From positions 132,651 through 196,650 of the forward strand of contig JAJFKL010000021.1 of the NCBI GenBank assembly GCA_021773235.1: DNA of 64,000 nt. The letters are read 5' to 3'. The position numbers and the translations under genes are program-made. The notes beneath the pieces are model-generated. The model saw only the letters and a list, made by a program, of their open reading frames with translations, did no database searches and had not been told where the DNA came from. This stretch comes from Gammaproteobacteria bacterium. Its GTDB lineage: Bacteria; Pseudomonadota; Gammaproteobacteria; Eutrophobiales; Eutrophobiaceae. Positions 1 to 64,000 of this stretch are shown here, one piece after another. Position 1 is the stretch's first letter; each line of letters begins with the position of its first letter.

Positions 1-12
1 GAGATTTAAGGG

Positions 13-402
13 ATGTCAGACGTTTATTACAGCACCGGAAGACGCAAGAGTTCAGCCGCACGCGTATTCTTAAAACGCGGATCTGGTGAGATTACAATCA
101 ATAATCGTACACTTGACCAATACTTCGGACGTGAAACTGGCCGAATGATTGTTCGCCAACCTTTAGAAACTGTCGAAATGTTGGACCAATTTGATTTCAA
201 CATCACCGTTACTGGTGGCGGGATTTCAGGACAAGCAGGTGCAATTCGACATGGCATCACCCGTGCTTTGATGGAATATGATGAAACACTTCGTAAGCCA
301 CTGCGCGCAGCTGGTTTCGTTACACGTGATGCTCGTGAAGTAGAACGTAAGAAGGTCGGCTTACACAAAGCCCGCAAGCGTCCTCAATACTCAAAACGTT
401 AA
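13..402 (+). CDS. rpsI: 30S ribosomal protein S9
   Basis: 129-aa ORF with the canonical bacterial S9 pattern (...[19 protein letters not shown]...[11 protein letters not shown] at the C-terminus). Confidence 0.97.
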
Positions 403-425
403 TACTACATTCTGTATATTTAAAA

Positions 426-449
426 AGAGGGTTTTACCCTCTTTTTTTT
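426..449 (+). terminator. Rho-independent terminator of rpsI
   Basis: Perfect 6-bp stem AGAGGG/CCCTCT (426-431 / 437-442) with a 5-nt loop, then a T-run to 449; begins 24 nt after the rpsI stop. Confidence 0.75.
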
Positions 450-591
450 CGCCTACAGTGTAAGGTTAGAAGACCAACAGTAAACGCTTGTAGGTGATAT
501 CGGGAAGTGCACAGCCTGCCCTTGGGTGCAGATTCTCAGAAGATTTGAACAGAACCGCTAAGCCATGAGAATATATAACTCACTAATAATT

Positions 592-665
592 TGGGGGTTC
601 GTCTAATGGTAGGACTGTGGACTCTGACTCCGCCAGTAGAGGTTCGAATCCTCTACCCCCAGCCA
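592..665 (+). tRNA. tRNA-Gln (anticodon CUG)
   Basis: 74 nt folded by hand into a cloverleaf: acceptor TGGGGGT/ACCCCCA, T-arm AGAGG-TTCGAAT-CCTCT, anticodon loop C-T-CTG-A-C, discriminator G and encoded CCA. Confidence 0.9.
619..665 (+). repeat. attL: 47-bp direct repeat forming the 3' part of tRNA-Gln
   Basis: GGACTCTGACTCCGCCAGTAGAGGTTCGAATCCTCTACCCCCAGCCA is repeated exactly at 21173-21219. Confidence 0.88.
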
Positions 666-721
666 TAACAATCAATAACTTATATAAATTATTTTCCTTG
701 TTTTCCTAAATAACCCTAGTT

Positions 722-743
722 TGTTGGCAGTACTGTTGGTAGT
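722..743 (+). repeat. Tandem 10-mers TGTTGGCAGT / TGTTGGTAGT (candidate integrase arm-type sites, attL side)
   Basis: Two copies 12 bp apart, 57-78 bp inside attL. The same 10-mer occurs twice with the same 12-bp phasing at 21012-21033. Confidence 0.45.
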
Positions 744-847
744 TATGCCTCACCTAACCTTATGTAAATTCACCCTGAGCATGGAAGTCTTATGGTCATA
801 GACATACATTGCAGGATGCGAAGTTAAAGATATTGTAATTAACTTTG

Positions 848-1588
848 TTATCCGCCAAGTAAATATTGAGATGCTTTCTCTAATAATGGGCGATATTTCA
901 TTCCTTTTGCGGCTATTGAATCAAATAATTTCAAATGCTCAACTATTTTTTTCCAAGCAGTTGAACCTTTAATTTCTGTCACATTTTCTTCTTCCTGTAT
1001 ATATATTTCCGAAACCTCAGAAAGCATTTCTTTAAATGCACGCTTTAGCCCTTTTGCCCCATATATATGAAATCGATTAATTGCGTCCTCGCTTATCCTT
1101 GCTAGCTCAAGCAACATTTGTCTTAATACAGAGTCATTGGGTAATTTATCAATCGCACCCCTCAATTCATCTATGCTCTCTTTAATTTTTTTCGTGTCGT
1201 TATCGTTAATATTATTTTCTTTAGGTAGTCGCGTGGCACATACCTCCAACAAAGCTTTTTCAGATTCGGTTGCTTGGCGCATGCCTTGGTTGACGGCGTG
1301 AATAAATATTAATGTATCTAAAGAAGATAAACCTTTTATTAATACCGATCTTTCTTCTTCACCTATATCTGCATTATCTAAATCTTCTAAAAATTCTAAA
1401 TACATCTTTTGTAATTCAATAACTACCTTTATCCCATCAATAGCAACTATTTTATTATCTTTTGGTTCGCTTTTTCCAAGCATGATAGGAACTAGTTGTT
1501 GGGCAGCACTTTGATTCTGTTTTAAAGTTTCCAATATTGCTAATAATCTGCCCGCAGAATTTGAATACTTTGGTTTAGTTTCATTCAT
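848..1588 (-). CDS. hypothetical protein (all-helical by composition), island cargo
   Basis: 246-aa ORF with no motif I recognise; the long open frame in very AT-rich DNA argues for coding. Confidence 0.55.
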   Translation of the reverse strand: MNETKPKYSNSAGRLLAILETLKQNQSAAQQLVPIMLGKSEPKDNKIVAIDGIKVVIELQKMYLEFLEDLDNADIGEEERSVLIKGLSSLDTLIFIHAVNQGMRQATESEKALLEVCATRLPKENNINDNDTKKIKESIDELRGAIDKLPNDSVLRQMLLELARISEDAINRFHIYGAKGLKRAFKEMLSEVSEIYIQEEENVTEIKGSTAWKKIVEHLKLFDSIAAKGMKYRPLLEKASQYLLGG

Positions 1589-1735
1589 GTTGTTCTTTTC
1601 TTGTATTAAAATATTTTGCGTTCATTGCACCTTCTCAATTAATTCAGCTCCAAGATTGTTCGATTTATTAGAAGCCGATGAAATCATATGACAGTCCATT
1701 TCTTAACCAAAATGATTTATTTGAGTAAGCATCGA

Positions 1736-2824
1736 TTATTCATGCGCCCATTTAAATCTCTGCTTCAAGCCATTACAGTATTTTATATCTAATAGTTTTT
1801 TATGTTGTAATTGACCAACAACAACTCCCGGTGCAATACCAATTGCTTTTGCAAAAGCTCGAATCGAGTTCTTGCTAAAATCAGAACGCGCTATAAATTT
1901 AGCAAAATATTTTGGTGGGATGAGTTCACTTTCAGCAAATTTATCAGCTTCGTTTTCTTTTTCTTGGTCAAGTCCATTCGTTCCTTCTAAAAAGAGTTCT
2001 TTTTTCCCATGCAAAATTATATGACCCGCCTCATGAAAAAAAGTGAACCATAAATGATCATCGGTTTTATAACGAAGACTCAATTGTATAATTGCTTTAT
2101 CTTTATTTAACCAACGAGTGGCACCGCTGACACCAGTCTTTGGTAACGCAGGGACAAAAACGACTGCAACTCCTCCCATTGCACATAATTCTTGCATAGC
2201 AGGAATAAATTGATCATGCCCTTTCGTTGTTAAGGCTCTAATCTCATCTAGTGCCTCTCGAAACTTAAGCTTGTTATAAGAAGCACATGTGATTTTTGAT
2301 GCTTCTAGTTCACCTTGTCTTAGCCAAGCAGAGACAGCCTCAGGAAAAACTTCATGAGTCTGATTTTGACGATATGCGACATTTAGATTTGGCCACATAT
2401 CATCCCATTGAGAGATATTTGCTATTCCAAAGAAACGAAGAACATCTATAAGCTGTTCTTTTTTATCTCTGGATTTATTTAGCCATCCAAATTTAGCCAT
2501 CGCATTAACTGGAATATGGGTCAGCCAGTCAAGATCACGTTCCAATTCCTCTTCTTCGGCTAAACGAGCAAGTATTTCTTGGTAATGCGATTCTAAATTT
2601 AACCAATAATCTACAGGCATCCCTAAAGCTCGTTCGAGTTTTATAGCTGTCTCCGGAGTGATTGTAGAGTTCGCCTTTAATATTGAAATAATATGTTTAG
2701 GAGTAATCCCTGTTCGCCGGGCGAGTTCTTGTCGGGTCATCCCCCTAAGCTCTAATTCGTAATCAAGAATTTCTCCAGGGGAAACCGCGTAATCAGGCTG
2801 GAACTCATTTTGTATATCAACCAT
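1736..2824 (-). CDS. HigA-like XRE-HTH antitoxin fused to an ImmA/IrrE-type zinc metallopeptidase domain
   Basis: N-terminus SPGEILDYELELRGMTRQELARRTGITPKHIISILKANSTITPETAIKLERALGMPVDYWLNLESHY matches the HigA/XRE pattern. C-terminal half carries an HEXXH motif (FFHEAGHIILH) typical of COG2856 peptidases. Overlaps the upstream toxin ORF by 8 nt. Confidence 0.8.
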   Translation of the reverse strand: MVDIQNEFQPDYAVSPGEILDYELELRGMTRQELARRTGITPKHIISILKANSTITPETAIKLERALGMPVDYWLNLESHYQEILARLAEEEELERDLDWLTHIPVNAMAKFGWLNKSRDKKEQLIDVLRFFGIANISQWDDMWPNLNVAYRQNQTHEVFPEAVSAWLRQGELEASKITCASYNKLKFREALDEIRALTTKGHDQFIPAMQELCAMGGVAVVFVPALPKTGVSGATRWLNKDKAIIQLSLRYKTDDHLWFTFFHEAGHIILHGKKELFLEGTNGLDQEKENEADKFAESELIPPKYFAKFIARSDFSKNSIRAFAKAIGIAPGVVVGQLQHKKLLDIKYCNGLKQRFKWAHE

Positions 2825-3161
2825 GGGTATCCTCCACTCCTTTGACTTTAATTGCTGTTACATTGCTCCAATCTAGACCACCTTCTGGCCTTATTGGGAC
2901 TGGATCGTTTATCGGCTCAAAAATAAGCCTATAAGGGTGATCCAAATCTACTGATAATTGTCCTTTTTTATTACCTTTTAACTCATGGCAACGATGAGGT
3001 GGGCTGTAAGGTGGTGCAAAAAGCCCTAAGTTTGGAGCTGCGCGAAGTTGTGTCATGATAATTTTCAAGGACTTAGTACGCCTAGGCCCATGGGTTCTCA
3101 CCATCTCCTTCTCCTCACTGAGTTGCTTTTGTATTTTCTTATTGGTGAAAATAATATCCAT
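2817..3161 (-). CDS. HigB/RelE-superfamily toxin-like protein (killer protein family)
   Basis: 114 aa. HRCHELKGNKKGQLSVDLDHPYRLIF resembles the HigB core (LHxLKGdxkGxwSvxvxxnwRixF). Toxin-first order and 8-nt overlap with the HigA-like gene. Confidence 0.65.
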   Translation of the reverse strand: MDIIFTNKKIQKQLSEEKEMVRTHGPRRTKSLKIIMTQLRAAPNLGLFAPPYSPPHRCHELKGNKKGQLSVDLDHPYRLIFEPINDPVPIRPEGGLDWSNVTAIKVKGVEDTHG

Positions 3162-3338
3162 ATAAAAAACCTTAACCTATATGGTTAATGATTTTATATA
3201 AATAATTGTCATTTAGCAAGGCTAGTTTTGGGAATAATGGTGATGACTAATTGTAAATATATGACAAAATATCAGAACGTGTAATTCTTAAATTAATTAA
3301 GATAACCCTCTAATAGCTAATTAATAAGGATATTAAAT

Positions 3339-4172
3339 ATGGAACAATTGAGAAGAATAGCGGCGGAATATTATATTAATTTTCAATCGCCAAAATACTT
3401 CTTAAACTTCAAGTCATGGGAATTATATACAACGATTTTATTTGCCATTCTTTTCGTGTACTTTTCAATCAATACTATCATCGAGCATGTTGATCTAAAG
3501 TTAGAAATACATAGAAACTGGAACTTCGGATGTATGCTTATTTCTGAAGTTTTATTTTTAATTATTTTCGGAAAATTAAAAGTTCGAAGAGATGCGTTTG
3601 CTCTAAATTCAATATGTGAAAAATATCCCGACTGCAAAGCCGAAAACATCTTCTATGCAAAAAAATACGTTTTAGAGAATATCTTTAATACATCAAACAA
3701 AAACTTCCTTGTCATTGCAAAAGAATTAAACAATATGCTTATATTAAGCAGAGATGAAACTGCACTAATGGACATAAGCGCGGATAGTTTTTTTGACTTT
3801 ATCTACAATGAAAAATCAAAACAGGGAGTGCTAACTTTGATTGTGCTAATTTTCTCAATGTTAGCCTTATTTGCATTCAGAGATGGTTATAACCTAGCTT
3901 CTATTTACTCTTTTTATTCTCCAGCTTCTTGGGGAAGTATTGCGCTTGCTTACTTTTCAATATTAGTTCTTATATTGATGGTAGTTATCTTCATAAAAGT
4001 AATATTCAACCTTACTAGAATAATAATTATACGATTAGGACTACTGATCGATAGAAATAATTACAAGGGAAACTACACGGTGAAATTTATCATTCGTGAT
4101 TTAGTAAACCATATTGAATATGACACAAAGAAAAAAGATGGTCAGACACAAATTATTTTACTCGGGGATTAA
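3339..4172 (+). CDS. hypothetical multi-pass membrane protein, island cargo
   Basis: 277-aa ORF with at least four long hydrophobic segments (e.g. LYTTILFAILFVYFSINTII, SIALAYFSILVLILMVVIFIKVIF); about 25% GC. Confidence 0.55.
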   Translation: MEQLRRIAAEYYINFQSPKYFLNFKSWELYTTILFAILFVYFSINTIIEHVDLKLEIHRNWNFGCMLISEVLFLIIFGKLKVRRDAFALNSICEKYPDCKAENIFYAKKYVLENIFNTSNKNFLVIAKELNNMLILSRDETALMDISADSFFDFIYNEKSKQGVLTLIVLIFSMLALFAFRDGYNLASIYSFYSPASWGSIALAYFSILVLILMVVIFIKVIFNLTRIIIIRLGLLIDRNNYKGNYTVKFIIRDLVNHIEYDTKKKDGQTQIILLGD

Positions 4173-4335
4173 ATATACACTCTACTGTCTTATCCTTACT
4201 CAAAGAAATTGTAACTATTTTCATTTGCTGTACTAGCGCTTCTAATTCTTTTCTCTGTTCTAGATAAGCAGTCGGATCGACTTTCTTAACAGTTTCTATT
4301 AACTGGATAGTTTGTTGAATGGATTCTTTGATCAT
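4153..4335 (-). CDS. small hypothetical protein (60 aa)
   Basis: Strong Shine-Dalgarno AAGGAGG 5 nt upstream of the ATG on the minus strand; no recognisable domain. Confidence 0.4.
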   Translation of the reverse strand: MIKESIQQTIQLIETVKKVDPTAYLEQRKELEALVQQMKIVTISLSKDKTVECIFNPRVK

Positions 4336-4377
4336 AAGTACCTCCTTGTACTTTCATTAATTGTTATCCCTAAATAT

Positions 4378-4572
4378 TTAACTAATAACTTTCTCTTCTA
4401 GTTTATCGAGTACGTCTTTCAACTGAACTTTTATTTTATCAAGCTCTGACTCGAACTCTGAATAAGTGCTGGGGTCTTGTTGTAGTGATCTATCAATCAC
4501 CTTCATAGTGATATACAAGGTATCTTCGAGCATGATTTTAGCTTTAGCCATAACAGCATAATAATATTCCAT
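4378..4572 (-). CDS. small hypothetical protein (64 aa), uncertain
   Basis: ORF only, with no convincing RBS; coiled-coil-like C-terminus. Confidence 0.25.
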   Translation of the reverse strand: MEYYYAVMAKAKIMLEDTLYITMKVIDRSLQQDPSTYSEFESELDKIKVQLKDVLDKLEEKVIS

Positions 4573-4665
4573 CCAGTGTCTAATTGAATCGTCTGAATGA
4601 GGTATATTTTGGGGTGATATTTACCCTCTGCTTTGAGTACAACTATGGCTTAATAAGAACTGATA

Positions 4666-4696
4666 TTAATGTCTGCTTTCACGAATTAACTATAAT
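4666..4696 (+). promoter_or_regulatory. Candidate promoter of the TIR gene (TTAATGTC - 17 nt - TATAAT)
   Basis: Perfect -10 TATAAT at 4691-4696. The upstream module TTAATGTCTGCTTT (4666-4679) recurs at 9483-9496 with identical 17-nt spacing to a -10-like ATAAAT. Confidence 0.45.
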
Positions 4697-4761
4697 GGTA
4701 TTATTACTGCAACCGACCCAAAATCGGTGTTATACGATAGAAACATAAAGGAGCAAGATGC

Positions 4762-5223
4762 GTGTCATATAATGTATTTATCAGTTATTCCACTAATGAC
4801 CTTTCAACAGTCGATCAATTCAGAGCCATTTTAGATAACCCAATCATTAATGTTTTTGTAGCTGAGTATTCTGTTATACCTGGAGAATCATTAAATGAGA
4901 AAATCATACCAGCAATACAAAACTGTAATTTATTCCTGCTGCTTTTTTCAAAAACCTCTCAAGCATCAGAGTGGGTGCAAAAAGAAATAGAATTAGCCAA
5001 AGCAAACAATAAGTTTATTCTTCCAGTTTTGCTAGATAATGAAGCCAAACTACCTGCATATTTGGGTGATATTAAATATTTGCCAGCACATGCAAAACCA
5101 GAAGAGGCAATGGATATTGTTAGTGAGCACATCACCAAAGAAGCAGAAAGAATACATACAAACAGTCTGCTGCTTGGTCTTTTAATTGGTGGTGGCTTAA
5201 TATGGTTAGCAACACGCAACTAA
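4762..5223 (+). CDS. TIR-domain protein with C-terminal transmembrane anchor
   Basis: GTG start 7 nt after AAGGAG. NVFISYSTNDL..., ...VFVAEYSVIPGESL..., LFLLLFSKTSQASEWVQKEIELA..., ILPVLLD match the bacterial TIR_2 pattern, including the SxWVxxE glutamate. Last ~20 aa LLLGLLIGGGLIWLATRN are hydrophobic. Confidence 0.8.
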   Translation: MSYNVFISYSTNDLSTVDQFRAILDNPIINVFVAEYSVIPGESLNEKIIPAIQNCNLFLLLFSKTSQASEWVQKEIELAKANNKFILPVLLDNEAKLPAYLGDIKYLPAHAKPEEAMDIVSEHITKEAERIHTNSLLLGLLIGGGLIWLATRN

Positions 5224-5237
5224 AGCGTATAACCAGT

Positions 5238-5277
5238 CGTTCGTGCGGGGCCAATTCACAACCCCACAACTCGAACG
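5238..5277 (+). promoter_or_regulatory. Intercistronic stem-loop between the TIR gene and its downstream partner
   Basis: CGTTCG-TGCGGGG ... CCCCACA-(ACT)-CGAACG: 13 potential pairs with one mismatch and a 3-nt bulge; no following T-run. Confidence 0.35.
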
Positions 5278-5302
5278 TTATGCCAAGTGAGTTGATACAA
5301 AT

Positions 5303-5845
5303 ATGGAAGAAACTAACTGGATTCAATACTTATCAGCTATTGGCTCTGTTGCAACACCGGTTCTAGTTCTTATATTAACTGGCGTTGGTTGGAAGTACAG
5401 GCAGTCCATGGAAAGGAAGATTAAAATTGAAGAAAAACTACGCGATGATCGAATCGATATCTATAACAAAATACTTGAGCCTTTTATTATACTTCTTATG
5501 ACTGAGGCAGCTTGGAATTCAGACAAGAAAAATAGAGGTAAAAACAAGAATGATATTGGTGGGGCACTAGTACTCTCACTTGATTATCGAAAGGTCTCAT
5601 TCAAGTTATCTTTAATTGGTTCTGATTCCGTCGTCTTAGCTTTTAATGAACTATTTCAATACTTTTATAATCAAGCTGATGCTGGAGCCACAGCAGACGA
5701 AGAAAAGACCAGGCAAATGCTCATACTACTTGGTAATTTTTTGCTGGAAATCAGAAAGAGCATGGGAAATGAAACTACAAAAATAGATAGTTGGGGCATG
5801 TTAGAGTGGTTTATTACTGATGCTAGGAAATATAGAGAAGATTAA
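5303..5845 (+). CDS. hypothetical protein with N-terminal TM helix (candidate partner of the TIR protein)
   Basis: 180-aa ORF. N-terminal hydrophobic segment YLSAIGSVATPVLVLILTGVGW, remainder helical by composition; no recognised domain. Confidence 0.55.
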   Translation: MEETNWIQYLSAIGSVATPVLVLILTGVGWKYRQSMERKIKIEEKLRDDRIDIYNKILEPFIILLMTEAAWNSDKKNRGKNKNDIGGALVLSLDYRKVSFKLSLIGSDSVVLAFNELFQYFYNQADAGATADEEKTRQMLILLGNFLLEIRKSMGNETTKIDSWGMLEWFITDARKYRED

Positions 5846-5853
5846 AGTATGAC

Positions 5854-5901
5854 AAGTGCCCCCAGAACGGCACGCCTAAGGCAGATGACTTGCTAGTCAA
5901 C
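5854..5901 (+). repeat. Left copy of an imperfect direct repeat bracketing the 6090-7727 module
   Basis: AAGTGCC...ACGGCACGCCTAAGGCA...TAGTCAAC aligns with 7701-7760 (AAGTGCC...ACGGGCACGCCTTAGGACA...TAGTCCAC). Core 13-mer at 5869-5881 vs 7731-7743 has 1 mismatch. Confidence 0.5.
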
Positions 5902-6089
5902 TGAAAGCTGAAATTTTTTAAACAACAATGCTGATGACCGCTTATAGCCGAAATAAGATTGATGATAAGATCGTCCCAAAGCAAGCGTTCATCATTAATT
6001 GTTTTAAAATCCTCTGTGATGCTCCCACAGTAAAAAGAATTGTAAAAGGACTCTGTTTTACAGCACGCTAATAAAAAAGCACACTTGAA

Positions 6090-7166
6090 ATGACGGCAAT
6101 AATCGGATTTCTCAAGAATGGACAGGGGGCTCTGTTGGGTGATGCCCTTGTTTCAAAACCAATGTCCAACGGTCTTCCGCCTGTATATGTCCCTACAGTT
6201 GGCCTCATTGAGCCGCAGAACTTTCAACTAGATGGATACCAGCCTGCCGGCTTGGGGCAGAAAATATCTATCATTGCGCCAAACGTAGCAATCGCTTGGA
6301 GTGGTCGACAGATTATTGCACGCGCTATTATCGTAGACCTCCGTCTCAAGACTGCAATTAAAGTTTTCAATCAAGCTGACATGGTTCAATGGATGGACAC
6401 TGATTTGCAAGAAATCGATCCCAAACGAGAAGCAAGCATTATCGGCTTACTCACTGACGCTGGTCGGGATTTATTATTTAGCAGAGAGGCAACGCGATAT
6501 GAGACCGATACCTTTGGTTATGTACATGTCGCCGGTACTGGTGAAGGCCAACTGCTCATGCGGATTCTTTCAGAAGAACCGCCGATAACAACAGGAATGT
6601 TGCACCCGGTGTTTTTTGCTCTTCATCTATTGGCAGACCTTATCGCCGATGAAGTACACAATGCTGACAGTCTAAAATTGCTGTTTGGGGGCAACTATGA
6701 AATCGCAGTGCGAACAGAAGAAGGATTTCAGAAACTGCCAGACGTAGTTATCGTCCTCTGGTTAGCAATGCATGATGGGACGAGCCTCCTACTTAAGTTT
6801 CCCTACCGAATTATCAAAAACGTATATGTCGATGATCTACTCATAACGCGTTCACTGATCTTCAATGATGGTAGTGGTGATATAACTAGTGATAAATCAA
6901 ACGTAATACCACCTATAGATAAACCTTATCCTAGCTCGAGTGAACAAGCGAAAATAATAGCGACCTCATTGCATTCACATCGTTTCGTTCATTTCTTTTA
7001 CGCAAGGAGAAAGTCTGGTTCTATTTTTTCCTTAACCAGAATTGACCAGCACAGTAATGATGGCATATCGTTGAACGAACACGATGGCAAGGTTACTTTA
7101 GAGGTTCCTAGAGAATTTGTCGATGCTGTACTGGCACAGATGCAGCAGGAATATGATGAAGGCTAA
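6090..7166 (+). CDS. hypothetical protein; N-terminal ~215 aa resemble an HslV/proteasome-beta-like Ntn (Thr1) hydrolase
   Basis: Starts MTAIIGFLKNGQGALLGD (Thr directly after Met, Asp at mature position 17). Later GQKISIIAPNVAIAWSG and GYVHVAGTGEG lie in the same order as HslV K33, AGFAGG and IGSGG. The first in-frame start follows tandem stop codons. The domain call is inference only. Confidence 0.45.
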   Translation: MTAIIGFLKNGQGALLGDALVSKPMSNGLPPVYVPTVGLIEPQNFQLDGYQPAGLGQKISIIAPNVAIAWSGRQIIARAIIVDLRLKTAIKVFNQADMVQWMDTDLQEIDPKREASIIGLLTDAGRDLLFSREATRYETDTFGYVHVAGTGEGQLLMRILSEEPPITTGMLHPVFFALHLLADLIADEVHNADSLKLLFGGNYEIAVRTEEGFQKLPDVVIVLWLAMHDGTSLLLKFPYRIIKNVYVDDLLITRSLIFNDGSGDITSDKSNVIPPIDKPYPSSSEQAKIIATSLHSHRFVHFFYARRKSGSIFSLTRIDQHSNDGISLNEHDGKVTLEVPREFVDAVLAQMQQEYDEG

Positions 7167-7205
7167 TATAACCTTTAGCCAACTTCTGCTTCTGGCCGAA
7201 CGAAG

Positions 7206-7727
7206 ATGACTAACAACAAGCACTTAAAACCAATCGCCGAAATGGTTCTCATCGGCGAGATCGTGACCCAATCGAAGTTCGCCGAGAAGGCCGCTGGTCA
7301 GCTAGCAAAGACCTCTGACCCGATCGAAGTATGGGGCTCGATACAGTCGATTCTAGTCGCCGCAGCGAACGTGTCGAAGATACTATGGCCAGCTAGGAAA
7401 GAATATATTGAGCGCGGGAAACAGCTGCGGGAGCTACTAGAAGTAGATGATCACAACTTGCTCTTTAATCGCACATTTCGAAATCACTTTGAGCATTACG
7501 ACGAACGGGTCGAAGATTGGTTTGATAACAATAACTCTTCCGTCTACATGGACTCGATAATCGATCCGTTTGAGCCAACCCCGTTGGGTCTGCCACAGTT
7601 CTTCCACCGCAGATACAATCCGACCAGTCAATCGTTGTCTTTCCGTGACGAATCGATCGACCTTAAGGCTGTTCTTGCTGCGCTCGGAGAGATTCGGAAG
7701 AAGTGCCGGCTTTTTGCCCTACCATAG
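7206..7727 (+). CDS. HEPN-motif protein (putative RNase-like), GC-rich cargo gene
   Basis: 173 aa. RNHFEH (R92-H97, nt 7479-7496) fits the Rx4-6H HEPN signature with polar Asn after Arg. Helical composition. 39 bp downstream of the Ntn-like ORF. Confidence 0.5.
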   Translation: MTNNKHLKPIAEMVLIGEIVTQSKFAEKAAGQLAKTSDPIEVWGSIQSILVAAANVSKILWPARKEYIERGKQLRELLEVDDHNLLFNRTFRNHFEHYDERVEDWFDNNNSSVYMDSIIDPFEPTPLGLPQFFHRRYNPTSQSLSFRDESIDLKAVLAALGEIRKKCRLFALP

Positions 7728-7760
7728 ACGGGCACGCCTTAGGACAATACGTTAGTCCAC
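7701..7760 (+). repeat. Right copy of the imperfect direct repeat bracketing the 6090-7727 module
   Basis: See 5854-5901. This copy overlaps the last codons of ORF 7206-7727. Confidence 0.5.
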
Positions 7761-7779
7761 TTCTGGTCGAAATGAGAGT

Positions 7780-7800
7780 TATAATGAAACCGACCCAAAA
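7780..7800 (+). promoter_or_regulatory. Candidate -10 (TATAAT) plus shared leader 13-mer AACCGACCCAAAA
   Basis: TATAAT at 7780-7785 followed by AACCGACCCAAAA at 7788-7800. The identical 13-mer follows the TATAAT of the TIR promoter at 4711-4723. Confidence 0.4.
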
Positions 7801-7832
7801 AGGACAACGTGTCCCTTAAAATATAGTTATGT

Positions 7833-8396
7833 ATGAATAATCGATACGACATTGAATTTGCCAAGTATGAATTAGCAAAATACAGCTTCATTGAATGCTT
7901 AAATTTCATGAGGCTGTATGAACAACTGAATGAGTTGGCGGAAAGTAAACTATCTTTTGGAACAATGATTTCCACTGCGTTTGTTGTTACCTATGCCCGC
8001 CCATTCAGTAGTAGCAACAAGGAATATCATGGTTTAAAAATGGGCGCAATTTCAAAAAAATGGCTTAAACCTCTAAGTGCTAAGCAAAAGGAAGCTCATG
8101 AGTATTTAGTTGGTACGGGACGTAATGCGTTAGCTGCACATATCGATCTGGGAAAGTTGATGCCAAACATATTTGTTAAAGACGGACTCAGCAATGATTA
8201 TATGTTTGATATACATCTTCCAGTAATTAACAGCAATACATTAGAACTTTATGAAGAACTGGTCACCGCAGTATTTAGTTTTTGTCAAGATCATCAACAA
8301 AGTCTTAAACCGTATTTATCAGGAGATCACTTAGTACCTGAAGTATTCCATCCAGATGCTAGCACTTTCATTAAACGGAGTTCACAGAAGCAATGA
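7833..8396 (+). CDS. HEPN-motif protein, AbiU2-like
   Basis: 187 aa. GTGRNALAAHIDL (R97-H103) fits Rx5H with Asn after Arg and the RNxxxAHxD flavour I associate with AbiU2-type HEPN domains. Upstream YARPF segment. Confidence 0.5.
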   Translation: MNNRYDIEFAKYELAKYSFIECLNFMRLYEQLNELAESKLSFGTMISTAFVVTYARPFSSSNKEYHGLKMGAISKKWLKPLSAKQKEAHEYLVGTGRNALAAHIDLGKLMPNIFVKDGLSNDYMFDIHLPVINSNTLELYEELVTAVFSFCQDHQQSLKPYLSGDHLVPEVFHPDASTFIKRSSQKQ

Positions 8397-8466
8397 AAGC
8401 AACACTATTTATAAGCCAAATTCATAACAGAGCCCATCAGCTGATGTGCTACGTTAGATTTTTAAG

Positions 8467-9423
8467 ATGAATTACCGGCGCGATATAATTAACGAGATTT
8501 CGGATTTTCGGGAACGGCACCGATTCGGCGAAGCCATAATCGAACTACCTATGCGCCTCAGCTCGTTAGAGATCGCTTTTAGAGATTTTGATGGGAAAAA
8601 TACCGAACTGGCGAAGTATTTTCCGGTGTCGCTTGTTGCATGTATAGAGACCTATTTTAGAATGGTGATTAAAGACCTCATTGATTTCGGGGAGCCCTAT
8701 CTAAGTAACGCAGAGAACGTTGCGGGTGCAACAAAAATAGACTTCCGCGCTTTGAAAGCGGTTCACGGCAAATCTATTACAGTAGGTGAACTCGTAGCCC
8801 ACAACATCAAAATCAGCAGTCTTTCACAAATTGAGGCGACCTTAACAACGTTGCTAGGAAACAGTTTTTTGGACCAACTGCGTATTGTTCAAGATCGTTG
8901 GGATATCGAAGTCATCGGTAATGAACCTAAACCCATGTTGTCTGAACCCGACCGAGTTTTTGCAGATGTTTCGAAGACCTTTGAACTCAGGCACATTATT
9001 TGTCATGAAATCGCATCTGCTTACGAAATAGATCTAACGGACATTGAAAGTAGTTTTGTTAGTTCAATAAGTTTTTTGCGCGCGTCTGACGAATACATCT
9101 CCGAAATCAAATTTCCCGGTGCTCCGTTGACACAGACGGATATGAATATCGATGCTGGAAACTCACTTTCCGAGCGGAGGGAGGAAATGAGTGTAGTCGT
9201 GGAACAACTTAAATCTCACCTCGACGATGCTGAAAAACGAGCCTTCGAATTGTCCCAAGATAAATGGGATAAGTATTGCGAAGCATGGGCAGATTTTGTG
9301 GCTGGCGAACGGGCTAGCGGTGGGACTATTTGGCCTACGGTCCATGCTGGCGAGATGGAGGCCGCAGTAAAGGCTAGAATTGAACAACTATCGAAATTTC
9401 GAAAGCTTAGTGACCCCCTATAG
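8467..9423 (+). CDS. HEPN-motif N-terminal domain fused to a DUF1311 (LprI-like) C-terminal domain
   Basis: FELRHIICHE (R175-H180) fits Rx4H. C-terminal LSQDKWDKYCEAWADFVAGERASGGTIWP...ARIEQL matches the QxxWxxYxxxxC...GG...R...L pattern of DUF1311. Confidence 0.5.
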   Translation: MNYRRDIINEISDFRERHRFGEAIIELPMRLSSLEIAFRDFDGKNTELAKYFPVSLVACIETYFRMVIKDLIDFGEPYLSNAENVAGATKIDFRALKAVHGKSITVGELVAHNIKISSLSQIEATLTTLLGNSFLDQLRIVQDRWDIEVIGNEPKPMLSEPDRVFADVSKTFELRHIICHEIASAYEIDLTDIESSFVSSISFLRASDEYISEIKFPGAPLTQTDMNIDAGNSLSERREEMSVVVEQLKSHLDDAEKRAFELSQDKWDKYCEAWADFVAGERASGGTIWPTVHAGEMEAAVKARIEQLSKFRKLSDPL

Positions 9424-9482
9424 CACTACGATGGGTATCTATTTCGGGTGCGAAAAAATCTAACAAATGTATCTGCCTGACG

Positions 9483-9513
9483 TTAATGTCTGCTTTTAGT
9501 TATTGTCATAAAT
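9483..9513 (+). promoter_or_regulatory. Candidate promoter (TTAATGTC - 17 nt - ATAAAT), homologous to the TIR-gene promoter
   Basis: The 14-mer TTAATGTCTGCTTT is identical to 4666-4679. About 50 bp of extended similarity, including the -10 and initial transcribed region. Confidence 0.4.
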
Positions 9514-9555
9514 GATATTATTTTTGTAATCGGCACAATTCCATGTGAGGACAAA

Positions 9556-9903
9556 ATGAATTTACAATATGAGTGGCTTCAAGAGATCACTGTTCATACG
9601 AAAAAAGATAGTATTCTACGACTTCATTTGAGCAACGTTAATAACCAGTTTCGGCTCTATGGTGAGTTTTTTGATTCAGAAAAAAAAGAATGGACACTAG
9701 TAGATTTTTCAACACAGCGAGTGAATAATTGTAATAAGTTACTTGAGGATTGCCTCCGAGATTTCAACACGACAATAACTCAAGAAGGAGACACAATAAT
9801 TGCCGTGAAAAATCCGTGTAACACTCCATTCGTTACAGGTGAGCAACAGCAAGTCATTATTCAGAATGTTGGCCTCATAGCAGACGTTTCAATTAATCAA
9901 TAA
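9556..9903 (+). CDS. hypothetical protein (115 aa); probably the N-terminal part of a frameshift-split gene
   Basis: ORF with GAGGA RBS. Its stop lies inside a start-less open frame (9881-10651) in the +1 frame. Confidence 0.5.
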   Translation: MNLQYEWLQEITVHTKKDSILRLHLSNVNNQFRLYGEFFDSEKKEWTLVDFSTQRVNNCNKLLEDCLRDFNTTITQEGDTIIAVKNPCNTPFVTGEQQQVIIQNVGLIADVSINQ

Positions 9904-10228
9904 CCTGCCATATTCTGATGTAATATCTGATGTAGAAATTTTATTAAATTCCTACCCTCATAAAATTTCTGCATGTGAAAATAAATTAAGACTGTCTTCT
10001 GATATTAGTAATGGGAAGCATAATTTAAAAATCGGGTGCCCAAACAATGCTGGCTATTCTGCTTATGAAGTTGATTATAATTTAATATATGAAAATTATG
10101 ATACAAATATAAACTATACTGACGTACTAACAAAAAATAACAAATATAAAAAATTATATTTTTTTCATAATGAGTCTTATATATTTTTACCTACGTTAAG
10201 AAAAATTTGGGACCAAATAAGAAATGAA

Positions 10229-10651
10229 GTGCCTAAAAATGCTAGAACCGTACTGGCACGAAAAGAAATAACAGCAGAAAAGAAACTAATACTATCTGGT
10301 TTCACTATTCAAGAGAAAACCCTTCATTGGGTTATACCGTCAATATTATTTTCATTAAGTTTTTATTTTTTAACTCATGTATTACATATAAAAAAATTAT
10401 TAACAAAAATTAAAGAGCCGAAACAAATTATCTATTACCCATGGATTGCCATTATGCAAGGTAAATTAGCAGCTATCATGTCTCTCTTTACTATTGTTAT
10501 ATTACCGCTTATTACCATAGTCAGCTTATCCACAATTTGGCCAAATGATCAAACTACATTAAATATATTATTTCTATTATTAGGAATTATCTCTTGTATA
10601 TTACAATTAATTAGTTTCTATATACTTAATAGTATTTCTAAAAATAATTAA
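10229..10651 (+). CDS. membrane protein segment (3-4 TM); annotated GTG start probably not the true start
   Basis: 140-aa ORF from the track with hydrophobic helices (VIPSILFSLSFYFLTHVL, AAIMSLFTIVILPLITIVSL, ILFLLLGIISCILQLISFYIL). The open frame continues 348 nt upstream. Confidence 0.5.
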   Translation: MPKNARTVLARKEITAEKKLILSGFTIQEKTLHWVIPSILFSLSFYFLTHVLHIKKLLTKIKEPKQIIYYPWIAIMQGKLAAIMSLFTIVILPLITIVSLSTIWPNDQTTLNILFLLLGIISCILQLISFYILNSISKNN

Positions 10652-10749
10652 CTTAACTCTAAGTTGCTTAATGAGCTAGATAATCTGATTACTTATGAAC
10701 ATCGCTATGGATTAAAAGCTGCTTATGGAATAACAATAACCCCGCCATA

Positions 10750-10768
10750 AAGACGGGGCTTTGTGTAT
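10750..10768 (-). terminator. Weak hairpin terminator candidate after ORF 10768-10971
   Basis: CCCCG / CGGGG stem (10750-10754 / 10764-10768) with a 9-nt loop; T-rich tract follows on the minus strand (TTATTGTTATT). Confidence 0.35.
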
Positions 10769-10971
10769 TAAATTGCTTTAAGTAATTCATTAGGCTTATT
10801 AGTTTCATAGTCATCATGTTGAGTAAGTATTGAAATACCACGTGCCATATCTGCCAGAATTTCAGAATCAATCCCTTGGTCTCCTGCAACTTCTGATTCT
10901 CTAATTAAAACTTCTAGTGCTTCGGCAATAGCTCGGATACTTGGTAAACAATCGATAGCTGAATATTTCAT
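10768..10971 (-). CDS. small acidic hypothetical protein (67 aa)
   Basis: AGGAG RBS 9 nt upstream and a hairpin immediately downstream; no recognised domain. Confidence 0.4.
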   Translation of the reverse strand: MKYSAIDCLPSIRAIAEALEVLIRESEVAGDQGIDSEILADMARGISILTQHDDYETNKPNELLKAI

Positions 10972-11182
10972 ATTGATACACTCCTGTTTATTTAACTGTC
11001 CTTATCTAAACTAGAACATTCAAAAACACTTGTGAAGTGCTACATTGAATAGAACTATTGGTTCTAAATATTACTAACCATTTAATCTTTAACGTAAATT
11101 TACATGGAAATTGGTTCTATCTTGACTATTATTAATTTTACACATGATGAAAATATTCATATTCGCCTAATGAGGTTACGAT

Positions 11183-11509
11183 ATGGGATTTGGAATACTT
11201 GAAATTATTATTGCCATCGTTTTATTTTCTACGGGCATTTATATATTTTTCAAATTTATTGATGGATTATCTTGGTTGTTCAGTTGGGCAAAACGCCACA
11301 TCAAAATAATTCATGCCCAAATAGATTATGTCCGTCTCAAAATACTAATATCTACAATTTGGGTAATATTTTGTGTTTGGTATTGGGCAGATCAGTATCA
11401 TGCAAGTTTCAGACGAATTGATGAATCAATATTAATACTATCTGTCCCGTTATTAATATTGTGGTCTGTAAATCTGTATAAATGGATTATTAGAAAACCA
11501 GCTATTTAA
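11183..11509 (+). CDS. small membrane protein (108 aa, ~3 TM)
   Basis: Hydrophobic ORF (ILEIIIAIVLFSTGIYIFFKFI..., ILISTIWVIFCVWYW..., ILILSVPLLILWSV); converges on the giant gene with an 8-nt overlap. Confidence 0.45.
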   Translation: MGFGILEIIIAIVLFSTGIYIFFKFIDGLSWLFSWAKRHIKIIHAQIDYVRLKILISTIWVIFCVWYWADQYHASFRRIDESILILSVPLLILWSVNLYKWIIRKPAI

Positions 11510-14500
11510 TTAGGTTCTCCACCATCTTCTGTGCTGGTTTACGTGTGAAGTGTGTTGCGTTCACACCGGGTATCATATTCACCACCTCTTTTGCCTGTTT
11601 TTCTCGTTGGCTTTTCTTTGTAGTGTCTCTATCCAAAGACGTTAATACTCTGGAGATATCACCAGCAGCTGGTCCAAGCAAGTTATAAAGTCTTCCTTTC
11701 CAGTTGCTATGGCCAAACCGGTATGGATTAGCGAATTGATAAATAGTGGTCAAATCACCTGTGAAACCAGCCCTATCAACTGCATCATAAATACGTCCGT
11801 TTGAATCCTGCAACTTTCTGAAAGCTGGATTAGCATCACCGTATTTCAACCAATCCCGCCAGTACTGTGCATAGTAAGCCGTGGCAATACTGACAATCAT
11901 AGGTACTACAAAACGGGCCTTATCTTCCCAATTTGGAAAACGTCCAATGTTCTGAAGCATTGATTTTAGGAATGTATTGCTGAATACAGTGATAAATCGT
12001 TTGAACTGGAATACCAGGTTCCAGCCCGGATGTTTCATTATCGGTGGTGTTGTCGCTTCATTAGGATCGGTAATGACTTTCTGCGCCCATCGTTGGGCAG
12101 CAAAATCAATTTTATCATTTAAGGCCTGACTGACTTCACCCTTGGCGACTAATTTCATATCCGCTTCATCAAGACCAAAATCTTTCAGTTCCATTAAATT
12201 CTGATCAACATTTTTACCCTTTTCAATTTCAACTGAATAATCTTTAATGACATGCCGTGCCATATCAAACGCCACTAAACGTTGAATATTCGTTAATTGC
12301 TCCAGCATAGTTGCTCTCATGAATTTAGAGGTAACACGTCCACTATGGCCACCCCATCGTCTAGTCCATGCTTCTTGAAGAGAACGCACGGTAATAACAC
12401 CCATACGTTCAGCATCACGTCTTAATTCTGACTTGGGTATATGTCGTTTACCGGTAATAAATTTATCAGCTGCAGCGGTAGCTTCTAATATGCCATCACC
12501 AATACCACGGGCGTAAGATGGTAATGACTTTAATGTGCCACCATGTACCGCTGGTGCCAGTGTTTCAGGGAACGATGCCATGGCCACCAGCGGCAAGTGA
12601 ATCATTGTTTCAAGGCTTGATACCAGTCTGGATGCTTTATTAAGAATTTCTGATTCGAATCGTGGGCCGCGCCCTTGAAGGCTGTCTGCCAGATCATAAA
12701 TGGTATTCACCGCTTCTTTCATGCTGATCGAGGAATCGACTTTACCGGCCTCATAATCATCAATAATTTCTTTTACAATAGAATTTAGCTGTTGTTCTTT
12801 ATCGCCAAATGCACGTGAATATTCAGCCCTACGTGTCGAATGATGAATATATCTAGCCAGTACTGAATCAAGCTCATTAACTAAGAACGGTTTTAACAAG
12901 TCATATTCAATATCAATTGAACGGCTTTTTTCTTGACTGGTTTTACTGGCCCTGCCTTCAATACCCATTGCACGTTGAACATAGACAGTGCCGTGATTAT
13001 CAACCTGGACACGTTCACTCATTCTTTCCGGATCATAGATACCTTGATCGGAGCCAATTATTTTATTGTAGGTAGATTCCGGTGTGCTATATCCGTGATC
13101 GGTTAATAGCTTTATGAAGCGTTTCTTCATAATTGGATTTAATAAATTATCAGTGTCATAAACTCTTGGGAAATAGTTTTTCTCATACCCAATTTCAACA
13201 CCGGCATCAACCATGTATTGATGAACATCATCCAACAGTTTCCTTACTGCCTGTGCTTCTTTTTCAAGTCGTTTTGGCACACTGCCATTCTCACTATTTA
13301 AGCCTTTTACAATGGCTTCGGTATCTGTTTTTTTAATACCTAATCGTCCAGACAATGATTCAATAATATCATCCATGCGCTGGCCATACTCGCCTTCCAT
13401 TTTTGTTCTGTTTTGGATTAAATCAATACCTTCAATTTCCCTGTATTCATTACGTTCTTCTTTATAAATCATATCCGCCAGCTTTTTAGCAGCTGGTGTA
13501 TTTATGTCACGTATAACTTGAACAGGTCGAAAATAGAATATTTTACCAATAGCATAAGCCATATCAGCAACAGGCTTTGCCTTACCGTGGAATAAGTCCG
13601 TAATCTTTCCTTTATCGATATCAGATATATTTTCTGGTGGTTTCTTTCCACTGCCTTCATCACTAATATAACCTTGTTGTTTTCTACCGGTTTTAACACC
13701 AGAACGTCTTGAATATTGAACACCTAGTTCACCTGGTTCAATAGTGCCCTCTTCCACAAACTTTTTTGATTTTTCTATCAGCGTTTTAATATCCGCATCA
13801 TTGAATTTCATGTGAGGCATAACGCTTCTCAACCACTCGCGTATTTTGCCAATTAACCTATCAAGCCAAACATCAGGCTTACCACTCTCCGCCGTACGTG
13901 CAACATATTCCTGTGCTGCGGTTCTGCGATCAGCTTCATTATCCATGTCCAATTCATAATCTTCTGCAATATCGGCAAAGGTATCATTACCTAAGTCACT
14001 GGCCATCTGATCAAAGAACGTATTAGCATAGTCGCCAAGTAATGTATTAACTCCATTATGTCCAATGGCTTCATGAAGCATGACTTCAACGGCACGTTTT
14101 TGATTAGGTAAATTATCCGCAACCAGATAAATAGTGCCATCAATCAAAGCACCTTCGGTATCAAGCGGATGATCTGAACCTAGTAAATCATTAGCAGAAT
14201 CGACTATTTCAACTTTAGGTGCGTTCTTCCATTTCTTGGATATACCTGCAATTATTTTCTTAAGATTATTTGCTTTTAGGATTGTTGCTGGTTTTACCTT
14301 CGCACGTGAATAATATTTACCTTCATGTGGATTATTAGTTCCTCTCTCAGCAGTTGAATAATAACTACCATCTAAATCCTTCACGAATGAATCAAGCATT
14401 CTAATTTTTATATCACGGCCAAACGCAGCGATATTTTCTGATGTAGGAAGATAGGTCGCTTTTGCAATCATTGCCATTGCACCAGTACTGTGTATTTCTT

Positions 14501-21347: not shown

Positions 21348-23381
21348 ATGATTTGGTCAACACTGATTAAACCCGCTGTGATTTTGCTAAAAAAGTTAAA
21401 TTTTTTTCAAAAATTTACCGTTATTAGCATAGTTTTTTTAATTCCTATACTTTATCTAAGCGCCAATATGGTTCTTGATCGCAGTCAGACTATAAAAAAT
21501 ATGCAACAAGAGCAATTGGGCTTGCAATATCTAGGGACATTGAGACCGCTAGCTGAACATATTGCCCAAACAAGAGGGATGACTAATGCCTATTTAAATG
21601 GAAATACTAGTCTTCTGGAAAAAATTGAACAAAAGAGAGAAGTCGTAAATAAAGAGCTAAGTATATTAGCTATGAAAGACAAAGAGTATGGTGTTTTATT
21701 CAAAACAGGTAATGCAGTAAATCAATTACAGCAAAACTGGGAACAATTATTGAATAACGCATTTACTAATGATGCTACTGTCGTATTTTCTAATTATACA
21801 AGCATTATCAATACTATTTTTGCCTTGAAATTAAAAGTTGCAGAAATATCAAAGTTATTACTTAACTCTGAACTGGATAGCTATTATCTGGTGGATTCGT
21901 TGGTAAAACGATTGCCAATTATTGCTGAAACCATAGGTAAAACCAGAGGTATAGGTGCTGGCATAGCAGCAAGTAAAACCATAGAAGATGATAAGCGCCT
22001 TAAGATTTCTATCTTTCTTGGTGATATCAACACTGCTAATAAAGAAATGTCACATGGTTATCAAATTGTTTTTGAAAATAATATTGCCCTGAAAAATAAA
22101 TTGGAAAATCAGCTAAGGGAAGCACAAAAAATAACTCGGGAGTTTACGACAACTACAGAACAAGAATTATTAAACGCTGATTTTATAAGCATAGAATCAG
22201 ATGCCTATTTCAAAAAAGGGACTGCTGCAATTAGCGCAAACCTTGATTTGTATGATTCTGTATTACCAATATTGAACAACATCCTCACTACTCGTATTGA
22301 TGCATTAAAACTTGATCTTGTCTTAGGTGTGATTAGTATTCTTTTTATACTTGTAACCGCGTCATATATGTTTATTGGCCTTTATACCTCAATCATGCAA
22401 ACCATAAACAGTATGGTGATTTCAGTAAATGAAATAGCTGATGGCGATCTAACTACTCGATTTGAAGACGATACTAAAGATGAATTAAACCTCATTCAGA
22501 AATGTCTTAATGACATGGCAGAAAAGTTTGAGAACCTTATATTACAGGTTGTAGGTACGACGAATCAGGTTGTATCTGATTCATCAAAGACCTCTACTGT
22601 CTCATCACAAACAGCAAACAACATAGATGACCAGAACAAACAAATAGAACAAGTTGCAACTGCAATTGAAGAAATGTCTGCTTCTGCCAATGAAGTGGCT
22701 CAAAATACATCTGCCGCTGCAGACGAAACCCGAAAAGCCAATGATGAAACTGTTAGTGGACAATCCGTTGTGAACGAGACAATCAAGACTATTACAACAT
22801 TGTCTGATGAAATGAATAATACGCGATCAGTAATATTAGACCTTGAATCTAATAGTGAAAATATTAGAACTGTGCTGGATGTGATTCGCAGCATTGCAGA
22901 TCAAACTAATTTATTAGCATTAAATGCGGCTATAGAAGCAGCACGGGCTGGTGAACACGGACGCGGTTTCGCAGTAGTAGCCGATGAGGTTCGTACTCTT
23001 TCAAAAAGAACCCAGGAGTCAACGGAAGAGATTCATCAAATCATTGAGAATCTACTAAGCGGTTCACAAAATGCAGTTAAAATTATAGAAAGCAATGTCG
23101 AACGAACAGAAAAAACTGTTGAACACGCTACTGACCTAGGTCGTGCGTTTGAGACAATTGTATCCGCCGTAGACAATATGAATAATATGAATATTCAGAT
23201 AGCAAGCGCTGCAGAAGAACAAACGGCCGTCGCTGAGGAAATAAATAGAAACGTTGTAAATATCAGTACGCTTGCTTCTGAAACATTGAGTGGTTCTAAA
23301 GAAACCTCTGAGGCAAGCTTGTCTATGAAAAACACAGCAGATAACTTACAAGTATTGGTTAAAGAGTTTAAAACAGCCTAA
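21348..23381 (+). CDS. methyl-accepting chemotaxis protein with NIT/PilJ-like periplasmic sensor, HAMP and signalling domains
   Basis: 677 aa with two TM segments. Sensor region has QTRGMTNAYLNG. The highly conserved hairpin is LLALNAAIEAARAGEHGRGFAVVADEVRTLSKRT. Confidence 0.9.
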   Translation: MIWSTLIKPAVILLKKLNFFQKFTVISIVFLIPILYLSANMVLDRSQTIKNMQQEQLGLQYLGTLRPLAEHIAQTRGMTNAYLNGNTSLLEKIEQKREVVNKELSILAMKDKEYGVLFKTGNAVNQLQQNWEQLLNNAFTNDATVVFSNYTSIINTIFALKLKVAEISKLLLNSELDSYYLVDSLVKRLPIIAETIGKTRGIGAGIAASKTIEDDKRLKISIFLGDINTANKEMSHGYQIVFENNIALKNKLENQLREAQKITREFTTTTEQELLNADFISIESDAYFKKGTAAISANLDLYDSVLPILNNILTTRIDALKLDLVLGVISILFILVTASYMFIGLYTSIMQTINSMVISVNEIADGDLTTRFEDDTKDELNLIQKCLNDMAEKFENLILQVVGTTNQVVSDSSKTSTVSSQTANNIDDQNKQIEQVATAIEEMSASANEVAQNTSAAADETRKANDETVSGQSVVNETIKTITTLSDEMNNTRSVILDLESNSENIRTVLDVIRSIADQTNLLALNAAIEAARAGEHGRGFAVVADEVRTLSKRTQESTEEIHQIIENLLSGSQNAVKIIESNVERTEKTVEHATDLGRAFETIVSAVDNMNNMNIQIASAAEEQTAVAEEINRNVVNISTLASETLSGSKETSEASLSMKNTADNLQVLVKEFKTA

Positions 23382-23478
23382 CAGTATATTTAACCAAGAC
23401 ATTAAACGCGTTTTAACTCTTTAATATTCTAGATGATGTTGTTTTATCAGCGACAACGGTCTCATAACGACTCGGACT

Positions 23479-23508
23479 AGCAATGCCATTCTCGAGAATG
23501 GCATTGCT
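23479..23508. repeat. 30-bp perfect palindrome (terminator-like hairpin or protein-binding site)
   Basis: AGCAATGCCATTCTCGAGAATGGCATTGCT is self-complementary over its whole length. It lies ~100 nt after the MCP stop, and only a weak T tract follows. Confidence 0.5.
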
Positions 23509-23646
23509 CTATTATCAACTTCATAAGGTTATACGAATATTTCTGTTGCACAATTAAATATATTACACATAGAATAAAATGAGAATTACTTCGGTCTTCA
23601 TATCAGTATGGAGTTCTATGTAACACATGCTCAGAACAATTAGAAA

Positions 23647-24102
23647 ATGATGCGTCGCATTTTTTTTATCTTTACACTGTCGCTTATATTTAGTGCCTGC
23701 TCGGATGAAAGTTCTACATCTACTCTAGAAAGCATCAATGGTTTGAAATATGAAATTAATCAAAAAGAACCATTCACAGGAAAATATTTTACTTATTTTA
23801 ATAATGGGAAAAAGCAAACAGAATCAAATTACACGGATGGTAAAGAAAATGGTCGCATAACATGGTGGCATGAGAATGGGCAGAAGGAATTAGAAGAGAA
23901 TTACAAGTTTGGAAAGAAAACAGGGCTTAGAACTGAGTGGTATGAGAATGGGCGAAAACAAAGTGAACAGAACTTTAAGCATGATAAAAGAGATGGACTT
24001 ATGATTACTTGGGATCTAGATGGCAATATCACAGGAGTAGAAACTTACAAAAATGATGTGTTGGCTAAAAAGGCTGGATTAAAATATGGCCTATATCAAT
24101 AA
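23647..24102 (+). CDS. MORN-variant repeat lipoprotein (YwqK-like family)
   Basis: Lipobox LIFSAC. Repeated xxGxxxGxxxxWxENGxK units (WWHENGQKELEENYKFGKKTG, EWYENGRKQSEQNFKHDKRDG). Confidence 0.7.
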   Translation: MMRRIFFIFTLSLIFSACSDESSTSTLESINGLKYEINQKEPFTGKYFTYFNNGKKQTESNYTDGKENGRITWWHENGQKELEENYKFGKKTGLRTEWYENGRKQSEQNFKHDKRDGLMITWDLDGNITGVETYKNDVLAKKAGLKYGLYQ

Positions 24103-24109
24103 AACTACT

Positions 24110-24385
24110 TTAGTCTTTAATATCAATATTGAGTCTCTTATCCAGTTTTTCATCAACCAAATTAGCTTGCTCAGCTTTGCGGACACCCATATGTAAAACA
24201 CCACCGCAAAAACTGACAACTTGATCACTATTAAGGAAGTTTTCCTCGTCTATTTTTGTAGCTTCTCGTGCAGCTTTAAAATCAATCAGGTAATCTGCTT
24301 CACTATCAGGAAGATCAACGACATCACCCTTTCGTATCTTCACTCCAGTTTCCACAAAAAAACCTCTCAACGCGATAACTTTCAT
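24110..24385 (-). CDS. hypothetical protein (91 aa)
   Basis: ORF only. Confidence 0.4.
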   Translation of the reverse strand: MKVIALRGFFVETGVKIRKGDVVDLPDSEADYLIDFKAAREATKIDEENFLNSDQVVSFCGGVLHMGVRKAEQANLVDEKLDKRLNIDIKD

Positions 24386-24489
24386 TTCATAAACTCCGAA
24401 ATAAACTGTTTCTACTAATATATATCATAGGAATATATCACAAAATATTTAAGGCTGAAAAATGAAATAATTCAACATGTGACTTATCC

Positions 24490-24918
24490 TTATAAGCTAA
24501 TAAAAAACCAATAATCAACTGTACGCCTTAACGAATAGAACCTTGGTGGCCCATTTTCATCACAAATCAGATAAATTTTGACAGCAATATCTATCTCTGG
24601 GTTCCCGACAACATGGTCAACATGCAATGATTCACCACCATTTTTAAGGCAACTAGTGGCTATTTTTTCTTGCAATTCAGCCCTATGGTTTCGGATATTA
24701 TTTATCTCTGGTGCATTACTGCATAGCCGAATCCCGTCACAATGACTGGAAATCCACTGTTCTATATCGCCTACAGCGAGCAATTTTAGTCCTTCCAGCA
24801 GTGAATAATAAACCGTTCCCTTTTTAGGTTTTATCAATCTTTGATCAGCGGTCAGCGCTACTGGGCTTAAAATTAATGCCGCACACAATACAAAAATAAT
24901 TTGACGACGCATTACCAT
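24490..24918 (-). CDS. hypothetical secreted protein (142 aa)
   Basis: N-terminal signal-like segment IIFVLCAALILSPVALTA; no recognised domain. Confidence 0.5.
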   Translation of the reverse strand: MVMRRQIIFVLCAALILSPVALTADQRLIKPKKGTVYYSLLEGLKLLAVGDIEQWISSHCDGIRLCSNAPEINNIRNHRAELQEKIATSCLKNGGESLHVDHVVGNPEIDIAVKIYLICDENGPPRFYSLRRTVDYWFFISL

Positions 24919-24948
24919 ATATAAAATCCAGCATAATGCGTGCCATTT

Positions 24949-26178
24949 TTATGCTAGCAGGGACTTAATCTGTATCTCATTATGTAGCGTTTTATGCACT
25001 GGGCACATATCTGCAATTTCAAGAAGGCGCTGACGCTCTGCATCGGTAAGATTCCCTTCCAACTTAATAGTCTTTTCTATCTTATCTACTAAGCCGGTTT
25101 TGGAATCACAGTCAGAACAGTCTTCGGCATGAATATGATCATGCTTCAAGGTGACTTCAATACTATCTAAACTCAATTTCTTTCTAGTGGCATACATTCG
25201 CATTGTCATTGATGTGCATGCTCCAAGTGCAGCCAATAATAGTTCGTAAGGGTTTGGACCCAAGTTAGATCCATTAGCGGACAGCGGTTCATCAGCGATT
25301 AACTGATGATTTTCAGTATAGATCTTGCGTGTGAAATTTTTATTCTGTTCAGTAATCAGAACATGTCCACTTTCAATATTTGGCGCAGTACCGGAAGCGG
25401 CCTCGTGTTTGGCATCAGATATATCAAGATAACGCGCTGCCCAACTTGAAATTACGCTTGCGACATATTCTGAATCTTCGCGTCTTGATAATAAGTGATC
25501 AGCCTTATCAAGAGATATAAAACTTTTAGGGTGTTTTGCCGCAGAATATATTTTTGCTGCCTCATCAATAGAGACAGTCTCGTCTATTGGGGAATGTAAA
25601 ACCAATAAAGCTTTGTTTAATTGGCTTATATGCTCAACATCATTATAGTTATTAATATCTTCAACAAATTGTTTTTTTATCGTAAATTTTCTTCCCGCTA
25701 AATCAACCAGCGCCTCGTCATTATTTACTATTTCTTCTTTGGCATGAGAAAACAAATGTTCGACATGATGTCCTGTTGAAGGCGCACCTATTGTAACAAC
25801 TGCTTTTAAAGAAGGTATTTCATGAGCAGCAGCCAATACCGCAGCGCCACCCAAACTATGGCCAATAATCATGGCCGGTGCCGCATAATTTTCTTTTAGG
25901 TGGTTCGCTGCTTGAATCAGGTCACTGATATTCGATGAAAAATTCGTATTAGCAAAATCGCCATCACTATTTCCCAAGCCTGTAAAATCAAATCGTAATA
26001 CGGCAATCCCTTTATTTGCTAATGCCCTTGTGATTCTGGATGCCGCGGCAATATCTTTCGAGCAAGTAAAACAATGTGCAAAAAGTGCATACGCCTTGGT
26101 TTCCGAATCAGGTGTTTCTAATAAACCGGATAGAGACTCACCTTGTGAATTTTTAAAACTGGCTTTTAATCTAGCCAT
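24949..26178 (-). CDS. bifunctional alpha/beta hydrolase / OsmC-family protein
   Basis: N-terminal hydrolase half with GHSLGG nucleophile elbow and [12 protein letters not shown]-terminal half [24 protein letters not shown] is the OsmC/Ohr pattern. Confidence 0.85.
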
Positions 26179-26358
26179 AACAAGCTCCTATTTAATTTAA
26201 ATAGTGTATAAAAAAACAGATAATAAACACACATCCTATTAAAGATTCTACAACTACAAATATAGTTACAAACGCCTGAATATTCAGAACTTCAATGCTC
26301 GTTATCACTCTAAAAATCGACTATAGTATAGTCAGTTGGCTGTATTTCGATACCGAAC

Positions 26359-26877
26359 ATGGAGATAGAATTAATGAGTACAAATAGAATCATAATCCTG
26401 CCATTCCTGTTGATATCCTTGATTTTATTGGGTGCGTGCGAACAACAGAGCGAAACCAGCCAAACCAATCCAGACAGGGTCTCTTACGATGCTAATGTAC
26501 ACGATAAGGATTTCGGAAAGCACATAATTCATATCAATGCCCTGACAACAGATCAGCTACCAACCGAAGTAGCTCTTGGATACAAGATTTCCCGCAGTAA
26601 GAACCGAGCTATGCTAAATGTCTCAGTCCGTGAAAAACAAGGAGATACAGAAACACCCGTTACGGCTACAGTTGATGTCATTGCTAAAAACCTGAGTAGT
26701 CAGCTAAAAAATATTAAATTAAGAGAAATCAAGGAAACTGATCCTGTTGCAATTTACTATATTGGTGAACTTCCGGTGGGCAATGAAGAAACTATCGTTT
26801 TTGACATCGATGTGACACCTGCTGGTGCAAGCAAGCCTATTTTAGTTTCTTACAGACATAAATTCTTTACACATTAA
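26359..26877 (+). CDS. periplasmic protein, DUF4426-like
   Basis: Signal peptide/lipobox (LLGAC). INALTTDQLPTEVALGYKISRSKNRAMLNVSV and AIYYIGELPVGNEETIVFDIDV resemble my recollection of DUF4426. Confidence 0.5.
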   Translation: MEIELMSTNRIIILPFLLISLILLGACEQQSETSQTNPDRVSYDANVHDKDFGKHIIHINALTTDQLPTEVALGYKISRSKNRAMLNVSVREKQGDTETPVTATVDVIAKNLSSQLKNIKLREIKETDPVAIYYIGELPVGNEETIVFDIDVTPAGASKPILVSYRHKFFTH

Positions 26878-26887
26878 TTAATACTAA

Positions 26888-28432
26888 TTAGTTTTTATTT
26901 TTCCGCTTTGCTTTAACTCGGTTTACCGCCGCGGCTATATCATCCTGTTTCTTCTTTAGTGCTGATTCATTGTTGGTATATTCTTCGGCAATCATTGAGT
27001 GTTTAATTTTCTTATCCAGCTTCCGCTGTTCTGTTCGTTTCTGCTTTCTGAGATAGCGTTGTTTGTTTTGATCTGCTTCCAATTCACTTCGCCGATTATC
27101 CCACATACGGTTTTTTGATTTTCGATATTCATCTACCAAGGGAATATGACTCGGGCAAACATATGAACAGCAACCGCACTCGATACAATCAAACAAGTGA
27201 TAATCCAGTAATCGTTCAGTATTAAATTCTTTACTATGCCAATGCAATTGTTGCGGTTGCAGCTTTACAGGGCATACCGGAGCGCATTCATCACAGCGGA
27301 TACAGGGTGATTCTTCAATTTCTGAATTGTTAAGTTTTGAGTCAACGGCTAATAAACAGTTCGTGGTTTTAATAACAGGTACAGCGTCATCAAATAATCG
27401 AAAACCCATCATCGGGCCGCCCATAATCAAGTATTCGTATTGCTCGTTATAGCCACCACATTGTTCAATGACTTCATTCATGGGCGTACCAAGCAAAACC
27501 TCAAGGTTACAAGCTTGATTTATTCCGGGGCCCGTTACTGTAACAATGCGACTGATCAGCGGCTCGTCATCAATAATCGCTTTTTTAACTGCAACGGCAG
27601 TGCCTACATTATAACAAACAACACCGACATCAACGGGTAAGCCTTCGGCAGCCACTTCAATACCCGTTATTGATTTAATAAGTTGTTTTTCGCCACCGGC
27701 TGGATAGAGACTTGATACTAACCTTAACTTAATATCGATATTTGCATTACTATCCAATGATTTTTGCAATGCATTTATCGCTTCAGTTTTATTGTCTTCA
27801 ATAGCGATAACACATTCGTCTACTTGCAATGCATGCGCGAGGATTTCTATACCAGTAATGACCTCTTTTGCATAAGATCGAATCAATGTCTCGTCACAAC
27901 TAATATAGGGTTCACATTCAGCTGCATTTAAAATCAGCAATTCAATATCCAGATTAAAACCGGGAATAATCTTCACTGCAGAGGGAAACCCTGCACCACC
28001 TAAACCAACAACCCCTGCCTCAAGTATTTTTTGCTGAATCTTAACCGGGCTCAAACTATAAAAGTCGGCGATCGGTGTTCTATTCTCAATCCATTTATCT
28101 TCACCATCTGCTTCAATCACAATACAGGGCGACTTTGCTCCAGATGGGTTTGGTAGAAGGTGCTCAGCTATTTCTTTAATGATACCCGAGGTACTGGCAT
28201 GGACTGGTGCACTAATAGAGCCTTGCTCTTTTGCAATTACCTGACCTTTTAAAACCTGCTCTCCAACTTTAATAATAGGTAATGCAGGTAAGCCGATGTG
28301 CTGGCGTAAGGGAATTATAATTAAATCTGGTAATTTTGCTTTTGTTAGCGGCTGCTCCAGAGACATCGCCTTATTTGGTGATAATTGTATACCGCCACCA
28401 AATGGAATTGGTTTCTCTAAAACAGTAATCAT
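26888..28432 (-). CDS. rnfC: RnfC/RsxC-type electron transport complex subunit homologue (solitary)
   Basis: FGGGIQLSPNK...IIPLRQHIGLPALPIIKVGEQVLKGQVIA...SAPVHASTSG, NADH/FMN-binding GLGGAGFP, and two ferredoxin motifs CIRCDECAPVCP and CIECGCCSYVCP. No other rnf genes in the window. Confidence 0.85.
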   Translation of the reverse strand: MITVLEKPIPFGGGIQLSPNKAMSLEQPLTKAKLPDLIIIPLRQHIGLPALPIIKVGEQVLKGQVIAKEQGSISAPVHASTSGIIKEIAEHLLPNPSGAKSPCIVIEADGEDKWIENRTPIADFYSLSPVKIQQKILEAGVVGLGGAGFPSAVKIIPGFNLDIELLILNAAECEPYISCDETLIRSYAKEVITGIEILAHALQVDECVIAIEDNKTEAINALQKSLDSNANIDIKLRLVSSLYPAGGEKQLIKSITGIEVAAEGLPVDVGVVCYNVGTAVAVKKAIIDDEPLISRIVTVTGPGINQACNLEVLLGTPMNEVIEQCGGYNEQYEYLIMGGPMMGFRLFDDAVPVIKTTNCLLAVDSKLNNSEIEESPCIRCDECAPVCPVKLQPQQLHWHSKEFNTERLLDYHLFDCIECGCCSYVCPSHIPLVDEYRKSKNRMWDNRRSELEADQNKQRYLRKQKRTEQRKLDKKIKHSMIAEEYTNNESALKKKQDDIAAAVNRVKAKRKNKN

Positions 28433-28595
28433 CCTGCTATGGCTTCCCGCAAATATAGCTTAATTGAGTGTAAATTATAACATAGCATTTCGATTGAAAT
28501 TCGCATGCATCATTTAATCTAACATATCCATTATCCGATTTAGGTATTACAATCACAGACAGTCCATAACACTTGGATAACAAATATTATTTATC

Positions 28596-29543
28596 ATGCT
28601 CACACTTGAAAACGATAAACGTGTAAAAGGCGAACTGGAAACCATCTGGGAAATACTCACTGATGTAAAGTGTTTTGCTGATGCAGGACCGGACATTATC
28701 CGTGTTGAAGTATTATCAGGTGAAGGTCTAGGTATGATAAGACGCATTCACCATAGAATCAGTGGTTCATGGGAAGAAGAATGTATCGAATGGGAACCAC
28801 ACTCTCATTTCACTATGCAAGTGAGTGGAGATAACTATCTATTACCAGTAACTTATCTACGCCGCACAACCAGCATGGTGCAAAAACAAAAAAATGTTGT
28901 AATCAAGGTTGAGTATGAATACACACCAAAGTATGGTCCATTGGGTTTCTTCCTGAATAAACACCAAATCATCCCTATTCTTAATTTATTCTCTACGCAA
29001 TTAATTGATAATCTGGCTAAGATAATTCAGCAACAAAATTTAGATATTTCTATATCGGCTGCAACAATATTAAAATGTAAAAGCACAGAAATTCATACAA
29101 TAACACCGGAGGCTTTAATCTCTAAAGCGTGCAAGATCTTGACAGAAAACAGAATCGGCAGTCTTATTGTGCTTGATTCAGAGGGAAAAATTGCAGGTAT
29201 TCTATCTGAACGTGACATCGTCAATGGTATTTCCACAACAGGACAACCTATACTAAATAAACCCACCAAGGATTTCATGACATGCAATGTTATTGTTAGT
29301 CATCCAGACGACAGTCTCGCAACATTAATGGCCGTTATGAGTTCAAAACGTATACGTCATTTACCTGTGGTTGATGATGATAAACACTTACTCGGTGTAA
29401 TCAGTATTGGTGATATTGTAAATGCACGCATGACTGAACTTGAACAAGAGTCAGCCGCCATGCATCAATACATTGAAGGTCGAAAATGGCGAGAAGTTGC
29501 AATGCAAATTGGTCGGGCTGCTGCATCCGAAGAATTTGGTTAA
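28596..29543 (+). CDS. SRPBCC-domain plus CBS-pair protein
   Basis: C-terminal tandem CBS motifs (RIGSLIVLDSEGKIAGILSERDIV; IRHLPVVDDDKHLLGVISIGDIV). The N-terminal ~140 aa are SRPBCC/polyketide-cyclase-like. Confidence 0.7.
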   Translation: MLTLENDKRVKGELETIWEILTDVKCFADAGPDIIRVEVLSGEGLGMIRRIHHRISGSWEEECIEWEPHSHFTMQVSGDNYLLPVTYLRRTTSMVQKQKNVVIKVEYEYTPKYGPLGFFLNKHQIIPILNLFSTQLIDNLAKIIQQQNLDISISAATILKCKSTEIHTITPEALISKACKILTENRIGSLIVLDSEGKIAGILSERDIVNGISTTGQPILNKPTKDFMTCNVIVSHPDDSLATLMAVMSSKRIRHLPVVDDDKHLLGVISIGDIVNARMTELEQESAAMHQYIEGRKWREVAMQIGRAAASEEFG

Positions 29544-29546
29544 TTT

Positions 29547-29849
29547 CTAAACATACCAGACACCGTTACTTACCATACAGTCGATTGAATCCAGTGCCAT
29601 ATGGATGATCAACCCGATTCCAACGTAACGTAGTGGTTTGAAAAAACAAATTACGCCATAAATAATTATTGGTATAAATTCATGTAATGGATGGAAACCA
29701 ATACTACATCGAAGGGGATCGTAGATTGGATTCGCTAATAAATGGTCAATATCAACGATCATCGTTGCGATCATAAAGCAATAGGCAACTTTCCATTTTT
29801 CTTTAAAGAATAGTAGTGCTGGCACCAACGGTACCAGTAAATGAAGCAA
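29547..29849 (-). CDS. small integral membrane protein (100 aa)
   Basis: Three hydrophobic helices with conserved-looking DIDH and HxxLD motifs; possibly DUF6122-like (recollection only). Confidence 0.45.
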   Translation of the reverse strand: MLHLLVPLVPALLFFKEKWKVAYCFMIATMIVDIDHLLANPIYDPLRCSIGFHPLHEFIPIIIYGVICFFKPLRYVGIGLIIHMALDSIDCMVSNGVWYV

Positions 29850-29880
29850 TAGATGAAGGATGTTGTTTCTCGTTCTTTAC

Positions 29881-30444
29881 TTAAGGTAACTCGGTCATAA
29901 CTTGTTGTAATGATTTCCGTATGGTTTTTGGCATCTCAGCTGGATAGCCATACCAAATTAGTCCAACAACTTTTTCCAGTTCTTTATTAACCCAGACTGA
30001 ATCATAAAATCGATCTTCACGAGTCACAGGACCTGTCGACCATTTTGTGCCTATGCCTTTATCCCATAGACAAAGCATCAGGTTTTGAATAACACAGCAG
30101 CAGGCTGCATAGTCTTCTTGAAAGAGTAATTCGTCACTTGATTTTTGACAGGTCACAAGTAACCAACCCGGTATCTCCTTCCAACGTTTATACTTCCTTT
30201 CCGCCGCCTCAATTCCCTTAGTTTCAATTAGCGTTTCCTTATTTAGCTCACAAATACTGTTTATAGTTTCTTGTCCTAATGAATAAAAATGCCATGGTTC
30301 CGAAAGGTGATGATTTGGCGCCCAACAGGCTGTCGCTATCGCATCATTGATAACCGAAGTATCTGGAATCGGTTCAGGAATGAAATCGTGGATCGTCCGA
30401 CGAGATTTAATTATCTCTTCCAGATCCATCTTTTTATCTGTCAT
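29881..30444 (-). CDS. nitroreductase family protein
   Basis: RRTIHDFIPEPIP...AIATACWAPNHHLSEPWHFY is the classic nitroreductase N-terminal pattern. Confidence 0.8.
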   Translation of the reverse strand: MTDKKMDLEEIIKSRRTIHDFIPEPIPDTSVINDAIATACWAPNHHLSEPWHFYSLGQETINSICELNKETLIETKGIEAAERKYKRWKEIPGWLLVTCQKSSDELLFQEDYAACCCVIQNLMLCLWDKGIGTKWSTGPVTREDRFYDSVWVNKELEKVVGLIWYGYPAEMPKTIRKSLQQVMTELP

Positions 30445-30618
30445 ATAAACCTCAGTTTTTACGTTAGAATCATAAATGATAAGCCATTAATTATGATAGA
30501 CTATCTTAATCAACATGTTAGCAATAATTAATTTTACAAATAATAGTAATTGATTCAAAATTAACACACAAATTTGATAAATTACTAAAACCACTCGATT
30601 TAATTACTGGAGAAGATT

Positions 30619-31131
30619 ATGAAAATACAAACAGCAAGTCTACTCGCAACCGCAGCATTATTGCTATCAACTAACGCCTTTGCCGGACATGCAACACTGG
30701 AAGATTGTCTGAAAGCTGTACAATCAGTTAAGAAAGGTGTGATAGAACGCGCCGAATACCATAGCTTTTCTCAGGAAGGAAGGCCTGCTTATGAAATAGA
30801 AATAATTGATAAGAATGGTAATGAATGGGAGTTGGAATGTAATACACGCGGCGACATCGTCGAAATTGAGCGTGAAGTTAAAGATGCATCGGATCCACTG
30901 TTTAAGAAGAGAGCCAAGGTATCAGAAGCAGATGCAAAAGCAACCGCAATGGAGATGTATCCAGGAGTAAATGAGAAAACTGAATACGAAATTGAGTTTG
31001 ATGGCAGCCCATCATATGAATTCAATATAGAAGACAAGGATGGAACTGAATTCAATGTCGAAGTCAGTGCTGTCACTGGCGAAATCATAGAAGTATCGAC
31101 CGAAGGTTGGGAAATTGGTATCGAAGAATAA
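30619..31131 (+). CDS. PepSY-domain secreted protein (two PepSY repeats)
   Basis: Signal peptide. Two repeats ending ...YEIEIIDKNGNEWELECNTRGDIVEIE and ...YEFNIEDKDGTEFNVEVSAVTGEIIEV. Confidence 0.75.
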   Translation: MKIQTASLLATAALLLSTNAFAGHATLEDCLKAVQSVKKGVIERAEYHSFSQEGRPAYEIEIIDKNGNEWELECNTRGDIVEIEREVKDASDPLFKKRAKVSEADAKATAMEMYPGVNEKTEYEIEFDGSPSYEFNIEDKDGTEFNVEVSAVTGEIIEVSTEGWEIGIEE

Positions 31132-31156
31132 TATTTAAAATATCACTTCAGATAAC

Positions 31157-31194
31157 AAGCCCGTATTGTTCAGCAGTACGGGCTTATTTTTTTC
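31157..31194 (+). terminator. Rho-independent terminator
   Basis: AAGCCCGTA / TACGGGCTT 9-bp stem with an 11-nt loop, followed by ATTTTTTTC. Confidence 0.75.
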
Positions 31195-31473
31195 TTATCT
31201 GCTCGATCTTTTTTAATAAATAACTAACTCTCATTAATCGAGAAACAAACATTTCTACTATCTTCATCTGGACATAACACGTTTTTCACTGGTATTTGAC
31301 GAATCTCATCATAATTGTCCAGATCATTGAAAATATTTTTTATATTAAATTTTAGATAGTTAGTGATTATTGTCTATTAACAATTAAATATCACAGTTAT
31401 TTTTCTCGTCTTAATCGACAGATGTCTATGCTTTGTCTACTCTTGTCTCAAACAATTACGAGAATGACAAATC

Positions 31474-32454
31474 ATGGCTAAACCTGCAAAGCCTACTACT
31501 AAGATACAAACAAGTTTCAAGATCGGTGCTGTCTCGCGTATTACTAATATACCAATTGATACATTACGCATTTGGGAAAGACGCTATAGCGTTGTTGTAC
31601 CTATCCGTTCAAATAATTCTGATCGGCTCTACCGAAACGATGATATCAATAGACTGACCTTGTTAAAGATGTTGGTCGATAGAGGTCACTCAATTGGGGC
31701 CATAGCCCCGCTGGAAAATAAGAAATTGATCGAACGTTTGGAAATACATGACCAAAATAAAATCCGCATAAAGTCTGATGACACAAAAAAGACTGTTCGT
31801 GTCGTTGTCATTGGGGAGGTTTTATCGTTACAACTTGAACATTTCGATATAGCTGAATCAAATTTTAGTTTTACAGGATTATATCGAAATGAAACTGATT
31901 TCACGGCAAACAACAAAGATGATGCTATAGATATACTGATTTTAGAATGTCCCGCTATTCAAGGAGACCATATTAGACACATTAGTGAGTTATTTAAAAA
32001 CTCAGGTGCAAAACAATTAATGCTGATATATGGATTCACCAATAGTGCCGCGAAGAAAATATTACGAAAAACTGATTTTACATATCTGCAAGCACCAATA
32101 ACCATCGAATACCTCAAAACCGAAGTAACTAATTTAATTTCAGAAAAGATTATCATTGATGACCTTCAGCCTGGTTTTGATTTAGATAGCAAAGCACCTT
32201 TAAGAACATATTCTAATAATGAATTAATTAAACTGTCTTCTGCATCTGCTACGATCAAATGCGAATGCCCTCAACATCTTTCAAGTATGATTTTGAAATT
32301 AATTCAATTTGAAATATACAGTTCTGAATGTGCTAGTAGATTCAAGAAAGATGCTGACTTGCACATTTTACTTGGCAATTTGACAGGCCATGCACGCTCA
32401 ATAATGGAACAAGCCTTAGAAAAAGTGATAGAAGCAGAAAGTGTCAATATATAG
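31474..32454 (+). CDS. MerR-family transcriptional regulator with long C-terminal domain
   Basis: FKIGAVSRITNIPIDTLRIWERRY...RLYRNDDINRLTLLKMLVDRGHSIG is the MerR HTH. About 230 extra residues include CECPQH...SSEC. Confidence 0.8.
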   Translation: MAKPAKPTTKIQTSFKIGAVSRITNIPIDTLRIWERRYSVVVPIRSNNSDRLYRNDDINRLTLLKMLVDRGHSIGAIAPLENKKLIERLEIHDQNKIRIKSDDTKKTVRVVVIGEVLSLQLEHFDIAESNFSFTGLYRNETDFTANNKDDAIDILILECPAIQGDHIRHISELFKNSGAKQLMLIYGFTNSAAKKILRKTDFTYLQAPITIEYLKTEVTNLISEKIIIDDLQPGFDLDSKAPLRTYSNNELIKLSSASATIKCECPQHLSSMILKLIQFEIYSSECASRFKKDADLHILLGNLTGHARSIMEQALEKVIEAESVNI

Positions 32455-32477
32455 TTATAAATTCAGGAAACTATTTT

Positions 32478-33377
32478 ATGCTTCTAAATAAAAATACTAT
32501 TTACTGTTTTTGTTGGTTTATCATGAGCTACGCAAGTATCACGTCAGCTAATGAATACCAACCATTTCACCCCCCAGGAAAATTTATAAATCTTGGCATG
32601 CATGTCATGTATATTGATTGTTATGGCGATAAATCACCAACAGTATTGATTGATGTTGGAATTGCTGATTCATCTGCTAATTGGTACACACTTGCAAAAA
32701 ACCTATCAAAGGATGTCCGTACTTGCATATACGACAGGGCTGGTTATGGCTGGAGTGATCCTGGCCCAGGTAAAAGAACAACGGCACAAATCGTAGATGA
32801 ACTAAACATGTTGCTCGAATTCGCAGAAGTACCTGGACCATATGTATTGGTAGGACATTCTTTCGGAGGGTTCACCGCAAGGTATTTTGCTGCGACTCAC
32901 CCAAATAAAATAGTAGGTGCCGTATTAATTGATTCCTCTCATCCAGATCAAATATATCGACTATCAGAACTCGATAACATTAAAAATAAACCACCTATGA
33001 AAATCACCCGGAGAGAATTGGCTCCCGCTAGTATGACTGAGTTTGAAAAGCGTTGGTTCGTACTAAACTCAAGTAGAAAAGCAGTTTTTGCACAAATGAA
33101 TGAATTAAAATATTTTAAGCAAAGCGCATATGAAGTAAAACACTCTGGTCCAATCTCTGATATCCCTTTGGCAGTACTCACCAGAGGCAAGAGTCTGTTA
33201 CCTGAAATTAATGGTGTTTCACTTGAATTTGCATGGCGTGACATGCAAAAAGATTTACTTAAACTCAGTAAAAATAGCTGGCAAGCTGTAATTAAAGATA
33301 GCAGTCACAACATCTATAAAGATGCACCTGAAGAAGTAATCAGTAATATATTAAAAGTGGTTAATCTATCGCGATAA
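32478..33377 (+). CDS. alpha/beta hydrolase
   Basis: GHSFGG nucleophile elbow, YDRAGYGWSD, and C-terminal SSHNI histidine region. Confidence 0.8.
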   Translation: MLLNKNTIYCFCWFIMSYASITSANEYQPFHPPGKFINLGMHVMYIDCYGDKSPTVLIDVGIADSSANWYTLAKNLSKDVRTCIYDRAGYGWSDPGPGKRTTAQIVDELNMLLEFAEVPGPYVLVGHSFGGFTARYFAATHPNKIVGAVLIDSSHPDQIYRLSELDNIKNKPPMKITRRELAPASMTEFEKRWFVLNSSRKAVFAQMNELKYFKQSAYEVKHSGPISDIPLAVLTRGKSLLPEINGVSLEFAWRDMQKDLLKLSKNSWQAVIKDSSHNIYKDAPEEVISNILKVVNLSR

Positions 33378-33396
33378 AACAATAATCTAAATCAAT

Positions 33397-33900
33397 TTAG
33401 ATTTCTCGTGAATCGTATGCCCAATGTAACAATGCCTGTCTTTGTTTTCGTCGGCATTGTAAATCATACTTTTCGCAGTTTTTTCTGATAGCGCCTCTAT
33501 GCCTGACGATCGCTTTCCAACGCTTAATCTGTCGAAAATCTTCTTCTGGAATGCGGCGCCCCATATAATATCGACAATACCACTGAAACCAGCCACGCGG
33601 ATCTTCCTCAAATATCCAACCTTTCTTTTGCCACTCTGTTAAAGGTAATGAGGCATCAACACCGTAATAATTAAGCTCAGGATTTTTTTTGTGCGGAGAA
33701 AACTTTGCTTTTTTGAACCAGCTCTCAGGGAACTCAGCTTGGCAATCCGTCATATATTTTCCGCCAAATATACCAAGCGCTAACATTTCTTTAGGTTTAA
33801 GTTCAGGTTTAAAATCATGATCAAAATTTCTACCCATAGGCTCTATAAGATCATAGACATAATTCGCCTGCATATTATCGTGGACGATAACCTTTTCCAT
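33397..33900 (-). CDS. conserved hypothetical protein (167 aa)
   Basis: Trp-rich conserved-looking segment GWFQWYCRYYMGRR...QIKRW; family not recognised. Confidence 0.5.
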   Translation of the reverse strand: MEKVIVHDNMQANYVYDLIEPMGRNFDHDFKPELKPKEMLALGIFGGKYMTDCQAEFPESWFKKAKFSPHKKNPELNYYGVDASLPLTEWQKKGWIFEEDPRGWFQWYCRYYMGRRIPEEDFRQIKRWKAIVRHRGAIRKNCEKYDLQCRRKQRQALLHWAYDSREI

Positions 33901-33910
33901 TAGTAATTAT

Positions 33911-34429
33911 CTATCTGGATTGATCAACATAGATCAAATTATCTGTTTCAAAACCCAACTCTTTTGATCTAGTAACAAACTTATTAATTATGTCCTGACT
34001 AACCGTTGGTGTTCTTGCCAATAACCATAGATAAGATCTATTGTTGCCGGAGACAAATGAATATTGATAATTATCTTTGTCGAGTTCAAAGATAATATAA
34101 GAACCATAAAATGGACCGAAGAAAGACACCTTTAAATGAGCTTCATCTTTAGAACTGACAAAGTAGGCTTTACCCTCCGCCTCATTCCATTCTTTATCCT
34201 CATTAGAATACCCTCTGTTTATTACTTTGACACCACCATCGTCACGCAGCGAATATTCAGCATTAACTTTATCCATCCCTCGTTCAAAAGAATGATCGAG
34301 ACGTGCGATTTCATACCATTTACCAAGGTACTTATTAATTTCAAAATCAGATACAGGATTAATACCTTTAGGTAAACCGGTACACCCACTTAAAAATAAA
34401 GAAAGGAAAATAACTAATATTAATCGCAT
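33911..34429 (-). CDS. blc: outer-membrane lipocalin lipoprotein Blc
   Basis: Lipobox LSGC and YLGKWYEIARLDHSFERG, the bacterial lipocalin signature. Confidence 0.85.
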   Translation of the reverse strand: MRLILVIFLSLFLSGCTGLPKGINPVSDFEINKYLGKWYEIARLDHSFERGMDKVNAEYSLRDDGGVKVINRGYSNEDKEWNEAEGKAYFVSSKDEAHLKVSFFGPFYGSYIIFELDKDNYQYSFVSGNNRSYLWLLARTPTVSQDIINKFVTRSKELGFETDNLIYVDQSR

Positions 34430-34450
34430 ATATTGATTACAAAATGTATT

Positions 34451-34804
34451 TTATTTGTCAGACCAAACAGCATATTCATTCCCATTTGGATCACCAAAGT
34501 GAAATCGACGACCGCCCGGAAAAGAGAATATGGGTTTAATTATCGAACCACCAGCGTTCTCTATTTTTGAGTTTGTCTTGTCTAGGTCATTACTGTAGAA
34601 AACAATCAAAGCAGCACCATTCTCAGTTGATGAACATAAATCTGATTTAAAGAATCCCCCATCAATTCCCTCATTTGAGAATGCAGAATAATCAGGACCA
34701 TAATCGACGAATGACCAATTAAATGCTGCAGTAAAAAAACGCTTTGCTGCTTCGATATCCTTGGCAGGAAACTCAACATAATTTATTTTTTCATGGTCGT
34801 TCAT
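34451..34804 (-). CDS. VOC (glyoxalase/bleomycin-resistance) family protein
   Basis: 117 aa. INYVEFPAKDIEAAKRFF...GGRRFHFGDPNGNEYAVW pattern. Confidence 0.7.
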   Translation of the reverse strand: MNDHEKINYVEFPAKDIEAAKRFFTAAFNWSFVDYGPDYSAFSNEGIDGGFFKSDLCSSTENGAALIVFYSNDLDKTNSKIENAGGSIIKPIFSFPGGRRFHFGDPNGNEYAVWSDK

Positions 34805-34893
34805 AGCTTATTTCCTGTTTAATTTATTGAATTATTAATTAGAGTAGATGATTATACTCATACTTAAAAACCATCAAAAGAGAGAAAACAATT

Positions 34894-35220
34894 ATGTCTA
34901 AAATGCAATGGGCAGAACTAAAAGATGCACCTGTAAATGAATTGTTTGACGGTATCCGTGTTCGGCCGCTGATGGAAGATGAATCGGGGATTAAAGCAAT
35001 GGTCGTAGAATTTGATCCGGGCTCTTGTTGGGAAGGTGGAGATGATGTTCACGAATCAAGTTCAGAAGAGGTTTATATTGCTTCCGGTGTCTTTAGCGAT
35101 GGAGAACGTGATTATCCTGCTGGGACCTATATTCATATGCCTAAAGGTTCAGCGCATGTCCCCCAATCTAAAACCGGGTGCACTGTCTTTGTCTTCTACC
35201 CTGAAGGTAGACCTCTGTAA
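34894..35220 (+). CDS. cupin-domain protein
   Basis: 108 aa with HESSSEEVYIASG...G.YIHMPKGSAH cupin motifs. Confidence 0.6.
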   Translation: MSKMQWAELKDAPVNELFDGIRVRPLMEDESGIKAMVVEFDPGSCWEGGDDVHESSSEEVYIASGVFSDGERDYPAGTYIHMPKGSAHVPQSKTGCTVFVFYPEGRPL

Positions 35221-35229
35221 TAGGTAGTC

Positions 35230-35523
35230 TTACTTTTTAAGCTTGTGTGGATTTCTATTTGGACAAGTCTTGTCGCTACAACGATCAGGAATAGTTTTGG
35301 TGCCTTCAACGATTAAAGCACCGCATTTCTTATCGTCGCGAAGATGCTTGCATTTCTTTCCTGTTGGTCGTGTCTCAACATAAAATCTGCAGCCTTTAGC
35401 CGAGCATCTATAGACAGGTCCAAATCGGCCACTAGCTGGTTCAAGAGTACCTTTGCGACACTGTGTGCAACTAACACCGGTTGGTTTTAAGTCATCAAAC
35501 TTAGTGTCTATTGTCAGTATCAT
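35230..35523 (-). CDS. Cys-rich zinc-ribbon protein (topoisomerase-type C4 finger-like)
   Basis: CTQCRKG...YRCSAKGCRFY...KCKHL...KCG...CSDKTCPN arrangement of paired Cys. Confidence 0.4.
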   Translation of the reverse strand: MILTIDTKFDDLKPTGVSCTQCRKGTLEPASGRFGPVYRCSAKGCRFYVETRPTGKKCKHLRDDKKCGALIVEGTKTIPDRCSDKTCPNRNPHKLKK

Positions 35524-35548
35524 TATTTCTTTCCGTATTTATAGTCAT

Positions 35549-36166
35549 TTATTCTTGGTTTGCATGCCATGTTCCTTCCACTAACAGTTTCTCTTTATCG
35601 AATATCTTGCCAGTAAATTTATCACCAGGATTAATAGGACCACTGCCTTTTGGCGTACCACACATCAATAAATCACCGTCTTCAAATGAAAGAAAGGTTT
35701 TAGCCTCGTTCAATATTTTCTGTGGTTGATTCAACATCAAGTCACAGCCGCCACTCTGAACCAAACGATCATTTATAAACAATTCCATTCTCATTTCACT
35801 GATATCGCAATTGAAAGGAATAAATTCACTAAAGACAGCAGAATTATCAAAAGACTTTGCCCGTTCCCATGGTAGACCATTTGACTTCAATTTAGCCTGG
35901 AGTTCTCTCTTTGTTATATCAATACCAAAGCCTACACCCCGTAGTTCATCCTCAATAATCAGGAAAGTGATTTCTCCTTCATAATGCAGAACATCTGAAT
36001 TACAGAAAGGTATCTCGTTAGAAATCGCTGAATTTGGTTTTAAGAATATAATTGGCACTTCTGGAACTTCATTATTCAGTTCCTGGATATGTTCTACATA
36101 GTTACGACCAATACAAATAACTTTCGATGAAAAAAGCGCTTTGCCATTCCATTTTATGGATTTCAT
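35549..36166 (-). CDS. fumarylacetoacetate hydrolase (FAH) family protein
   Basis: KVICIGRNYVEHIQELN...PIIFLKPNSAI...EGEITFLI...GTPKGSGPINPGD pattern. Confidence 0.8.
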   Translation of the reverse strand: MKSIKWNGKALFSSKVICIGRNYVEHIQELNNEVPEVPIIFLKPNSAISNEIPFCNSDVLHYEGEITFLIIEDELRGVGFGIDITKRELQAKLKSNGLPWERAKSFDNSAVFSEFIPFNCDISEMRMELFINDRLVQSGGCDLMLNQPQKILNEAKTFLSFEDGDLLMCGTPKGSGPINPGDKFTGKIFDKEKLLVEGTWHANQE

Positions 36167-36336
36167 TTTTACTCACTTACCGGGGTGACTTGTTACAACG
36201 GATTATTGTTACGATAGATTCTAATTTTTATTGAATAAAATTATCAATATCATCACTTTACCTTATCTACGAAGTTAATAAAGTTTATTGATATTCTGCC
36301 GATAAAGTCATAAGCCATAAATCCGGAATCAAAAAA

Positions 36337-36690
36337 TTGAGTGCACAATTACAAGCCCAGGAAAAACGCAGATTAAAACGTTTTTCTGTTCGCCTAAAAG
36401 TCTACTCACAACAAACTGATGAGCTACTAGGTTATGCTGAAAATCTACACATAGCCGGAATGATGATCGTCAGTAAAAAACCGATCCCGGAAAATCAGGA
36501 AATTCAGCTTTGGTTCGGCGCAGCTAAAGAAGAAAAAAGATTAAATCGAATATTTCTATCTGCCTATAAAGTCTGGAACAGCTTTAATGATTCTGAAGAA
36601 CGGCTTTATTATTCCGGCCTTCATTTCGTAAGCCCATCAGAAGAAATCCTTGATAAAATACAATTACTAATAGATGAACAGGGTACCTAA
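36337..36690 (+). CDS. PilZ-like domain protein
   Basis: TTG start. KRRLKRFSV resembles the RxxxR half-site; the second motif is degenerate (NLHIAGMMI). Confidence 0.45.
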   Translation: MSAQLQAQEKRRLKRFSVRLKVYSQQTDELLGYAENLHIAGMMIVSKKPIPENQEIQLWFGAAKEEKRLNRIFLSAYKVWNSFNDSEERLYYSGLHFVSPSEEILDKIQLLIDEQGT

Positions 36691-36700
36691 CACCCAAATT

Positions 36701-39031
36701 TTATTGAATAACCTTATCTTTCGTATTCAATTCCAGTATTTTTGACGCATCGACTTCGGCAAGATAATACCAACCAATTGAATTAAGCCCGTAATAAGCA
36801 AGTAGTTTTTCTTTGCCTTCCTCTTTATAACTAATGTACCCAGATTTACCCTGTCGGATATTATTTACCACACCCTTATGTGGGTAGGTTTCCAGATTAT
36901 CTATTGAATTAATTAGCGTACCACGTTCATAGGTACCCGATGTCTCTGCGGAATTGACAACAATCTCCGCGCGATCATTGAGTAGATAGGTGTTTTCTAT
37001 TCCGCGAATGTCCGAGAGTGACATCAATTCATGACGAATAAAATCAAGTGTCATTTCAACTGCAGCAACGCCCAAAAACTTTCCAGTTTTATCATATAAC
37101 TTACTGGTGCACGGTAGTAAGACTCCTCGCCCACCAACGTCGATATAGGGCGGCATCCAGCAGGCACCTTCATTCTTCAAGGTACTGACATACCAGGGTC
37201 GTTTTCTCGGATCAAAATCAGGTGGATAACCCGTTTTTCCTGGATATTCAGCAAAGATACCTTCCTCAAGACCAACGTAAGTCCACACCAAGGGCAACCC
37301 TTCATCTTTAATAATTCTCATAGCTGTCTTGTGATCATCAGCGGCAATTACTGTGTGGTGACTCTTTAATAACATTTGTTTAAAGGTATGTCGTAGCGGA
37401 TTAATGATACGTACCAGATCCTCTACTTGTGCATACTCAACACCGGGCGCAAGTTTATAGGCATGCCAATCGACACTGATAGGAAACCCATAGACTGGCG
37501 AATCAGCCAAATCCGGTGGCGCAAGTTTTGGATCGGCAAAATCCTTATAGTCATAAAAACGTTCTGGATCCGGTTGTCCGCGTTCCAGTAATGTGACTGC
37601 TGAGGCAGCCACACCCTGAATAATGCCTTCATATTTTAAAAACTGGGTGTCGATGATTTGTGCCTGCTTTGATACGGCAGAAATAAAGTGATTCATCTTC
37701 TGCCCTTGCAATTGCGCTTCTAGTCTCGCTTGCTGCTGTTGATAAAAACTCCAACTCACAACAACTAAGGATAATATAACCGTATAAACGACGATATTAA
37801 GAACGGCGAGTCGATGGCGATTCATCCAACGCGTGAGTTTTTGTACCAAGGTATCGCGTCTTGCCTTAATCGCTGCACCACGCATATAACGACGAATATC
37901 ATCGGCTAATGCATCTACTGTGGCATAACGATCATCTGGATCAAGTTGGGTTGCTTTTTTAATAATCGCAATAAGTTGTTTGGGAATACTTGGCTGTCTT
38001 GGATAACGTACTGGTTCATTAAGTTTGGCAAGTTCTGCCTTTTTTAAAACAGTAAATTTATCATCAGCAATATAGGCACGTTGCAGCGTTACCAACTCAA
38101 ATAAGATCAGACCCAGAGAAAACAAATCACTACGATGGTCAATAATGTCATTTTGTCCATTGGCTTGTTCCGGAGACATGTAGGCCGGCGTACCAAGTAA
38201 CTGTCCTACTTGTGTTTCACCCGTATCATTACCCCCTGTTGAATCCACCTTCTCGGTAAGGTCATCAAAGACCTCATCATTAACCGAGATAATCTTGGCA
38301 ATACCCCAATCCATCACATAGACCTCATTAAACGGTCCCACCATGACGTTCAAGGGCTTCAAGTCTCTATGAATCACACCTTTACGATGTGCGTAATGCA
38401 TCGCATCACAAACCTTTAAAAAATGTTCTAAGCGGGTCGATAAATGGTGTCGCTTACCAAGCTTGCCACGCTTGTCTAATTGTTTTTTTGTTTCATTAAT
38501 AAGATCGGCGAATGTCTTACCTTGAATTAACTTCATGGCATAACCGGCATTATTGCCATCGACCTTCATCTGATAGACGGGGACAATATTAGGGTGCTGT
38601 AATTGTGCAGTAACCTGAGCTTCTACAAAAAATCGACCAAGATAACTGGGGACTTTAGCCACATGCTCATGGATCTTTTTAAAGGCGACCGTTCGTCCGA
38701 GTTCATTATCCTTGGCAATCAGGATCTCACCCATGCCACCCTCGTCGATAGATTCCAACATGGTAAAGTCAGTGTGTGCTTGCCCATCCTCACCACTGGT
38801 AGAACCTGTAATATTAACATTGCTAAAATCAGCAACGGCAGTGAGTTCAATTTTTTTGAGGAACTGAAAACTTTTCAGTTCTTCTGTATTGATGCGATCA
38901 TTATTATAGAGTTCGGAAACAAACTCGTCGTCTTTACCTGTTCCACTCTTTTCACAGAATTTCAGATATAAACCTTCAAGCTCTGGTTCATCAATAGAGG
39001 TGATACTGCGGATAAGCTCTTCGGGTAACAT
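36701..39031 (-). CDS. Ser/Thr protein kinase with TM helix and extracellular Cache-like sensor domain
   Basis: Kinase motifs GGMGEI..VAFKKI, HRDLKPLNVMV, DWGIAK, GTPAYMSPEQ. One TM (LAVLNIVVYTVILSLVVVSW). The C-terminal ~330 aa have Cache-like features. Confidence 0.85.
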   Translation of the reverse strand: MLPEELIRSITSIDEPELEGLYLKFCEKSGTGKDDEFVSELYNNDRINTEELKSFQFLKKIELTAVADFSNVNITGSTSGEDGQAHTDFTMLESIDEGGMGEILIAKDNELGRTVAFKKIHEHVAKVPSYLGRFFVEAQVTAQLQHPNIVPVYQMKVDGNNAGYAMKLIQGKTFADLINETKKQLDKRGKLGKRHHLSTRLEHFLKVCDAMHYAHRKGVIHRDLKPLNVMVGPFNEVYVMDWGIAKIISVNDEVFDDLTEKVDSTGGNDTGETQVGQLLGTPAYMSPEQANGQNDIIDHRSDLFSLGLILFELVTLQRAYIADDKFTVLKKAELAKLNEPVRYPRQPSIPKQLIAIIKKATQLDPDDRYATVDALADDIRRYMRGAAIKARRDTLVQKLTRWMNRHRLAVLNIVVYTVILSLVVVSWSFYQQQQARLEAQLQGQKMNHFISAVSKQAQIIDTQFLKYEGIIQGVAASAVTLLERGQPDPERFYDYKDFADPKLAPPDLADSPVYGFPISVDWHAYKLAPGVEYAQVEDLVRIINPLRHTFKQMLLKSHHTVIAADDHKTAMRIIKDEGLPLVWTYVGLEEGIFAEYPGKTGYPPDFDPRKRPWYVSTLKNEGACWMPPYIDVGGRGVLLPCTSKLYDKTGKFLGVAAVEMTLDFIRHELMSLSDIRGIENTYLLNDRAEIVVNSAETSGTYERGTLINSIDNLETYPHKGVVNNIRQGKSGYISYKEEGKEKLLAYYGLNSIGWYYLAEVDASKILELNTKDKVIQ

Positions 39032-39098
39032 AGTTTTAGTATAGTTTGATAAAAATCACTTAGGGTATAGTTTCAATAACTATTTGATATGATCTTAA

Positions 39099-39536
39099 TC
39101 AAGAGATAGAACGATTATCTTCCTCTGTCTTGGTGTCTTTTTTATAGTTGGTGTCTTGTCGCTTTAGGTTAACGGCGTGTTTCTGTTTATATATATCGAA
39201 TACTTTGTCAGCATCAAGCCCCGCACACATCATCGCCGATACCAGGAAATGCAAGATATCGATTAATTCAACACGAATATTCTGCATATCAATCTCATCC
39301 TTACTCCACCATTTCCATAATAATTCTTCATCCAGTTCAGTTAATTCTTCTTTCATGGCCTTTGCATAATTTATCAACCATTCATTGGGCAATTCATTAA
39401 CATTCAACTTATTTTCAGCGACAGCAGCGATGATCGACTGCATATTCAGATCCTGTCCCGACTTATCTTTGAGTTTATTTTTACTAAAGACATAATCATT
39501 AAGTTCTGTCTGCATATCGAAAATCTTGTCTAACAT
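39099..39536 (-). CDS. dimeric dUTPase-like / all-alpha NTP pyrophosphohydrolase family protein
   Basis: AMKEELTELDEELLWKWW...ELIDILHFLVS pattern. Confidence 0.6.
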   Translation of the reverse strand: MLDKIFDMQTELNDYVFSKNKLKDKSGQDLNMQSIIAAVAENKLNVNELPNEWLINYAKAMKEELTELDEELLWKWWSKDEIDMQNIRVELIDILHFLVSAMMCAGLDADKVFDIYKQKHAVNLKRQDTNYKKDTKTEEDNRSIS

Positions 39537-39684
39537 GGTGCTACTCCGTTCAGGGTTGTGAAAAGGCAGCTAAATCTGCCACTAATTAATTTTTGTTAAC
39601 TTACCACGATTAGACTCCCTGACAAATCCTGCCCTGATTCGATGAATACTATATAATCGCGTTTTTTTAACACCCCGGTAAGCA

Positions 39685-41595
39685 ATGGCTTTAATCACAT
39701 TTGGTGAGGTTTCCCTCGAATTCGGCGATCAACTGATACTCAATAACGTCAGTATGGCAGTGGAATCGGGCGAGCGTGTCTGTCTGATAGGCCGCAATGG
39801 CGCCGGGAAATCGACCTTGATCAATATTATTGCCGAAAAGATTGAAGCCGATAGCGGTGAAATCGTTAAACAATCTCACCTCAGGGTAAGCCAATTAGAG
39901 CAATCACTGCCACAGACACGAGATATTACGGTCCGAGACTATGTGGCTGAGGGGCTCAAGCATTTACAACTATTACTTAAAGAGTACGAAGAGCGCTCAC
40001 ATCAATTCGATGAGTCAAATCCAGCCAACTTGCGGGAATTGGAAGACTTACAACATCAGATCGAGGCAGAGGGTGGCTGGAATATAGATCAACGTGTCGA
40101 AACCGTTATATCCGATCTAAATTTACCGGCTGAGTTAAAGCTCACTGAGTTATCAGGTGGTTGGCGACGTCGAGTCGCGCTCGGTAAAGCTCTTGTGAGC
40201 AATCCGCAATTATTATTGCTCGATGAGCCGACCAACCATCTTGATCTAAGTACGATCCAATGGTTGGAGAATCGTGTGCTGAATTTTAATGGTGCCGTCA
40301 TCTTTATTACACATGATCGCGCCTTCCTGCAAAAACTGGCAACACGTATCATTGAACTGGATCGCGGTAACCTTTCCAGTTGGCCGGGCACCTATCAAGA
40401 CTATCTGATGAATAAGGAAAAAGCGCTGGAAGAAGAAGCGAAAGCAAACGCCTTGTTCGACAAAAAAGTAGGCGAAGAAGAGGTTTGGATTAGACAAGGC
40501 ATCAAGGCACGACGAACACGTAATGAAGGTCGGGTGCGTTCTTTAATCAGCATGCGGTCAGAAGTTGCAAAACGCTTAAAACCACAAAATAAAGCGCGTA
40601 TTACGATTGAAGAAGCGGAACAATCCGGACGCAAGGTAATTGAAGCACACAAAATTTGTCATAGCTATGGTGAACAACCATTAATAGACAAACTTTCCTT
40701 GAAGGTTATGCGTGGCGATCGTATCGGTCTGGTGGGTAACAACGGCGTAGGAAAAAGTACCCTGCTAAAGATCATGTTAGGTGAACTTAAACCTAATTCC
40801 GGCACGGTTAAGATTGGTACTAACCTGGAGATCGCCTATTTTGATCAATTACGTCGTAATCTTGATCCAGAAAAAACAATTGCACAGATTGTTGGCGAAG
40901 GTGGCGACTATATAAAACTGAATGGTAAAGAACGTCATGTCATTGGTTATCTTCGTGGCTTCCTATTTTCTGCAAAACGTGCCATGACAAAAATAAAAGT
41001 GTTATCTGGCGGAGAAAAAAATCGCGTCATCCTAGCAAAGTTATTAACGCGTCCCAGTAACTTATTAGTATTAGATGAACCCACGAACGACCTCGATGTA
41101 GAAACACTGGAAGTTCTGGAAGATAGACTCATGGAATACAAGGGCACATTAATCATCGTGACGCACGACCGAGAATTTCTTGATAATGTCGTCAGCAGTA
41201 TTCTGGTATTTGAAGACTCCGGCACGATTCAAAACTATGCGGGTGGTTTTAGTGATTGGCATAGACATGGCAAACACCTCGCTGAAATGGATAACCCGAC
41301 AACAGAAAAAAATAAAAAGAACAAATTGGATGACGCCAGTAACAATAAAAAAAGCAATAAAAAACTGAGTTATAAGTTTAAACAAGAGCTAGAGGCATTA
41401 CCTGCAAACATAGCGGCACTAGAAAAGTCGATTTCTGAACTAGAAGAACAAACCACCGCTGATGACTTTTATGCCAAGCCATATGAAGAACAACAACCGA
41501 TACTTGATGAATTAAATATTAAACATAAAGAATTAGACACCGCTATCCGTCGTTGGGATGAACTTGAAACAATGGAAAAATATTTACAAAAATAA
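39685..41595 (+). CDS. uup: ABC-F family ATPase Uup
   Basis: Two ABC cassettes (GRNGAGKST / LSGGWRRR...LLLLDEPTNHLD; GNNGVGKST / LSGGEKNR...LLVLDEPTNDLD) and a C-terminal coiled coil. Confidence 0.9.
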   Translation: MALITFGEVSLEFGDQLILNNVSMAVESGERVCLIGRNGAGKSTLINIIAEKIEADSGEIVKQSHLRVSQLEQSLPQTRDITVRDYVAEGLKHLQLLLKEYEERSHQFDESNPANLRELEDLQHQIEAEGGWNIDQRVETVISDLNLPAELKLTELSGGWRRRVALGKALVSNPQLLLLDEPTNHLDLSTIQWLENRVLNFNGAVIFITHDRAFLQKLATRIIELDRGNLSSWPGTYQDYLMNKEKALEEEAKANALFDKKVGEEEVWIRQGIKARRTRNEGRVRSLISMRSEVAKRLKPQNKARITIEEAEQSGRKVIEAHKICHSYGEQPLIDKLSLKVMRGDRIGLVGNNGVGKSTLLKIMLGELKPNSGTVKIGTNLEIAYFDQLRRNLDPEKTIAQIVGEGGDYIKLNGKERHVIGYLRGFLFSAKRAMTKIKVLSGGEKNRVILAKLLTRPSNLLVLDEPTNDLDVETLEVLEDRLMEYKGTLIIVTHDREFLDNVVSSILVFEDSGTIQNYAGGFSDWHRHGKHLAEMDNPTTEKNKKNKLDDASNNKKSNKKLSYKFKQELEALPANIAALEKSISELEEQTTADDFYAKPYEEQQPILDELNIKHKELDTAIRRWDELETMEKYLQK

Positions 41596-41598
41596 TAT

Positions 41599-42492
41599 AT
41601 GGAGATCGATAGACGCTATCTAATCCATGGTTTTTTACCCGCTTTCTTTGCTGCCTGCTGCTTTGCAGTCATGGCAGTCTGCATCAAGACAGCCTCTTCT
41701 GAATTACCCGCGGTTCAATTAGTCTTTCTCAGGAGCATTATTGGCTTAATAATAATTTTGCCAATTGTTTTGCCTCGCGGAATCAACTTTATCAAAACAC
41801 CGATACTACATTTACACATGTTTCGGGGCTTTATCAGCATTTGTGCAATGACCTGTTTCTTCTATGCCATTACCCATATTGGCTTATCTGAATCAACCTT
41901 GCTCAATGCATCGTCACCCTTATTTATCGGCTTTTTAGCAATGCCTATTTTAAAAGAAAGGATAACAACTCGTAGTGCTTTAGCCTTGGTCGTTGGTTTT
42001 ATTGGTGTCTGCTTTATTCTTAAACCGGGCACCTCCCTATTTACAATCGCTGCCTTAGCAGGACTATGCTCCGGTTTTTTTATTGCCTGTGCAAAAATCT
42101 TAGTCCGCTACATGGCAAACACAGAACCCGTTATGCGGACTGTCTTTTACTTCAGTATTTTTTCAACTATTTATTCAAGCATATTAATGATCTGGTTTTG
42201 GCAAACGCCAACGATGTTTGATGTATCGATCATGGCGCTCGCAGCACTATGTGCTACCGGCGGACAAACTCTATTAACCTATTCCTTTACCCATAATGAA
42301 GCAGTAACCGTAGCACCTTATACCTACGTAACTGTAATGATGGCAACGATATTCGGGTGGGTCGGTTGGAATGAATTGCCGGATTTCGGCTCCAGCATTG
42401 GTGCAATTTTAATTATTGGTTCTTGCTTGTCTCTGACCATTCAGGGCAAGTTACCTAATCCGTGGAAATTAAAAAAAACCACCAATCCGTAA
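41599..42492 (+). CDS. DMT superfamily (EamA-like) transporter
   Basis: 297 aa with ~10 hydrophobic helices in two EamA-like halves. Confidence 0.75.
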   Translation: MEIDRRYLIHGFLPAFFAACCFAVMAVCIKTASSELPAVQLVFLRSIIGLIIILPIVLPRGINFIKTPILHLHMFRGFISICAMTCFFYAITHIGLSESTLLNASSPLFIGFLAMPILKERITTRSALALVVGFIGVCFILKPGTSLFTIAALAGLCSGFFIACAKILVRYMANTEPVMRTVFYFSIFSTIYSSILMIWFWQTPTMFDVSIMALAALCATGGQTLLTYSFTHNEAVTVAPYTYVTVMMATIFGWVGWNELPDFGSSIGAILIIGSCLSLTIQGKLPNPWKLKKTTNP

Positions 42493-42536
42493 CACACCCT
42501 ACTCTTTATTACTTACCAAGATAACAATGACTTGTG

Positions 42537-43160
42537 TTAGTTAGAAGCCAAATCATCCAGCCGAGTATTTTTAGCCGTCAATTTAATAATCAAATCGTCA
42601 AATCCATTCTTTTTTATTTCTGATTCGAATGAACCGCGATACGTTGAGACTAAACTCACACTATTTATAACAACATCAATTACCTTCCAATCATTATCTT
42701 TCTTATACATACGGTAGTTTATTGGAACATTAGCTGAGCCTTGTCGATTTATTATTGTTTTTACTAACTTGATTTTTGAGTCAAGCTTATTTTTTACAGG
42801 CAAATAATCTACTGAATCTTCTGAAAATTCTAATAATGTTTTCGCATAGGTTCGAACAAGCATTTCCCTGAATTCCTCAACAAAACGATCCTGTTGAGTA
42901 TTTGAAGCATTAGCCCAGTTCTTACCAAGCACCCATTTTGACATACTAATAAAATCAAAATTCGGCATAATAATTTCATTAATTAAGTCATAAATTATTT
43001 TGGGATTTGATTCCAATGCATTCCTTTCATTATTCATTCTAGAGAAAACCTGATCAGTCGTACTCCTAACGACCTGTTCAGGCGATTCGACCGAGGCCTG
43101 TACAAGGCTTAAAGATAATATTAATCCTATAAAGATATTTAGTTGTATAATTTTTTTCAC
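42537..43160 (-). CDS. mlaC: MlaC/Ttg2D-family phospholipid-binding periplasmic protein
   Basis: Signal peptide; IMPNFDFISMSKWVLGKNWANASNTQQDRFVEEFREMLVRTYA matches the MlaC pattern. Confidence 0.75.
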   Translation of the reverse strand: MKKIIQLNIFIGLILSLSLVQASVESPEQVVRSTTDQVFSRMNNERNALESNPKIIYDLINEIIMPNFDFISMSKWVLGKNWANASNTQQDRFVEEFREMLVRTYAKTLLEFSEDSVDYLPVKNKLDSKIKLVKTIINRQGSANVPINYRMYKKDNDWKVIDVVINSVSLVSTYRGSFESEIKKNGFDDLIIKLTAKNTRLDDLASN

Positions 43161-43297
43161 TTGCTTTCCCTCTCCTTTAACTTAGGGCGGTTAGATTAAA
43201 TTATTTAAAAGAAAGATTCTTTTAAGTTGGTCACACTCTTTACTTTAAGAAACTGGATCAGTGAGAACTGGTTGGCATTTAAAATATGTTCAATAAA

Positions 43298-43543
43298 CTA
43301 TTGCTTCATATCTTTTGAAGGTTCACGGTAGTTATTAAACTTAATGTTTTGGTTTGAATCGTTCGTGTATATTTTAATCACCAACAAAGGTGTAATACAT
43401 GGGTCATTGAATAACGAATGTCGTCTAATAAAGACTTTAGATCCAGATCTGGATATGAGTACTAATGACTCGATTATGACGAGATCTAGTACCGCTTGAT
43501 GGACAGGAATAAAAAGCCACGCTGAGCCTGCGTTTGTTATACC
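43298..43543 (-). pseudogene. 3' remnant of a paralogue of the membrane hydrolase gene 43903-44907
   Basis: Start-less 81-codon open frame. Its translation ...IRRHSLFNDPCITPLLVIKIYTNDSNQNIKFNNYREPSKDMKQ* aligns with ...VRYSMNPIGSTPLWGIEMNTNDTNQHVKFDNYRDASKQVKQ of the neighbour. DNA is ~70% identical by hand alignment (43350-43470 vs 44000-44110). Confidence 0.5.
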
Positions 43544-43591
43544 TTAGACATACTGAAGTATAGGACAACGCAAAATAGAAAATCACATATA

Positions 43592-43876
43592 CTATTTCAC
43601 GACCTCAACGCCCTCAGCTTGTTTGATAGTTTTTGCCTCTGAGCGCTCGATCATTTTAACAATTGCAGACTGAATCACCTGGTCTTCTCTAGCATCAGTC
43701 TTACTATGAAATTGCTCTACCATTGGCGCATCTCCCTCTTCGGCTACAAACGATACAGCTACTTTCTCAGCTCTATCTGTGGTGCCACCAAAATACGATA
43801 ACGATATTACAGGGTATCCTTGAAACCCCATCTTTACCTTTTTAGCAATTCTCTTTTTAGATTTTTCCAAATTCAT
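43592..43876 (-). CDS. hypothetical protein (94 aa)
   Basis: ORF only. Confidence 0.45.
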   Translation of the reverse strand: MNLEKSKKRIAKKVKMGFQGYPVISLSYFGGTTDRAEKVAVSFVAEEGDAPMVEQFHSKTDAREDQVIQSAIVKMIERSEAKTIKQAEGVEVVK

Positions 43877-43902
43877 GATGATTGCTCATATAGGGTAGCA
43901 CC

Positions 43903-44907
43903 CTATTCATTAATCTCTCTATTCAATAACATATCGATGAACTGTTGTTTAACCTGTTTCGATGCATCTCGATAATTATCAAATTTCACATGCTGATTAG
44001 TATCGTTCGTGTTCATTTCGATCCCCCACAAAGGTGTACTGCCAATCGGGTTCATCGAATAACGCACATCACCTAATATTTCAGGTCTTCCTGGATATTG
44101 GCTTACATAATTATCAGAAAATATTTCAAACCGTTGGATGTCTTCGGCTAACTGTGAATTAGTATCCAACTTTGGAAACGTTTCTGACAGATTGAATTGT
44201 TTTATGGCATCACCTTGATAGATGCGCTTTGATAAACCTGTACGTACTGCATCAATATAAAAAGTATCGTTTGATAAATAAACAGCTCGCCATAACACGG
44301 CATTACCAATGGTGGGTTTTACTATTATTTTTTCAATCGTGTGACCGCGTTGTTCTGCCAGATCAATAATTGAATCTTCTGCACGATTCATTTGAGTGAA
44401 TGTAAATAATAAATAACAGCCTGCTAATAAAAGGCCAATACGACTAAAACGAGAACTGCGTTTTTTCACTCCGGCAATGATTGCGACTATTAATATAATC
44501 GTGAAGACAGGATCTATAATCGAAATGATATGCCATGAGATTCGCGTATCGATCAGCGGCCATAATAAATTGGTGCCATAGCTGGTACAGGCATCGATAA
44601 AACCACTTAATGAATACCCCATAAAACTATAGAGATAGAGATGTTTTGCAGATAGCTTATTACGGAAAAACGGCCACAATAATAAAAAGGCGATACCTGC
44701 ACCAATAGGGATGAAGAATATTGAATGAGTAAAGTGACGATGAAACTCTAGTGACAGTAATGGATCAGAAGATGACCGTATCAGGATATCAGCATCGGCA
44801 ATGACACCGGCAACTATTCCAATAATTGTCGCTAAACGAACATGCTCTTTTTTAGCCGCCGATTGTGCTAGTGCTGCACCTAAAACACCTTGTGTCACTA
44901 TATCCAT
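43903..44907 (-). CDS. membrane-bound metal-dependent hydrolase (YdjM/DUF457-like)
   Basis: MDIVTQGVLGAALAQ start, multiple TM helices with conserved His (HRHFTHS). Confidence 0.6.
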   Translation of the reverse strand: MDIVTQGVLGAALAQSAAKKEHVRLATIIGIVAGVIADADILIRSSSDPLLSLEFHRHFTHSIFFIPIGAGIAFLLLWPFFRNKLSAKHLYLYSFMGYSLSGFIDACTSYGTNLLWPLIDTRISWHIISIIDPVFTIILIVAIIAGVKKRSSRFSRIGLLLAGCYLLFTFTQMNRAEDSIIDLAEQRGHTIEKIIVKPTIGNAVLWRAVYLSNDTFYIDAVRTGLSKRIYQGDAIKQFNLSETFPKLDTNSQLAEDIQRFEIFSDNYVSQYPGRPEILGDVRYSMNPIGSTPLWGIEMNTNDTNQHVKFDNYRDASKQVKQQFIDMLLNREINE

Positions 44908-44914
44908 TACGACT

Positions 44915-45790
44915 TTATATCAGACTGTCTATTGTCGTGATACAGCTTCGATAATAATTGTAACCAAATAAAATGAAGTGATTTATTTCATGATACAAAC
45001 GATACAAGCTAATGCGTTGTTCCGAACCATCCTCTAGCGGCCAGACCTCAGCGTAAGCCGCTTCGCATCGTGTATCGAAACCACCAAACATGCGCATCAT
45101 TCCTATCTCTGCCTCACGGTGACCGTAGTAACTGGCTGGATCAAAGATAACCGGCTGACCCTGTTCGTTCGCCGCTGCGTTGCCTGACCATAGATCTCCA
45201 TGCAATAGCACAGCGGGTTCTTTGATATCACCTAATATTGAATCCAGACGCGACATCAATTTCTCACCCTTTGCTAATATGGGATCGCTTTTATCGGTAA
45301 TCATCGCCAGACGTTTTAACTGCATGCCAAGTCGCTGTTCACGCCAGAAGGTTAGCCAATCATCCTGCCAGCTATTAATCTGTTTACTCATCCCGAGGTA
45401 ATTATCTTTTTCAAAACCAAATCGTTCTGATTTTGTCGCTGTATGCAGTTCGGCCAGACTACGTCCCATTTGTTCTTGCCAATCGGCAGCTGGCGCACCT
45501 TCAATAAATGTTTCAATAACAATAAAGTCATCACTACAAGCTATGGGTTTTGGAACATGAATAACGCCAGATTCAGCTAGCAGCAGCAATGCATCGTATT
45601 CGGTTTCAAATAACCCGGGACGGGTTTTTGATTCTGGGTTTGTTTTTACAAAGAACTGCCTACCATCTTTTAATGTCACGATTTGGCTATCATTAATACA
45701 ACCACCCTGTGCTGTTTTGCTGTCAGCAAACGCTGCCTCTTGATCCGTATGGGATGAGATAGCCGCTTCAACACGTGATTGGATCGTCAT
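44915..45790 (-). CDS. fructosamine/ketosamine-3-kinase family protein
   Basis: GGCINDS...FVKTN...LLHGDLWSGN...IFDPASYYGHREAEIGMMRMFGGF pattern. Confidence 0.85.
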   Translation of the reverse strand: MTIQSRVEAAISSHTDQEAAFADSKTAQGGCINDSQIVTLKDGRQFFVKTNPESKTRPGLFETEYDALLLLAESGVIHVPKPIACSDDFIVIETFIEGAPAADWQEQMGRSLAELHTATKSERFGFEKDNYLGMSKQINSWQDDWLTFWREQRLGMQLKRLAMITDKSDPILAKGEKLMSRLDSILGDIKEPAVLLHGDLWSGNAAANEQGQPVIFDPASYYGHREAEIGMMRMFGGFDTRCEAAYAEVWPLEDGSEQRISLYRLYHEINHFILFGYNYYRSCITTIDSLI

Positions 45791-46284
45791 TTGTTATTTA
45801 GTATTTCAAGACAATGGGTCATCATCATTGGGCTCGCAGATTCGATCATATCTAATACTTTCTCAAACCCAGCTGTACCGCCGTAGTATGGATCGGGAAC
45901 TGATGGCGCGTCATCATTATTCTCATAGCCGTCAAGAAAGGTGCCTAATAATCGTATGTGCTCTTTAGAGCCATCGACCATAGCCTCCATTTCTACAAGG
46001 TTGTCGGTATCCATCGCCACAACCAAATCGAATGACTTCAAATCTTGTTCTGTGACTTTCCGTGCACGTGACAAAAGCTGATAACCTCTATTTGATGCGA
46101 CTTCACGCATGCGGGCATCAGCAGGTTCACCTGAGTGATAGGCAATGGTACCTGCTGAATCGATATCAAATTTATCTGTGTAGCCATTTTGTTCAACATA
46201 ATGTTGAAACACGCCCTCGCCTGTCGGTGAACGACAGATATTGCCCATGCAAACAAAAAGAACTGACACTGTTGGTTTTGCCAT
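45787..46284 (-). CDS. low-molecular-weight protein-tyrosine phosphatase
   Basis: VLFVCMGNICRSP P-loop (CX5R-S) and DPYYG motif. Confidence 0.9.
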   Translation of the reverse strand: MAKPTVSVLFVCMGNICRSPTGEGVFQHYVEQNGYTDKFDIDSAGTIAYHSGEPADARMREVASNRGYQLLSRARKVTEQDLKSFDLVVAMDTDNLVEMEAMVDGSKEHIRLLGTFLDGYENNDDAPSVPDPYYGGTAGFEKVLDMIESASPMMMTHCLEILNNK

Positions 46285-46314
46285 AATTAATTATTGTTTA
46301 TGTACATTGCATCG

Positions 46315-46764
46315 TCACAAGTAGATCAGATCTGATTGTTCTTGTTCTCTTGGCACCTTAGGACATTCTAATGAGACACTGCAAGGGAAGGCCTCTCTTA
46401 ATGCAGCTGACACCAAACCACCAGCAGCGTTATGTAATACATCTGGGTGGGACTCCAAAAATTCAACAACGATAAGAACAAGTTTCCCTACACTGACACC
46501 ATCTGGCCTACAAAAAACTGGCTCTACAAGTCCTGATATTGAGTATGCATGATGTGTGTCTGCTGCTGATTGCAGGTAACCAAAACATAAATTTGTATCC
46601 GATGAATTATAATTAGCATCACCGTTCGACCCTTTTATAGCTTCCTTACATTTGCTCAGTAATTGATCACCATCTAAATACGAATCGGCAGCATAAACAA
46701 GCATGGTCAGATTCATCAATAAGAAAGCTAATATTATTCGTTTCATGTGAAGTTCATAATCCAT
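46315..46764 (-). CDS. Rap1a/Tai4-like periplasmic immunity-family protein
   Basis: Signal peptide. GDQLLSKC...CFGYLQSAADT...FCRPDGVSVGKLVLIVVEFLESHPDVLHNAAGGLVSAALREAFPC follows the Rap1a family pattern as I recall it. Confidence 0.55.
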   Translation of the reverse strand: MDYELHMKRIILAFLLMNLTMLVYAADSYLDGDQLLSKCKEAIKGSNGDANYNSSDTNLCFGYLQSAADTHHAYSISGLVEPVFCRPDGVSVGKLVLIVVEFLESHPDVLHNAAGGLVSAALREAFPCSVSLECPKVPREQEQSDLIYL

Positions 46765-46769
46765 GTGCC

Positions 46770-47117
46770 TTAATCAACGATAGGTTGTACCAACACCCAA
46801 GGCTTAATCACGACAGCCCAGACCGTTACATTACTTTCATGCCAGGCACTCGCCTGTTCGTCGCTGACATTGGCAACCAAACCCTCTTTGAGCCACTCTT
46901 CGAACTGAGTTTTGTCGTCGTTGGATAATACGATAGCTACTTTGATTAAATCTATTTTATGCGAGACATAGATCGCCATTCCTTTAGCAAAGAAAGGTAA
47001 TAACTCAGTCCATGCCATTTTAGAGGTTTCCCGGTTAATTTTTTGCTGCAGGTCCTCACCTGTCTCTTCATTACTGTTTTCAGTCATATCAATAAGATTC
47101 TGTTTAATTTTTGTCAC
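46770..47117 (-). CDS. DUF2288-like protein
   Basis: WTELLPFFAKGMAIYVSHKIDLIKVA...EWLKEGLVANVSDEQASAW...VWAVVIKPWVLVQ matches my recollection of DUF2288. Confidence 0.5.
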   Translation of the reverse strand: MTKIKQNLIDMTENSNEETGEDLQQKINRETSKMAWTELLPFFAKGMAIYVSHKIDLIKVAIVLSNDDKTQFEEWLKEGLVANVSDEQASAWHESNVTVWAVVIKPWVLVQPIVD

Positions 47118-47270
47118 TAATTATAACGATAGGCTTCAAATTTAAGAAATTTCTTAACGTCATAATCATGCATGGAAAAGCTTTTTATTTGAAGAAAATA
47201 AGAAAAAGATCTAAATATCAGCCAATTCTCGCCGATATTCTATTTAATACATATATAGCAGGAGCCTCCA

Positions 47271-47612
47271 ATGCAGGAGCGTCGCGAATTTCCTAGAGCA
47301 GAGACAGATTGGTCAGCTGAAGTTTATGCAGACGGTACGATTTATACCTTACCTGTTAGAAACCTGTCGCTTGGAGGAGCAGAACTGGTACGTTCCACTC
47401 TCTGGGAAGCAAAACAAGATCATATCTGCAATATCAGTTTCAGCGATATGGTTCCATCTCACGCACTTGAAGTACGTATGAAAGTCTGTTGGGTAACAAA
47501 AACCCATGTTGGTTTAAAATTTCACGGCCTTGGCTTTAAAGAAAGAATAATTTTAAATAAACTTATCTCTAACATCACCAAATCAGTTGCCTATGAAACT
47601 AGTTACTGGTAA
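47271..47612 (+). CDS. PilZ-domain protein
   Basis: RREFPR (RxxxR) and NLSLGGA (D/NxSxxG) c-di-GMP-binding motifs at the expected spacing. Confidence 0.7.
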   Translation: MQERREFPRAETDWSAEVYADGTIYTLPVRNLSLGGAELVRSTLWEAKQDHICNISFSDMVPSHALEVRMKVCWVTKTHVGLKFHGLGFKERIILNKLISNITKSVAYETSYW

Positions 47613-47822
47613 ATCAAACCGAGTATCTGAATCACTTGATGCAATTGGAGGTTCAATGTCGACGTTATCAAGCATGACTTCTGAAATTGCAAATACTACA
47701 GACAATTAAAAAACAGTAGTGAAGATATTAAGGAATTACAGTGTTTTACTTCAGACTAACAGACAGAAATTAATAAGTTTAAAATCCACGCTTGATAATT
47801 TAAGTGTTAAACCAGCATTCTT

Positions 47823-48443
47823 TTAATTATTTTGCTTCCTCTCTTGATTGGCGATGCTAACTGCCTGTGTTCTATTAGTTGCCCCGAATGCTTGCAAGAC
47901 AGCACGCACATGAAGTTTTACTGTTCCCTCAGTCAAGCCCAGTACTCTCGCAATCATTTTATTTGTATTGCCTTCGCACATAAGTTCCAATACTTCAGCT
48001 TGGCGAGCAGTTAGACCATTATTCGAAGGTTGACTACCCGGATCAGAATTAATAACGGGTGAAACGATCGGCATTGCACCAGAAAGAATATGTTTTAAGT
48101 TACTAATTAAATTATCAGTATCCAATGATTTTGGTAAAAATCCTCTTGCGCCACTGGCGATTGCATTTTTGATGACGTTTTGCGATTCCTCACCAGATAC
48201 AACCACTATAGGCGTGTTTGAATTAAGTTTATTAAGGTGTGTAATTGTTTCATAGGGGCTTCCACCCGGCATTGCCAAATCAATAAAAGCTATATCAAAT
48301 TCAAACTCATGCACAGCATCCAACTGCATTAATTCATAGAATGAGGTTTTTTCTGTTATGACAACATCTTCTTGCAGCTGTAATAGAATACCCTTAAAGG
48401 CATCACGAAATAGTGGGTGGTCATCAGCAATGAGAATCTTCAT
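47823..48443 (-). CDS. response regulator, NarL/LuxR family
   Basis: Receiver domain (MKILIADDH...FIDLAMPG) plus LuxR HTH (LTARQAEVLELMCEGNTNKMIARVLGLTEGTVKLHV). Confidence 0.9.
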   Translation of the reverse strand: MKILIADDHPLFRDAFKGILLQLQEDVVITEKTSFYELMQLDAVHEFEFDIAFIDLAMPGGSPYETITHLNKLNSNTPIVVVSGEESQNVIKNAIASGARGFLPKSLDTDNLISNLKHILSGAMPIVSPVINSDPGSQPSNNGLTARQAEVLELMCEGNTNKMIARVLGLTEGTVKLHVRAVLQAFGATNRTQAVSIANQERKQNN

Positions 48444-48481
48444 GTCTCAATCATATTAGGAAAATAAGAAAAGGAAAACGT

Positions 48482-48520
48482 AAAAAAACCGACAAAAGCA
48501 ACATTGCTGCTTTTGTCGGT
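48482..48520 (-). terminator. Rho-independent terminator after ORF 48541-49092
   Basis: 12-bp stem CCGACAAAAGCA / TGCTTTTGTCGG followed on the minus strand by TTTTTTT. Confidence 0.7.
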
Positions 48521-48540
48521 AAATATAGGAGGGATTCGTT

Positions 48541-49092
48541 CTATTGATTGAAATGTTTTACGATGTTGTTCAAACCCGCATCATAGACGCCGGCCATGGT
48601 TTCTATTGCTTTATCATCAGATGCATTATTCGCATTGAATGTTGATTTCCATTCAACAATTGACATGCCACCATCTGCTTCAGAAACGGTAATCGTGGAA
48701 ACATAGTCCATTACCGGCAGTGGTGATTCGGTAATTGAATAAGTGTAGGTCTTCTTTGAATCGCTATGTACAACGAGTTTTTCAGTAATCTTTGCGCCGT
48801 TACCCAAAACCAAGACCCGGACGTCACCTGATTTCATACCTTCGCCCTGTGATTTTAAGTTAACAACAACCGGGTGCCACATATCGAAGTCATTGAAGCC
48901 ACCAATCATCTTCCAGACAGTATCCGGAGCTGCATTAATACTGACTTCTTTAGATAATGCTAAACTACCTGCTGCAAATGTTGTCTGAGATAGAACACAA
49001 ACACTTGATAAAACTGCAACAATAAAAATACTTTTTAGTTTTCTAATATTCATAATGATTTCCTCTGGGTTTTGTTGTCTTGTCGGTATCAA
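48541..49092 (-). CDS. secreted SRPBCC-family protein
   Basis: Signal peptide; ~150-aa body with SRPBCC-like pattern (VWKMIGGFNDFDMWHP...). Confidence 0.55.
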   Translation of the reverse strand: MIPTRQQNPEEIIMNIRKLKSIFIVAVLSSVCVLSQTTFAAGSLALSKEVSINAAPDTVWKMIGGFNDFDMWHPVVVNLKSQGEGMKSGDVRVLVLGNGAKITEKLVVHSDSKKTYTYSITESPLPVMDYVSTITVSEADGGMSIVEWKSTFNANNASDDKAIETMAGVYDAGLNNIVKHFNQ

Positions 49093-49204
49093 GTATGACT
49101 TTAATTACGATTTTGAAAATATCTCTGACGATATATATCTAATGGGTAGTTATTATCATTAGATATATCCATTAGAATAGTGCCATCACAAGTTAAATTA
49201 TTTC

Positions 49205-51031
49205 ATGACACAGATTAAAAGCATTTTAGCCAGTAAATATGCGGTTGCCGCAGCAGCTGTGCTTCTGCTTGGTCTTGTGCTTAGTGTCCTAGGTAGTAAG
49301 TTTCTATTTGATTACACGAAGCAACAGCAACAACTCTTAATAGAACGCAATTCTGAATCACAATCTGAACAGCTTCAAATTAGTATTACATCTGCATTAA
49401 ATGTACTTTCATCGATATCTGCTTTTTTTAGAGTAGAAGAAAATATTAATCAAGACCGTTTTTTTAAGTTTGTTAAATCGGATGCTGCGGTGAAGACAGG
49501 GATTCTTGCATTAGCATGGGTGCCACGCATTACTCATGAACAACGTAAGAAATTTGAAACTGATCTAAATAAAGAATTACGTGGTTATCGTAGTATCACG
49601 GAGATGAATGGTCATGGACTCATCGTTCCGGCACCTGTGCGCGAGGAGTATTTCCCGGTTCAACATGTCTTCACTGACTTTGACACGGAGTTATTCACAG
49701 GTTTAAACATCACATCTCAATTTAATACTCGAAACAATCTAAATGCAGCGATTAAATCCGGCCAGTTATTAACGACTCACGGAAAACGAGTATCACTCAA
49801 TGATCCTGAACGAAAAACATTTCAAGCCTATTTCCCAGTTTATAACACTGATAAGGATACGGAGGAGAATAAGTTTGATCATGATAATTTAATCGGGTTT
49901 GCAGTTGGGCTCTTTGATATCCAAACACTAGTTCAGAATACCTTTAAGAACTCTGCATCGCTCAACCTGGTTGTATTAGATATTGATAGCAATTTAAGTG
50001 ATCAGCTCTTGTACAAATCGAGCTCTCCTTTTTTAGAGAAGAATAAAATAAAAAACATTAGTGACTTAAGTAAGGTAGATATACCGTACTGGACAAGATA
50101 TTTTGATGTGGGCAACCGTAAATGGTTAGGTATCTTTATTTCTGAAGAAATAAATGTGCTACATGACAAATCATGGTTGCCGTATTTAGGGCTCTTTATG
50201 GGGTTGTTGATCACATCCTTATTAGCCGTTTATCTTTTTATTGCATTAATCCGAGGGAAACAAATACACAGTTTAAAGTTTCAACTGGATGATTCAGAAC
50301 TAATGTTATCTAGTCAGGGCGAAGCTTTAAATAAACAAACCAAATTATCAGAAAAACTTAAAACAGAGAGTCACGAAAAAACACGGTTTTTACATGCATT
50401 AGGACATGATCTAAGACAACCGCTAAGTACCTTGGGGCTTTATTTGGCACAACTCAACTTTAGTGAAGAGGATAAGAATAAATCTATTCTTGATAAAACC
50501 AAACTGACCTTTAAATCCTTAACAAACATGTTTGAGTCCATGTTGGAAATGACACGTTTGGAAGCAGGTACGATTCATCCAGAAAAAATGGATATTGATT
50601 TAAACATACTATTCCAAAGCTTACAGGAAGAATTCGAATTGCCCGCTGCACAAAAAGGTCTGGAAATACGCATTCGTTGTAATGCACCCTTTGTCCATAC
50701 TGACCCCGTTCTATTAGAGGGAATATTGCGTAACCTTCTTACTAATGCCATTAAATTTACTCAAAAAGGAAAACTTTTACTCGCCTCTCGTAAAATGAAT
50801 GACAAAACCATCATCTATATAATGGATACAGGTCAGGGTATCGATGAAAACCAATTAAACGAAATATTTAATCCGTACACACGAGGTGATGCGAGTACAG
50901 ATGAAGTTGGTTTGGGATTGGGACTCTCCATAGTAGTACACGCAATGAACCTATTGGGTCATGAATTAACTTTATCATCCAAGTTAAATCATGGAAGTTG
51001 TTTTCGGTTGATGATCGATAATAACATTTGA
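49205..51031 (+). CDS. sensor histidine kinase with periplasmic CHASE domain
   Basis: CHASE-like LALAWVPRITHEQRKKFE; HisKA H-box FLHALGHDLRQPL; HATPase N and G boxes (LLTNAIKFT, DTGQGI, GLGLGLSIV). Confidence 0.85.
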   Translation: MTQIKSILASKYAVAAAAVLLLGLVLSVLGSKFLFDYTKQQQQLLIERNSESQSEQLQISITSALNVLSSISAFFRVEENINQDRFFKFVKSDAAVKTGILALAWVPRITHEQRKKFETDLNKELRGYRSITEMNGHGLIVPAPVREEYFPVQHVFTDFDTELFTGLNITSQFNTRNNLNAAIKSGQLLTTHGKRVSLNDPERKTFQAYFPVYNTDKDTEENKFDHDNLIGFAVGLFDIQTLVQNTFKNSASLNLVVLDIDSNLSDQLLYKSSSPFLEKNKIKNISDLSKVDIPYWTRYFDVGNRKWLGIFISEEINVLHDKSWLPYLGLFMGLLITSLLAVYLFIALIRGKQIHSLKFQLDDSELMLSSQGEALNKQTKLSEKLKTESHEKTRFLHALGHDLRQPLSTLGLYLAQLNFSEEDKNKSILDKTKLTFKSLTNMFESMLEMTRLEAGTIHPEKMDIDLNILFQSLQEEFELPAAQKGLEIRIRCNAPFVHTDPVLLEGILRNLLTNAIKFTQKGKLLLASRKMNDKTIIYIMDTGQGIDENQLNEIFNPYTRGDASTDEVGLGLGLSIVVHAMNLLGHELTLSSKLNHGSCFRLMIDNNI

Positions 51032-51107
51032 TAAAAACCGTAAATAACTCAACAAAGTAACAAATAAATTGCGATAATATCCACCACATTATGATTTAAG
51101 GTTTTAC

Positions 51108-51656
51108 ATGAACGAAATAAAAGAAGTCCCGAACGAAGCAGAAAATATTGTCATATCGCAAACAGTTGCAATTCTTGTCGACGGTAACAATATCGAACGC
51201 AGCATTCACACTGAAGCGAATGATACCAACACCATGCTCAATTTTGATGCACTGATTCCAAAGTTATTGGTTAATCGCGGGCTTAGTCGTCTGGTTTACT
51301 TTCGTGAAGGAAAACACATTTCGAATAAACTTCAGGAACGTTTGCATAATTTTTATCACGGCTCTGTACGTCCTTGTCATAAAAGCGCAGATATTCCACT
51401 TTCTATTAATGCCATCCAGTTAGCGAATAAAGTCGACACCATTATTATCATGTCTGGCGATTCTGACTATATAGAACTGGTTAGGCATCTAAAGTCGGAA
51501 GGTGTACGTGTTGAAATAGCGGCGGTAGCAAGTACTACCTCGAGATTTATTGTTGAAGAAGCGGATCATTTCCATGAAATAACCAAGGAAGACTGGTTCA
51601 CTCTTCCTCCCAAAAAACCTCAGAAACGACGGAAGAAAAAAGCAGACGATACTTAG
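51108..51656 (+). CDS. NYN (LabA-like) domain protein
   Basis: VAILVDGNNIERS...IIIMSGDSDYIELVRHLKSEGVRVEI pattern; basic C-terminal tail. Confidence 0.75.
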   Translation: MNEIKEVPNEAENIVISQTVAILVDGNNIERSIHTEANDTNTMLNFDALIPKLLVNRGLSRLVYFREGKHISNKLQERLHNFYHGSVRPCHKSADIPLSINAIQLANKVDTIIIMSGDSDYIELVRHLKSEGVRVEIAAVASTTSRFIVEEADHFHEITKEDWFTLPPKKPQKRRKKKADDT

Positions 51657-51752
51657 CAATCTACTCTTGATATATGTTGATCTGGATCAACGTATATTTA
51701 GCGAAATATTTCCATAATGGTCTCATATTTAATCAAATAGGAGACGGCAATC

Positions 51753-52040
51753 ATGCTGACCTTTGAAGACTGTCTAGCCCTTTGTGATCTTTCTGTAGAT
51801 GAAATCGCAGCTATAGCAGAGCACGAACATTTGCCAGAGATGGCAGCGCTAGGATATGGTGAATACCTGATTCACGGTCCTGATGGAGAACAACATATCA
51901 AACGAATGATCGTTGAAGATATTGAACGCGCCAAATCCAGTGGCAATCTAAAACATGCCGATGAGCTGGAGGCAGTACTCAAAACATTTATTCTCCATCA
52001 TCCAAAATTACAGGTTTTGCTAGAAGCACGGACTCAATAG
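51753..52040 (+). CDS. hypothetical protein (95 aa)
   Basis: ORF with AGGAG RBS; no recognised domain. Confidence 0.5.
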   Translation: MLTFEDCLALCDLSVDEIAAIAEHEHLPEMAALGYGEYLIHGPDGEQHIKRMIVEDIERAKSSGNLKHADELEAVLKTFILHHPKLQVLLEARTQ

Positions 52041-52074
52041 TATTAATCTAGCAGTATTTAATAGAGAATAAATT

Positions 52075-52557
52075 ATGACGACATTATTTCGAGCATTACT
52101 TCTTTTCTTTTTAATCTCCTCTACATCGACCACTTATGGTCTGGATGACAATAGTAGTCCTGATAGAAATGACCCTATAGCTCATGCAGAATCAAGCGAA
52201 CGCTTAACAAAAATTATGCGTCGCTTGTTCTCAGTCGTGCATGAGGAACGAATTCAAGAAAATCTTGAATTAACACAAGATGATATGTCTGACCTATTAG
52301 AAGCAGTCGAAGAACTGATCTTTTATTCTGAATTGATGTCCGCAAAAGTTCCCGATTCAGAATTAGAAGTAAACGACCAGGTTATCTTTAGAGCCTTGGC
52401 AAATCTGCTCTATGATGAATCATTGAATATTCAGCAATTAACAAAAAATTATAATATTGATCATACCGATAGTAGTAAAGATAATATCTTTTATGATGCA
52501 ACTGAACGTTTGAACCAAACCTGCGCTGCCTGCCATCAATTATTTAGAGATAAATAA
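52075..52557 (+). CDS. class II (cytochrome c'-like) c-type cytochrome
   Basis: Signal peptide, helical body, and a single CAACH haem-binding motif a few residues from the C-terminus, as in cytochrome c'/c556. Confidence 0.5.
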   Translation: MTTLFRALLLFFLISSTSTTYGLDDNSSPDRNDPIAHAESSERLTKIMRRLFSVVHEERIQENLELTQDDMSDLLEAVEELIFYSELMSAKVPDSELEVNDQVIFRALANLLYDESLNIQQLTKNYNIDHTDSSKDNIFYDATERLNQTCAACHQLFRDK

Positions 52558-52601
52558 ATACTCTATCCCTATCTAACTACGAGACTGTTACTACAGGCTA
52601 A

Positions 52602-52937
52602 CTAGTCACAAGGATAGTTTAGCGACAGTATTATTCCTGCTGCCATTTCTGCAGATTTAAGCTGTAACGCTGGCTGTGCTTTTAAACCATCAACGACAAT
52701 CTTTGCTAATGACTCTTCTGATTCACTAGCAGTTAAGCAAACGCGCGGGATAACAAGGTCTTTTCCATTATGACAATCACATGGCGTAACGTACCAAGAG
52801 CACATCATGCCGGTTGAACCGTGAAAGCCGTTTGCTAATGAATCCTCACATGCAACAAGCAGGTCATTTGCTGATGGTGCAGCATAAATATCAGTAGATA
52901 TCATGAATAAAAGGCCAATCCATTTAAGATTTTTCAT
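52602..52937 (-). CDS. Rap1a/Tai4-like periplasmic immunity-family protein (second, divergent copy)
   Basis: Signal peptide. ANDLLVACEDS...MCSWYV...VCLTASESEESLAKIVVDGLKAQPALQLKSAEMAAGIILSLNYPC shows the same Cys framework and C-terminal ..PC. Confidence 0.45.
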   Translation of the reverse strand: MKNLKWIGLLFMISTDIYAAPSANDLLVACEDSLANGFHGSTGMMCSWYVTPCDCHNGKDLVIPRVCLTASESEESLAKIVVDGLKAQPALQLKSAEMAAGIILSLNYPCD

Positions 52938-53102
52938 ACATTTCTAACCTGCTCAACTGCATTTAATTAAATCAAATTTGAAAAATTGACCTTAGATCTG
53001 CATAGTAGCGTTTTTTATCAATCTCAATAAGTCCTGATTATTCTGGCACCCTGCATTTTGCGGCCAGTCTGGGTAGGCATTTAAACAATACTGGAGAAAG
53101 AC

Positions 53103-53585
53103 GTGCAGCTCACAAAAGACAAGGTCGCAAATATCAATTACACGCTGAAAGATAAAGACAGCAACATTATGGACGAATCCACAGATGGTACTTTTACCTA
53201 TCTGCATGGAGCAAAAAACCTCATTCCTGCGCTTGAAGATGCCTTAGAAGGGAAAGAAGCCGGTGATAAAGCCAATGTGGTGGTCGCCCCTGAGAATGCT
53301 TACGGTGAGCGTGATGAGCAGAAAATACAGCGTGTTCCCAGAAAAATGTTCCCAGTAGATCAAGAACTAGAAGTAGGTATGCCATTTAGCTCTGCGACAC
53401 CAGATGGAACAGCTGTAAATGTCGTTATTACCGCGATAGAAGAAACCGAAGTCGTCATCGATGGCAACCACCCTTTGGCTGGCGTGGAATTACATTTTGA
53501 TATCGAAATCATTGGTATTAGAGATGCCTCTGAAGAAGAACTCGAACACGGTCATGTTCATGGACCTGGCGGTCATCAGCACTAG
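53103..53585 (+). CDS. slyD: FKBP-type peptidyl-prolyl isomerase SlyD
   Basis: GTG start. YLHGAKNLIPALEDALEGKEAGDKANVVVAPENAYGERDEQKIQRVPRKMF parallels E. coli SlyD. His-rich tail HGHVHGPGGHQH. Confidence 0.9.
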   Translation: MQLTKDKVANINYTLKDKDSNIMDESTDGTFTYLHGAKNLIPALEDALEGKEAGDKANVVVAPENAYGERDEQKIQRVPRKMFPVDQELEVGMPFSSATPDGTAVNVVITAIEETEVVIDGNHPLAGVELHFDIEIIGIRDASEEELEHGHVHGPGGHQH

Positions 53586-53618
53586 ACCCAATCAAACCAG
53601 CAAACGATCGGTAATATT

Positions 53619-53966
53619 ATGACGCTTCAGAATTTTTTGGATAAGTTACGTTCTGATCCCGAATCGATCGAGTTTGCTGAAACAATTGAGACTATTGAAT
53701 CAAGTTACGAATATACGCCAACAAACTTCACTAATGGCACTCAGCATAATAAAGCCGGTGAAAATGAAGGATCTTGTAAAATATTGGCCTTTGCATATAT
53801 TAATAATCTGACAGTAACAGAAACATTAAATTGCTTTGGCCATTATTTTCGTGAAGAAGTAGTTGGTAACCCAGCAGGAGATGATCATCAAAATATACGA
53901 CAATTTATATTAGATGGTTTTGAAGGCGTAAAATTTGATGTACTGCCGCTGCAATTTAAATCCTAA
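53619..53966 (+). CDS. HopJ type III effector family protein
   Basis: FAETIETIESSYEYTPTNFTNG...NKAGENEGSCKILAFAYINNLT...TLNCFGHYFRE...DHQNIRQF pattern. Confidence 0.7.
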   Translation: MTLQNFLDKLRSDPESIEFAETIETIESSYEYTPTNFTNGTQHNKAGENEGSCKILAFAYINNLTVTETLNCFGHYFREEVVGNPAGDDHQNIRQFILDGFEGVKFDVLPLQFKS

Positions 53967-54151
53967 AAAAAGAAAATACACGCAATCGACAAACTAAAAT
54001 AGATAACTATTATTGTCCAATAACTCCCTGGTTCATCCGCTTTATAAACAGTACGTCCAGATGCTTTATCTTTTGCATAGACATCACCCGTAAATAAACA
54101 ATATACAGTGTATAAAAAGATCAACACACCTATACCTTTAAAGGGACTCAT
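53963..54151 (-). CDS. small membrane protein (62 aa)
   Basis: Two hydrophobic helices; ORF only. Confidence 0.35.
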   Translation of the reverse strand: MSPFKGIGVLIFLYTVYCLFTGDVYAKDKASGRTVYKADEPGSYWTIIVIYFSLSIACIFFF

Positions 54152-54180
54152 CTTTACCCCTCCTATTAATTAAGAAAGTA

Positions 54181-55377
54181 TTAAACAACCAAACCAGCAA
54201 CGTATCCAGAAGACCAGGCCCACTGAAAGTTATATCCACCAAGATGTCCTGTGACATCGACTGCTTCACCAATAAAGTATAACCCTGTTTGATTCTTAGT
54301 CTCCATCGTTTGCGAAGATAAGTGGTTTGTATCAACACCACCCATAGTCACCTCTGCTGTTCGATAACCCTCAGTGCCAGAGGGTTTAAGTTCCCATGAA
54401 GATAGTTTCGCTGCTATTTCTTTTAATCTTTTATCCGGAAAATCAGTGATCATTTTATAATGTTCATCCGGCCAGAATAATTCTTGCAACTCAAGAACCA
54501 GCTTTTTTACCAGGTATTGAGATAAGAGATTTCGTATTAATAATTTAGGGCTGTGTTGTTTAGCTTTTAGTAGCAGCAATTCAATATCTTCATGTGGCAA
54601 TAAATTAATCTGAATACTATCTCCCGGATTCCAGTAACTGGATAATTGCAATGCTGCTGGGCCACTAAGTCCTCGGTGTGTAAATAGAATACTCTCTTGA
54701 AACTGTTTATTACCCGTTGATAAGATAACTTCTTGCGACACACCACTTAACCTCTCAGATACATCTTTAAAACTATCACTAAAGGTAAACGGGGCAAGTC
54801 CGGCACATGTTGGGATCGTCGGTATTTTAAATTGATCAGCAACTTTATAAGCAAAATTACTCGCACCCATTTTAGGGATCGATAAACCACCCGACGCAAT
54901 CACCAAACTGTTTGACCTAAACTTACCCAGCTTGGTATTTAGAATATATTGTTTATCTTTATTATGTTCAGGTGCTGTAACCGAAGCCACCTCACAACCC
55001 GTGTGGATTGTTACCCCCGCTTGGTCACATTCATTTTTTAACATTGCCAGAATTTCTTTTGCTGATTCTTTACAAAATAACTGACCATGCTTGCGTTCTT
55101 CATAATCAATACCATGTTTCTCAATCAGAGAAATAAAATCCCATTGCGTATAACGACTCAGAGCTGATTTACAAAAATGTGGATTACCTGAAAGGTAACA
55201 CTCAGGCTCAATATTCAGGTTAGTAAAGTTACAACGCCCACCACCAGACATTAATATCTTCTTGCCTATCTTATTGCTGCTTTCCAGTACCAGCACACTA
55301 CGACCACGTTGACTCGCAGTAATAGCGCAAAACAGACCTGATGCGCCCCCACCAATAATAATGACGTCAAACAACAT
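54181..55377 (-). CDS. NAD(P)/FAD-dependent oxidoreductase, HI0933/YhiN (BaiN-like) family
   Basis: FDVIIIGGGASGLFCA dinucleotide fold, GGGRCNFTN, and C-terminal GGYNFQWAWSSG. Confidence 0.85.
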   Translation of the reverse strand: MLFDVIIIGGGASGLFCAITASQRGRSVLVLESSNKIGKKILMSGGGRCNFTNLNIEPECYLSGNPHFCKSALSRYTQWDFISLIEKHGIDYEERKHGQLFCKESAKEILAMLKNECDQAGVTIHTGCEVASVTAPEHNKDKQYILNTKLGKFRSNSLVIASGGLSIPKMGASNFAYKVADQFKIPTIPTCAGLAPFTFSDSFKDVSERLSGVSQEVILSTGNKQFQESILFTHRGLSGPAALQLSSYWNPGDSIQINLLPHEDIELLLLKAKQHSPKLLIRNLLSQYLVKKLVLELQELFWPDEHYKMITDFPDKRLKEIAAKLSSWELKPSGTEGYRTAEVTMGGVDTNHLSSQTMETKNQTGLYFIGEAVDVTGHLGGYNFQWAWSSGYVAGLVV

Positions 55378-55401
55378 TGATGAAATAGTGTAATTCAGGC
55401 C

Positions 55402-55713
55402 TTATAAAAATGAACAACAATAATCCACAATATCGATAGCACGGATATCAAATGACGAATTACCAGGCACACTAAATGCATCGTCCTGGCCGGCTTTTTG
55501 CCAGTCGTCGTCTTCATCTAAGCGATATTCAACCGCACCCGAGATTATCTTCATATGTTCAGGCGCGTCGGTATTAAAATGATATTCCCCGGGTAATAAC
55601 AAACCGAGAGTCTTTTTTGAACCATCCGGAAAAAGAATAGTGCGGCTACTTACCTTGCCATCAAAATAGACGTTTGCCTCAATCACAACGGATACTTGAT
55701 CAAATGTACTCAC
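55402..55713 (-). CDS. ppnP: pyrimidine/purine nucleoside phosphorylase PpnP (DUF1255)
   Basis: ANVYFDGKVSSRTILFPDGSKKTLGLLLPGEYHFNTDAPEHMKIISG pattern. Confidence 0.85.
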   Translation of the reverse strand: MSTFDQVSVVIEANVYFDGKVSSRTILFPDGSKKTLGLLLPGEYHFNTDAPEHMKIISGAVEYRLDEDDDWQKAGQDDAFSVPGNSSFDIRAIDIVDYCCSFL

Positions 55714-55784
55714 TTTAAATACTCCAAAATAAAATCAATGGAACTGTATAATACCGCACACATAGAATTCATTGATATCATTTA

Positions 55785-56693
55785 ATGCCTGATATAGAAC
55801 AAATAGAATCCGAACTTGGGATCAATACCAAGGCAGCGATAATTGAGCCAATTCAACACCCTGTTCTCGCCGAGAATAATGTTGACCTTAAAATCAAGCG
55901 CGATGATTTATTACACCCTATTATCTCAGGAAATAAATGGCGTAAGCTTAAATACACACTTCAAAATGCACTGAGTAAAGGAAATGAACACCTGATTAGT
56001 ATGGGTGGGGTCTATTCAAACCACCTTCACGCCCTCGCCTATATCGGAAACAAACTAAATATTAAAACCACAGGTCTGATACGAGGAGAGCAACCCGTAG
56101 AAGATAATCAAACTTTAGCTGACCTGAAAAAATGGGGTATGAATCTTGAGTTTGTTTCTCGAGGCATGTTTCGTGAACTTAGAAAATACCGTAGTCATGA
56201 TGCTGACCCCGCTAAAAAATATAATGGATTTTGGATCCCGGAAGGAGGCGCAAGTCATGATGCACTGCGCGGTGTTGCTGAAATTCTAAAAGAGATAGAG
56301 TTGGATTTCGATACAATAGCATTGGCTTGTGGCACCGGAACCACGCTCGCAGGAATAGCGAAGGGACTTCCCAGCACGAAAAAAGCACTCGGCTTTTCTG
56401 CACTTAAAGGTGGTGGGTTTTTGGAAAAAGACATTAAAAAATTATTACGCACGAAAGGCATGCCAAATTGGTCAGTTAACTTCGACTACCACTTTGGTGG
56501 CTTTGCAAAAACAAATGAAGAACTGATTGCATTTATTGAGGAGTTTGAATCTCACAACAACATACCACTTGAGCCCTTATATAACGGTAAGATGCTATTT
56601 GGATTACTGGATCTGATAAAAAATGATCGCTTCAAAAAGGGACATAAAATTATTGCCATCCATACTGGAGGCCTTCAAGGCCACCGTAAATAA
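55785..56693 (+). CDS. PLP-dependent ACC deaminase / D-cysteine desulfhydrase family protein
   Basis: KRDDLLHPIISGNKWRKLKY (Lys in GNKxRKL) and IHTGG near the C-terminus. Confidence 0.8.
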   Translation: MPDIEQIESELGINTKAAIIEPIQHPVLAENNVDLKIKRDDLLHPIISGNKWRKLKYTLQNALSKGNEHLISMGGVYSNHLHALAYIGNKLNIKTTGLIRGEQPVEDNQTLADLKKWGMNLEFVSRGMFRELRKYRSHDADPAKKYNGFWIPEGGASHDALRGVAEILKEIELDFDTIALACGTGTTLAGIAKGLPSTKKALGFSALKGGGFLEKDIKKLLRTKGMPNWSVNFDYHFGGFAKTNEELIAFIEEFESHNNIPLEPLYNGKMLFGLLDLIKNDRFKKGHKIIAIHTGGLQGHRK

Positions 56694-56696
56694 ACA

Positions 56697-57314
56697 TTAG
56701 GGATTACTCTTAATCCATTTCTTTACGGGTTCAATCCAATCAGTCAAAGGCATTCTAAATGCGATATGTCCTTCCCCTGTATTAATGGCGAGTTCAGTAA
56801 ATAATTTATTATGTTTACTGCGATCAATTAAAAACTGACAAGACCCAGCAAGTACATCATCAATATCATAGATGGAGTAAACATGGCCATAGACTTCAAT
56901 ACTTGGATCGAATTTAACTACTCCCCCACAGCCGGCTAAAATAATAACGTTGATATCATCATTTTTTAACTTAGACGATGTCAAGATTGATATTACGCCA
57001 CCATCAGAGAAACCTAGCAAAGTTACATTCTCAGGTTTCACTCCATGTGAAATAAGCTCGTTTAGTTGAGCGGTTAAATTAGCACTAAATTTATCCGGGT
57101 CGGCATAAGAACTTCTTTCATAAATAATCAGGTTATAGGCAGGATCTGATATAGCTTGTTTAATAGTCGAGCTTACACCCCCATAACCATGGGAATAAAA
57201 CACATATTTTTCATCTGAATTGATTGTCTCTGGAAATCGATCAAATATTTCATCTGCGAAACTTGAAACAGAGAAAAGAGAAAGTAGATACGCCAATAAA
57301 AGATGCTTTGTCAT
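56697..57314 (-). CDS. secreted alpha/beta-hydrolase-like protein
   Basis: Signal peptide and GFSDGG (GxSxG) elbow. Confidence 0.5.
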   Translation of the reverse strand: MTKHLLLAYLLSLFSVSSFADEIFDRFPETINSDEKYVFYSHGYGGVSSTIKQAISDPAYNLIIYERSSYADPDKFSANLTAQLNELISHGVKPENVTLLGFSDGGVISILTSSKLKNDDINVIILAGCGGVVKFDPSIEVYGHVYSIYDIDDVLAGSCQFLIDRSKHNKLFTELAINTGEGHIAFRMPLTDWIEPVKKWIKSNP

Positions 57315-57341
57315 TTGTTGTCGGCGTATAGTCTCTGTATT

Positions 57342-58148
57342 TTAAGAACTCAATATCTTCAATAAGTCATCACCATGCCTACTAACTGTCTTATCACCTA
57401 CTTTATCAATTTTTAATAACGCTGCCTTATCTTCAGGCAACTGCTTTGCCATTTCTATAAGTGCATGATCGGCAAGGATCCATTTTCTGGGTCTGTTTCT
57501 TTCACGAGCAGTTAATTCACGCCATGCGGCAAGCTTTTTAACGACATCCAATTGCTTGCCTTTCATCCTTTTTGCAGCAAACATTTTCTTCCACATCAAG
57601 TCCGGATCAGGCTTATAGGTCTCGGCTTTAATTAAATTTGCCAATTTTTCATTTAATGATGTTTGATCGTCAATCGCCTTTAATTTTTCAACAAACAATT
57701 CATAGACTTTTCCAAGATAGATAACATCATCTGCAGCGTATCTGAGCATGTCATCAGATAGGGGTCGTCTCTTCCAATCGGCGCGGGCATGACCTTTTTC
57801 GAGTTCTATGCTCAAGGCTTCCTTAACTAAATTTCCATATCCTATTCCTTGTGCATAGCCCAGTAATGGTGCAGCAAGCTGTGTATCAAATATTGGGGTC
57901 GGGGCTGACTCTTTTATATTGAAAAATATCTCAAGGTCTTGATGCGCAGAGTGCAAAACTTTTGTAATCGAAGACTGATACAACAGATCTAACAGAGGTG
58001 TTATATCTTGAATGGCGATAGGGTCTATGACTGCTGTGATATCACCGTTGGACACCTGTACCAGACATAGTTCTGGATAATATGTGCTTACTCGTTCAAA
58101 TTCAGTATCGATAGCAATCCAAGTAGCGTCATGTAATTTTTCACACAA
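57342..58148 (-). CDS. rnd: ribonuclease D (short form; true start probably upstream of the TTG)
   Basis: DEDD exonuclease motifs (IAIDTEF, HSAHQDLE, YAADDVIYL) and one HRDC-like region. RNase D-like sequence continues upstream of the TTG start (see findings). Confidence 0.85.
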   Translation of the reverse strand: MCEKLHDATWIAIDTEFERVSTYYPELCLVQVSNGDITAVIDPIAIQDITPLLDLLYQSSITKVLHSAHQDLEIFFNIKESAPTPIFDTQLAAPLLGYAQGIGYGNLVKEALSIELEKGHARADWKRRPLSDDMLRYAADDVIYLGKVYELFVEKLKAIDDQTSLNEKLANLIKAETYKPDPDLMWKKMFAAKRMKGKQLDVVKKLAAWRELTARERNRPRKWILADHALIEMAKQLPEDKAALLKIDKVGDKTVSRHGDDLLKILSS

Positions 58149-58229
58149 TTGTTTTAAAGCTTCGGCATCTTTGACAAAAGAAAATGTCTCACTTTGTTTT
58201 ATAGTATTGATAAGTTTCTTCCTGTTTTA

Positions 58230-59348
58230 TTATTGCAATGCTTTTATACCGTTTACTAGATTCCAGCTAAGCATATCCAAATCATTAAAAAAGTTTTTAT
58301 CCATGCTTCTCTTGTTGATTAAAACCGCCCAATTATATCCATGTTCGGTTCGTACCAGGATTGATGCAGTACCTGGCAAAGAACCCATATGCCACCAGTT
58401 ATTATGCTCATTTACATTCCATCCAAGCGCATAATTTGAATTATGTTTAGAAGCCGTTGTCATTAATCTAATACTATCGCTATTAAGAATATCTTTTCCG
58501 CGCCCATCAACACTCATGGAAAACTTAAGCAGATCAATTGCATTTGATATCCAACCGCCATGCGAATCCATTCTTACCACCGGAAACCAATAGGGGTTCT
58601 CATCACCATCAGGGTAATAATGAACCTGAAATATTGTGTTTGCCGGTTTTTTACTGCCGATGGCAAAGCTCTTAGCATTTATCGGCTGAAAAATATTCTT
58701 ACGTACGTAATGCTGATAACCTACTCCACTTAGCTTTTCTATCACTCGCCCTAACAAACAATAAGTAAAGTTCGAATAAGCGTATTCACTACCTGGCGGT
58801 TTTGTTATTGGTCTATTTTTAAGCACCCCCCGAATCAAAGCAGTTTGAGATAACTCAGGCTTTTGAAACATAGGCGCATTACTATCATTCGTCCATTCCT
58901 TTCCCGCTGTATGCTCTAATAGATGCCTAACTGTGATTTTCTTTAATAGCTCATTCTTAACTGGATATTCATTAGCAAGGATTCCACCAGCACCAAAAAC
59001 CTTATCGTCCAGTGTCAATTTACCTTGTTCGCGCAATTGCATAATGGCTACAGACGTTATCGGTTTACTGACACTGGCAATGCGAAATTGATGAGTGATA
59101 TTAACGGGGACCTTATTTTCAATATCCGCGTAACCATAGCCTTTGGCCAAAATAATCTCATCTTGCTTTGCGATAGCGATTGATAGACCCGGTATTTTGT
59201 ACTTCTGCATGAACTCTTGAATAGTATTATCAATAAAATGACGGTCAGAGCCATCTTTAAAGATATTGATAGAAAAACTATTTCCCTCAGCAAACACAAG
59301 CGAATAAGGTAATAAAGCAAGAATGAACAGGCAACGTTTCAATAACAT
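58230..59348 (-). CDS. serine hydrolase, beta-lactamase (class C/esterase) family
   Basis: Signal peptide, FRIASVSKPIT (SxxK), and YSN motif (YAYSNFTY). Confidence 0.8.
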   Translation of the reverse strand: MLLKRCLFILALLPYSLVFAEGNSFSINIFKDGSDRHFIDNTIQEFMQKYKIPGLSIAIAKQDEIILAKGYGYADIENKVPVNITHQFRIASVSKPITSVAIMQLREQGKLTLDDKVFGAGGILANEYPVKNELLKKITVRHLLEHTAGKEWTNDSNAPMFQKPELSQTALIRGVLKNRPITKPPGSEYAYSNFTYCLLGRVIEKLSGVGYQHYVRKNIFQPINAKSFAIGSKKPANTIFQVHYYPDGDENPYWFPVVRMDSHGGWISNAIDLLKFSMSVDGRGKDILNSDSIRLMTTASKHNSNYALGWNVNEHNNWWHMGSLPGTASILVRTEHGYNWAVLINKRSMDKNFFNDLDMLSWNLVNGIKALQ

Positions 59349-59377
59349 TGGTTTAGCGCAGGGGTCAGAAGAAAAAC

Positions 59378-59986
59378 TTAAATCGCTCCAGATTCTTTTA
59401 ATACTGAGTTGATGGTCTCAGCCATCACTCGATAACCCGCCTTATTAGGGTGCACCGTGTCTGATTTCAAAGAATTATCTCCAAGAACATCAGGAATCAG
59501 ATCTTCAATAAAGATGATTCCGGTCGATGTAGCTATTTTCTCATAGACTTCAAAAGAGGATAGAAACAACCCTGGCTTAGGTACACCAAGCATAACCACA
59601 GGTATATTTTTATCTTTGGCTAGCTGAATCATATTACGAATATTTGATTCCATTTTATTGATATCTTTTTTACGTAATAGATCATTCCCGCCATGGCACA
59701 AGATTAGCAATTGCGGATTATGCTTTTCCAATAGCCCGGGGAGTCTGTTTAATCCGGGTTCCGACTCCTCGCCAGAAACACCGGCATTAATCACCTTTCG
59801 ACCCGTTAACTCCTGCAATACGGCAGGATAACTCTCATTATCTTTTGCCCCATTTCCATGAGTGAGGCTATCGCCAAAGGCAAGAATGACTGCGTCAGTG
59901 GGTAACTGAGATAGGCTAGGTGCTTCATCACCACAAGCGCTAAGCAAGACAAGAAATACTGCACTTAATAACAGATTGACTTTCAT
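59378..59986 (-). CDS. tesA: SGNH/GDSL arylesterase-thioesterase (TesA-like) lipoprotein
   Basis: Lipobox LLSAC; ILAFGDSLTHGNG, GVSGEES, CHGGNDL, and DTVHPN blocks I-V. Confidence 0.75.
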   Translation of the reverse strand: MKVNLLLSAVFLVLLSACGDEAPSLSQLPTDAVILAFGDSLTHGNGAKDNESYPAVLQELTGRKVINAGVSGEESEPGLNRLPGLLEKHNPQLLILCHGGNDLLRKKDINKMESNIRNMIQLAKDKNIPVVMLGVPKPGLFLSSFEVYEKIATSTGIIFIEDLIPDVLGDNSLKSDTVHPNKAGYRVMAETINSVLKESGAI

Positions 59987-60030
59987 GTGAGCTATTTTAA
60001 TGAATCAAACTGAGGCTTTGATTAACAGTA

Positions 60031-60270
60031 TCACTCGTCACTTTCTGCGTCTGATAATTCAGCATCATAAGCTTCCAATTTTTCTCTGTAAGCGGTTATT
60101 TCTTTTTCAAAATAAGTCAGCTGTGCTTTTAATGATTCATTTTCATTTGTGAGCAGGGCAATCGTTTCTTGTGCTTCTTCAAGAGAGGTCACTTCTGCCT
60201 TTGCTGCTGAAAAAGAAAAAACCAGCATGAAGCTAATGATTAAGACAGATAATTTATTATTTATATTCAT
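60031..60270 (-). CDS. small secreted coiled-coil protein (79 aa)
   Basis: Signal peptide plus heptad-like LKAQLTYFEKEITAYREKLEAY. Confidence 0.4.
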   Translation of the reverse strand: MNINNKLSVLIISFMLVFSFSAAKAEVTSLEEAQETIALLTNENESLKAQLTYFEKEITAYREKLEAYDAELSDAESDE

Positions 60271-60389
60271 TGTTATTGTCCCTCGACTACGATTATTTTA
60301 TTTAGGTATCAATACAGTATGCACTGTCGATTTCATCAAAAGCACATATTGCATATTTTACCCATTCAGTTCAAATATTAAAATTATAT

Positions 60390-60716
60390 TTATTTCTTCG
60401 GTTTTTTAATACTAATTGAGAAATTACTCATAGCGCCACCCTGCTTATCTTTCTTTATATATTCCAGGCCAGGCGATCCAATCTCGCTATCTAAGGCGCG
60501 CATGTATTTTGAAATAATCTTATTATCTTTCGCGGTGCCGATAATCACTGCCTTCTTGTCATTGTCTTTGATTTCGGTAACCGTGACACCTTCTATCGAA
60601 ACAGATCTTATTTTACCTACAAATTCGCTTTCTGCTTGAGCATTGAGAACAAAGGTGCTCATACATAATAAGATCATACTGCCAACGAGATTACGATAGT
60701 AATTAAATGTCATCAT
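60390..60716 (-). CDS. small secreted protein (108 aa), PilN/PilO-like C-terminal pattern
   Basis: Signal peptide. GTAKDNKIISKYMRALDSE...LEYIKK...FSISIK loosely resembles fimbrial-assembly domain ends (weak). Confidence 0.4.
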   Translation of the reverse strand: MMTFNYYRNLVGSMILLCMSTFVLNAQAESEFVGKIRSVSIEGVTVTEIKDNDKKAVIIGTAKDNKIISKYMRALDSEIGSPGLEYIKKDKQGGAMSNFSISIKKPKK

Positions 60717-61143
60717 TACAGTTCTCCTGAAATTCGAAGCCGTCTAATGTTGCTTGCTTGATTTTATCGACCACATTTTTTAATTCACTGTCTGTATAAA
60801 CCTTGCATGGAACACATCCCCATATCGGTGCTGGCCATGCTGCATCAGTATGATAACGAATCACATGATGAATATGGCATTGCGGGACAATATTGCCTAA
60901 GGCTGCAATATTCATTTTATCACCATGAAACGACGTCATTAGAAAATCAGCGAGCAATGAAGACTCTCGTAATAACTGCTGTTGATCTGCTTCTGATAAT
61001 TGATATATTTCGCTGACAGCATCCCGATCTGGAACAAGAATAAACCAGGGATAATTAGCATCACGCATCAATAGTAAATGGCATAAGGGAAACCGCCCTA
61101 GTATCAGACAATCTTTTAATAATTGTGGATGCAGTTCAGCCAT
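60703..61143 (-). CDS. HIT-family protein
   Basis: Histidine triad QCHIHHVI. I prefer the ATG at 61143 (MAELHPQ...), which overlaps the sprT stop as ATGGCTGA. Confidence 0.75.
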   Translation of the reverse strand: MAELHPQLLKDCLILGRFPLCHLLLMRDANYPWFILVPDRDAVSEIYQLSEADQQQLLRESSLLADFLMTSFHGDKMNIAALGNIVPQCHIHHVIRYHTDAAWPAPIWGCVPCKVYTDSELKNVVDKIKQATLDGFEFQENCNDDI

Positions 61144-61657
61144 GTTTAGCAACCAGAATCTGCTTACATCGTCGACAGTTATAACGCACACCTTTAAGTG
61201 CCCGATTGTGCCTGATTTTGGTTAATTCATAAGTACGGCAGGAGCAGGAATAAGAATATCGCGCGTATTGCTTTGTCGGTATACCATCCAAATCGAAGCT
61301 ACAGGTCACGCTAGGGTCAGCATTAAACATAGCCATGACATTTCGCCATTCCTGCCCATGTGGCAGCGTATTTCTTAGACCATATAAAGCGTCGACAACA
61401 TAATGCGCCACTTCATGCGGCACTGTTGTCGTCAGATTTTCAGTAAAATACTTGGCAAATATATAAGGATTATAGCGAATCACTCGCTGGGTTTGCTTTA
61501 CTTTATACATACCAGCTGCCCTGCCCTTCAAATCGAACATCACCGGGATGGGTTCGAATGAATAGTCTAATGCGGTACTGGCTTGATAAATACAGGCCTC
61601 AGTCGCAGCGATAATCTGTTCTTGCTGCTCTGCCTGAATTGGAACGATATCTAACAT
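61136..61657 (-). CDS. sprT: SprT-family zinc metalloprotease
   Basis: VPHEVAHYV (HEXXH) and a C-terminal zinc ribbon CSC...YNCRRCKQILVAK paralleling E. coli SprT. I prefer the Met at 61657 over the track start at 61744. Confidence 0.85.
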   Translation of the reverse strand: MLDIVPIQAEQQEQIIAATEACIYQASTALDYSFEPIPVMFDLKGRAAGMYKVKQTQRVIRYNPYIFAKYFTENLTTTVPHEVAHYVVDALYGLRNTLPHGQEWRNVMAMFNADPSVTCSFDLDGIPTKQYARYSYSCSCRTYELTKIRHNRALKGVRYNCRRCKQILVAKHG

Positions 61658-61822
61658 TAGACGAACTCTGCCACATCGTAAGGTAGGCGGCAATCTCTTA
61701 CCGTTCACCACTTCTTCTTCACCAGTGTATTGCCATGAGAACAAGGCTATCAGCGATGCTGTCGGAGAAAGTCAGATTGGTATATCGATTGCATTTAGTA
61801 CTGAAACTAATGGGAGTCTGAT

Positions 61823-62443
61823 TTGCCAATTCAAAGTTTGACCAGTGCGGAAATAATTAAATTTCATAATGCCAGCAATACTGCATCTTCACAGGAAACC
61901 AGTAGTATCTTTGGTGAAGATGGATTTACCTTTGGCGATATAATCGACGTCATTAATCCGCTGCAACATATCCCTGTGGTCAGTTCAATTTACCGCAAGA
62001 TTACCGGCGATATCATTGCCCCATCTATGCAAATTGCCGGCGATGCCTTATTTGGTGGCCCCATAGGGGCTGCTATTTCGATAGCGAAAGAGGCCATTAA
62101 GTCTCAATTTAGTCCGGATAGTACCGAGCAAAATGAGACAGTCATTGACCCTGCGACTATTGCCAACAATACGGCACAACAATCACTCCAGATAATCAAT
62201 GCTAATGATTATTCGCCCGCCAGTAGACTCAGTATCAATCCGGCAATTAATATTGTTGAGCAGCGTTCAGATAACAACTTATTTAAACAACACACAGGTT
62301 CCATCGGCGAAGCCCTTTATAGGGACTCATTAAGAAGCAATGGTATTAAAGGAACTGAAAAGTATGCTGAAGTCATTTCATCAACAAAATCGCCTGAAAA
62401 TAATATCGACATCATCATTGGTTCAAAGGTTGGCGCAGGTTAA
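61823..62443 (+). CDS. hypothetical protein (206 aa)
   Basis: TTG-start ORF; no recognised domain. Confidence 0.4.
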   Translation: MPIQSLTSAEIIKFHNASNTASSQETSSIFGEDGFTFGDIIDVINPLQHIPVVSSIYRKITGDIIAPSMQIAGDALFGGPIGAAISIAKEAIKSQFSPDSTEQNETVIDPATIANNTAQQSLQIINANDYSPASRLSINPAINIVEQRSDNNLFKQHTGSIGEALYRDSLRSNGIKGTEKYAEVISSTKSPENNIDIIIGSKVGAG

Positions 62444-62495
62444 TTTGAAGTTGAAACGAGGAAACTTTCAAAAATGATAATGTAGAGCACGTTCT

Positions 62496-63488
62496 TTATG
62501 GGATGACAGCACGCCCAATCGTATTCATATCAGTACCAAACCATATTGATTTACTTGAATAGTGGTAATACATGTGTCGAATACTGCCTCCACCGCTGGG
62601 GATATCAGTTTGACTAAAAAAGTGTTTGCTCCCGGTATCAAAACCAATCATGCGATTAGGAGACAGACCCGTTTCAACAAACCATATTCGATCTTGTTCA
62701 TCTACTATCATGCCGTAAGGCCGTGATTGTTTGTTACCAGGCATCAGCCATTCTTTAATCTCAGTCGTTATTGGATTGTACTGTCCAAGATACCCTCCCT
62801 GATAATCGACATACCAAACCGTATCATCTGACGTCACCACCAAGCGTCTGGGTAAAGCTTTCTTACGCGGCAATTCAATTTCGTTTATCGCGAACGTTTC
62901 TGGATCGACCATCGCTAATTTATTAGTCCAAAATAATGCAACCCATACGCGGTCATTACTATCCAACCAAATACCATAGGGACCCGAGCTTGCTGTGGGT
63001 ACTCTAACAAGCTTTATTTCACCCGTTTTTACAGATAATTTTCCAACATGATTACCTTTCTGTGCGGTAAACCAGATATCACCTTTACTATCAAAGACCA
63101 ATGTATGCGGATCACGCACATCATCTTTTGGCATAGGATATTTTTTAATCTTACCGGTAGCAGGATCTAGACGGCCAATATAGCCATGCGTATTACCTGC
63201 ATACCAGACAATGCCTTGTTCATCGATAATTAAATTGTGTGGCCGAACATCATCGTCCATATTATATTTTTTAAAGTCGCCTGTGGATGGATCAAGCACG
63301 GCGATATAAGCATCAATCTGCCCACAAAACCAAATTTTTCCATCGGGGGCTACATAAGGATCACGCGGACGAGAATCTTCATAAGGGACTTGCCATTCCT
63401 TTATATCTAGCGTCACCATTTCAGCGAATGCCAGATCCGTAAACAATAGAAATAGAATAAATAAATGATATATTTTCATATTGAACAA
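62496..63488 (-). CDS. beta-propeller repeat protein, Vgb (streptogramin lyase)-like family
   Basis: Signal peptide. About 7 repeats of the type P.gI..d..G.iWf (PHNLIIDEQGIVWY, PHTLVFDSKGDIWF, PYGIWLDSNDRVWV, PYGMIVDEQDRIWF). Confidence 0.7.
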   Translation of the reverse strand: MFNMKIYHLFILFLLFTDLAFAEMVTLDIKEWQVPYEDSRPRDPYVAPDGKIWFCGQIDAYIAVLDPSTGDFKKYNMDDDVRPHNLIIDEQGIVWYAGNTHGYIGRLDPATGKIKKYPMPKDDVRDPHTLVFDSKGDIWFTAQKGNHVGKLSVKTGEIKLVRVPTASSGPYGIWLDSNDRVWVALFWTNKLAMVDPETFAINEIELPRKKALPRRLVVTSDDTVWYVDYQGGYLGQYNPITTEIKEWLMPGNKQSRPYGMIVDEQDRIWFVETGLSPNRMIGFDTGSKHFFSQTDIPSGGGSIRHMYYHYSSKSIWFGTDMNTIGRAVIP

Positions 63489-63568
63489 TCCATATGCTTA
63501 CTTATGTTACATAAAATAGGGGATCGACCCATTACAATCGCAACAGGTCGTCCCAATATCTATTAAGA

Positions 63569-63805
63569 TTAGCTCAAATCACTTAAAGAGGCACCAAAGT
63601 TAATATGAAATGCTTGTTTATCGATAAGCAATGCCGGTACTGATTTTATTCCATTGTCTTTGGCTTCTGATAGTCGACTACTATTGTCACCCAAATGAAC
63701 GACTTCCAAATCAAATTGATTACTATCTAGTGAATGAGCTAGCCCTTGTTCAGCATCTACACAAACAGGACAACCCGCATGATAAAATATTGCTTTTGTT
63801 TTCAT
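63569..63805 (-). CDS. small thioredoxin-fold protein (CPVC motif)
   Basis: 78 aa with an N-terminal CxxC (HAGCPVCV) and a cis-Pro region (KSVPALLI). Confidence 0.6.
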   Translation of the reverse strand: MKTKAIFYHAGCPVCVDAEQGLAHSLDSNQFDLEVVHLGDNSSRLSEAKDNGIKSVPALLIDKQAFHINFGASLSDLS

Positions 63806-63913
63806 TCAAAAACTCCTTAATAGTTGTTAAAAAGAGTAAGCTATTATTCACAGCAGAATTACCTTTAACAGTAGACACTTAGTGGTTAGATACTTACTAA
63901 ATGGTACAAATAT

Positions 63914-64000
63914 ATGGGATCATTAAATAAAATTAATTCTACAAAAAGTGAGAATAAGAATGTTGGCCGGATGGTTGAATCAATTATTGGTTGCAAATGG
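63914..64000 (+). CDS. 5' end of an HxlR-like transcriptional regulator (truncated by the window edge)
   Basis: ATG at 63914 opens 29 codons to the window end. ...VESIIGCKW resembles the HxlR N-terminal ..IGgKW motif. Divergent from the thioredoxin-like gene. Confidence 0.35.
   Translation, partial: MGSLNKINSTKSENKNVGRMVESIIGCKW

Follow-up and report, generated by a model that had tools for sequence, protein, structure and literature searches.

A divergent proteasome-type hydrolase and a conserved protein with an R-x4-H motif, probably unrelated single-gene modules, are encoded side by side in a tRNA-Gln genomic island

In a survey published in 2021, Fuchs, Alva and Lupas described 22 families of divergent prokaryotic proteasome homologs, such as RPC, DAH, GPH, PMI-5/6 and connectase, and reported no informative gene contexts for the new homologs (PMC8665760). 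Published representatives include WP_152342571.1, WP_085249540.1 and WP_179179973.1. Connectase, a monomeric enzyme of methanogenic archaea, is without helices H1 and H2 and carries a two-helix lid at S3/S4, the site at which its substrate lid is inserted (PMC8665760). The locus described here also has to be compared with the HEPN RNases, such as HepT toxins, Abi-type proteins and the PrrC/RloC anticodon nucleases that are embedded in type I R-M loci. As defined by Anantharaman et al. in 2013, HEPN proteins reportedly carry their motif where the fourth helix of a helical bundle begins.

We analyzed a stretch of 64,000 nucleotides from a gammaproteobacterial contig, referred to below as the window, with a focus on two neighboring genes, ORF A and ORF B (Table 1). 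An earlier note on this DNA had given the coordinates and motifs of both ORFs and the gap between them correctly, and its hand counts of G+C were exact (33/60 at 6121-6180, 35/60 at 7261-7320 and 15/60 at 3421-3480). Over the whole genes, GC was 0.442 for ORF A and 0.494 for ORF B, compared to 0.30-0.37 for the adjacent genes and 0.384 for the window; the gene two positions downstream (8467-9423) was also high in GC (0.447). Both ORFs are carried by an island of ~20.5 kb that is enclosed by an exact 47-nt repeat of tRNA-Gln (619-665 and 21173-21219). Such a second copy of the tRNA 3' end at the opposite boundary, together with an integrase, is what characterizes tRNA-integrated genomic islands. 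Besides the integrase, the island encodes a small terminase subunit (terS/TerS), a giant 1908-aa RadC-domain polyvalent protein, a TIR protein, a HigB/HigA-like pair and HEPN-like genes, which, along with the att repeat, agrees with the previous view of the region as horizontally acquired and rich in defense genes. The true boundaries of the mobile unit are the tRNA-Gln repeats around this island and not the shorter repeats noticed earlier around the two genes.

Table 1. Features of the two-gene locus and of the surrounding island (positions within the window)
Feature	Position	Strand	Basis or remark
tRNA-Gln(CTG)	592..665	+	ARAGORN; the island's left att-type repeat lies at its 3' end (619-665, 47 nt)
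Left copy of the previously noted repeat	5854..5901	+	Similar to the 3' end of ORF B and the trailer behind it
ORF A, 358 aa, divergent proteasome-beta/HslV-like Ntn hydrolase; stand-alone gene that has a ~22-nt leader of its own	6090..7166	+	ORF, AF2 model, Foldseek, family profile
Thr2 codon, predicted N-terminal nucleophile (Thr1 after Met removal)	6093..6095	+	T in 72/72
Asp18 codon, equivalent of proteasome Asp17	6141..6143	+	D in 72/72
Residues 19-57, between Asp18 and Lys58	6144..6260	+	Insertion; alignment, model
Lys58 codon, equivalent of proteasome Lys33	6261..6263	+	K in 71/72
Gly149-Thr150-Gly151, proteasome Gly128-Ser129-Gly130 motif	6534..6542	+	G 72/72, S/T 68/72, G 72/72
C-terminal extra domain, about residues 231-358 (~130 residues), mixed beta/alpha	6780..7163	+	Model E233-E338, H341-357
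ORF B, 173 aa, large, highly conserved, unannotated solo-gene family with Rx4H motif	7206..7727	+	ORF, family search, AF2 model
R92-N-H-F-E-H97 (RNHFEH, residues 92-97), start of predicted helix 4 (H90-107)	7479..7496	+	Conservation, model
ORF B stop codon plus short trailer, similar in part to what follows ORF B-family genes of unrelated genomes; overlaps the right copy of the repeat (7701-7760)	7725..7760	+	Alignment, consensus TAGACGGnCACGCnGnnTAACAAnnCGTAGCAG
Tyrosine integrase (Arm-DNA-bind_3 + Phage_integrase)	19648..21009	-	Adjoins the right att repeat
Right att-type repeat, island end	21173..21219	+	Identical over 47 nt to the 3' half of the tRNA-Gln

ORF A is a very divergent, uncharacterized Ntn hydrolase of the proteasome/HslV type, as judged by fold search, profile search against the PDB and residue conservation. 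Its AlphaFold (AF2) model (pLDDT 95, pTM 0.92) exhibited the alpha-beta-beta-alpha sandwich of proteasome subunits. When this model was compared to the PDB with Foldseek, as had been proposed, 908 matches were obtained at E≤1e-3, and the best were all 20S beta subunits (E 2e-7, prob 1.0), aligned over ~227 columns with a target-normalized TM of 0.55-0.64. A profile of the family run against PDB sequences matched proteasome alpha7 (E 0.002) and HslV (E 0.005); the 15 best matches, and most of the weaker ones, were proteasome alpha subunits or HslV. No Pfam (E≤1), NCBIfam or PADLOC model matched ORF A, and just 1 of 72 family members reached E 0.033 with the Pfam Proteasome model PF00227. The kinship is therefore visible through the profile-versus-PDB comparison and the fold, not via the curated model.

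The protein begins with MTAIIGFLKNGQGALLGD and contains GQKISIIAPNVAIAWSG and GYVHVAGTGEG further along. The order of Met-Thr start, Asp, Lys and GxG, from which the relationship had first been suspected, was borne out by fold, profile and conservation. In 72 aligned family members with a mean identity of ~25%, Thr2 and the Asp were invariant and the Lys was conserved in all but one; Gly72, which lies 14 residues past Lys58 and corresponds at identical spacing to proteasome Gly47, was conserved in 71/72. Profile alignment placed Lys58 to Gly151 in register with HslV residues 35-138, and the HMM alignments of the family to proteasome alpha7 and HslV begin at Lys58. As conservation and fold show, the predicted active site is of the proteasome type, with the Asp17 equivalent, the Lys, the oxyanion Gly and the G-S/T-G loop all in place. 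Of 159 family representatives, 119 start with MT, and others with V-T; if the initiator Met is cleaved off as it is from E. coli HslV, Thr1 would become the N-terminal nucleophile.

The stretch between Asp18 and Lys58 exceeds the 15 residues between Asp17 and Lys33 of the proteasome by ~24, which confirmed the insertion that had been noticed here. It contains an invariant Pro35, is modeled with strands at E20-24, E32-34, E38-40 and E50-55, and falls at S3/S4, the connectase lid site. The C-terminal part, previously left unassigned, is an extra domain of ~130 residues that lies outside the columns aligned by Foldseek and had no match in the PDB or Pfam. Because a conserved insertion at the connectase lid site is combined with this extra domain, ORF A would be a substrate-specific peptidase, amidase or transpeptidase rather than a bulk-degradation ring. 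HslV proper was ruled out as an identity for ORF A by the size of 358 aa, the insertion, the C-terminal domain and the absence of an adjacent AAA+ gene. Connectase was ruled out as well: the model has helices (H74-90 and H95-109) at the H1/H2 positions, the insertion is modeled as short strands in place of the two helices, and the family is bacterial.

ORF B occurs as a solo gene that is strongly conserved and horizontally mobile. Its family comprises 888 clusters at 60-83% amino acid identity and was located at 80 genome loci spanning many phyla; between phyla, nucleotide identity is 77-82%. Because the first 12 residues are conserved in the family, the start at 7206 is right, and not that of the 161-aa version on record. 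The AF2 model (pLDDT 82) contains four helices (9-35, 39-60, 65-78 and 90-107) and a beta-hairpin module (residues 114-152). R92 and H97 were invariant in sets of 61, 80 and 10 sequences, the last being the most distant, down to 23% identity, and N93 was at least 90% conserved; outside the motif, R89, D99 and R135 were also invariant and R101 nearly so. The neighbors of the gene vary: HsdM was found in 11 loci, RadC in 6, an integrase in 6, an OLD-type ATPase/TOPRIM protein in 6, and an adjoining UvrD-type helicase (Gabija-like) in 3. Relatives were also present in Gordonia phage Madeline, within its lysogeny module, and on a Rhodococcus plasmid, where an Abi gene and an integrase flank the gene.

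That ORF B is a HEPN-type protein, as proposed before, held with respect to the motif, which is real and invariant and sits, as an Rx4-6H motif should, at the N-terminus of the last core helix. Profile and structure searches did not add to this: no match was found in Pfam, NCBIfam, PADLOC or PHROG, nothing relevant came up in PDB profile searches, and scanning 80 members one by one gave a single HepT-like match (E 0.12). Foldseek against the PDB reached E 0.34 at best, with HepT chains at E ~2 (prob ≤0.11), and hhalign to the two neighboring HEPN-like proteins gave a probability of <1%. On motif and topology only, the R-N-x3-H at the start of the fourth helix could, with chances about evenly poised, be the site of a HEPN-type metal-independent RNase acting as a stand-alone abortive-infection or toxin-type effector. 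It is a substantial possibility, somewhat short of even, that the R-x4-H belongs to another catalytic or binding site in a helical-plus-beta-hairpin fold that has no characterized relative. The failure to match any HEPN profile or structure, a sole significant fold match to an uncharacterized Gordonia phage protein, and the invariant or near-invariant residues and the hairpin outside the canonical motif all fit such a site. The form of the motif (R-polar-x3-H, with its conserved N93), its position at the fourth helix and the repeated occurrence of the gene in defense-type neighborhoods argue for HEPN instead, and Foldseek is weak on small helical bundles. The functional role of ORF A has to be weighed from its family, which is bacterial and numbers 664 representatives in an exhaustive search. 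About half of the annotated contexts resemble housekeeping loci, with ABC and TctC transporters, aldehyde dehydrogenase and polysaccharide genes, and because of this, a defense role of the family is not established. If ORF A had no part in immunity but served the cell in metabolism or protein maturation, as a substrate-specific Ntn peptidase, amidase or connectase-like ligase that hitch-hikes on mobile DNA, these contexts would be expected, as would the lack of family members among viral contigs and phage genomes. The equally uninformative contexts of the homologs described by Fuchs et al. (PMC8665760) and the insertion at the connectase lid site point in the same direction. Such a role is less easily reconciled with the patchy distribution, with the absence of any conserved partner or pathway (among 33 family loci, no neighbor cluster was common to more than 3, and those were near-identical), and with the TIR/TA/HEPN-rich island in which the gene is found here. 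Several members also lie in or beside defense or mobile modules: one, on Oscillatoria plasmid NC_019763, separates hsdS from hsdR within a type I R-M operon, and others adjoin SMODS + integrase, SLFN_AlbA_2, DUF4062, NERD/Imm32, or TniQ + Peptidase_M78. We regard the non-immune role as a tentative possibility. It appears unlikely that the ORF A family consists of stand-alone Thr1 proteases directed against phages or mobile elements, which would use the lid insertion and a C-terminal sensor to cleave a specific phage or host protein, while ORF B would represent a new, exceptionally mobile HEPN clade, i.e., an independent abortive-infection RNase beside it.

Since the two genes lie on the same strand with a gap of 39 bp, and no terminator-like site was found between them, they may be co-transcribed here. 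Their relatives were not found together elsewhere. Searching 87 ORF B loci with ORF A by tblastn, 79 of them with at least 1150 nt upstream, revealed no ORF A relative (0/87, and 0/79 informative loci), and the reverse search with ORF B gave no ORF B relative in the 33 loci of the ORF A family (0/33), of which 25 extend 600 nt or more downstream. The earlier note had interpreted the pair as a repeat-bracketed cassette coupling a protease to an RNase effector and had made its case depend on co-occurrence among homologues; with none in 79 and 33 loci, this interpretation had to be abandoned. Only two close ORF A loci are available for comparison, and a lineage-specific functional pairing is possible. 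One two-gene defense system, jointly acquired as a repeat-bracketed cassette, in which the threonine protease ORF A senses or activates the HEPN RNase ORF B, would account for the shared strand and short gap, for the higher GC of both genes relative to their adjacent neighbors, and for a weak flanking similarity that exceeds most comparisons of real sequence windows under strict gap scoring. Moreover, the ORF B-like gp37 of phage Madeline also adjoins a protease gene, annotated as a metalloprotease. Such a system is nevertheless highly improbable. In multi-gene defense systems, the component genes recur next to each other in unrelated genomes, which ORF A and ORF B did not do in the loci searched; the closest ORF A homologue (locus L001, 74% identity, the sole close one) is without ORF B and is followed by a convergent SNase-like ORF. 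Nucleotide similarity to other genomes ends between the genes, being confined to 6068-7161 for ORF A (to L001) and, separately, to 7197-7738 for ORF B, and the two genes differ from each other in GC. The repeat copies are missing from homologous loci and are unremarkable under ungapped or lax-gap null models. We found no evidence that ORF A and ORF B work together. Most probably, they are two unrelated single-gene modules that came to lie side by side in the variable cargo of the tRNA-Gln island.

The imperfect direct repeats at 5854-5901 and 7701-7760 could be reproduced as a gapped alignment of ~48 nt (score 17, compared to a shuffle mean of 6.5) with 13-mer cores at 5869-5881 and 7731-7743, but were marginal and absent from homologous loci. 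Ungapped comparison retained only 18 nt at 83% identity, and 13-mer pairs with at most 1 mismatch at 1-3 kb distance numbered 133 in the window versus 89-111 in block shuffles. The two intergenic regions (5854-5980 and 7701-7799) scored 21, which was equaled by 2/1906 and 0/1028 real sequence windows; under a laxer gap scheme, it was equaled by 71/1770 and 7/1028. The left copy was not found upstream of the ORF A homologue in L001, the GGCACGCC core was not found beside other ORF B genes, and the trailer/repeat region showed no significant secondary structure and no hairpin. Integron R'' cores follow the consensus RYYYAAC, with which the GCCTAAC in the trailer of one ORF B homolog is compatible. 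That the flanking similarity records true recombination, by serial insertion into a hotspot or at an attC-like cassette site, and hence a mobile unit with both genes, is quite unlikely. It would explain this core, the gapped scores above shuffles and nearly all real windows under strict scoring, and why the left copy opens with AAGTGCC, i.e., the ORF B Lys-Cys codons, followed by a trailer motif that is found after ORF B-family genes in other phyla. However, identity is just 65-75% with several indels, significance is lost with lax gap costs or without gaps, there is no conserved hairpin, and the window holds neither a matching GTTRRRY partner nor an integron integrase. Even if real, such a history would reflect repeated turnover of ORF B-type genes and not a joint unit of both genes. 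The left copy could be what is left of a former ORF B-type gene, or the similarity could be due to chance. The ends of the conserved units (6068/7161 and 7197/7738) lie off the repeats, unlike those of a repeat-bounded mobile cassette, and the bracketing repeat is not a cassette boundary.

Read as two separate modules, the attractive combination of a protease and an RNase is an accident of adjacency in a hotspot of gene turnover, and it calls for caution in inferring systems from single loci. ORF A adds a well-supported member, with near-perfect AlphaFold confidence and invariant catalytic residues, to the little-explored divergent bacterial proteasome homologs; its architecture is unusual in combining an extra domain with an insertion at the position of the connectase lid, and the family is absent from domain databases despite about 660 cluster representatives. 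The recurrence of the family in mobile and defense-type neighborhoods, including a type I R-M operon, provides a testable lead on function, which was left open by Fuchs et al. 2021 (PMC8665760). If ORF A did act as a stand-alone anti-phage protein, prokaryotic immunity would gain its first enzyme of the proteasome type. The ORF B family is very widespread, strongly conserved and wholly unannotated, and it has a clear candidate active site as well as relatives in prophage lysogeny modules.

Compared to the families of Fuchs et al. by their published description, ORF A is likewise a solo, patchily distributed protein of predicted proteasome fold with Thr1/Asp17/Lys33 intact, and S3/S4 insertions and added C-terminal domains also occur among them (PMC8665760). 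The two together are reported there only for connectase; unlike RPC, PPH and connectase, ORF A has both helices H1 and H2, and an association with type I R-M operons or defense islands is absent from that work (PMC8665760). With HslV (ClpQ) and 20S beta subunits (MEROPS T1, PF00227), ORF A shares the predicted sandwich, the Asp17, Lys, Gly oxyanion and G-S/T-G positions and the Lys-to-Gly spacing of 14, and with HslV also the Thr right behind the initiator Met. In contrast to these proteins, it is longer (358 aa versus about 175-230, HslV proper having ~175), contains the 24-residue Asp-Lys insertion and the ~130-residue C-terminal domain, does not match PF00227, and lacks nearby genes for an HslU/AAA+ partner or a second subunit.

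Like the HEPN RNases (HepT toxins, Abi-type, PrrC/RloC), ORF B is small, has an invariant R-[N/D/H]-x3-H with which the fourth helix of its model begins, and occurs in defense islands, often beside type I R-M genes. It differs from them by the lack of a profile or structural match to any HEPN family, by the added beta-hairpin module and extra invariant Arg/Asp residues, by the absence of an adjacent MNT-type or other antitoxin gene, and by its unusual conservation across phyla at both the amino acid and the nucleotide level. The island as a whole resembles P4-like and PICI-like phage satellites and integrative islands with variable anti-phage cargo: it is located at a tRNA gene with a 47-nt duplication, carries a terminal tyrosine integrase and a small terminase subunit without capsid and tail genes, and has TIR, TA and HEPN-like cargo. 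It differs from the satellites by its 1908-aa RadC-domain polyvalent protein, since proteins of this kind and size are more typical of conjugative elements or large phages.

ORF A, which encodes a proteasome/HslV-like protein, and ORF B, which encodes a protein with an Rx4H (HEPN-type) motif, are neighbors in the window. An earlier note, made from sequence alone, had proposed that they form a two-gene defense cassette bracketed by direct repeats. Its coordinates for both genes, the 39-bp gap between them and the RNHFEH motif in ORF B proved exact.

Features of the window and conserved residues of ORF A (counts are members of a 72-member alignment)
Feature	Position	Strand	Description
tRNA-Gln	592-665		
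Left att-type repeat	619-665		last 47 nt of tRNA-Gln
HigB/HigA-like pair	1736-3161	-	HigB-like toxin of 113 aa (phrog_3066) overlapping a 362-aa HTH protein
TIR protein	4762-5223	+	153 aa; Pfam TIR_2, E 3e-20; ThsB-like; C-terminal hydrophobic tail
AbiN-like ORF	5303-5845	+	180 aa; weak match, E 0.004; N-terminal TM helix
ORF A	6090-7166	+	358 aa; N-terminus MTAIIGFLKNGQGALLGD
ORF A Thr2			72/72; proteasome Thr1 equivalent
ORF A Asp18			72/72; proteasome Asp17 equivalent
ORF A Lys58			71/72; proteasome Lys33 equivalent
ORF A Gly72			71/72; proteasome Gly47 equivalent
ORF A Gly149			72/72; proteasome Gly128 equivalent
ORF A Ser/Thr150			68/72; proteasome Ser129 equivalent
ORF A Gly151			72/72; proteasome Gly130 equivalent
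ORF B	7206-7727	+	173 aa; 39 bp downstream of ORF A
RNHFEH motif	7479-7496	+	ORF B residues 92-97
RNALAAH-motif protein	7833-8396	+	187 aa; GRNALAAH, an Rx5H HEPN-type motif
LprI-like protein	8467-9423	+	318 aa; C-terminal LprI (lysozyme inhibitor-like) domain, E 1e-9
RadC-domain protein	11502-17228	-	1908 aa
Small terminase subunit	17632-18249		further in than the integrase
Tyrosine integrase	19648-21009		just inside the right repeat copy
Right repeat	21173-21219		exact 47-nt copy of the tRNA-Gln 3' half

ORF A matched no Pfam, NCBIfam, PADLOC or PHROG model, and scans of its family members against family libraries yielded nothing useful. When 5.8 billion proteins were searched by word index, only ORF A itself and one 74% identical homolog were retrieved, which suggested an orphan. 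This was overturned when 1.84 billion cluster representatives were scanned exhaustively with HMMER, revealing 664 relatives at E ≤ 1e-3, 273 of them at E ≤ 1e-10. Among the matches listed, nearly all were 340 to 400 aa in length and 22 to 33% identical to ORF A, and most could be aligned end to end. Conservation was counted in an alignment of 72 members (28% mean column identity). Once the initiator Met is removed, Thr2 and Asp18 become Thr1 and Asp17; Lys and Gly are 14 residues apart, exactly as Lys33 and Gly47 are in the proteasome, and the G-S/T-G loop corresponds to proteasome Gly128-Ser129-Gly130 (roles of active-site residues from PMC8665760). Searched against all PDB sequences, the family profile found mainly proteasome-family chains, the 15 best matches being proteasome alpha subunits (alpha7, E 0.002) or HslV (E 0.005), with the HslV alignment spanning the Lys to the GxG loop. 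An AlphaFold2 model built from the 72-member alignment (pLDDT 95.1, pTM 0.92) gave 908 Foldseek matches in the PDB at E ≤ 1e-3; the top ones were all 20S beta subunits (probability 1.00, ∼227 aligned columns, target-normalized TM 0.55 to 0.64).

The proteasome-like core comprises approximately residues 1 to 230. Within it, residues 19 to 57 accommodate ∼24 extra residues and hold a Pro35 that never varies; the location is the S3/S4 site, which in connectase bears the substrate-selecting lid (PMC8665760). Residues ∼231 to 358 form an additional beta-rich domain with a long terminal helix, for which neither the PDB profile search nor Foldseek detected relatives. Conservation, profile matches, model and Foldseek thus bore out the earlier note on the Ntn fold, the Thr1/Asp17/Lys/GxG landmarks, the insertion that separates Asp from Lys, and an unassigned C-terminal third. 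As judged from sequence and the predicted structure, ORF A shows a proteasome-type active site. Methionine aminopeptidase would expose Thr1, as in HslV, to generate an Ntn hydrolase. Given that the lid-site insertion is conserved, that an extra domain is present and that no AAA+ partner accompanies the gene, this enzyme may be a substrate-specific peptidase, amidase or transpeptidase rather than a degradation chamber.

The genomic contexts of the ORF A family were mixed, defense-type and housekeeping-type alike. At the locus of the only close homolog (74% amino acid and 79% nucleotide identity), nucleotide similarity to the window was limited to 6068-7161; a convergent SNase-like ORF follows, and no tRNA adjoins the gene. 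On the Oscillatoria nigro-viridis plasmid NC_019763, a family member of 393 aa (WP_015211639.1, 5001-6182 of that locus; 26% identity to ORF A, E 4e-23, all motifs kept) is embedded in a type I R-M operon, where it separates hsdS from hsdR and overlaps the start of the latter; hsdR is followed by a gene for an SprT-family metalloprotease. Other members adjoin SMODS and an integrase, SLFN_AlbA_2, DUF4062, NERD/Imm32, or TniQ and Peptidase_M78, and roughly as many annotated contexts contain transporters, dehydrogenases or polysaccharide genes. No tandem paralog was present at locus L127. Two ORF A-family loci (L112 and L120) have in common an upstream pair, a protein of 1012 to 1087 aa with no Pfam match and a metallo-beta-lactamase-fold protein of 380 to 390 aa, which may be a subfamily-specific association. 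A viral origin of ORF A was rejected, since searches of viral contigs and phage genomes returned no relatives.

ORF B belongs to a large, unnamed and highly conserved family. The protein on record (NCBI-sourced) has 161 aa and starts at Met13. The 12 upstream residues (7206-7241) are conserved across homologs, with M1, P9, L10 and E12 kept in at least 90% of them, and the start at 7206, giving 173 aa, is therefore the real one. The family comprises 888 clusters at 90% identity; the best 120 of these clusters are 59 to 83% identical to ORF B and include MAGs labeled Chlorobium, Longimicrobiales and Pacearchaeota. Copies occur in 80 species-level genomes, including those of Chlorobiaceae, Gammaproteobacteria, Omnitrophota, Elusimicrobia, Planctomycetia, Myxococcota and many Bacteroidota. 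R92 and H97 were invariant in 61 close homologs, in the 80 genome homologs (identity down to 39%) and, together with R89 and D99, in the most distant relatives found (23 to 30% identity), which come from Gordonia phages and from Bacillus, Thiodictyon and Rhodococcus plasmids. Asn follows R92 in 90% or more of the sequences. In the AlphaFold model (pLDDT 82, pTM 0.78), helices span residues 9-35, 39-60, 65-78 and 90-107, the motif opening the fourth; residues 114-152 then form a beta-hairpin module, and one last helix ends the chain.

The form and position of this motif fit the HEPN definition reportedly given by Anantharaman et al. in 2013. ORF B nevertheless failed the formal tests. It matched no Pfam, NCBIfam, PADLOC or PHROG model and was absent from all domain and defense libraries searched. 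Matches of family members to DUF7691 and PigL_N were weak, below threshold and uninformative, and member-by-member scans gave a single HepT-like match (1/80, E 0.12). PDB profile searches returned nothing relevant, and neither did hhalign comparison with the two neighboring HEPN-like proteins; in Foldseek searches of the PDB, nothing scored better than E 0.34, and HepT chains came out at about E 2. Structural comparison gave a single significant match, to the uncharacterized protein gp37 from the Gordonia phage Madeline (E 1.5e-6, TM 0.72). Of the earlier HEPN assignment, the Rx4H motif is thus real and invariant, whereas profile and structure searches gave no significant match to HEPN. We keep a HEPN-like RNase as the best hypothesis for ORF B, at roughly even odds, and not as a finding. 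On this view, ORF B would work as a dimeric RNase of the HEPN type and would need no partner to serve as an abortive-infection or toxin-type effector. Relatives of ORF B occupy the repressor-integrase module of one temperate phage and, on a plasmid, the interval between an Abi gene and an integrase; such positions are typical for prophage or plasmid exclusion genes. In Madeline (3535-4761 of the phage locus), gp37 shares its strand with the immunity repressor and integrase genes and is flanked by a small "metalloprotease" gene, gp38, and the HTH gene gp36. This protease-adjacent arrangement superficially resembles that in the window and may be coincidental.

The proposed two-gene system was not real. 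The earlier note had tied it to co-occurrence of the genes elsewhere, and none was found (0/79 and 0/33 loci): tblastn with ORF A gave no match in 87 ORF B-family loci, 79 of them informative (at least 1,150 nt upstream), nor did tblastn with ORF B in 33 ORF A-family loci, 25 of them informative (at least 600 nt downstream). The upstream neighbor of ORF B in Chlorobium was rejected as an ORF A relative. Clustering of ORF A neighbors revealed no partner, the largest sharing being three loci on near-identical contigs, and the next gene downstream was convergent in 16 of the 28 loci in which one was detected. No partner was general for ORF B either: HsdM was encoded no more than ∼1 kb downstream in 11 loci, and in 6 RadC came immediately after the gene. 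Six loci had an OLD-type ATPase/TOPRIM protein, joined in 3 of them by an adjacent UvrD-type helicase (Gabija-like), and 6 had integrases. In copies from Chlorobium and other distant lineages, ORF B shared 77 to 82% nucleotide identity over 7197-7738 only, so that homology ended within ∼10 nt of the coding sequence on both sides, which implies recent and frequent horizontal transfer as a single-gene unit. With no co-occurrence, no common partner and homology limited to each gene, both appear to be autonomous units. The hand counts of G+C in the earlier note were exact in all three cases, and its statement that both ORFs are GC-richer than their neighbors holds against adjacent genes (ORF A 0.442 and ORF B 0.494 versus 0.30 to 0.37; window 0.384), though the gene two positions downstream (8467-9423) is similar at 0.447, and the two ORFs are unequal in GC. 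A promoter and terminator scan stayed at background level. Since only 39 bp and no terminator-like site separate ORF A and ORF B, their co-transcription here is possible, which is not enough to make a system.

The bracketing repeats (5854-5901 and 7701-7760) fared only partly better. Their 13-nt cores are present (5869-5881 and 7731-7743), and with gaps the segments aligned over ∼48 nt with a score of 17, above shuffles (6.5 ± 1.3). Ungapped, they match over 18 nt at 83%, a quality found ∼2 times per kb in the window (133 versus 89 to 111 in shuffles). The two intergenic regions reached a gapped score of 21, equaled by 2/1906 and 0/1028 real windows; with cheaper gaps, the score was equaled by 71/1770 and 7/1028. 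The signal is marginal, and neither copy was conserved beside homologs of ORF A or ORF B. Part of the right copy falls in the ORF B trailer (7725-7760), whose first ∼30 to 35 nt after the stop are partly conserved in unrelated phyla (consensus TAGACGGnCACGCnGnnTAACAAnnCGTAGCAG), being seen just after family stop codons in L005, L007, L009 and L011. The left copy resembles this trailer and opens with AAGTGCC, corresponding to Lys-Cys codons of the ORF B C-terminus; it may be what is left of an ORF B-type gene that once occupied this hotspot. No protein-level relics or paralogs of either ORF were found elsewhere in the window. A structured RNA or terminator in the trailer was rejected: no stable or covarying structure was detected (z-scores −1.2 to +0.6, only a 4-bp consensus hairpin), and the scan was at background. 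GCCTAAC in one family trailer fits the integron R'' core.

Instead of a repeat-bracketed pair, the unit of acquisition is a ∼20.5-kb island with individually exchangeable cargo genes. The tRNA-Gln repeat, the integrase and the TIR and HigBA-like cargo make the earlier inference of a horizontally acquired defense hotspot sound. Core genes (an MCP gene and rnfC) lie outside the right repeat, and no capsid or tail genes were present among the island proteins scanned. The island could represent a phage satellite or a PICI-like element; ORF A and ORF B lie in its defense-cargo region (848 to ∼11500). The large RadC-domain protein has one Pfam match only, a central RadC-like JAB domain (residues 695-795), and resembles the "polyvalent" proteins of mobile elements. 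Within the cargo, the TIR protein and the AbiN-like ORF may form a separate small defense module. The partner of the HigB-like toxin combines an HTH with a metalloprotease-like (ImmA/IrrE-type) part, as an antitoxin or regulator. Downstream of ORF B, the 187-aa protein had no family match, and the LprI-like protein has a sub-threshold HEPN_RiboL-PSP match (residues 41-212, E 0.0011); with ORF B, three consecutive genes carry HEPN-like features. At L007, an HEPN_RiboL-PSP gene lies ∼640 bp downstream of an ORF B homolog.

Our literature search found no paper linking proteasome-fold proteins to phage defense. At its predicted active site, ORF A is like HslV and proteasome beta subunits, as seen in alignment and model; it differs from HslV in size, insertions and partner. 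It is not a connectase, because H1 and H2 are present. By published description, it resembles the 22 divergent homolog families of Fuchs, Alva and Lupas, who found no informative gene context for them (PMC8665760). What the window holds is a proteasome-like putative Ntn hydrolase of distinctive architecture and, next to it, a member of an unannotated HEPN-motif family.

Follow-up and report, generated by a model that had tools for sequence, protein, structure and literature searches.

The three consecutive genes at 7206-9423 of the window (the whole stretch of DNA analysed, 64,000 nucleotides) are best understood as three separately acquired single-gene cassettes, in which ORF3 and, less certainly, ORF2 encode HEPN proteins and ORF1 is HEPN-like in motif only; we put the probability of this reading at about 0.55. 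All three genes lie on the + strand, as do the elements that border and separate them, and the reading frames and motifs are found where the initial annotation had placed them. ORF1 (7206-7727, 173 aa) is a member of a large family, as yet unnamed, whose signature is R-x4-H-x-D-x-R; it carries RNHFEH followed by Y-D-E-R (7479-7496; R92-H97). ORF2 (7833-8396, 187 aa) belongs to a rare family, probably of distant AbiU2-like HEPN proteins, and carries RNALAAH (8121-8141; R97-H103). ORF3 (8467-9423, 318 aa) joins a RiboL-PSP-type HEPN domain (8587-9102, residues 41-212; Pfam PF18735), in which the motif is RHIICH (8989-9006; R175-H180), to a cytoplasmic LprI/DUF1311 domain (9130-9390, residues 222-308; Pfam PF07007).

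A HEPN domain had been proposed for all three proteins. The proposal holds for ORF3; it holds in part for ORF2, where the profile evidence is sub-threshold and hypothesis-driven; it is not supported for ORF1, whose family gave no HEPN-clan match. PADLOC gave no match for ORF1, ORF2 or ORF3, and profiles of all three families gave no meaningful sequence match to solved structures. To judge from their sequences, ORF3 and ORF2 are probably HEPN-type RNases of the anti-phage kind; an abortive-infection role is something we infer from genomic context only.

The scheme we propose takes its basis from the mechanism of HEPN proteins set out by Anantharaman et al. 2013 (PMC3710099). The three single-gene cassettes would adjoin one another within a mobile island, in its variable cargo segment. 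Each protein would dimerise, and two Arg/His motifs would together create a metal-independent RNase site, inactive until phage infection; once triggered, the enzyme would cut cellular or phage RNA, and growth would stop (abortive infection). As no conserved antitoxin-like neighbour accompanies these genes, control in this scheme must be intrinsic to each protein. For ORF3, the DUF1311 domain would be the likeliest built-in regulatory or sensor module.

Separate acquisition and the junction elements

Independent acquisition of the three genes is supported by several properties of the locus: the genes do not co-occur anywhere outside it, their GC content differs, 18 genomes of the genus have none of the three, and each gene is set off from the next by a junction repeat or a hairpin. 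GC is 49.4% in ORF1, 36.5% in ORF2 and 44.7% in ORF3 (40.0% in the genome), and GC3 is 58.6, 30.9 and 43.6, respectively. Pairwise profile comparison of the three proteins found no similarity. The initial annotation had described the ORFs as mutually dissimilar, different in base composition and independently acquired as a stack, and on each of these points the analysis agrees with it. Neighbours of homologues elsewhere were likewise unrelated to the present set: a 174-aa neighbour of an ORF2 homologue shows no relation to ORF1, nor does a 185-aa neighbour of an ORF3 homologue to ORF2, and the 358-aa gene 5' of ORF1 is not related to the genes beside one ORF1 homologue.

The source genome is a biofilm-metagenome assembly. 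A search of sequencing runs returned only low-depth DNA contigs from biofilm metagenomes, with no RNA and no informative presence/absence variation.

The junctions are of more than one kind. A truncated copy of a genus-wide junction repeat (7183-7205; CTGCTTCTGGCCGAACGAAG) abuts the start codon of ORF1. A full copy lies between ORF1 and ORF2 (7746-7821): its sequence opens with ...ACGTTAGTCCACTTCTGGTCGAA and closes with a GGACA/TGTCC hairpin, and a TATAAT box lies within it. Further copies occur in the same genome and in several genomes of the genus, upstream of differing genes. Between ORF2 and ORF3 there is instead a 34-nt hairpin with attC-like ends (8424-8457; ATAAC...GTTAG), too short for a canonical attC; downstream of ORF3, CTAACAA...ACGTTAA is followed by a degenerate junction repeat (9460-9557). 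The site that follows ORF2 (34 nt) and the one that follows ORF3 (27 nt) have only ATAAC/GTTAG-type ends in common with attC; a 53-nt site at 5229-5281 resembles an attC. A model of the genome's true attC sites, run as a sequence model (no base pairs), found no match in the window, and an Rfam search of 3000-11600 found none either. There is no integron integrase next to this array: the only IntI (TIGR02249, 421 bits) is found on a different contig, C23, and is accompanied there by a separate array of canonical attC sites.

The ORF1 family

ORF1 has at least 888 homologous clusters at 90% identity, distributed across bacterial phyla. None of the 888 carries a Pfam domain, and ORF1 itself has no Pfam, NCBIfam, PADLOC or PHROG match. 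All 37 relatives in alignment A1 have R92 and H97; D99 is invariant in alignment A7, which takes in relatives at 21-29% identity, and conservation there is 90% or more at R89, R92, H97, R101 and R135. The family is HEPN-like in motif alone: a mostly helical protein with the conserved core R-x4-H-x-D-x-R.

A competing perspective supposes that ORF1 is not a HEPN protein at all, and represents a separate widespread family with a catalytic or binding signature of its own, carried by mobile elements and prophages. This is the strongest of the alternatives, and we rate it somewhat short of even odds. HEPN-clan matches are absent from 37 close and 7 distant relatives (44 members) at E values up to 10; hhalign comparison of ORF1 with the AbiU2 and RiboL-PSP sets gave P = 0.11-0.13, which is the level of the reversed control (0.19). 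The AF2 model (pLDDT 79.5, mostly helical) shows confident helices at residues 9-77 and 153-167. Its motif falls in a stretch of low confidence (residues 91-130, pLDDT only ~60) followed by beta strands, and not in the canonical place, the last core helix. Foldseek comparison of the model with the PDB returned generic helical bundles only (E >= 0.7) and no HEPN structure; comparison with BFVD returned a single significant fold match, a true but unannotated homologue from Gordonia phage Madeline. The invariant Asp and the extra Arg that follow the His also fall outside the HEPN definition.

The opposing considerations are that the Arg is followed by a polar residue and the R-[ND]-x3-H spacing fits the HEPN consensus; that the protein is largely helical; and that its neighbourhoods resemble those of HEPN defence genes. 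Moreover, the homology tests have low power: two genuine HEPN families barely detect each other (P = 0.034). The lack of a clan match, the control-level profile scores and the lack of a HEPN fold go some way towards refuting the initial assignment of ORF1, although, given this low power, ORF1 may yet be a HEPN protein. A narrower form of the alternative makes ORF1 the representative of a new non-HEPN family of single-gene effectors, in which R-x4-H-x-D-x-R would be catalytic and the protein would act autonomously in anti-phage defence or superinfection exclusion; this we consider doubtful.

On either account the habitat of the family is suggestive of defence. Relatives of ORF1 are found on plasmids of Bacillus, Rhodococcus and Thiodictyon, and also in the lysogeny modules of Gordonia phages; in phage Madeline the relative is located between repressor and integrase. 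Neighbours include Lit-like, RiboL-PSP HEPN, FRG and deaminase genes, and on the Rhodococcus plasmid the relative adjoins Abi, TA and integrase genes. With no profile in the libraries used, a sharp motif, and mobile elements and prophages as its habitat, the family is a good candidate for defence screens. A lead towards DUF7691, a weak match at residues 67-114 in 13 of 37 members, was given up, as 300 genomes of the class yielded no member of DUF7691.

Addiction and chance as alternatives

Another perspective locates the advantage of these genes in the stability of the element that carries them. The proteins would then be toxins of TA systems that stabilise the cassette array or the island by addiction, and their antitoxins would have escaped notice as small ORFs or RNAs, encoded for instance in the junction repeats. 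There is circumstantial encouragement for this: cassette arrays often include TA cassettes, a HigB/HigA-like pair is close by (1736-3161), structured repeats with promoter-like boxes stand upstream of the genes, and HEPN domains are common as TA toxins (PMC3710099). However, no MNT (nucleotidyltransferase) antitoxin neighbour was present in the window or in the homologue contexts examined, and neither ORF1, ORF2 nor ORF3 has a conserved partner gene in other genomes. ORF3 homologues in particular stand alone, some of them among metabolic genes. Nor can the junction repeat be a conserved antitoxin, as it is genus-specific and the proteins are spread over phyla. We regard addiction as unlikely.

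Chance deserves mention since the motifs are short. Among ORFs of 150-350 aa in this genome, 46% contain a bare R.{4,6}H and 8% contain R[NHD].{3,5}H; with such background rates a bare motif is weak evidence, and at the 8% rate about one run of three such motifs is expected per genome. What raises these motifs above chance is conservation of the Arg and His inside each family: the Arg-x4-5-His motif is the most conserved block in each of the three, and its Arg and His are invariant, or nearly so, in relatives down to 20-29% identity. The supposition that all three motifs are meaningless chance matches retains next to no probability, and this conservation rules it out for all three families.

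ORF2, ORF3 and their known counterparts

The ORF2 family is very small: among 1.8 billion representatives it accounts for 32 clusters when grouped at 90% identity and for 15 when grouped at 50%. R97, A102, H103, Y54, F58 and H89 are invariant in alignment A4, down to 20% identity. The window protein has no Pfam match; two divergent relatives match PF18734, the AbiU2-type HEPN profile, at E = 0.023 and 0.094, below the Pfam cut-off. The link to AbiU2 is itself sub-threshold, and was tested only following this weak hint. When ORF2 was compared with the AbiU2 set by hhalign, the alignment ran full length at P = 0.0042 (reversed controls, 0.46-0.62) and placed the ORF2 motif on the R-x5-H helix of AbiU2. 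HMM cross-matches between the ORF2 family and AbiU2 gave P = 4e-8 and 1e-6, the value of 4e-8 being that at which the ORF2-family HMM matches one AbiU2 protein; the AbiU2 HMM ranked ten ORF2-family members first among ~100 mixed sequences. An AF2 model reached a pLDDT of only 49.7 and cannot be used; it shows four long helices, the third of which holds the motif. This profile link is specific but modest, and ORF2 is probably a distant AbiU2-like HEPN protein, one that would extend the group to a very divergent, rare branch. Its relatives elsewhere adjoin AbiE, HipA and Fic genes. Eight relatives showed weak RNase_H_2/RNase_T matches, and one public record is named RNase H-like; this lead is spurious, because the matches span only ~30 N-terminal residues (NNRFDIEF...) of a helical region.

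The ORF3 family comprises at least 300 clusters. ORF3 itself matches PF18735 over profile positions 23-190 of 191, with E = 0.0011 and 19.4 bits (cut-off 28.4). Among its relatives, 26 of 32 match PF18735 at E < 0.01 (best E = 1.7e-6), and several carry it in precomputed annotation; a home-made RiboL-PSP HMM found ORF3-family members as all of its first 26 matches. The block ELRHIICHE, which includes R175 and H180, is invariant in 32 relatives. Assignment to the RiboL-PSP-type HEPN proteins is convincing at the level of the family, as far as profiles can tell, and below threshold for the window protein. The C-terminal segment, which the initial annotation had likened to DUF1311/LprI, scores 39.1 bits against PF07007 (cut-off 22; residues 222-308), and PF07007 is matched by all 32 relatives. 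Taken with the family-level PF18735 matches and the ranking by the RiboL-PSP HMM, this upholds the proposed HEPN-DUF1311 fusion. Such a fusion is not known to have been characterised, and in the literature searched there is no paper that names both DUF1311 and HEPN, or that discusses the architecture. A search of 400 genomes for DUF1311 fused to other effectors returned only ordinary secreted DUF1311 proteins and one spurious match. Neighbours of ORF3 relatives include genes for a reverse transcriptase, a pEK499_p136 HEPN protein, an integrase and an ApeA HEPN protein.

That ORF3 is a lysozyme inhibitor of the LprI family at work in the cell envelope, as the public records for its relatives ('lysozyme inhibitor LprI family protein') and the above-cut-off Pfam match would have it, is hardly credible: its charged N-terminus (MNYRRDIINEISDFRERHRF...) has no signal peptide or lipobox, its DUF1311 domain has just one partly conserved Cys left (ordinary DUF1311 proteins from the same class carry both cysteines and a signal peptide), a HEPN-type domain makes up two thirds of the protein, and even in Mycobacterium tuberculosis LprI the inhibition of lysozyme is credited to the MliC domain, the DUF1311-only ScwA being non-inhibitory (PMC7933661). 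The family of at least 300 clusters that bears this name is more likely one of cytoplasmic HEPN-type RNases with a DUF1311 domain. If DUF1311 gates the RNase, a poorly understood domain would gain a role outside the envelope.

Each domain can be set beside a known counterpart. The known LprI/DUF1311 proteins, among them M. tuberculosis LprI, Salmonella ScwA and T6SS immunity candidates, are secreted proteins that function in the envelope and whose cysteines and disulfides are conserved (PMC7933661, PMC12135965). The C-terminal 87 residues of ORF3 share with PF07007 the motifs T-x-x-[DE]-M-N and W...GG(T/S)..P...R, but this copy follows a HEPN-type domain, has no signal peptide and retains few of the cysteines. 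The N-terminal two thirds of ORF3 are collinear with almost the whole RiboL-PSP-HEPN profile, including the R-x4-H helix. That family has been described as one of predicted RNases with a distant relationship to AbiD and AbiF, and its described associations are fusion to endoRNase L-PSP and operon links to ParB (PMC3710099). ORF3 differs in having DUF1311 as the partner domain rather than endoRNase L-PSP, in having His rather than Asn after the Arg, and in that the window protein scores under the curated cut-off.

ORF2, like AbiU2-type HEPN proteins, is small and single-domain, and is carried as a single-gene cassette. The aligned sequences share the R-x5-H spacing (RN.l.AH) and an upstream block of the form hydrophobic-x-R/K-x-F/Y-polar. 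The differences are that no ORF2-family member reaches the Pfam cut-off, the likeness being detectable only profile to profile, and that the ORF2 family is very small, as its 15 clusters at 50% identity attest. An AbiU2-domain integron cassette of Vibrio mimicus has been reported to protect against T4 and T7 (bioRxiv 10.64898/2026.03.17.712381).

The closest precedents for the arrangement as a whole are Esos and Taranis, single-gene HEPN integron cassettes for which phage protection was shown experimentally (bioRxiv 10.1101/2024.07.02.601686). The array described here differs from theirs, the chromosomal integron of Vibrio cholerae, in that it is not beside an integron integrase and its junction elements are not canonical attC sites. 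Both are cassette arrays in which small genes, each on its own, encode a HEPN or HEPN-like domain; the likeness drawn is one of architecture and setting. Single-gene HEPN cassettes with anti-phage activity are thus already published, so that the stack itself is unsurprising.

Motifs and their weight

Three neighbouring ORFs, all on the plus strand, each carry an Arg-x4-5-His motif at the coordinates first assigned: RNHFEH (R92-H97, nt 7479-7496) in ORF1 (7206-7727, 173 aa), RNALAAH (R97-H103, nt 8121-8141) in ORF2 (7833-8396, 187 aa) and RHIICH (R175-H180, nt 8989-9006) in ORF3 (8467-9423, 318 aa). What gives these motifs meaning is the alignment of relatives. Among own-genome ORFs of 150-350 aa, R.{4,6}H is present in 46% and R[NHD].{3,5}H in 8%; because the bare pattern is so frequent, the triple run is unremarkable by itself. 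The initial annotation took all three for HEPN genes of abortive-infection type; profile evidence upholds a HEPN domain for ORF3 and probably for ORF2, and for ORF1 no HEPN-clan match was found in 44 family members and no HEPN structure among the Foldseek matches listed.

ORF3 and ORF2: profile evidence for HEPN

In ORF3, residues 222-308 are an LprI/DUF1311 domain (PF07007; 39.1 bits, Pfam cut-off 22), as the first reading of its C-terminus had it; residues 41-212 match HEPN_RiboL-PSP (PF18735) over profile positions 23-190 of 191, with 19.4 bits, below the Pfam cut-off of 28.4 (E = 0.0011). There are 304 homologous clusters, nearly all of length 315-323 aa; the top 119 all carry PF07007, and several PF18735 too. 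All 32 aligned relatives match LprI, 26 also match the RiboL-PSP HEPN (best E = 1.7e-6), and ELRHIICHE is invariant. From same-class genomes, 15 RiboL-PSP proteins that pass the Pfam cut-off were assembled into a reference set, and the first 26 ranks of its HMM among ~100 mixed sequences were all ORF3-family members (P = 6e-6 to 8e-4); hhalign aligned family and set collinearly and over the full length, motif helix included (P = 0.019).

The database name of this family, 'lysozyme inhibitor LprI family protein', is probably wrong, because the charged ORF3 N-terminus has no signal peptide, most cysteines typical of ordinary DUF1311 proteins are missing, and in Mycobacterium tuberculosis LprI the MliC domain, not DUF1311, is credited with lysozyme inhibition (PMC7933661). 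LprI-domain proteins are periplasmic and disulfide-bonded (PMC7933661); the weak DUF1311 matches in 400 class genomes were ordinary secreted proteins bearing cysteines. For the RiboL-PSP family, the 2013 HEPN survey reports fusions to endoRNase L-PSP and a link to ParB, with DUF1311 unmentioned (PMC3710099). No paper in the searched literature names both DUF1311 and HEPN, in line with the first reading, by which such a fusion is not known to have been characterised; what is new is the explicit reading of a misnamed family as a HEPN-DUF1311 architecture.

ORF2 matched nothing in any profile library searched. Its family is very small, with 32 clusters at the 90% identity level and, out of 1.8 billion representatives, 15 at 50%; Y54, F58, H89, R97, A102, H103 and L143 are invariant in members down to 20% identity. 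An RNase H reading was rejected: the weak RNase_H_2 matches span only ~30 N-terminal residues and are spurious, as is the ~30-residue match behind the name 'ribonuclease H-like domain-containing protein' of a truncated relative (public record P0152). Two divergent members match HEPN_AbiU2 weakly (E = 0.023, 0.094). For comparison, 13 AbiU2 proteins that pass the Pfam cut-off were drawn from same-class genomes; hhalign aligned the ORF2 family with them along 153 collinear columns (P = 0.0042), pairing the R-x5-H helix and an upstream YARPF / LxRxFD block; reversed-alignment controls gave P = 0.46-0.62. The AbiU2 HMM placed ORF2-family members in the top ten ranks of a mixed set (P = 1e-6 to 7e-3), and the ORF2-family HMM matched one AbiU2 protein (P = 4e-8). 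The signal is specific yet modest, the test having been picked after the weak Pfam hint; ORF2 probably represents a new and very divergent AbiU2-like branch. Its AF2 model was unusable (pLDDT 49.7).

ORF1: a large unnamed family

ORF1 has 888 homologous clusters; the 120 best-scoring ones are nearly all ~173 aa and 59-83% identical to it, and none of these carries a Pfam domain. The database record (P0001, 161 aa) begins at Met13, leaving out window 7206-7241; the 173-aa relatives keep the first 12 residues (MTD.KKLKPLAE), which favours 7206 as the start. More distant relatives (21-34% identity) are found in Gordonia phages and on plasmids from Bacillus cereus, Rhodococcus, Rubrobacter and Thiodictyon. 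Madeline gp37 (phage locus L037, 3971-4537) lies in the lysogeny module between immunity repressor and integrase, a frequent position for prophage-encoded defence genes; Samba gp33 (phage locus L036, 3911-4402) lies among tail genes, on the opposite strand. Madeline and Samba are both temperate actinophages, and a metalloprotease gene stands beside gp37.

With phage and plasmid relatives included, D99 is invariant, and conservation reaches at least 90% at R89, R92, H97, R101 and R135; from this the family signature is R-x4-H-x-D-x-R. Even with the E limit raised to 10, neither the 37 close members nor the 7 distant ones gave a HEPN-clan Pfam match, and hhalign of a diverse ORF1 alignment with the AbiU2 and RiboL-PSP sets (P = 0.11-0.13) did no better than the reversed control (0.19). 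In the AF2 model (pLDDT 79.5), residues 9-77 and 153-167 form confidently predicted helices; the stretch holding the motif (residues 91-130) scores only ~60 and is followed by beta strands. Foldseek found a best E of 0.7 in the PDB, with no HEPN structure among the 50 matches listed, and in BFVD only the Madeline homologue. These tests have little power: even between the AbiU2 and RiboL-PSP sets, the mutual signal is no stronger than P = 0.034. The chance that ORF1 is a HEPN member is put at roughly one in three. The family itself, large and unnamed, is new.

Separate genes in a cassette-like array

The three genes are not one system. No mutual similarity was found among them, their GC contents are 49.4%, 36.5% and 44.7% (genome 40.0%), agreeing with the first impression of dissimilar ORFs of differing base composition, and at the DNA level they occur in 0/18 same-genus genomes. 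Their own genome is a biofilm-metagenome assembly, and a search for sequencing runs turned up none of RNA. On contigs carrying relatives, the neighbours differ and are unrelated. ORF3 relatives stand alone, adjoining an ApeA-HEPN gene (Pseudomonas syringae) or amid metabolic genes (Comamonas). Settings typical of conflict islands are seen elsewhere: another ORF3 relative is surrounded by reverse transcriptase, pEK499_p136 HEPN and integrase, an ORF2 relative by AbiE, HipA and Fic, and ORF1 relatives by Lit-like peptidase, deaminase, RiboL-PSP HEPN and FRG genes or, on a Rhodococcus plasmid, by Abi, TA and integrase genes.

On a TARA ocean contig (L051 2784-4595), an ORF1 homologue adjoins a RiboL-PSP HEPN gene of 217 aa that stands alone, with no DUF1311; both belong to a series of small genes on one strand (deaminase, DinB_2, FRG) that resembles another cassette array. 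In Thiodiazotropha, long inverted-repeat elements with ATAAC...GTTAT ends flank an ORF3 homologue (L009 5880-5977, 6957-7025); this locus too resembles a cassette array, because comparable elements also stand between the genes that come next (reverse transcriptase, DUF2971, pEK499_p136 HEPN).

A genus-wide junction repeat of ~65-75 nt, (G)TTAATGTCYGCTTCTGGCCGAA..GAGAGTTAYAAT..AAAGCRGACAT, ends in 10-nt inverted repeats, encloses a TATAAT-like box and sits upstream of unrelated small genes. Its conserved core, CTTCTGG[CT]CGAA, has 15 copies in the own genome (contigs C11, C15 and C23 included); copies also occur in several same-genus genomes. A full copy (7746-7821) precedes ORF2 and a truncated one (7183-7205) abuts the ORF1 start codon; the repeat also lies at 4664-4740, 5926-6002 and 9481-9557, with degenerate copies ahead of the TIR gene, the 358-aa gene and the ORF at 9556. 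Candidate identities for it are a cassette promoter/leader module, a recombination site and a small mobile repeat. Immediately before ORF1, the 358-aa ORF (6090-7166) has no library match and is not a conserved neighbour among ORF1 relatives; with the truncated repeat between them, the two are probably separate modules, not a two-gene cassette.

The own genome's integron integrase (TIGR02249, 421 bits) lies on C23, another contig than the window's, and is followed by at least nine cassettes whose attC sites are canonical, GC-rich and 58-86 nt long (C23:24646-32000; locus L035 1-8600). On the opposite strand, C23 carries a second array (C23:42.4-45.4 kb), of CTTCTGGCCGAA repeats with 120-aa ORFs. 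Searched with a sequence model built from the true attC sites, the window gave no match. The best attC candidate there is a 53-nt site between the TIR gene and a 180-aa ORF (5229-5281; ATAACCAG...CGAACGTTAT, GGGG/CCCC terminal stem); the elements after ORF2 (8424-8457, 34 nt) and ORF3 (9460-9486, 27 nt) share only ATAAC/GTTAG-type ends. Junction elements bound each of the three genes, in support of a modular cassette-like array.

Characterised HEPN proteins (PMC3710099) suggest by analogy that ORF3, and probably ORF2, would form dimers with a composite, metal-independent RNase site, which infection would switch on to arrest growth. Control in all three would have to be internal to the protein, because no antitoxin-like partner is conserved; for ORF3 we infer the DUF1311 domain as the obvious candidate. 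The kind is already known from published single-gene HEPN phage-defence cassettes: Esos and Taranis of Vibrio cholerae (bioRxiv 10.1101/2024.07.02.601686) and an AbiU2-domain cassette of V. mimicus (bioRxiv 10.64898/2026.03.17.712381).
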